The notes beneath the pieces are model-generated. The model saw nothing but the letters and a program-made list of their open reading frames with translations, searched no databases and was not told where the DNA came from. Positions 1 through 11,150 of a DNA stretch of 11,150 nucleotides are shown one piece after another; positions within the stretch are counted from its first letter, which is position 1; every line of letters starts with the position of its first letter. The position numbers and the translations under genes are program-made. The stretch is from a virus (lineage: Duplodnaviria > Heunggongvirae > Uroviricota > Caudoviricetes), in the IMG/VR virus record IMGVR_UViG_2558860288_000004, positions 1 through 11,150 of that record, one strand, 5' to 3'.

Positions 1-1203
1 GTGTTTCAGCAGGAAAAGCAGGCTCAGCGGCAGAAAGATTTTCAGCAGGCATACGCTAATGCTTATGCGTCTGGTGATCGCGGTGCTTTGCGTCAGTTGG
101 CTACTCAATATCCAGACCAGATTGAATCCGTTCGTAAAGGCATGGGATTCATTGATGAAGACCAGCGTAATTCTATCGGCACCTTAGCGGCTGGCGCACG
201 CCTTGCGTCATCGTCTCCAGAAGCAATGCAATCATGGCTGCAAAACAACGCCAAGGAACTGACTCGCGTCGGTGTTGACCCTAACAGCGTTGCTCAGATG
301 TATCAGCAGAACCCTTCAGGATTTGGTGAGTTTGTTGATCACCTTGGAATGGCTGCTCTTGGTCCGATTGATTACTTCAATGTTCAGGACAAGATGGCAG
401 GTCGTGAGATTGACCGAGGCAGGCTGGCAGAGACAATCCGCAGCAATCAGGCTGGCGAGGCGCTAACAGCACGAGGCCAGAACATCACGATGCGCGGTCA
501 GGACTTATCTGCTTCTACTGCGAGACGCGGGCAGGATTTGGCAATGCAGCGAGCGTCAACAAGAGGAACCGCTGGGAATGATGAGCGTACAGTTCAGTTA
601 TCAGATGGCAGAACTGTAACGGTAGGCGGGAAGCTTCATGGCGCTGGGGCTAATGCGTTCTACGAAGGCATCGACAACGAGGGGAATATGGTTCGCGTTC
701 CTGCCAGTTCAATCGCAGCGCCTGCAACATCGTCTGCATCAGCACAAAACTATGCCATGAAGAAGGATATCGACGCGATCGCAAATGCAGATGCTTCTGC
801 TCTCGATTTCATGACAGGAATGACCGGCGGTGCAGGTAATCCAGCAATTGGTGCTGATGTTCGCAGCAGATTAACAGGAAAAGAGCAGCGCCAGTTATAT
901 AACTCAGCACAACGGATTCAGGGCAGAATGCAGAATCAGGGTGTGGCGGCAGCAAGGGACATGGGTGCCAGTGGTATTAACACCGTTGCAGAAGCGAAGA
1001 TGTATTTTCAGGGGATGCCGCAGGTTGACTATTCAAGCCCGGAGGCTATGCAGCAGTCGATTCGTGAGATTCAGGAATACACCAACAATTACAATCAACA
1101 ATATAACGTTAATGTTGGTAAATCTCAGCGGCAGCAATCTCAACCTGCACAGGTATCACAGCCAGCAGCCAGCAGTAACTTTTCTTCACTATGGGGTGAT
1201 TAA
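1..1203 (+). CDS. Phage virion DNA-ejection (injection) protein, P22 gp20-like; 5'-partial, open to the window edge
   Basis: Reading frame is open from base 1 (the GTG at position 1 is not a demonstrated start) to TAA at 1201-1203. Ala/Gln/Gly-rich, no enzymatic motif. Sits immediately upstream of and translationally coupled (TAATG) to a 665-aa gp16-like protein, and upstream of mnt and tailspike, which matches the P22 order 7-20-16-immI-9. Product assignment is by position and composition, not by recognised motif. Confidence 0.5.
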
Positions 1204-3200
1204 TGGCTAAAGCATGGAAAGATGTTATCGCCTCTCCACAGTATCAGGCGTTAGCACCAGAACAAAAAGCGCAGGCTCAGGAGCAATACTTCAATGAAGT
1301 CGTGGCCCCGCAAGCCGGAGAAAATGCAGAGCAGGCTAAGCAAGCTTTCTATGCTGCCTATCCATTGCCATCTGTGCAGCCAGTGGAGACACAACAACCA
1401 GAAGCACAGCAACAACCACAGCAAACTGGATTTATGTCTGATCTTGGTGAAGCCGTGAAAGAAACTGGTCGCGGACTGGTGCAGGCTGGCGTAAACGTGG
1501 CAAACATACCTGCATCAGTTGCCGATGCTGTAACAAGCGCGGCGGCTTGGGCTGGCGGTAAACTCGGTATTGGCGATGGTACATATCAACCAGCGCCACG
1601 AGTAACAACGCAGGGGTTAGAGCAGGACTTTGGCCTTCAGCAAGGCGCGCTGACTCCACAAACGACAGAGGGCAGGGTATTTGCTGAAGCATTGCCTTAC
1701 CTCACTCCTGCTGGCGTTGAGAGAGCAGCAACACAGGCACCAACACTTGCTGGTCGAATTGCTCAGGGGGCAACACGACTTCTCGCAGAAAACGCAGTTG
1801 GATCACTTGCTGCAAATAGTGCGAAAGATGATGCGGAAGCACTCGCCACCGATTTAGGCGTTGGTGTGCTGGCTGGCGGTGCTATTAACGCTGCCGGACG
1901 TGGATTAGGTGCTGCTTATCGTGGCGTTCGTGGTGCTATTGCGCCAGAAGCGCAGCAGGCTATCAGATTTGCAGAGCGTGAAGGAGTTCCTCTGCACACC
2001 ACAGACCTGTTACAGCCTACTTCCCGCGTCGGGAAAATGGCGCAGACTACAGCAGAAAATATCCCCCTGGCTGGCACAAGCGGAATGAGAGCAACGCAAC
2101 AGGAAGCGAGAAGCCAGTTGGTGCAGAGATTTGCTGATAAATTCGGTGAGTATGATCCAGCTGTTGTTATTGACAGCCTTAAAGCGAAAACATCAGGAAT
2201 TCGTCGTGCCGCCGGTAATCGACTGGAGCAGGTTCAGAATGCTATGGCTGGAGTAAACATTCAGCCTGCGCGAGCAATTCAGCAGATTGATACAGAAATA
2301 TCTAATCTGCAGAAGCTTGGTAAGGTAGCTGATAACGAGACAATTTCAAAACTTCAGTCATATCGTGATGAGCTTGTTCGCAATGCTGGCCCTGATGGTC
2401 CGGTTAATCTGGATTTGAAGCAATTAAGCGATCTGCGCAGCCAGTTCAGAATGGACGTGAAGGGGGAGCGACCAGTGTTACCAAACCGTTCCGATGCCGC
2501 CATTCAACGTGTTTACAAGGCGATGACCGACGATATCAATGGTGCCATTGGTCAGAATCTTGGCAACGATACTCTCCGTAAATATCAGCAGGCCAATGCC
2601 GTCTACGCTGACGAAGCGGCGAAACTAAAGAATACCAGGCTGAAGAATGTTCTCATGAAAGGAGACCTGACGCCGGAAGTTGTCAACAACATGCTATTCA
2701 GCAAGAACAAATCGGAAATTAAGACGCTGTATAACTCAGTTGGTCGTGTTGGCAGGGCGCAAATGCGCAATGGCATCATTGGAAAGGCGATGGAGAAATC
2801 TGGCAGATCCCCTGACCAGTTCCTTCGGCAGCTTAACATCCTGCAAAACCAGACTGGCATCACATTTAAGGGGCAGGACGCTGCTTATCTGAAAGGATTA
2901 AAAAACTACCTGCAATCCACGCAGCAGGCTGCAAAAGCGGCAGTAACAACACCCACAGGGCAGCAAACTATCCCGTTCATTATTGGGTATGGGACGGCAA
3001 TGAACCCGGCGACAACTGGCGCAGCAGTAAGCTACGGACTTCTTACTCGCGCCTATGAGAGCGAGCCATTCAGAAATGCAATGCTCCGAATGGCAAACAC
3101 CCCACGCGGATCAACAGCGTTTGAGAAAGCCATGCAGCAGGCACAAAAGGCAATTAACGCTATGACGCAGGGGGCTAAGTCTGATGCGTTTTCAGAATAG
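1203..3200 (+). CDS. Phage virion DNA-ejection (injection) protein, P22 gp16-like
   Basis: 665-aa ORF; ATG at 1203 overlaps the upstream TAA by one base (TAATG) with GGGGTG upstream as a possible RBS. Ala/Gly/Gln-rich with a low-complexity stretch QQPEAQQQPQQ near the N-terminus. It is the last large structural gene before the mnt/tailspike region, as gp16 is in P22-like phages. Assignment rests on synteny and size. Confidence 0.55.
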   Translation: MAKAWKDVIASPQYQALAPEQKAQAQEQYFNEVVAPQAGENAEQAKQAFYAAYPLPSVQPVETQQPEAQQQPQQTGFMSDLGEAVKETGRGLVQAGVNVANIPASVADAVTSAAAWAGGKLGIGDGTYQPAPRVTTQGLEQDFGLQQGALTPQTTEGRVFAEALPYLTPAGVERAATQAPTLAGRIAQGATRLLAENAVGSLAANSAKDDAEALATDLGVGVLAGGAINAAGRGLGAAYRGVRGAIAPEAQQAIRFAEREGVPLHTTDLLQPTSRVGKMAQTTAENIPLAGTSGMRATQQEARSQLVQRFADKFGEYDPAVVIDSLKAKTSGIRRAAGNRLEQVQNAMAGVNIQPARAIQQIDTEISNLQKLGKVADNETISKLQSYRDELVRNAGPDGPVNLDLKQLSDLRSQFRMDVKGERPVLPNRSDAAIQRVYKAMTDDINGAIGQNLGNDTLRKYQQANAVYADEAAKLKNTRLKNVLMKGDLTPEVVNNMLFSKNKSEIKTLYNSVGRVGRAQMRNGIIGKAMEKSGRSPDQFLRQLNILQNQTGITFKGQDAAYLKGLKNYLQSTQQAAKAAVTTPTGQQTIPFIIGYGTAMNPATTGAAVSYGLLTRAYESEPFRNAMLRMANTPRGSTAFEKAMQQAQKAINAMTQGAKSDAFSE

Positions 3201-3289
3201 CTTTTCAAACACCAGGAACGTGCAAAAACCAAATATGTAGAACGCAATATTCAGCATATCTCTTTGCATAAATCCTCCGTAACTGATGG

Positions 3290-3550
3290 TTAGCTGCTGT
3301 CTTTTTTATATAGCTCCTTGAGCGTATCAAAGACAATTTTCTTAACCATATCAGATTGTTGTTCTGCCATACGCTCTGCATCGTCAATGTAAACAGATGC
3401 AGAGCTTTGTTTAGCCAATGATTCTTCAATCGCTGCAATTATCTCTGAGTTCAGCGACCTGTTATTCATCTTCGCACGCTGCTTAATTTTCGCGTGGAGT
3501 TCATGCGGAAGTCTCAAGTGAAACTGCGCCTCGTCGTATTTGCTGTACAT
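3290..3550 (-). CDS. mnt: Mnt-like ribbon-helix-helix transcriptional repressor (Arc/MetJ superfamily)
   Basis: Translation ...FHLRLPHELHAKIKQRAKMNNRSLNSEIIAAIEESLAK...YIDDAERMAEQQSDMVKKIVFDTLKELYKKDSS aligns along its length with P22 Mnt as I recall it (FNFRMPMEVREKLKFRAEANGRSMNSELLQIV...NDAERLADEQSELVKKMVFDTLKDLYKK). I chose the ATG at 3550 (MYSKYDEAQF..., 86 aa), which matches Mnt length; the ORF track extends the frame to 3583. Stop TAA at 3290-3292. Confidence 0.8.
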   Translation of the reverse strand: MYSKYDEAQFHLRLPHELHAKIKQRAKMNNRSLNSEIIAAIEESLAKQSSASVYIDDAERMAEQQSDMVKKIVFDTLKELYKKDSS

Positions 3551-3671
3551 CCTTGATGCCTCACCAGTTGGGTGGAATGGCATCGTAACCTACTGGATAA
3601 ATACTCAATAGTACCATTTCGGTATGCAATCACATCATGGTTGCATCATATCATTCGTCTGGAGCAATGAA
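3551..3671. promoter_or_regulatory. Divergent control region between mnt (minus strand) and tailspike (plus strand); holds the tailspike RBS and a short inverted repeat ATGCAA-N11-TTGCAT (3624-3646)
   Basis: 121-bp AT-rich intergenic region between divergent starts. GGAG at 3661-3664 lies 7 nt upstream of the tailspike ATG (3672). ATGCAA at 3624-3629 and its reverse complement TTGCAT at 3641-3646 form a 6-bp inverted repeat. No convincing sigma70 -35/-10 pair could be fixed by eye. Confidence 0.3.
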
Positions 3672-5828
3672 ATGTCAGATATCACCGCAAATGTTGTGGT
3701 CAGCATGCCTTCGCAACTCTTCACCATGGCTCATTCTTTTAAAGCCGTAGCCAATGGCAAAATTTATATCGGTAAAATTGACACTGACCCGGTAAATCCT
3801 GAAAACCAGATTCAGGTTTATGTGGAGAACGAAGACGGTTCTCACGTTCCTGTTTCGCAACCAATCATCATTAATGCGGCTGGTTACCCGGTATATAACG
3901 GACAGATTGCCAAGTTCGTAACTGTGCAAGGCCATTCGATGGCTGTTTATGATGCATACGGTGTGCAGCAGTTCTATTTTCCTAATGTGCTGAAGTATGA
4001 CCCGGATCAGTTTTCTGCAGAATGGCTTGCCAAGATGTCTGCGCCTGATTCTTATGCATTATTTGGTACATTCTCATCAATAGCAGATCTACGAGCATTT
4101 ACTGCATACTCATCAGTTAAGGAAAATGGAAGAGTCTATGTTGATTCTTATCACCTTGGAGCTGGTTATGGCGGAGGATATTTCCGCTGGAATTCAACTA
4201 GCACTGATACTGATGACGGTGGCTATACCATTAACCCAACTGGCAATACTGGAACAGGACGCTGGAAGCGAGAGATATCCTCTGCGTATGTCGCAAGGAC
4301 GGTGAGTCCGTTGGAGTTTGGGGCAAAAATTAACGATAGTACTTTCGACTGCGCGCCAGCTATCAATGCGGCTATTTTATATTTGAATCCTTATCTTGAT
4401 TCCTCATATGATTCTCATCAGGGTGGAGATATTGTGTTGCCAGCAGGGCAGTTTTATATTAATGACACTATATACGGCTCTCCCAATGTCAGGGTGCTGG
4501 GAATTGGCGGCACTCCAGGGTTCAGATATTCTAGGTCTGGGTGTTCTGTTATTGTCGCAATGCCCACAATGGATCTCATGAAAATTATGTATGATACCGC
4601 CCCGTGGTTGACAGACGGCACATCCAGATACACTAATACAAACGAGATGGTTTACGGCAGAACGGAAAGTCAGGGATACTATGGGACCTACATTGAGAAC
4701 ATAGTTTTTGTTGGAAATGCAGATCAACAGTGCGGAGTACGTATCTGGCGAGTTCCATGCTCCACTCTCAAAGGTGTTGCAGTCTACTCCTGTAAAGTAA
4801 GTTTCTGGGTAAATGGTTCGTGGGATGTGATGCTTGATAATTGCTTCTCATATGGCGCGAAGTACGCCACAATTTTGCCTTATCAAATTACATCGCTTCG
4901 CATAGTAGGCGGCTATTATACAGGAAATACTGCACAACTTTATTCTATGGGGACTGAACAGTGGTTTCATCGAGCGATAGATGAAACTAACAAGCCAAAC
5001 ATTGCTTATGTAACTACTTTCATGTATGCATATAACAGTTTTGATATAAATCTGTATGGCGTAACAATAGAAGGGTACAACAGAGAGTTTGCTCTTTTTT
5101 ATTGCGGCAATGTTAATATGTTTGGTGGGTATACAGAATGGATTGGAGTACCTGCAAGCGAGACAGGGCATCGTGTTTTTGTGCATGGTGTTGCCTCAGA
5201 GTTTTATTCAACAGGGACATACTTTAATCACGACATTAAAGATCTGGCGGTGCAGTCAGGGAATGTTTTTGACACTACTTCAGGAGAATACCTCCCATCT
5301 GAAAGATCACGAGTGATAATTGAAAATCCAAGAGTGGTAACAAAATTCCAGAATCTTACTAAAGATTTAGGATATGGCTCCTACAATATTGTCATAAAAA
5401 ACCAACACCCTATCACAGATAGCTTATCGACTACACTTTCAGCGCAGAGGCTTTTTACAGTTCAATTTGTTGGATTGCTAGACCAGTATACAATGCGAAC
5501 TCCTGCTGTAACTGCAAATGGTACAGTGAGCTTTAGTATCCAGATTGGAAATATTGCAGATGGAGGTGAGTATAGCGTTAGGCTTTTGATGAGAAACACC
5601 GCATCCACTGTACAGCAGGATTTAAGATTTACAGTGTTGGTAGGAACAACAACAACTGTTACTGGCTACCAGGGACGCTCGAAGGCTGGGACCACATTAA
5701 TACCAGCACCCACAGCAACATTCACTGGTAGCACATTAACTCTTACTTTCACAGGTAATTCAGGTTATTATTCATTCTTCAGAATGAAGTGCGTTCCTGT
5801 AGAAGATCAACCTATTTATACCTATTGA
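3672..5828 (+). CDS. Phage tailspike protein: P22 gp9-like N-terminal head-binding domain fused to a beta-helix-type receptor-binding (probable O-antigen depolymerase) body of unknown specificity
   Basis: From the ATG at 3672 (preceded by GGAG) the protein begins [59 protein letters not shown]...[15 protein letters not shown]...[10 protein letters not shown], a close match to the P22 gp9 head-binding domain. The remaining roughly 600 aa are Gly/Asn/Tyr/Ser/Thr-rich, as in right-handed beta-helix tailspike bodies, with a Thr-rich C-terminal segment. The 16 codons upstream in the ORF track (from 3624) are probably not translated. Stop TGA at 5826-5828. Confidence 0.9.
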
Positions 5829-5850
5829 TGGATTTTAGGCCGGGAAACCC

Positions 5851-5880
5851 CTGCCAATAGACTTTATTGGCAGGATTTTT
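5851..5880 (+). terminator. Rho-independent terminator hairpin downstream of the tailspike, shared with the convergent gtrC-like gene
   Basis: Perfect 9-bp stem CTGCCAATA (5851-5859) / TATTGGCAG (5865-5873) with a 5-nt loop, followed by GGATTTTTTAT on the plus strand. The stop codon of the minus-strand gtrC-like gene (TAA, 5864-5866) lies inside the hairpin. Confidence 0.6.
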
Positions 5881-7318
5881 TATCAAAATCAACAATCAAA
5901 ACGCTATCCTTGATATAGGAATTTAGCCATTGCCCCTGAAAGGATAGGTTACCTTCACATTTATGAGAAATGTAATTTTTAGCCTTGTTTGCTGGCATGT
6001 ATGTATTCTTTATCCCATTAAATGACATGTACGCACTTCCCCAATACCAGTTCCAGAAGTAATCTGTGACTGAATAGTTTATCAAAGGAAAGTTTAATGC
6101 TGCATTTTTTACAGCTTCGGATCTTGGTGCTGTGCCGGTAAACACAATGCTAACATTATCACTACCAGCGTCGCGAATGGATTGCATAATTTCAGAAAGA
6201 ACTACTTTATTTATCCTTTCCTGAGCCTTCAAAGCATTTCCGTATGCATACATTAAAATCATAGAATACAATACGGGTATTAATGTAATTGATGTTACGT
6301 ATCTATGTTCTTTAAAGCAATAATATAGCAATGTACTCATGAGGACATAAAAAACTCCAACCGACATGTATAAGTGAACTCCTCCCAATGGGTTGGCGAG
6401 AACCAGCAATGCCCCCATAGTCATTGGCATAGCGATTGCTGTTGCGAGTATCGCTCCAGTTATAACGTTAAATACTTTCCAGTTTAGGCCTTTACATTTA
6501 ACGTATTTGTAACTCAGAAACGCCGTCATAATAATGCAAGCTAAAGCTGACAGGAGTAATAATTCACCACCGATAACCCTGTAAAAATTTGTAGAAGCAA
6601 AATCGTAATACTTTAAGCTGTTATTCTTTAGTGCACCAAATATATCATTTGATATTCTTGGGTGATTAGATGAATAATGCCCGCTAAAAGTTATGGGTAA
6701 TATGAATTTCACGTATATCACACCACCTACTAAAACCTGCATTATACGTAATGCAACCCTTTTAAGTATTAACTGCGGGTCAGTAAATCTGGCCATGTTA
6801 ACTATTACTTCACATATTAATAAAATCGCAACGACATTAATGACTGCCTGATAAGTGCCAAGCACTATCACTACAAATGCGGTGCCTATTATTAATTCAT
6901 GAGCCAGTCTTTTGCACTTAATTGCAAAGAGAGCAAATGCAGATGCAATGGAGAAACTGAAAGTTAAAACATCAAACCGATAAGAGAACATTGATATAAT
7001 AGCTGGATTCGCCATGAATGCCAGAGGTATAATAAAGCTCCATTTTCCCCCATCAAGAAACCTCTTTCTGTAACATGCAAAAGATATTGCAAGCAGCACA
7101 GAAGCAAGAATGATTGGTAGAGGTGCAAGATCGACGATTCTGGAGCTAAGATTGAGAACTGACATTACTATATCAGCTACAGGCCTCCCGTCCACACCCC
7201 ATTTAGTATAACCAACAGTCGTTCGCCCAATATCATCAACATAAAATTGATTTGCTAGGATAATTGGCAATATAAATATAAAAATAACATACGAGTAACG
7301 TTTTGAGTTGTTAATCAT
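5864..7318 (-). CDS. Serotype/type-specific O-antigen glucosyltransferase of the Gtr family (GtrC/Gtr-type-like), polytopic inner-membrane protein
   Basis: 484-aa strongly hydrophobic multi-span protein lying directly after gtrA and gtrB; its start overlaps the gtrB stop (ATGATTAA). Position, size and membrane character match the third, type-specific gene of gtr clusters. It is markedly AT-rich compared with the ejection-protein genes. I do not recognise which Gtr type it is. Confidence 0.65.
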
Positions 7319-8237
7319 TTTTATTCTTACCCTTTAAAATATATCTTGGACGCTGTTTAACCTCGATATAAATCCTTCCGATGTATTCACCAAGTACCCC
7401 TATACCGATCAACTGAATCCCGCCCAAGAAAAGTATCGATACCAGCAGGGATGGATAACCTCTAACCGGGTTTCCAAACGCCAGAGTGTCCAGAATCATC
7501 CATGCGCCATATGTAAATGCTAAGCCAGCGACGAGAAGGCCGATGTAAGTCCACATACGTAGCGGAAAAGTCGAGAAGCTCGTAATTCCCTCAAGAGCAA
7601 GATTCCACAACTTCCATCCGTTGAACTTGGTACTGCCAGCAACACGTTCTGCGCGGGCATAATCAACGATATCAGTGCGACCACCAACCCAACTCAAAAC
7701 ACCCTTCATGAAAAGGTTGCGCTCAGGCATGAGCTTAATGTTTTCTACCACCTCGCGAGACATTAGCCTGAAATCTCCAACATTTTCCTCGATCTGCGGG
7801 TTGCTGATTTTGTTATGCAGCTTATAGAACCACTCGGCGGTTTTCCTCTTCAGTCTGCCATCCGTTGAGCGGTCAGATCGTTTAGCAAGCACCATATCAG
7901 CACCTGCCTGCCACTTTTCAATAAGATGAGGAATAACCTCAATCGGGTCTTGCAGGTCAACATCAATTGGGATTATAGCATCCCCAGTTGCATGGTCTAA
8001 CCCTGCAAACAATGCTGGTTCTTTACCAAAGTTGCGTGTAAATGACAGCGGAACAACTAGAGGATCTGAAACAGCCAGAGCATTAATAATTGACTCCGTA
8101 GCGTCTTTGCTGCCGTCATTTATGAAAACAATTTCCACTTCATATGACTTCAATTCTTCGAATTCACGTACCGTTTTATAAAAAATTGGTATCGCTTCTT
8201 CTTCATTGAAGACAGGAACGACCAGAGATATCTTCAT
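7311..8237 (-). CDS. gtrB: Bactoprenol (undecaprenyl-phosphate) glucosyltransferase GtrB, GT2 family
   Basis: 308 aa beginning [26 protein letters not shown]..., the typical GT-A N-terminus, with a DxD-type motif ([10 protein letters not shown]) and C-terminal transmembrane helices. Start ATG overlaps the gtrA stop (ATGA). Matches my recollection of GtrB/YfdH. Confidence 0.9.
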
Positions 8238-8596
8238 TTCGCATCCCTAAAGACAATGAACTTTGAATAGACGAAACCGCACACCAGGCTGATGGCGGAG
8301 AAGGTGACAAGAGTGACAATTGGAGGAAGTGAACATCTATCAGCAGCCCATCCAACAGTAGCACTCAGTGTTCCCATGAACCCGACATATAACATGTAGC
8401 GCATCGTTGTAGTTGATGCTTTGAATGTGAATTTTGCATTCGCGAAGAAGCTAAAACTCACAGCCACAACAAAACCTGCGAAGTTTGCCAGAGCCTGATT
8501 GGTATGCGCGGCATAGATACATACACCAAAAACCACCCAGTGTATAAGGGTGTTCAGCACGCCAATAGAGGTGTACTTTGCAAATAGTTTTAACAT
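8234..8596 (-). CDS. gtrA: GtrA family flippase for bactoprenol-linked glucose (4-TM small membrane protein)
   Basis: 120 aa, [31 protein letters not shown]..., the characteristic GtrA size and sequence; first gene of the gtr operon, immediately downstream of int on the same strand. Confidence 0.9.
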
Positions 8597-8690
8597 TTCT
8601 TCTATCAGCTAATAATCAAAGGCATGAAGTCTATCATCCAAGTCTCAATCGATCGATACTTGCTGTGGTTGATGAGACAACACTGAGACA

Positions 8691-8724
8691 CACAAAGCTT
8701 TGCACTGGATTGCAAGGCTTTGTG
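8691..8724 (-). promoter_or_regulatory. Long imperfect inverted repeat between the int stop and the gtrA start: candidate int terminator hairpin and/or gtr operator
   Basis: CACAAAGCTTTGCAC (8691-8705) and TTGCAAGGCTTTGTG (8710-8724) can pair as a roughly 14-bp stem with one mismatch and a short loop. The first arm itself contains the perfect palindrome CAAAGCTTTG (8693-8702). It lies about 25 nt downstream of the int stop and about 95-130 nt upstream of the gtrA ATG. No clean U-tract follows on the minus strand. Confidence 0.35.
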
Positions 8725-8748
8725 CTATCCGATGGTGTTTAAGTTTCC

Positions 8749-9906
8749 TCACTCCACCTTTTCATCAATCCAGTCCGCCCACCACTGCATCATTTCTCTG
8801 CGCTTATCGAGATACTGAGCATGGTTGTAAATTCCACGTACAGATCCGCCGTTGGCATGTGCCAGTTGCACTTCAATAGCATCAGCAGGCCATTCGTGCT
8901 CGTTCATAATCGTGCTGAATTCATGCCTGAATCCGTGACCGCTTTCCAGACCTTCATAGCCGATTTGTTTGATCACAAGCAATACCGCGTTCTCGCAGAT
9001 TGGCTTCTTCTTATCGTTGCGCCCGGCAAAAACAAACTCTGAGACTGGTTTGGTGATTGAGCTTAGCGTAGTGAGAAGTTCAACTACCTGGTCTGACATA
9101 GGAACCACATGAATTTTGCGTCCCTTCATCACATTGGCGTCGATGGTGATAATCCTGTTTTCAAAATCGACGTTCTTCCATAGCATGGAACGAAGCTCTT
9201 TTGTCCTGAGGGCTGTGTAGCGTAAAACTTTGGTCGCAATGAGCGATACGATGCTTCCTGAAAATGTTGCCAGTGCTTTGTTAAATGCCGGGATCTGGTC
9301 TGCAGGAAGAAACGGGAAGTTTTTCTTGCGGTATCCCTTCATGGCGTCAGCAAGGTCAGGTGCCGGGTTATATTTAGCCCTACCAGTGACAATAGCGTAA
9401 CGGAAAACCTCGCCGCATCTTCTGCGGGCTTTATTTGCTCGCTCCATTGCACCGCGATCTTCAAATCTGCGGATTACTTCCAGCAGTTGCATCGGCTCAA
9501 TATCCTGAATTTCAAGGCCGCCGATGATAGGTAAAATGTCGTCATCAAACATTTTTGCAAGTTCAGTCGCATAGCCTACTGACCAGACTTGCTTCTTGTG
9601 CTCGTACCATTCCTTGTAAATCGCACTAAAGGAATTGTTGTTAGACGAGGCCTTTTTCGCTTTTACCGGATCGATGCCAACCGAGATGTCTTTCCTCGCA
9701 GTCCATGCTTTATCCCTTGCCTCCTGCAAAGTCATAAGCGGATATTTTCCGACGGTCAGGATTTTCTCCTTACCGTCAATCTTGTAGCGAAGCTGCCAGA
9801 CCTTTTTCCCTGATACAGGGACATAAAGGTACAGGCCATTACCATCGAGAAGGCGGTATGGTTTTTCTTTCGGCTTTGCTGCTTCAATCTGCTTAACGGT
9901 GAGCAT
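8749..9906 (-). CDS. intS: Tyrosine site-specific recombinase (phage integrase, P4-like family), argW-associated
   Basis: N-terminus from the ATG at 9906, MLTVKQIEAAKPKEKPYRLLDGNGLYLYVPVSGKKVWQLRYKIDGKEK, is the canonical P4-family arm-binding start. C-terminal catalytic region has RTKELRSM ... HGFRHEFST ... VRGIYNHAQY (Arg/His-x-x-Arg/Tyr signature). The resulting 385 aa, adjacent to argW, matches my recollection of E. coli IntS. The ORF track's longer frame (GTG at 9942) adds 12 residues I consider unlikely. Stop TGA at 8749-8751. Confidence 0.85.
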   Translation of the reverse strand: MLTVKQIEAAKPKEKPYRLLDGNGLYLYVPVSGKKVWQLRYKIDGKEKILTVGKYPLMTLQEARDKAWTARKDISVGIDPVKAKKASSNNNSFSAIYKEWYEHKKQVWSVGYATELAKMFDDDILPIIGGLEIQDIEPMQLLEVIRRFEDRGAMERANKARRRCGEVFRYAIVTGRAKYNPAPDLADAMKGYRKKNFPFLPADQIPAFNKALATFSGSIVSLIATKVLRYTALRTKELRSMLWKNVDFENRIITIDANVMKGRKIHVVPMSDQVVELLTTLSSITKPVSEFVFAGRNDKKKPICENAVLLVIKQIGYEGLESGHGFRHEFSTIMNEHEWPADAIEVQLAHANGGSVRGIYNHAQYLDKRREMMQWWADWIDEKVE

Positions 9907-10002
9907 GGGTAAAAATCCGGTGGGTAAAATTATTTTATCCACTTTTTACCCGTCATGGAGTGCGGCTGTCAACGATCTGACGCGAACCATGACGAACCGT
10001 GA
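9907..10002. repeat. Cluster of short repeats in the int upstream region: GGGTAAAA x2 direct (9907-9914, 9922-9929) plus one inverted copy TTTTACCC (9945-9952), and tandem CGAACC(A/G)TGA x2 (9983-10002); candidate integrase arm-type or accessory-factor sites
   Basis: Read directly from the sequence. They lie between the int start and the tRNA 3' end, where P-arm binding sites are expected in tRNA-integrating phages. No functional evidence. Confidence 0.3.
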
Positions 10003-10067
10003 ATATACGGAAGGCTTGATATTCAGGGGATTTTGCGGACTGGTACGGATGGGAGCGAACTGATAAA

Positions 10068-10100
10068 TGGTGTCCCCTGCAGGAATCGAACCTGCAATTA
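10068..10100. other. Probable prophage attachment-site core (attL or attR) overlapping the 3' part of argW; exact extent not determinable from this window
   Basis: Inference from architecture: the integrase gene abuts the 3' end of the tRNA, as is usual for tRNA-integrating phages, where the phage supplies the 3' segment of the tRNA. The second copy of the core must lie outside the window, so the boundaries cannot be set. Confidence 0.35.
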
Positions 10101-10142
10101 GCCCTTAGGAGGGGCTCGTTATATCCATTTAACTAAGAGGAC
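10068..10142 (-). tRNA. argW: tRNA-Arg (anticodon CCU)
   Basis: Reverse complement of 10068-10142 reads GTCCTCTTAGTTAAATGGATATAACGAGCCCCTCCTAAGGGCTAATTGCAGGTTCGATTCCTGCAGGGGACACCA. It has a 7-bp acceptor stem (GTCCTCT/AGGGGAC), anticodon stem AGCCC/GGGCT with loop CTCCTAA (anticodon CCT), T-loop GGTTCGATTCC and an encoded CCA 3' end. Matches my recollection of E. coli argW. Confidence 0.95.
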
Positions 10143-10153
10143 AATGCGGCATG

Positions 10154-10182
10154 AGTATACCCGCTAATGGAGTGCGGGGTAA
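10154..10182 (-). promoter_or_regulatory. Candidate sigma70 promoter for argW (minus strand): -35 TTACCC, 17-nt spacer, -10 TATACT
   Basis: On the minus strand TATACT (plus 10154-10159) lies about 11 nt upstream of the mature tRNA 5' end, and TTACCC (plus 10177-10182) is 17 nt further upstream. The -10 is a 5/6 match to consensus; the -35 is weak. Confidence 0.35.
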
Positions 10183-10217
10183 GTACGCTGCCGCTCGATT
10201 GCTTAAACCCTCGCCAT

Positions 10218-11150
10218 TTATGCCGGGTTTTTATAATTTTTCTTAATGTTTTCCGCACGTTCTGCTTTTTGGCGTGCTTCTGCTTTACGCTTATTGCTCA
10301 TGTCGTTACGAATCTGTGCATGACTCATTAACGCGAAGATAAAGGTGCCGCCGCAGATGTTCCCCGCTAAAGTAGGTAGTGCGAAGGGCCAGATGAAATC
10401 GCTCCAGTGCAGCGTACCGTTAAACACCAGATAGAGGATTTCAACAGAACCGACCACGATATGGGTGGTGTCACCCAGGGCAATAAGCCAGGTCATCAAT
10501 ATAATCACCACAATCTTTGCCGCACCCGCTGCAGGAAACATCCAAACCATAGTGGCGATCAGCCAGCCGGAAATGATCGCGTTGGCAAACATCTCGCTGG
10601 GGGTGTTCTTCATCACATCCATGCCGATTTTGACAAATGCATCGCGAGTTTCTTCATTGAAGATAGGCATATATTCAAATGCCCACGCCGCAATACCTGT
10701 CCCGAGAATATTACCCAGCAGCACGACGCCCCATAACCGTATAAGTAAGCCGACGTTGCTCATTGTCGGTTTTTGCATGACGGGTAGTACCGCAGTCACG
10801 GTATTTTCGGTAAATAATTGCTGGCGGGCCATAATGACGATAATAAAACCAAAGGTATAACCGAGATTCTCCAGCAAGAAGCTGCCCGGCACACCTTCCA
10901 GTTCGACTTGAAATATCCCTTTTGCCAGTAACGAAGCGCCCATCGACAGACCCGCCGCAATGGCTGACCACAGTAGCGCCATTGCGTCGCGTTCCAGCTC
11001 TTTTTCACCATCCTGGCGGATATGCTCATGAATTGCCATCGCCCGGGAGGGGAGTCGGTCTTCATCTATTTCTATTTTTTTGCCGCGCTCTTTTTCTTCG
11101 CTCTCAACTTCAATTTCGTCGCTGTGTTGATCAATTTTGTCGTTGTCCAT
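10218..11150 (-). CDS. yfdC: Host inner-membrane protein of the formate/nitrite transporter (FNT) family, YfdC-like
   Basis: 310-aa ORF whose ATG is the last three bases of the window (11148-11150) and whose stop is TAA at 10218-10220. It has an acidic N-terminal tail and multiple hydrophobic helices, and sits next to argW on the side away from the prophage, matching my recollection of the E. coli K-12 yfdC-argW arrangement. Composition is chromosome-like, not AT-rich like the gtrC-like gene. Confidence 0.75.
   Translation of the reverse strand: MDNDKIDQHSDEIEVESEEKERGKKIEIDEDRLPSRAMAIHEHIRQDGEKELERDAMALLWSAIAAGLSMGASLLAKGIFQVELEGVPGSFLLENLGYTFGFIIVIMARQQLFTENTVTAVLPVMQKPTMSNVGLLIRLWGVVLLGNILGTGIAAWAFEYMPIFNEETRDAFVKIGMDVMKNTPSEMFANAIISGWLIATMVWMFPAAGAAKIVVIILMTWLIALGDTTHIVVGSVEILYLVFNGTLHWSDFIWPFALPTLAGNICGGTFIFALMSHAQIRNDMSNKRKAEARQKAERAENIKKNYKNPA

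What the first reader, a model, noticed from the sequence alone, without database searches (positions are those of the whole stretch)
3290..3671. Orphan Mnt repressor: immI region reduced to mnt alone, directly divergent from the tailspike gene
In P22 the immI region between gene 16 and gene 9 contains mnt, arc and ant, with Mnt repressing the antirepressor promoter. Here a clear Mnt homologue is present, but only 121 bp separate it from the tailspike start and there is no room for arc or ant. Mnt therefore has no obvious cognate target; it may control the promoter now facing the tailspike, autoregulate, or act in trans on an ant elsewhere or in a co-resident phage.
Basis: partly seen in the sequence, partly recalled or inferred. 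Interest (0 to 1): 0.55.

Follow-up and report, generated by a model that had tools for sequence, protein, structure and literature searches.

The report
Mnt repressor without antirepressor, beside tailspike
This is a genuine, selection-maintained Mnt-type phage repressor with its own operator, sitting next to the tailspike gene with no antirepressor to control; that layout is common in E. coli and Shigella P22-like phages and similar ones are already described, so it is ordinary rather than a surprise.

Summary
Window 3290-3550 (-) encodes an 86-aa Mnt homologue (Pfam Arc 1e-14 plus Repressor_Mnt 3e-14; PDB 1MNT 3e-19, 1QEY 2e-8). It lies 121 bp from the tailspike start (3672), with no arc or ant.

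It is not unusual:
- The same junction is in phages IME10 and Sf101 (97.7% identity), in 223 of 5,426 complete E. coli genomes, and in 79 of 80 IMG/VR relatives, none with Arc or Ant nearby.
- Mnt-only "ant morons" are published for ST64T, ST104 and phage L.

The gene is not a relic: 56 alleles give dN/dS 0.15.

At the position of P22's Mnt operator (Omnt) lies AGTACCATTTCGGTATG (3610-3626). It co-varies with the Mnt N-terminal recognition strand across genera and occurs once in the complete Sf101 genome.

No Pant-like promoter faces the tailspike. A leftward promoter homologous to P22's mnt promoter (Pmnt) is conserved in position. Local autoregulation is therefore the best-supported role. 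No target elsewhere (in trans) was found.

The region is also not "mnt alone". A conserved 25-codon hydrophobic ORF (3192-3269, -) follows mnt.

Verdict: a new member of a known kind, low-to-moderate interest.

The parts
3290..3550 (-). mnt coding sequence, 86 aa plus stop: N-terminal ribbon-helix-helix DNA-binding domain and C-terminal Mnt tetramerisation helix
   Evidence: Pfam Arc 1e-14 and Repressor_Mnt 3.3e-14. PDB 1MNT 3.4e-19 and 1QEY 1.7e-8. 56 unique alleles give dN/dS 0.146, with segregating sites 14/12/37 by codon position.
3559..3565 (-). ribosome-binding site of mnt (GGTGAGG on the minus strand), 8 nt before the ATG at 3550
   Evidence: Read directly from the sequence. Nearly invariant in the alignment of 38 unique intergenic sequences: one variant at 3559. 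P22 mnt has GGAGTG at the equivalent place.
3582..3608 (-). candidate mnt promoter, positional homologue of P22 Pmnt: -35 TTGAGT (3603-3608) and -10 TACGAT (3582-3587). The spacer is 15 bp in this allele and 17 bp in sister alleles.
   Evidence: Alignment with the annotated P22 Pmnt. A position-weight scan recovers P22 Pant (16.6) and Pmnt (13.3) as controls. It scores this site 8.5 in the 135-bp alleles and in the Buttiauxella, Serratia and VSe13 sequences, and 6.8 here. This part is inferred, not shown.
3610..3626 (.). candidate Mnt operator AGTACCATTTCGGTATG (symmetric core TACC-N5-GGTA at 3612-3624), at the position of P22 Omnt
   Evidence: It sits just after the conserved CTCAAT, exactly where P22 has AGGTCCACGGTGGACCT. 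It co-varies with the Mnt N-terminal strand across phages and genera. The core is conserved, with three single-base exceptions, among 38 unique intergenic sequences. It occurs once in the window and once in the whole Sf101 genome, against 0.16 expected.
3562..3574 (.). second short palindrome CACC-N5-GGTG, overlapping the mnt ribosome-binding site; significance uncertain
   Evidence: The arms are conserved while the 5-nt centre varies. Three further copies of the degenerate YACC-N5-GGTR pattern occur in Sf101, so chance is not excluded.
3624..3646 (+). 9-bp-arm inverted repeat or hairpin ATGCAATCA-N5-TGGTTGCAT in the tailspike leader
   Evidence: It is perfect in IME10. 96% of cells pair across 12 variants, but only one change is on both sides and the shuffle controls are weak. 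Hairpins of unrelated sequence occupy the same place in P22, epsilon34, the 135-bp alleles and Sf6.
3661..5828 (+). tailspike ribosome-binding site (GGAG, 3661-3664) and tailspike gene (3672-5828)
   Evidence: Head_binding domain 9.8e-66 over residues 1-113. The leader and the first five codons are conserved across relatives.
3192..3269 (-). unannotated 25-codon ORF MQRDMLNIAFYIFGFCTFLVFEKLF (hydrophobic, single-helix-like). GGAGG site at 3274-3278. Starts 20 nt after the mnt stop and overlaps the last 9 nt of gene 16.
   Evidence: 25 unique alleles in 103 copies, all intact. Segregating sites 6/5/13 by codon position and dN/dS 0.17. Also intact in Sf6, which has no mnt.
1203..3200 (+). gene 16 homologue (DNA ejection/transfer protein), the left boundary of the variable region
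   Evidence: ORF list. Annotated as a lytic transglycosylase domain or P22-gp16 family protein in relatives.

Best explanation
The ORF is a working Mnt-family repressor: a ribbon-helix-helix dimer of dimers held together by the C-terminal Mnt helix. Its DNA specificity differs from P22 Mnt. Its cognate site is the 17-bp element at 3610-3626, which sits where P22 has its Mnt operator (Omnt), immediately beyond the -35 of the leftward mnt promoter. No antirepressor and no Pant-like promoter exist here. The protein therefore most likely acts only on its own control region. It would set the level of a short, prophage-expressed leftward transcript (mnt plus the 25-codon membrane-peptide ORF) and keep the region upstream of the tailspike leader quiet in the lysogen. 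The module is the normal content of this slot in E. coli and Shigella P22-like phages, not a freshly truncated immI. Shown: family identity, purifying selection, operator conservation and co-variation, uniqueness of the operator, absence of ant, absence of a strong rightward promoter. Inferred: binding to that site, promoter position, autoregulation, co-transcription of the small ORF.
For: Identity. Purifying selection: dN/dS 0.146 overall and 0.09 in the DNA-binding domain, with only 3 disrupted copies. Operator position matches P22 Omnt. Co-variation: strand DEAQFHLRL goes with GTACC-R-TTT-N-GGTAY in Escherichia, Salmonella phage VSe13, Buttiauxella and Serratia. Strand RDDPHFNFRMP goes with AGGTCCACGGTGGAC(C/T) in P22, epsilon34, Pluralibacter and Pectobacterium. 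Strand RDDPQFNLRLP goes with AGACCAC-N-GTGGTC in Gally and GMF054. The DNA-binding half of mnt and the operator travel together as one recombination unit: VSe13 matches window 3456-3626 only. The operator is single-copy in Sf101, and the core occurs twice in the BUCT2930 prophage, the second copy unrelated in sequence. No Arc or Ant in complete relatives or in 80 loci. The Pmnt homologue is conserved, and tailspike-facing promoter scores stay at or below 8.2 against 16.6 for P22 Pant. The small ORF lies directly downstream with a strong ribosome-binding site.
Against: No binding or transcription data exist. In this allele the Pmnt homologue has a 15-bp spacer and scores only 6.8, and other weak leftward candidates exist. 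From my own recollection of Vershon et al. 1987 (not held in the paper library), an operator upstream of the -35 stimulated P22 Pmnt indirectly by shutting Pant. Without Pant the effect on Pmnt is unclear. Pure autoregulation does not explain why selection keeps the gene. Sf101 has mnt but not the small ORF, and Sf6 has the small ORF but not mnt, so the two are not an obligate pair.
Confidence: 0.5

Rival explanations
1. Immunity in trans. The prophage keeps Mnt to silence the antirepressor promoter of superinfecting or co-resident P22-like phages that carry the same operator type. This would protect the lysogen from induction by a foreign antirepressor.
For: Strong purifying selection without any target in the same genome. 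P22 Mnt is expressed from the prophage and is the repressor of ant (PMC2629481, PMC7380047). That it also acts on incoming phage genomes is from my own knowledge. Antirepressor cross-talk between prophages is documented (PMC7380047).
Against: No operator of this type was found next to any Arc or Ant gene. Ant-bearing relatives (JEP4, Z0117EC0117, PK5) regulate ant with other proteins and operators. None of the close matches of this Mnt type in the phage collection (IME10, Sf101, ECO26.1 3-1, JEP4, VSe13) has arc or ant between mnt and the tailspike in the records inspected.
Confidence: 0.2
2. Gate on tailspike expression. Mnt bound about 50 bp upstream of the tailspike start limits read-through or local rightward transcription into the tailspike gene, and beyond it into antisense of the gtr genes and int, in the lysogen or early in infection.
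For: Mnt with its operator is always the immediate left neighbour of the tailspike leader, whatever else the slot holds and whichever tailspike follows. Villafane et al. suggest the ant moron and its repressors may influence tailspike levels in P22 (PMC2629481).
Against: No promoter-like site faces the tailspike. Sf6-type phages have no mnt at all (PMC2629481). A bound repressor as a block to antiterminated late transcription is speculative.
Confidence: 0.15
3. Functionless remnant of a once complete immI region, kept only by linkage.
For: Zaworski et al. raise this possibility for phage L (PMC8022706). Some copies are broken: a frameshift in PK5, a nonsense codon in one IMG/VR contig, an early stop in Citrobacter. 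Phages without the module are viable (Sf6).
Against: dN/dS is 0.146 over 56 distinct alleles, with a third-position excess. The operator is conserved across genera where the flanks have diverged. The one Citrobacter pseudogene also has a mutated operator (TACT), as expected if the gene and site are normally constrained together.
Confidence: 0.1

Closest known systems
P22 Mnt repressor and its immI control region (Pmnt, Omnt, Pant)
   Same: Same two-domain protein, 49% identical over residues 6-85. Same gene orientation, antisense to the late operon. The operator is at the same position relative to the leftward promoter, just after the conserved CTCAAT.
   Different: No arc, ant, sar RNA or ant terminator. 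The P22 Pant hexamers are not conserved. In the alignment the N-terminal strand differs from P22 at three positions (Y for R2, Q for H6, H for N8) and keeps R10. That these positions contact DNA is from my own knowledge. The operator is TACC-N5-GGTA instead of TCCAC-G-GTGGA.
Mnt-only 'ant morons' of Salmonella phages L, ST64T, ST104 and prophage Para1
   Same: The slot between gene 16 and the tailspike holds mnt plus one short gene of unknown function, with no arc, ant or sieA. The function of the orphan mnt is stated to be unknown (PMC2629481; PMC8022706).
   Different: A different Mnt allele and operator type. The companion here is a 25-codon ORF rather than orf62. The hosts are E. coli and Shigella.
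Phages IME10 and Sf101, and E. coli argW prophages such as the one in strain BUCT2930
   Same: Essentially the same DNA, 97.7% identical over 3150-3750. Same gene order: gene 16, mnt, tailspike, O-antigen modification genes, int.
   Different: Sf101 lacks the 89-bp segment with the small ORF. In IME10 the gene is unannotated. In the RefSeq copy of Sf101 it is labelled 'partition protein ATPase'.
Arc repressor of P22
   Same: Same ribbon-helix-helix fold family (Pfam Arc; PDB 1ARQ 1e-3).
   Different: Arc has 53 residues and lacks the Mnt C-terminal tetramerisation helix. This protein has that helix (PF11423 3e-14, 1QEY 2e-8).

Membership tests
Mnt repressor family (P22 Mnt type) | N-terminal ribbon-helix-helix DNA-binding domain of the Arc/MetJ type | tested here: met
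   Pfam PF03869 at 1e-14, 54.5 bits against a cut-off of 20.4. Aligned to 1MNT over residues 6-79 at 3.4e-19.
Mnt repressor family (P22 Mnt type) | C-terminal helix that joins two dimers into a tetramer | tested here: met
   Pfam PF11423 at 3.3e-14 over residues 68-93 of the 97-aa ORF. 1QEY at 1.7e-8 over residues 56-84. The oligomeric state itself was not measured.
Mnt repressor family (P22 Mnt type) | Cognate symmetric operator of about 17 bp next to its own divergent promoter | tested here: met
   The site 3610-3626 is at the Omnt position and co-varies with the recognition strand in more than 15 loci from at least 8 genera. Binding itself was not tested.
Mnt repressor family (P22 Mnt type) | Sequence-specific DNA binding and repression | not testable with these tools
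   Needs gel-shift or footprinting experiments and reporter assays.
P22 immI immunity region (mnt-arc-ant) | Antirepressor gene ant downstream of the Mnt-controlled promoter | tested here: not met
   The 121-bp gap holds no ORF. tblastn with P22 Ant and a P22AR-type antirepressor gives no hit in 80 related loci. tblastn with P22 Ant alone gives no hit at E<=1 in the complete Sf101 genome or the BUCT2930 prophage.
P22 immI immunity region (mnt-arc-ant) | arc gene and sar antisense RNA | tested here: not met
   The only Arc-like hit is mnt itself. No Rfam match in 3100-3800.
P22 immI immunity region (mnt-arc-ant) | Strong Pant promoter overlapping the Mnt operator | tested here: not met
   The best tailspike-facing score is 7.0 here and at most 8.2 in five sister forms, against 16.6 for P22 Pant with the same scan. 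The consensus scan finds no plus-strand site.
'Ant moron' slot of P22-like phages (Villafane et al. 2008) | Variable gene set between the gene 16 and tailspike homologues, transcribed independently of the late operon | tested here: met
   Position confirmed. At least six different contents of the slot were seen in relatives. Described in PMC2629481.

The most novel reading that the evidence does not exclude
The Mnt-operator unit next to the tailspike is a self-standing module kept by selection for a job unrelated to its own phage's antirepressor. It might be a decoy-type immunity factor against foreign antirepressor phages, or a lysogeny-phase gate on the tailspike leader. If so, in most P22-like phages 'Mnt' is not an ant regulator at all, and the textbook P22 wiring is the exception.
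Probability: 0.25. Interest if true: 0.5.

Novelty: new member of a known kind. Interest (0 to 1): 0.25.

Why it matters
The finding matters little as a discovery. Mnt without ant is documented, and the same DNA is already in GenBank phages. Three things are useful.
1. It gives a concrete, testable operator and a second (arguably third) natural Mnt specificity class for work on ribbon-helix-helix recognition.
2. It shows the orphan gene is under purifying selection. That sharpens the open question, raised for phage L, of what orphan Mnt proteins do.
3. It flags annotation problems: Mnt is labelled 'partition protein ATPase' in RefSeq phage records, and a conserved 25-codon ORF is unannotated.

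Tried and rejected
1. The 97-aa reading (start at 3583) is rejected. That ATG lies inside the candidate -10. The GGTGAGG site serves the ATG at 3550. P22 Mnt aligns from there, and PGAP mostly aa.
2. The 77-aa ORF at 3205-3438 (-), overlapping mnt, has no Pfam hit and is taken as spurious.
3. A promoter facing the tailspike was not found by the consensus scan or by a position-weight scan that recovers both P22 promoters.
4. A second operator elsewhere was sought and not found in the window, Sf101, the BUCT2930 prophage, or the ant operons of JEP4, Z0117EC0117 and PK5.
5. A target in trans was sought by scanning IMG/VR for the operator.
6. The hairpin at 3624-3646 was tested as a conserved RNA. 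Pairing is 96%, but there is only one two-sided change, 38 of 500 shuffles reach the covariation score, and the folding z-score is -0.9. This is not convincing on its own.
7. No Rfam family matches 3100-3800.
8. The exact source genome was not found. The best complete E. coli genome covers 70% of the window, so complete relatives served as proxies for 'ant elsewhere'.
9. Structure prediction was not run. The diverse alignment contained sequences the tool would refuse, and the sequence match to solved Mnt structures already answers the fold question.
10. Knight and Sauer 1989 could not be read. The statement that N-terminal residues set Arc/Mnt specificity rests on its title as cited in PMC3413123 and on my own knowledge.

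Full report
**Context.** The window is the right end of a P22-like (Lederbergvirus-type) prophage. Its genes, in order, are:
- the C-terminus of gene 20 (1-1203, +) and the gene 16 homologue (1203-3200, +);
- a small minus-strand ORF (3290-3583);
- the tailspike (3672-5828, +);
- gtrC, gtrB and gtrA (5864-8596, -) and an integrase (8749-9942, -);
- tRNA-Arg(CCU) (10068-10142, -) and the host gene yfdC.

The prophage therefore sits at argW, like the annotated prophage of E. coli BUCT2930.

**Checking the observation.** The minus-strand ORF matches Pfam Arc (1e-14) and Repressor_Mnt (3.3e-14). It aligns to the solved P22 Mnt N-terminal domain (1MNT, 3.4e-19, residues 6-79) and to the tetramerisation domain (1QEY, 1.7e-8).

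The mechanical ORF starts at 3583, but the real start is almost certainly the ATG at 3550 (86 aa):
- a GGTGAGG site lies 8 nt upstream of it;
- P22 Mnt aligns from there;
- the upstream ATG falls inside the candidate -10 of the mnt promoter.

The tailspike begins at 3672 (Head_binding 1e-65). The gap is thus 121 bp, as reported, and cannot hold arc or ant.

**How common is it?**
- The same junction at 97.7% identity is in the isolated phages IME10 and Sf101.
- A search with mnt, the gap and the tailspike start finds it at 80% coverage or more in 223 of 5,426 complete E. coli genomes.
- IMG/VR holds at least 447 relatives. Of the best 80 loci, 79 have the tailspike head-binding domain upstream of mnt, 60 of them at exactly 121 bp. 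None has a P22 Ant, a P22AR-type antirepressor or a separate Arc within 4 kb.
- Other Mnt alleles are also directly divergent from the tailspike: in Salmonella phage VSe13, E. coli phages JEP4 and Gally, Proteus phage Brookers, and genomes of Escherichia sp., Buttiauxella, Citrobacter and Providencia.
- Where E. coli relatives do carry ant-like genes, these lie between gene 16 and mnt, convergent with mnt. They are controlled by their own divergent repressor and by different palindromes.
- The classical mnt-arc-ant order was seen in P22, epsilon34 and Pluralibacter. Mnt-arc was seen in Pectobacterium and Phlomobacter.

**What the literature says.** Villafane et al. 2008 named this slot the "ant moron" and found ten types in sixteen genomes. 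They state that ST64T, ST104 and Para1 contain only mnt plus one gene of unknown function (PMC2629481). Zaworski et al. 2020 say the same of phage L. [quoted passage not shown] An orphan Mnt is therefore a published observation, and its function is an acknowledged open point.

**Is the gene alive?** Fifty-six distinct 261-nt alleles give a mean dN/dS of 0.146: 0.09 in the DNA-binding domain and 0.23 in the C-terminal part. Segregating sites fall 14/12/37 by codon position. Only three disrupted copies were seen: a frameshift, a nonsense codon, and an early stop in Citrobacter. This argues against a decaying remnant.

**The operator.** P22's annotated Omnt (AGGTCCACGGTGGACCT) follows the motif CTCAAT, which is the reverse complement of the Pmnt -35. 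The window keeps CTCAAT and follows it with AGTACCATTTCGGTATG (3610-3626; symmetric core TACC-N5-GGTA).

The element tracks the Mnt N-terminal strand:

| Mnt N-terminal strand | Operator | Where seen |
|---|---|---|
| DEAQFHLRL | GTACC-R-TTT-N-GGTAY | Escherichia, Salmonella phage VSe13, Buttiauxella, Serratia |
| RDDPHFNFRMP | AGGTCCACGGTGGAC(C/T) | P22, epsilon34, Pluralibacter, Pectobacterium |
| RDDPQFNLRLP | AGACCAC-N-GTGGTC | Gally, E. coli GMF054 |

 That N-terminal residues set Arc and Mnt specificity is established (Knight and Sauer 1989, as cited in PMC3413123). Further points:
- VSe13 shares DNA with the window only over 3456-3626, which is the DNA-binding half of mnt plus the control region up to the operator. 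Reader and site are thus inherited as one unit.
- The core is conserved, with three single-base exceptions, among 38 unique intergenic sequences.
- It occurs once in the window and once in the complete Sf101 genome (0.16 expected). The BUCT2930 prophage has one further, unrelated TACC-N5-GGTA.
- The Citrobacter pseudogene carries a mutated operator (TACT).

**Promoters.** A simple position-weight scan, with frequencies recalled from published compilations, recovers P22 Pant (16.6) and Pmnt (13.3) as its top hits.

In the forms that abut the tailspike, the best tailspike-facing score is 7.0 here and at most 8.2 elsewhere. The P22 Pant hexamers are not conserved, and the consensus scan finds no plus-strand site.

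The leftward promoter homologous to Pmnt is conserved in position. It reads TTGTTG-17-TACGAT (8.5) in the 135-bp alleles and in the Buttiauxella, Serratia and VSe13 sequences, TTGAGG-17-TAAGAT (10.5) in Gally, and TTGTGA-17-TATTAT (11.9) in Providencia. In this allele a 2-bp deletion leaves TTGAGT-15-TACGAT (6.8).

Some relatives (Buttiauxella, Serratia) also have a stronger leftward promoter with the operator inside its spacer. So the sequence supports control of leftward mnt transcription and does not support a promoter "now facing the tailspike".

**Targets elsewhere.** None was found.
- The complete Sf101 genome and the BUCT2930 prophage show no Arc or Ant homologue at E<=1. Sf101 carries only a Rha-like gene near the lysis cassette, which has no such operator nearby.
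- The ant operons of JEP4, Z0117EC0117 and PK5 lack the site.
- A scan of IMG/VR for the 15 specified bases of the operator returned 69 loci beside the same mnt type and 50 unrelated chance hits. None was next to Arc or Ant.

**Not quite alone.** Twenty nucleotides after the mnt stop, behind a GGAGG site, lies a 25-codon ORF (3192-3269, -; MQRDMLNIAFYIFGFCTFLVFEKLF). It overlaps the last 9 nt of gene 16.
- All 103 copies (25 distinct alleles) are intact.
- Variation is biased to the third position (6/5/13), which is not the pattern expected from the gene 16 frame on the other strand.
- dN/dS is 0.17.
- It is unannotated in RefSeq.
- It also exists in Sf6, which has no mnt, and is absent from Sf101. 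It is therefore a separate element that, here, is placed to be co-transcribed with mnt.
- In other relatives the gene after mnt is a 161-aa lipoprotein-like ORF.

**Mechanism.** The best-supported reading (about 0.5) is as follows. An 86-aa Mnt tetramer binds 3610-3626 and regulates its own short, prophage-expressed leftward transcript, with no antirepressor circuit attached.

The rivals are:
- immunity in trans against foreign ant phages (0.2; attractive because it would explain the selection, but no matching target was found);
- a gate on transcription into the tailspike (0.15; fits the invariant adjacency, but no promoter is seen and Sf6 does without it);
- a functionless remnant (0.1; contradicted by dN/dS).

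Binding, promoter use and co-transcription are all inferred.

**Verdict.** The finding is real and correctly identified, but ordinary. The arrangement is widespread, present in sequenced phages, and of a kind already described. The added value is a defined operator and specificity class, evidence of selection, and the unannotated small ORF. Novelty: a new member of a known kind. Interest: 0.25.

Noticed in passing
window 3192-3269 (-): Unannotated 25-codon hydrophobic ORF (MQRDMLNIAFYIFGFCTFLVFEKLF) with a GGAGG ribosome-binding site, 20 nt after the mnt stop and overlapping the last 9 nt of gene 16. All 25 alleles (103 copies) are intact. Variation is biased to the third codon position and dN/dS is 0.17. 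It is also present in Sf6, which lacks mnt, and absent from Sf101.
   Followed up: partly
window 3624-3646 (+); P22 locus L005 and epsilon34 locus L014 upstream of gene 9; Sf6 locus L225: A stem-loop sits about 15-25 nt upstream of the tailspike ribosome-binding site in three versions with unrelated sequences: ATGCAATCA..TGGTTGCAT here, CCGTAGC-CAT-GCTGCGG in P22, epsilon34 and the 135-bp alleles, and CCGGACA..TGTCCGG in Sf6. None is followed by a T-run. Covariation within the window type is weak.
   Followed up: partly
L020, L048, L092 (IMG/VR relatives), between mnt and the tailspike: In about 12 of 80 relatives a 0.5-0.7 kb insert carrying an HNH_3 plus AP2 endonuclease gene (Pfam 2e-19 and 2e-16) sits immediately after the first five tailspike codons. 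A fresh tailspike start follows it. The conserved leader and the first codons look like the recombination joint for tailspike swapping.
   Followed up: partly
RefSeq records NC_027398 (Sf101), NC_002371 (P22), NC_011976 (epsilon34) and others: Mnt is labelled 'partition protein ATPase' in RefSeq phage records, matching the name of PHROG 795. In IME10 the gene is not annotated at all.
   Followed up: no
window 3562-3574: A second palindrome with the same geometry as the operator core (CACC-N5-GGTG) overlaps the mnt ribosome-binding site. Its arms are invariant while the 5-nt centre varies among alleles. It could be a weak second site, a small hairpin that hides the ribosome-binding site, or chance.
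   Followed up: partly
L004 (JEP4), L008, L009 (E. coli prophages): In E. coli relatives that carry antirepressor-like genes (P22AR, KilA, Rha), these lie between gene 16 and mnt, convergent with mnt. They sit behind their own divergent repressor (an HTH or a second Arc/Mnt-like protein) with a different palindrome, for example TGACATCATGGTGATGTCA.
   Followed up: partly
window 3588-3589 compared with the 135-bp alleles: The 121-bp allele has a 2-bp deletion (GTAACC against GTAAAACC). This shortens the spacer of the Pmnt-homologous promoter from 17 to 15 bp. Whether this allele uses another promoter is open.
   Followed up: no

Follow-up and report, generated by a model that had tools for sequence, protein, structure and literature searches.

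The 11,150-nt window, by which we mean the whole stretch of viral DNA analysed here, is the surviving right, integrase-proximal end of a P22-like (Lederbergvirus-type) E. coli prophage at argW. The best overall explanation, to which we assign a probability of about 0.72, is that this prophage is a remnant and that its tailspike and gtrC genes are a former O-antigen receptor pair acquired as one cassette. We base this reading on gene identities, predicted folds, junctions, the remnant context and co-occurrence statistics.

The window opens with a 5′-truncated gene of a gp20-like ejection protein (positions 1–1203, plus strand), a 400-aa reading frame that starts at an internal GTG. Its product matches Pfam PF16928 (Inj_translocase, E 5e-52) over profile positions 54–217 only; the intact gp20 of L005, a 40.8-kb IMG/VR viral contig with a near-identical cassette and intact gp7 and gp20, has 431 aa. 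The product of the gp16-like ejection protein gene (1203–3200, plus strand, 665 aa) has 97–99% identity with a protein that E. coli prophages L001 and L002 carry under the name “lytic transglycosylase domain-containing protein”, and PF26808 (Phage_P22_gp16) is annotated on the identical gene of contig L045. Next comes a Mnt/Arc-like ribbon-helix-helix repressor gene (3290–3583, minus strand), a 97-aa ORF for which related records have an 86-aa call, with matches to Pfam Arc (E 1e-14) and Repressor_Mnt (E 3e-14). Beyond the tailspike gene (3672–5828, plus strand, 718 aa), the minus strand carries the gtr operon and an intS-type tyrosine integrase gene (8749–9942; Pfam Phage_integrase, Phage_int_M and Arm-DNA-bind_3), whose product is 99% identical to IntS of L001 and L002. 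The attachment site is the tRNA-Arg (CCU) gene argW (10068–10142, minus strand), recognized by ARAGORN and by the Rfam tRNA model; a scan of the window with Rfam returned argW and nothing more. The chromosomal yfdC (10218–11150), as annotated in L001 and L002, lies beyond argW.

The 718-aa form of the tailspike, whose ATG is preceded by a GGAG Shine-Dalgarno sequence 8 nt upstream, is present in the protein collection, and a 734-aa form starting at position 3624 is missing from it. Residues 1–114 (3672–4013, plus strand) form a P22/Sf6-type head-binding domain: residues 1–113 cover the full PF09008 profile (E 9.8e-66), and the tailspike matches Sf6 gp14 (7sg7) over residues 1–129 (E 5.9e-65) and the P22 tailspike over the head-binding domain (E 1.3e-50). 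Alignment with both tailspikes stops at residues 121–129. The head-binding domain ends with the VLKYDPDQF hinge (residues 106–114, nucleotides 3987–4013). Head-binding DNA is 95–97% identical in 1,142 E. coli genomes, the match ending at about position 4013, and beyond 4012–4017 the tailspike gene no longer has DNA homology to E. coli prophages and to phages. The initial annotation had proposed a gp9-like head-binding domain up to this hinge and the hinge as a point of module exchange; both proposals are borne out by the profile match and by the loss of DNA homology to other E. coli prophages at 4012/4013.

The remaining 604 residues (115–718; 4014–5828, plus strand) make up the receptor-binding body, which is predicted to form a right-handed parallel β-helix followed by a C-terminal β-sandwich. 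Structure prediction gave the fold that had been expected of a P22-like tailspike body, and, again as proposed, the sequence is unrelated to that of the P22 receptor-binding domain beyond about residue 120. The predicted body resembles both O-antigen and capsule depolymerase tailspikes. Its nearest solved structures, at 10–17% identity, include capsule, exopolysaccharide and O-antigen enzymes, and its best Foldseek matches are Klebsiella K2 and Acinetobacter capsule depolymerases and the stewartan-cleaving WceF. The latter is also the sole sequence-level PDB match that extends into the body (E 1e-19, residues 7–281). The β-helix tailspike depolymerase TSP1 of Kuttervirus CBA120 (PDB 4oj5) is 10% identical to the body; its adaptor domain is unlike that of the window's tailspike, and the substrates of the two are not comparable. 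In local Pfam searches the body gave a sub-threshold match to Pect-lyase_RHGA_epim (17.5 bits against a cutoff of 27). PF27114 was seen in precomputed annotations only. Six acidic residues, E215, D226, D253, D308, E467 and E489, are invariant in the body alignment and are only candidates for enzymatic residues. Neither 50,697 phage records nor 5,426 complete E. coli genomes yielded a close relative of the body. Searches of the phage collection by DNA and by tblastn detected no body homologue, just stretches of 100–165 residues at 30–38% identity at the start of the β-helix, and a profile search of genome contigs with the body alignment produced 55 pattern matches, none of which was confirmed as a relative.

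Convergent with the tailspike gene is the operon gtrCBA. Its genes gtrC (5864–7318), gtrB (7311–8237) and gtrA (8234–8596) share the minus strand, overlap at their stops and starts, and adjoin intS. GtrA, a putative undecaprenyl-phosphate-glucose flippase of 120 aa (PF04138, E 1.8e-13), occurs with exactly this sequence on at least 1,000 contigs. GtrB, a bactoprenol-phosphate glucosyltransferase of 308 aa (PF00535, E 3e-31), is 90–92% identical to the yfdH product of L001 and L002. Its stop codon overlaps the start of gtrC (ATGATTAA), and this 8-nt overlap suggests coupled translation. The 484-aa protein in the gtrC slot, which had been taken for a divergent relative of Gtr type proteins, does belong with them: residues 19–326 align with positions 3–317 of the 317-position PF14264 profile (Glucos_trans_II; E 1.1e-21, 77.7 bits, cutoff 30), and the protein is 26% identical to P22 GtrC (E 6e-44), with which it has the YVDDIGR...WGVDGRP motif in common. 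D28, D29 and R32 do not vary among 17 homologues, and P22 GtrC conserves them too. With at least nine hydrophobic segments and an AlphaFold2 model (pLDDT 84.5) of about 11 long helices and a C-terminal α/β domain, GtrC appears to be a polytopic inner-membrane protein with an acidic motif, which may lie in the first periplasmic loop. A Foldseek search of the PDB with the model gave no match at E 0.001 or better (all E-values were above 0.09); weak matches were to the GT-C proteins EmbC (probability 0.72), EmbB (0.69), STT3 (0.51) and ALG3 (0.38). The PDB yielded no match to the GtrC sequence, and the best identity in the phage collection was at most 27%. We consider GtrC a candidate divergent type-specific glucosyltransferase that would glucosylate the O-antigen. 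Phase-variable gtr operons, as Broadbent et al. reportedly described in 2010, have a characteristic regulatory sequence upstream of gtrA in which GATC sites occur in pairs. This paired-GATC signature is absent from the int–gtrA spacer of the window, which has one GATC (the P22 spacer has four). PMC4413052 cites the Dam/OxyR phase-variation signature of gtr operons.

When compared by blastn with two E. coli argW prophages, the window is homologous from position 1 to 4012/4013 and again from 7311 or 7363 to 11150, and the flanks of the intervening segment are 94–97% identical to other E. coli argW prophages. Since DNA homology breaks at 4013 and resumes at 7311–7363, the tailspike body and gtrC make up one replaced AT-rich cassette (4014–7310). 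None of the 5,426 complete E. coli genomes matched positions 4030–7300, not even in the distant mode of blastn; megablast and distant blastn matches in these genomes were limited to the head-binding domain and the gtrB end. The body has a GC content of 0.421 and gtrC one of 0.366, compared with 0.51 for gp20 and gp16, while that of gtrA, gtrB, mnt and the head-binding part is also just about 0.44. The suggestion that the two genes are more AT-rich than the ejection protein genes and came as a separately acquired cassette is upheld by these values together with the single pair of breakpoints. A shared terminator, which had also been proposed, stands in part. A single hairpin lies between the two genes (5850–5874, plus strand; 11-bp stem and 3-nt loop, followed by ATTTTTTAT; found by a terminator scan and in the sequence), but its T-run serves the tailspike side only, the minus-strand side having no U-run, and the gtrC stop codon (5864–5866) sits within the 3′ arm. 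The hairpin is the intrinsic terminator of the tailspike gene. We rejected it as a conserved shared part of the cassette: related loci carry non-homologous hairpins in the corresponding position, and the T-run is one-sided.

The cassette of L005 encodes a GtrC 100% identical to that of the window. The tailspike genes of the two differ at 298 positions, about 290 of which fall within 4199–5051 (plus strand); elsewhere there are 0–1 differences per 60 nt, save for eight in the first 18 nt. The two cassettes differ by an exchanged central β-helix segment of about 850 bp (residues ~176–460), which makes them a mosaic nested within a mosaic. The alleles are represented by proteins of the WP_023568368.1 type (allele A) and of the WP_061356608.1 / WP_435391863.1 type (allele B).

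Several observations indicate that the prophage no longer forms a phage. The window is 99.98% identical to contigs L045 and L047, from which it differs at 2 of 11,150 nt. All 24 contigs with the exact tailspike that were read (six contexts displayed and 18 similar) carry evgA-emrKY-dsdA-dsdX′ directly upstream of gp20′, with truncated dsdX running into gp20 near codon 14; at the junction, the fusion of dsdX to a phage ejection protein gene was confirmed. These contigs keep just about 10 kb of prophage. No head, lysis or immunity genes were found in the 24 contigs, and a complete head, tail, lysis, replication and immunity set was not found in the sister contigs, the window's own flank lying outside the stretch. 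In L045, phage homology begins 145 nt upstream of window position 1, abutting truncated dsdX, and the window begins exactly at the internal GTG from which the gene is called in truncated copies. From the near-identical contigs and this start we infer that the window's prophage is a deletion remnant whose junction is located 145 nt outside the window. Decay has gone further in sister copies: gtrA and the 3′ part of gtrB are lost in L046 and L048, gtrB is split in L047 and the tailspike gene is split in an O74:H39 strain. An intact, inducible P22-like temperate phage whose tailspike sets its present host range would agree with the intactness of every ORF in the window, with the occurrence of a near-identical cassette, bearing the other central allele, in the 40.8-kb contig L005, and with a deletion junction that lies outside the window. 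Against it stand the fusion in 24 of 24 contigs, the near-identity of the window to them and its exact start at the GTG, and we regard an intact phage as most improbable. A remnant of about 10 kb fused to truncated dsdX would make virion production impossible. The initial annotation had the tailspike and Gtr protein define which O-antigen the phage binds; this does not hold for a present phage, because the tailspike of a deletion remnant cannot at present define what any phage binds.

As to whether the body and GtrC of this remnant belong together, all four independent loci with a GtrC at least 49% identical to that of the window carry a body 62–87% identical, and some of them are siphovirus-type prophages that have a tape-measure gene and a Tail_spike_N adaptor. 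Where GtrC is at most 45% identical, no locus has a body homologue beyond a short stretch of 32–39% identity. Body homologues at 56–67% identity adjoin unrelated GtrCs (23–27% identity) or an O-acyltransferase (AT3-SGNH). Close GtrC relatives are always beside the window's body family; the converse fails, and the pairing is not obligatory. These partners of the body family would also be expected if adjacency were architectural only, the two variable genes being exchanged independently and with no functional matching of body and GtrC. The tailspike gene is the last late gene and conversion genes adjoin int, which makes them neighbours by layout, and the convergent gtrABC/tailspike arrangement is seen in nearly all loci regardless of type; likewise, the central β-helix was swapped with gtrC untouched, and the intergenic hairpins have no homology. 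Yet such independent exchange seems unlikely, given that close GtrCs occur only beside this body family, in four of four loci compared with none of about 28 non-duplicate loci with remoter GtrCs (our own count from the census; a Fisher-type calculation done by hand gives ~3e-5, ignoring kinship of the loci). The linkage, moreover, spans podovirus and siphovirus backbones and genera, and one pair of breakpoints encloses the window's two genes. A further alternative is that the body targets capsule or exopolysaccharide rather than the O-antigen, its substrate not being common with that of GtrC. The top Foldseek matches and the WceF alignment described above favour such a target, which we consider very unlikely. 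The serogroup labels of carriers disagree, with O74:H39 for the split window-type tailspike and O112 for a GtrC that differs by one residue; they come from two source names, and the O-antigen locus is beyond the reach of these loci.

Under the preferred reading, that of a former O-antigen receptor pair, the ancestral phage would have had a trimeric tailspike attached to the tail via residues 1–114, whose β-helix body bound, and probably cleaved, one particular O-antigen repeat. In the lysogen, GtrB would make undecaprenyl-phosphate-glucose, GtrA would flip it into the periplasm and the type-specific GtrC would add glucose to the same O-antigen that the tailspike targets. Such glucosylation would block superinfection by phages that use the same receptor and shield the lysogen's O-antigen from its own tailspike. 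In this scheme we infer that the substrate is the O-antigen, that the sugar is glucose, that the body cleaves enzymatically and that superinfection is excluded. The body and gtrC would have arrived as one recombinational cassette, with the YDPDQF hinge and the gtrB/gtrC overlap as junctions, and a later second exchange would have swapped the central β-helix alone. In this lineage, deletion has presumably left only about 10 kb of the prophage (gp20′, gp16, mnt, tailspike, gtrCBA and intS). In the present genome the intact gtrABC could still modify the O-antigen, and the tailspike gene, an intact ORF with no virion, would be stranded, at most a recombination reservoir.

One can go further and picture the body and the GtrC clade as a functionally matched “bind it, then mask it” cassette that travels as a whole among unrelated phage morphotypes, both P22-like podoviruses and siphovirus-type prophages of several Enterobacterales genera. 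The 850-bp swap would be an escape step, with one allele retargeted to a GtrC-glucosylated O-antigen that the other cannot use, and in the remnant the stranded gene would preserve a record of this arms race and might serve it as a recombination donor. We hold this extended scenario to be a long shot. The alleles of the window and L005, which differ in the central β-helix, are a natural pair for a specificity experiment.

The choice of O-serotypes that a phage can attack, and the way a lysogen changes its surface antigen, depend on tailspike bodies and GtrC proteins, and uncharacterised types are raw material for serotype-specific phage reagents. Such types may also help explain unassigned glucose side-branches of O-antigens in E. 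coli. Of the E. coli O units that bear a Glc side-branch, about half have no transferase gene in the O-antigen cluster (PMC7685785). The locus adds a new body type, a new GtrC type and cassette-level exchange with mapped junctions. Its value is incremental, since the pairing is textbook for P22-like phages and this copy is a decaying remnant. Specificity had been singled out as the likely novelty of the window; no characterised phage/serotype pair matches, but both the tailspike and GtrC are already in NCBI as uncharacterised E. coli proteins.

Among known systems, P22 has the same gene order and orientation as the window (int, gtrA, gtrB, gtrC, the convergent gene 9 tailspike and an arc/mnt-type gene beyond), a homologous head-binding domain and a GtrC of the same Pfam family with the DD motif. 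It differs in its tailspike body, which is unrelated in sequence, in its GtrC (26% identity), in its integration site and in not being a remnant. Hf4s, an E. coli P22-like phage whose receptor is the O-antigen and whose lysogens are seroconverted, Kapi1, Sf6 and Sf101 are all podoviruses of the Lederbergvirus type that use an O-antigen receptor and have their seroconversion locus between the tailspike gene and int; Sf6 and Sf101 have O-acetyltransferases in place of Gtr. The argW attachment site is that of Kapi1, Sf6 and HK620, and the head-binding DNA of Sf6, Sf101, IME10 and HK620 is 86–94% identical to that of the window. The window's body and GtrC are in none of the Hf4s, Kapi1, Sf6 and Sf101 records. 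CPS-53/KplE1 of E. coli K-12 (intS-yfdG-yfdH-yfdI), which we take to be a defective remnant between argW and the dsd genes on the K-12 map, resembles the window in argW next to yfdC, in its intS-type integrase and in yfdG and yfdH, homologues of gtrA and gtrB. Unlike CPS-53/KplE1, the window keeps gp20′, gp16, mnt and a full-length tailspike gene and has another gtrC, and the deletion in the window's remnant takes dsdC and part of dsdX. According to PMC4413052, GtrC of the Salmonella prophage BTP1 acts independently of GtrA and GtrB, guards the lysogen's O-antigen against the tailspike of its own prophage and prevents superinfection. The window instead has a classical PF14264 GtrC in an intact gtrABC operon, with no BTP1-like match above 27% identity. 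In BTP1, as in the window, the tailspike gene adjoins gtrC, and there both products act on the same O-antigen (PMC4413052); by analogy, the BTP1 pair would be the best functional model for that of the window.

The genes of the window were assigned from an ORF listing and Pfam searches. A gp20-like ejection protein gene (1-1203, matching only positions 54-217 of the Inj_translocase profile) is followed by gp16 (1203-3200), a Mnt/Arc-like repressor gene on the minus strand (3290-3583), the tailspike gene (3672-5828) and, convergent with it, gtrC (5864-7318), gtrB (7311-8237) and gtrA (8234-8596). An IntS-type integrase gene (8749-9942) and argW, encoding tRNA-Arg(CCU) (10068-10142), come next; chromosomal yfdC lies beyond argW at the window end. 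Judged by gene order, the window is a colinear P22-type right arm. The same argW layout (yfdG/yfdH, intS, yfdC, mlaA) is found in annotated E. coli genomes, and P22 has a similar order, int-gtrA-gtrB-gtrC and then convergent gene 9. Since the layout is common to E. coli argW and P22, the element is a Lederbergvirus-type prophage of E. coli. Between gp16 and the tailspike gene, the Mnt/Arc-like repressor gene has no companion: an ant gene, as in the P22 immI region, is missing. An 8-bp inverted repeat, CACAAAGC ... GCTTTGTG (about 8690-8725, minus strand), lies directly 3' of the intS stop; in the P22 int-gtrA spacer its 3' arm and inter-arm sequence are largely kept and its 5' arm partly. Candidate roles are a terminator or a site related to Int/att.

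A megablast search with 3600-7400 covered 5,426 complete E. coli genomes and 50,697 phage records; matches were confined to the initial 411-418 nt of the query and ended at window position 4010-4017. Even at blastn sensitivity, 4030-7300 had no match in the complete E. coli genomes. With two E. coli argW prophages, blastn homology covered 1-4012/4013 (96-97%) and resumed at 7311 or 7363, extending as far as 11150 (about 94%). From the breaks in both prophages it follows that the replaced block is exactly the tailspike body (residues 115-718) plus gtrC, window 4014-7310.

The tailspike start at 3672 has GGAG 8 nt 5', and the resulting 718-aa form is the version present in databases. Residues 1-113 match the Pfam Head_binding profile (E 9.8e-66). 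The initial annotation had proposed a mosaic joined near the VLKYDPDQF hinge (residues 106-114, nt 3987-4013), in agreement with both the end of DNA homology at 4012/4013 and the end of matches to the Sf6 and P22 tailspikes at residues 121-129 in a PDB sequence search. It had also noted that the body and gtrC are more AT-rich than the ejection genes, as their GC contents confirm (0.421 and 0.366 vs 0.51); gtrA, gtrB, mnt and the head-binding part are at about 0.44. A terminator shared by the tailspike gene and gtrC had been proposed as well. The 35-nt gap between them does hold a single hairpin (5850-5874, 11-bp stem) whose 3' arm contains the gtrC stop codon, but a T-run follows it on the tailspike strand only, so the proposal holds in part.

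The body, predicted to be a beta-helix as expected earlier, was absent from the sequenced phages of the phage collection searched. Among 5.8 billion proteins, its 90% cluster has 25 members, all from E. coli, and relatives beyond that cluster are 44-70% identical. In most of these, the TSP1/Gp66 N-terminal domain (PF18668) replaces the P22 head-binding domain, and in some the N-terminus is that of a T7 tail fibre; Yersinia kristensenii and Mixta calida are among the named sources. In a T7-like lytic phage contig (L009, 5368-7818), with genes for an internal virion protein and a large terminase nearby, a body of the same family (62% identity) follows an N-terminus made up of Phage_T7_tail and Tail_spike_N. 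The receptor-binding body is thus common to three phage architectures.

A 40.8-kb IMG/VR viral contig with intact gp7 and gp20 (L005, the same as L015) revealed a second level of mosaicism. Its GtrC and GtrB are 100% and 99% identical to those of the window, and the tailspikes are identical except at nt 4199-5051 (residues about 176-460), where about 290 of 298 differences fall in a sharp-edged block of about 34% nucleotide divergence. Since the differences are confined to this block and GtrC is unchanged, the central beta-helix has been swapped without its flanks or gtrC taking part, and 4199-5051 is the product of a recombinational swap. NCBI E. coli assemblies contain both alleles; for the central segment of either, no other homologue was found above about 74%. 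In residues 115-175, identity is 97-98% to P0061 and P0072, two relatives of the head-binding type, 66-82% to three further ones of this type, and only 30-54% to relatives with other adaptors. Within the body family, exchange evidently takes place at junctions that lie downstream of the classical hinge.

The 484-aa GtrC had been presumed related to type-specific Gtr proteins, and is: it scored 77.7 bits against PF14264 (threshold 30), and its alignment with P22 GtrC spans 446 residues at 26% identity (E 6e-44); both proteins have the N-terminal YVDDIGR...WGVDGRP block. D28, D29 and R32 are invariant in 17 homologues. Hydropathy and an AlphaFold2 model (pLDDT 84.5) predict about 9-11 membrane helices and a C-terminal alpha/beta domain; the sequence search found no relative of solved structure, and the model bears a weak Foldseek resemblance to GT-C enzymes. 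Outside its own cluster, the nearest relatives are 41-58% identical. In a Leclercia sp. (L012, 7599-9228), a 45% relative adjoins myovirus-type tail-fibre and baseplate genes with no tailspike; the GtrC clade therefore also occurs in contractile-tailed prophages. The ATG of gtrC and the stop codon of gtrB overlap (ATGATTAA), which fits an operon. A phase-variation signature is described for many gtr operons (PMC4413052); the int-gtrA spacer of the window (8597-8748) has one GATC site vs four in P22, so this Dam-dependent signature is probably absent.

Among the loci reached through tailspike homologues, two prophages of siphovirus type (L003, L004), which have a tape-measure gene and a Tail_spike_N adaptor, encode bodies 62-69% identical to ours followed by convergent gtrCBA with GtrC 49-53% identical. 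Among those reached through GtrC homologues, the Enterobacter cancerogenus locus (L011) has values of 62% for the body and 53% for GtrC. Loci with GtrC at or below 45% have unrelated tailspikes, a short stretch of 32-39% similarity, or myovirus tail fibres. The body thus stands beside GtrC in 4/4 independent loci with close GtrC vs 0 of about 28 with GtrC ≤45% (p roughly 3e-5 by hand, indicative only, as the loci are not phylogenetically independent). The converse fails: bodies 56-67% identical lie beside GtrCs of only 23-27% (L006, L007, L010), beside an AT3-SGNH O-acyltransferase (L008), or, in L009, without conversion genes. On the simplest reading, the GtrC clade would be specialised for O-antigens recognised by the body family, while the family overall would span more receptors and more modification chemistries. 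It is also reasonable that the adjacency is purely architectural, set by genome layout. L008 is a P22-like prophage whose body is 65% identical; its gtrABC slot is occupied by a 630-aa AT3 plus SGNH O-acyltransferase (OafA/Oac-like; 5132-7024).

The exact tailspike was found on 24 contigs (six distinct places shown, 18 more like the first), all with evgA, emrK, emrY, dsdA and a shortened dsdX (377 aa) directly 5' of a 400-aa gp20 fragment. Two of them, L045 and L047, are 99.98% identical to the window (2 mismatches/11,150 nt). At about 6183-6186 of L045, a deletion junction fuses dsdX, truncated at its 5' end, to gp20 at about codon 14; homology to an intact prophage starts there, 145 nt 5' of window position 1. 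One part of a 601-nt probe over the junction matched dsdX (100% identity) and the other a "phage DNA ejection protein"; no such junction was found among complete RefSeq E. coli genomes. The deletion took out dsdC, attL and roughly 30 kb of prophage. Window position 1 is exactly the internal GTG called as the start of truncated gp20. From this start and the near-identical dsdX-fused contigs, we infer with high confidence that the window tailspike lies in a roughly 10-kb defective remnant, with its junction outside the window and without all head, lysis, replication and immunity genes. Decay continues in sister copies: L046 and L048 lack window 7693-8711 (gtrB 3' end and gtrA), gtrB of L047 is split (10381-11307), and in an O74:H39 strain the tailspike is in two pieces (P0006 and P0003) broken at about residue 250. 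A P22-like prophage at this locus seems to have been cut down by a separate deletion in another E. coli strain (NZ_CP195498.1, 1455631-1455934), where dsdX directly abuts the gene for a "packaged DNA stabilization gp4 family protein".

Homology with P22 gtrABC and the S. flexneri gtr model (summarised in PMC7685785) suggests that GtrB makes undecaprenyl-phosphate-glucose, that GtrA flips it and that GtrC, in the periplasm, places the glucose on a specific sugar of the O-unit. The analogies of BTP1 (PMC4413052) and Hf4s suggest that this modification blocks adsorption via the cognate tailspike and also keeps the tailspike from cleaving the O-antigen of the lysogen. Of the pair, only the gtr half would be able to act in the present genome.

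Both proteins are already unnamed NCBI entries (tailspike on 30 contigs, GtrC on 57), and it is documented that tailspikes are modular across genera (PMC10408124). The arrangement of the genes is well known from P22, Sf6, HK620 and Hf4s. What sets this locus apart is its body type and its GtrC type, both uncharacterised, together with cassette junctions mapped with precision, two natural alleles whose difference is limited to the central beta-helix, and the persistence of the tailspike/gtrC pair in a remnant fused to dsdX.

Follow-up and report, generated by a model that had tools for sequence, protein, structure and literature searches.

The 3' end of argW carries the attL junction of an Sf6-like prophage element that is most likely a locked-in remnant

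The IntS/TorI-type prophages form a family that includes KplE1/CPS-53, Sf6, HK620, Kapi1 and HF4s. The free temperate Lederbergviruses known to use argW are Sf6, HK620, HF4s, IME10, CUS-3 and Kapi1. In KplE1 of E. coli K-12, the published attachment core is 16 nt long, the intS promoter overlaps attL, an arrangement that makes intS negatively autoregulated; the motifs in K-12 attL and their roles were shown experimentally (PMC2951348). In Kapi1, int adjoins yfdC, xis adjoins dsdC and the tRNA is kept intact, and the 17-bp att site contains the 16-nt core (PMC8787464). The neighboring dsd genes lie in a hypervariable region: in EHEC and other strains, dsdC and the 5' part of dsdX have been lost beside argW, with a csc-type replacement (PMC4366372), and the hypervariability of the argW-dsd region is also credited to Moritz & Welch (2006). 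The argW IntS/TorI module, the promoter-in-attL layout and the variability of argW-dsd are all published already, and the locus described here leaves current understanding unchanged.

We analysed a stretch of 11,150 nt from an IMG/VR virus record (IMGVR_UViG_2558860288_000004), hereafter the window. An earlier note had described positions 8749–10142 as a prophage-chromosome junction consisting of a 385-aa P4-family integrase next to tRNA-Arg(CCU), with a host FNT-family membrane protein gene on the other side of the tRNA. ARAGORN, Rfam, Pfam and a BLASTP comparison with P4 Int bore this out: all of the described parts are present and the observation is confirmed (Table 1). We consider it highly likely that 8749–10142 is the attL junction, at the argW 3' end, of an IntS/TorI-type P22-like prophage that most likely survives as a locked-in remnant of ~10.2 kb.

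Table 1 Coordinates of the features in the window, with the evidence for each
Feature	Position	Strand	Evidence or remark
P22 gp20-like ejection protein gene, 3' portion	1-1203	+	Pfam Inj_translocase
P22 gp16-like DNA ejection protein, 665 aa	1203-3200	+	PF26808 Phage_P22_gp16 (precomputed hits)
mnt-like repressor (immI region), 86 aa as publicly called	3290-3550	-	Pfam Arc, Repressor_Mnt
Tailspike, 718 aa from publicly called ATG	3672-5828	+	Pfam Head_binding, E 1e-65
gtrC-type serotype-specific glucosyltransferase, 484 aa, 36.6% GC	5864-7318	-	Pfam PF14264 GtrII
gtrB, GT2 bactoprenol glucosyltransferase, 308 aa	7311-8237	-	Pfam PF00535; 91.8% identical to K-12 YfdH
gtrA, bactoprenol-glucose flippase, 120 aa	8234-8596	-	Pfam PF04138; 96.7% identical to K-12 YfdG
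intS, P4-family tyrosine integrase, 385 aa	8749-9906	-	Pfam, BLASTP, K-12 IntS identity
attL P' arm and predicted intS promoter	9907-10066	-	Motif positions, K-12 attL counterpart
Inverted arm-type copies	9922-9929, 9907-9914		
IntS arm-type repeats, GG(G/A)TAAAA	9944-9951, 9933-9940		
Predicted -10 box, TAAAAA	9943-9948		
Predicted -35 box, TTGACA	9967-9972		
TorI (RDF) pentamers, GTTCG/GATCG/GTCCG	10056-10060, 10036-10040, 9993-9997, 9983-9987, 9973-9977		
attL core, CTGCAGGGGACACCAT	10067-10082	-	Crossover region common to attB, attP, attL and attR
argW, tRNA-Arg(CCU), intact	10068-10142	-	ARAGORN, Rfam, K-12 identity
yfdC, host FNT-family inner-membrane protein, 310 aa	10218-11150	-	Pfam PF01226 (Form_Nir_trans), E 6.8e-49

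ARAGORN found a single tRNA in the window, a tRNA-Arg with anticodon CCT. Rfam confirmed it at 63.4 bits and detected nothing else in the window, and its sequence is identical to K-12 argW. The ORF beyond it is the chromosomal flank; its counterparts in K-12 and BUCT2930 carry the yfdC annotation. Being 100% K-12-like, the host flank assigns the source to E. coli sensu lato. The longest ORF for the integrase (8749–9942, minus strand) encodes 397 aa from a GTG, and the K-12-type ATG at 9906 gives the 385-aa protein. Counted from this ATG, 161 nt separate the gene from the tRNA 3' end; the distance of about 125 bp given in the earlier note holds for the GTG-extended ORF alone. The integrase gene and the tRNA lie on one strand with the start of the integrase facing the tRNA, so that int is read away from it.

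The integrase shares 99.5% of its amino acids with K-12 IntS, 99.2% with HF4s Int and 98.4% with Sf6 Int. It contains the Arm-DNA-bind_3 (PF13356), central Phage_int_M (PF22022) and Phage_integrase (PF00589) domains, and aligned end to end with P4 Int at 35% identity over 402 aa (BLASTP, E 2e-77). The catalytic residues R234, K261, H324, R327, H350 and Y360 are all present; each is identical in P4 Int except K261, which pairs with a conserved Lys. By domains, homology and catalytic residues, the protein belongs to the P4-family tyrosine integrases.

The exact boundary between phage and host is the 16-nt argW attachment core. It occurs in the window exactly once (shuffled sequences give an expectation of 0), and no second copy was found there with up to two mismatches allowed. 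The same 16 nt flank K-12 CPS-53 at both ends, and likewise the BUCT2930 prophage; the position of the core in the window is that of the annotated Sf6 attP core. Three comparisons converge on this point. First, the host side of the core is identical to K-12 at 1068 of 1068 nt and the phage side is 91–98% identical per 200 nt, with the step down from 100% falling exactly at the core. Second, the phage side matches the attP arm of the free phages Sf6 and HF4s, and every free-phage match stops at window position 10082. Third, the empty site, with yfdC, argW and dsdC contiguous, is present in 911 of 5426 complete E. coli genomes; the best 12 of these each matched as one single piece of 1000/1000 nt. 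In empty sites the core is followed by dsdC-side DNA and not by the int-tRNA spacer, and among those examined there was no case of 9907–10066 lying beside argW without a mobile element. For comparison, intS together with the spacer is present in 1861 of the 5426 genomes.

The core, the empty sites and the free-phage attP sequences thus agree with the earlier proposal that the junction at argW is one physical end of the element. The empty sites also answer the refutation test proposed with it, which asked whether the spacer might be native sequence in prophage-free strains: the result favours the junction. In the mechanism we propose, recombination by IntS between the phage attP and attB would have taken place at the common core CTGCAGGGGACACCAT. 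The last 15 nt of argW (10068–10082) lie inside the core and are phage-supplied after integration, and the phage copy would have restored them, keeping argW intact. Since int and xis flank attP, int comes to lie at the argW end on integration, transcribed away from the tRNA.

Between intS and the core, the arm (9907–10066) hardly differs from K-12 attL or from the attP arms of the free phages Sf6 and HF4s. As sequence matches, all five TorI pentamers, the TTGACA and TAAAAA boxes and the four arm-type (TAAA) repeats are present at conserved positions. By this identity with the experimentally studied K-12 site, a sigma-70 intS promoter is predicted within the attL arm, among the TorI and IntS arm-type sites. 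A generic promoter scan of 8500–10300 yielded fewer sites than shuffled sequences did; its one hit was weak and did not correspond to the published PintS. The published -35/-10 pair was not picked because its 18-nt spacer and TAAAAA -10 box break the rule used by the scan.

What kind of phage lies behind the junction? The ejection proteins, the head-binding tailspike and the immI (mnt) region place its origin among the P22-like phages (Lederbergvirus, Sf6/HF4s-like). The gp16-like gene is syntenic with Sf6 gene 13 and with the gp16 homologue of HF4s; our local copy of Pfam missed the protein, and its family assignment comes from precomputed hits. NCBIfam offered no specific name for the GtrC, tailspike or gp16 proteins. 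The longest ORFs for the mnt-like protein and the tailspike extend beyond the public calls, to 3583 and from 3624, respectively. The tailspike combines a P22-type head-binding domain with a receptor-binding part that has no counterpart in sequenced phages: against phages, its C-terminal 602 aa gave matches at their N-terminal fringe only. A megablast search with 4000–7320 gave zero matches in the 5426 complete E. coli genomes.

The three gtr genes are overlapping ORFs (8596–5864, minus strand) that adjoin int and the att site as a gtrABC cluster. The gtrC-type protein showed no significant similarity to K-12 YfdI, 34% identity to BUCT2930 GtrC over ~200 aa and at most 27% identity to the GtrCs of 50,697 phage genomes, and no relative was found among GTDB species representatives. 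O-antigen glucosylation by gtrABC is a plausible remaining activity of the remnant.

These findings leave the question of how much of the phage is still there. The window lacks the terminase, portal, coat, lysis, replication, immunity C and xis genes, and so does not hold a complete Lederbergvirus genome between two att sites. With neither torI/xis nor a second core (attR), it contains half of the recombination module, attL and intS. The window itself begins at the GTG of a 400-aa call made solely for the truncated gp20, and both of its ends fall on gene starts.

We turned to near relatives of the window, contigs that are 99.96–99.99% identical to it at the nucleotide level; none is 100% identical (1–3 SNPs). 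Contigs L005/L011, L012, L015 and L017 cover all 11150 nt without gaps, with 2–3 mismatches (99.97–99.98% identity). In the near-identical contigs, the phage identity stops 145 nt to the left of the window and continues, with a 2-nt overlap, in the interior of K-12 dsdX; the gp20-dsdX fusion is then followed by dsdA. This deletion joint is seen in those contigs and lies outside the window. In those that cover the full locus, the core occurs a single time over the locus and its 10-kb flanks. At the locus, torI, attR and dsdC are absent from the 99.97–99.98%-identical contigs and present in K-12, BUCT2930 and L009. The dsdA-dsdX'-gp20' layout was found in 24 of 24 contigs read that encode the exact gp16-like protein and in 24 of 24 that encode the exact tailspike; the two sets, drawn from 64 and 39 index blocks, have lineages in common and possibly some contigs too.

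From these relatives we infer that the genome sampled in the window is most likely in the same remnant state. After integration, a later deletion with one endpoint at nt 41 of phage gene 20 and the other at nt 244 of host dsdX would have given the dsdX'-gp20' joint expected in this reading (...CCCCGGATATCGGCGGCG...). About three-quarters of the prophage would have been lost in this way, with all of its immunity, replication, lysis and head genes, xis (torI) and attR, and on the host side dsdC and the 5' end of dsdX. Left behind would be gp20', gp16, mnt, the tailspike, gtrCBA, intS and attL, an element of ~10.2 kb that would be unable to excise. The earlier note had suggested a more complete P22-like phage at this site. 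Its P22-like origin stands; its completeness is probably wrong, with gene 20 cut and fused to dsdX in every near-identical contig. The note had also proposed searching for a duplicated tRNA 3' segment. Because attR has been lost in the near-identical contigs, no second segment is expected and that check should fail, so that rejecting the junction for want of a duplicate would wrongly discard a real one.

One alternative, which we regard as quite unlikely, is that a complete P22-like prophage of ~40 kb, potentially inducible, has its attL at this junction and its attR beside dsdC. The gp16-like, tailspike, gtrABC and int genes are all intact ORFs in the window, the dsdX-gp20 joint falls outside it, and complete members of the family do exist at argW, such as that of BUCT2930 with 40.4 kb between its cores. 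The same GtrC protein is also encoded by prophages that look fuller over the stretches read, L006–L008 and L021 (a 40.8-kb IMG/VR contig). However, these fuller prophages are just 95–98% identical to the window (about 95% in DNA for L007 and L021) and differ from it in gp20, immI or the tailspike. By contrast, gp20 is fused to dsdX in every contig that is at least 99.96% identical, those with the full locus are single-core, the 24/24 counts in both sets show the remnant layout, and the beginning of the window coincides with the initiation codon called for the truncated gp20.

It is very improbable that the missing genes were moved elsewhere in the genome by a rearrangement, so that a functional phage could still be assembled or rescued. 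What was read of the contigs extends 10 kb to either side of the locus, which leaves some room for this. At the joint, however, the 3' part of dsdX, contiguous with dsdA, meets the 3' part of gene 20 across a 2-nt microhomology, the topology of a simple deletion; after an inversion one would expect phage early genes or the 5' part of dsdX there instead. Sister lineages have also decayed stepwise, L016/L018 being without gtrA and part of gtrB and L017 having a split gtrB, as fits an inert remnant. Finally, the idea that there is no junction at all, and that int and the spacer are ancestral E. coli chromosomal sequence, might draw on the commonness of intS (some match in 3012 of 5426 genomes) and the near-identity of the spacer across strains, but it has practically no chance, being already refuted by the 911 genomes that run from the argW core straight into dsdC-side sequence and by the identical layout of the attP arm in the plaque-forming free phages Sf6 and HF4s, as well as opposed by the drop in K-12 identity exactly at the core.

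We also considered whether attR, xis and dsdC might have been lost from the remnant through recurrent deletion directed to one site rather than random decay. An unrelated Lederbergvirus remnant, at argW in the complete genome 20AR0300, has dsdX fused at the identical host nucleotide (...CCCCGGATA), with its phage-side breakpoint in gp4 and not gp20. A shared gp20 breakpoint was considered for contig L022 and rejected, as its breakpoint differs. A differently truncated dsdX breaks at another position (H119) and is possibly of the csc type. The dsdX'-gp20' joint itself was held by none of the 5426 complete E. coli genomes (megablast). Directed deletion seems to us unlikely. If it did occur, a dsdX hot spot or a specific mechanism would repeatedly lock seroconverting remnants into argW and abolish regulated D-serine catabolism, and the locked remnant here would carry a gtrC/tailspike specificity pair that has no like in any sequenced phage.

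The analysis fixes the boundary of the element at 10067–10082 and identifies it as an attL-only Sf6-like phage remnant, non-excisable if its state is that of its relatives. Prophage callers would probably score such an element as incomplete, and tests for att duplication would miss it. Induction of dsdXA has probably been lost in the strain because dsdC would be gone and dsdX truncated, and the strain may carry O-antigen glucosylation.

The closest described element is KplE1/CPS-53 of K-12. The two share the argW site, the 16-nt core, a nearly identical IntS, the attL arm with PintS, TorI and arm-type sites, and a remnant size of ~10.2 kb. They also share the order argW-intS-gtrA-gtrB-gtrC-type; the int-gtrA-gtrB-gtrS arrangement mentioned in the earlier note is indeed the argW-intS-yfdG-yfdH-yfdI of K-12. 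Unlike the near-identical relatives of the window, which have lost torI and attR as well as dsdC and the 5' end of dsdX, K-12 keeps torI and attR and still excises (PMC2951348). The K-12 remnant retains early-region genes and tail-fibre fragments, whereas the element in the window retains the late-operon gp20' and gp16, mnt and the tailspike, and its gtrC-type gene is unrelated to yfdI.

Among the free phages, HF4s, Sf6 and IME10 are 93–96% identical to the window at the nucleotide level over the ejection genes and the int-attP arm. The free argW Lederbergviruses have the attP core at the same position, with attP between int and xis. HF4s is arranged as tailspike, gtrC-B-A, int, attP, xis, and from tailspike to int this is also the order in the window; Sf6 differs in having oac in place of gtrABC. 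These phages are complete at 38–40 kb, whereas here the quarter from gp20' to int alone appears to survive, and the tailspike receptor-binding part and GtrC of the window differ from those of all the argW phages listed above. P4 resembles the locus more distantly, in its integrase family, an int that is read away from attP, arm repeats between int and core, and a tRNA 3' end as target. Its target is leuX, however, its att site, core and arm sequences are different, and it is a satellite rather than a P22-like phage. At csc-type loci, the truncated dsdX adjoins the csc sucrose genes; in the relatives of the window it adjoins phage gene 20 instead.

The earlier note placed a prophage–chromosome junction at argW, with a tRNA-Arg(CCU) flanked on one side by an integrase and on the other by a host FNT-type gene. 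ARAGORN, Rfam and Pfam confirmed this layout: the tRNA is identical to K-12 argW at every base, the 5′ end of int faces it, and the yfdC ORF lies on the opposite side of the tRNA from the integrase.

Genes and attL sequence elements of the window
Feature	Position	Strand	Remarks
gp20-like gene	window left end		3′ 1203 nt only
gp16-like ejection protein	1203–3200	+	
mnt	3290–3550 (to 3583 in longer version)	-	mnt-like repressor
Tailspike with P22 head-binding domain	3672–5828	+	Pfam
gtrC, GtrII-type	5864–7318	-	Pfam
gtrB	7311–8237	-	Pfam
gtrA	8234–8596	-	Pfam
Integrase (K-12 IntS start)	8749–9906	-	ATG at 9906, 385 aa
Integrase ORF, longest version	8749–9942	-	397 aa, GTG start; downstream of tRNA, same strand
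GG(G/A)TAAAA arm-type repeats	9907–9951		four: two direct, two inverted
-10 TAAAAA	9943–48		sequence match to K-12 attL
-35 TTGACA	9967–72		sequence match to K-12 attL
TorI pentamers	10056–60, 10036–40, 9993–97, 9983–87, 9973–77		sequence match to K-12 attL
tRNA-Arg, anticodon CCT (argW)	10068–10142	-	ARAGORN, sole tRNA gene in window; Rfam agrees
yfdC, 310-aa ORF	10218–11150	-	formate/nitrite-transporter Pfam domain; annotated yfdC in E. coli

Could the spacer between int and the tRNA be native chromosomal sequence, an outcome that the earlier note named as refuting the junction? We built an empty-site query from K-12 by joining the yfdC end, argW and the sequence after attR. The predicted empty site is present as one place in 911 of the 5426 E. 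coli genomes searched, all complete, and the best 12 of these 911 are single pieces with 1000/1000 identical positions, annotated yfdC, tRNA-Arg and dsdC; int plus spacer is held, at 80% or more, in 1861 genomes of the same set. Identity to K-12 steps at the core, from 1068/1068 on the host side to 91–98% per 200 nt on the phage side. Finally, the spacer (9907–10066) matches the attP P′ arm of the free phages Sf6 and HF4s. Native origin of the spacer was rejected on these grounds: the 8749–10142 region is a real phage/host junction.

The junction can be placed exactly. Written in the direction of the tRNA, the sequence on the int side is ...GGTTCGATTC CTGCAGGGGACACCAT TTATCAGTTCGC... in the window, in K-12 and in BUCT2930 (an E. 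coli strain with an argW prophage); in K-12 and BUCT2930 a second CTGCAGGGGACACCAT, followed by CCTTGTG..., adjoins dsdC. The 16-nt core lies at 10067–10082 and occurs once in the window (0 expected from shuffles). Matches to free phages (HF4s, IME10, Sf6, Louie, Dewey and N7) all end at 10082, an end point that agrees with the attP core annotated in the Sf6 record. The core is that published for KplE1 (PMC2951348), and it is contained in the 17-bp att site established by experiment for phage Kapi1. Kapi1 inserts between yfdC and dsdC, its int adjoining yfdC and its xis adjoining dsdC, and keeps the tRNA intact (PMC8787464).

The integrase carries arm-binding, central and catalytic Pfam domains, matches P4 Int over its whole length (35% identity, E 2e-77) and has R234, K261, H324, R327, H350 and Y360, all of which supports its labeling as P4-family. 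Its identity to K-12 IntS is 99.5% (2/385 residues differ); HF4s Int follows with 99.2% and Sf6 Int with 98.4%. The earlier note combined a length of 385 aa with a spacing of about 125 bp from the tRNA, figures that come from two different start codons: the length stands with the ATG at 9906, but from there the tRNA 3′ end is 161 nt away. Public gene calls all start at this ATG and give 385 aa, and the GTG of the 397-aa ORF is almost certainly not a real start. The stretch added by the GTG start (9907–9942) overlaps the -10 box and IntS arm-type repeats.

By sequence comparison, the spacer carries every TorI, arm-type and promoter element mapped in K-12 attL by Panis et al. (PMC2951348). In the related phages Sf6, HF4s and Kapi1, attP lies between int and xis. 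If the window's element works like the K-12 system, with which it shares this identity, IntS would recombine attP with the 3′ end of argW. The phage core would restore the tRNA, and int would stay at attL, its own promoter lying within the recombination region. That promoter would be repressed by IntS and TorI, a regulation known from the literature.

No complete E. coli genome among the 5426 searched holds 80% or more of the window, whose exact proteins were then looked up in public assemblies. Contigs from GCA_016114115.1 (L005/L011), Logan ERR12083861 (L012), SRR7495371 (L015) and ENA ERZ27237904 (L017) differ from it by 2–3 substitutions and 0 gaps over all 11,150 nt. In these contigs the match to HF4s breaks off at nt 42 of gene 20, 145 nt to the left of where the window starts (L011 8654–8655). 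Past this joint they match the interior of K-12 dsdX at 100% identity, from 244 nt into that gene and with 2 nt shared with the phage part, and the host DNA runs on to dsdA, emrY, emrK and evgAS. They lack everything from gp7 back (head, lysis, replication and immunity genes included), together with torI/xis, attR, dsdC and the dsdX 5′ end. The dsdX′–gene 20 layout was found in 24/24 contigs read with the exact 665-aa gp16-like protein and 24/24 read with the exact 718-aa tailspike, two sets that have lineages, and possibly contigs, in common. Both window ends fall at gene starts, the left one being the GTG of a 400-aa call seen only for the truncated gene 20. Judged from these close relatives, the window's genome very probably carries a ~10.2-kb remnant unable to excise; the main caveat is that the joint lies outside the window. 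The earlier note's interpretation is thus supported in part: the junction stands, but the "more complete P22-like phage" is not supported, gene 20 being cut and fused to dsdX in the near-identical contigs. Fuller prophages with the same GtrC (L006–L008 and the 40.8-kb IMG/VR contig L021) are only 95–98% identical to the window.

Since the near-identical contigs hold a single core copy, a second argW 3′ core, which the earlier note proposed to locate, is expected to be missing here as well. Absence of a duplicated tRNA 3′ segment, which the earlier note took as evidence against integration, would thus wrongly dismiss a true junction; the valid tests are empty-site alignment and comparison with free-phage attP, and each of them speaks for the junction.

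Related elements have also been reduced. Two derivatives of closely related prophages, produced by independent deletions and 98.7–99.0% identical to the window, illustrate how prophages of this type have decayed repeatedly at argW: L009 keeps torI, attR and dsdC and lacks most structural genes, and L010 has gp14 joined to the anti-RecBCD region. Within the window's own remnant lineage, L016 and L018 lack window 7693–8711, a ~1-kb deletion that removes gtrA and the 5′ part of gtrB, and in L017 (10381–11307) gtrB is broken into two ORFs; maintenance of the gtr operon is therefore not uniform. In L018, a Logan contig (15396–17942), the window match ends at 10090, inside argW and 8 nt past the core, and is followed by Phage_portal and DUF4062 genes in place of yfdC; a second element at argW or a chimeric assembly may explain this part. 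The same host dsdX nucleotide (...CCCCGGATA) stands at the joint of the window's lineage and of an argW remnant of E. coli 20AR0300 that is unrelated to it. In 20AR0300 the fusion partner of dsdX is the final 114 nt of gp4 (L022 16450–16456), with ~7 nt of microhomology. The two joints thus have different phage breakpoints (gene 20 nt 42 versus gp4), and the shared dsdX breakpoint could reflect chance, a hot spot or a shared older event.

Megablast of window 4000–7320, covering the receptor-binding part of the tailspike (4020–5828) and gtrC (5864–7318), gave 0 matches in the 5426 complete E. coli genomes. Among 50,697 phage genomes no GtrC exceeds 27% identity to that of the window, and the C-terminal 602 aa of the tailspike have no real homologue among phages; the exact proteins of this module are present in dozens of public assemblies. 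Tailspike and gtrC may form an uncharacterised O-antigen glucosylation/tailspike specificity pair. The Dam/OxyR phase-variation switch described for gtr operons of P22 type relies on several GATC sites. The int–gtrA spacer (8597–8748) has a single GATC, at 8651, and shows no evident arrangement of that kind. Of the immI region, only the mnt-like repressor (3290–3583, - strand) survives in the window. Between gp16 and the tailspike, relatives such as L006 and 20AR0300 carry arc, ant and a Rap1a/Tai-type immunity gene, and L007 an HNH endonuclease gene.

Nucleotide identity to the Lederbergviruses HF4s, Sf6 and IME10 is 93–96% over the ejection genes and int arm, and the order tailspike/gtrC-B-A/int/attP/xis of free HF4s is like that of the window; a P22-like origin of the element is therefore supported. 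The junction itself is textbook and the argW system already known; the argW–dsd region has been documented as a hot spot, and other lineages show dsdC/dsdX truncations (PMC8787464, PMC4366372). The closest system is the defective prophage KplE1/CPS-53 of K-12, which has the site, core, integrase and attL arm in common with the window's element, as well as the gene order int-gtrA-gtrB. KplE1, however, has kept torI and attR and is still able to excise (PMC2951348), whereas the window's element appears to have lost both; it keeps late phage genes, and KplE1 early ones.
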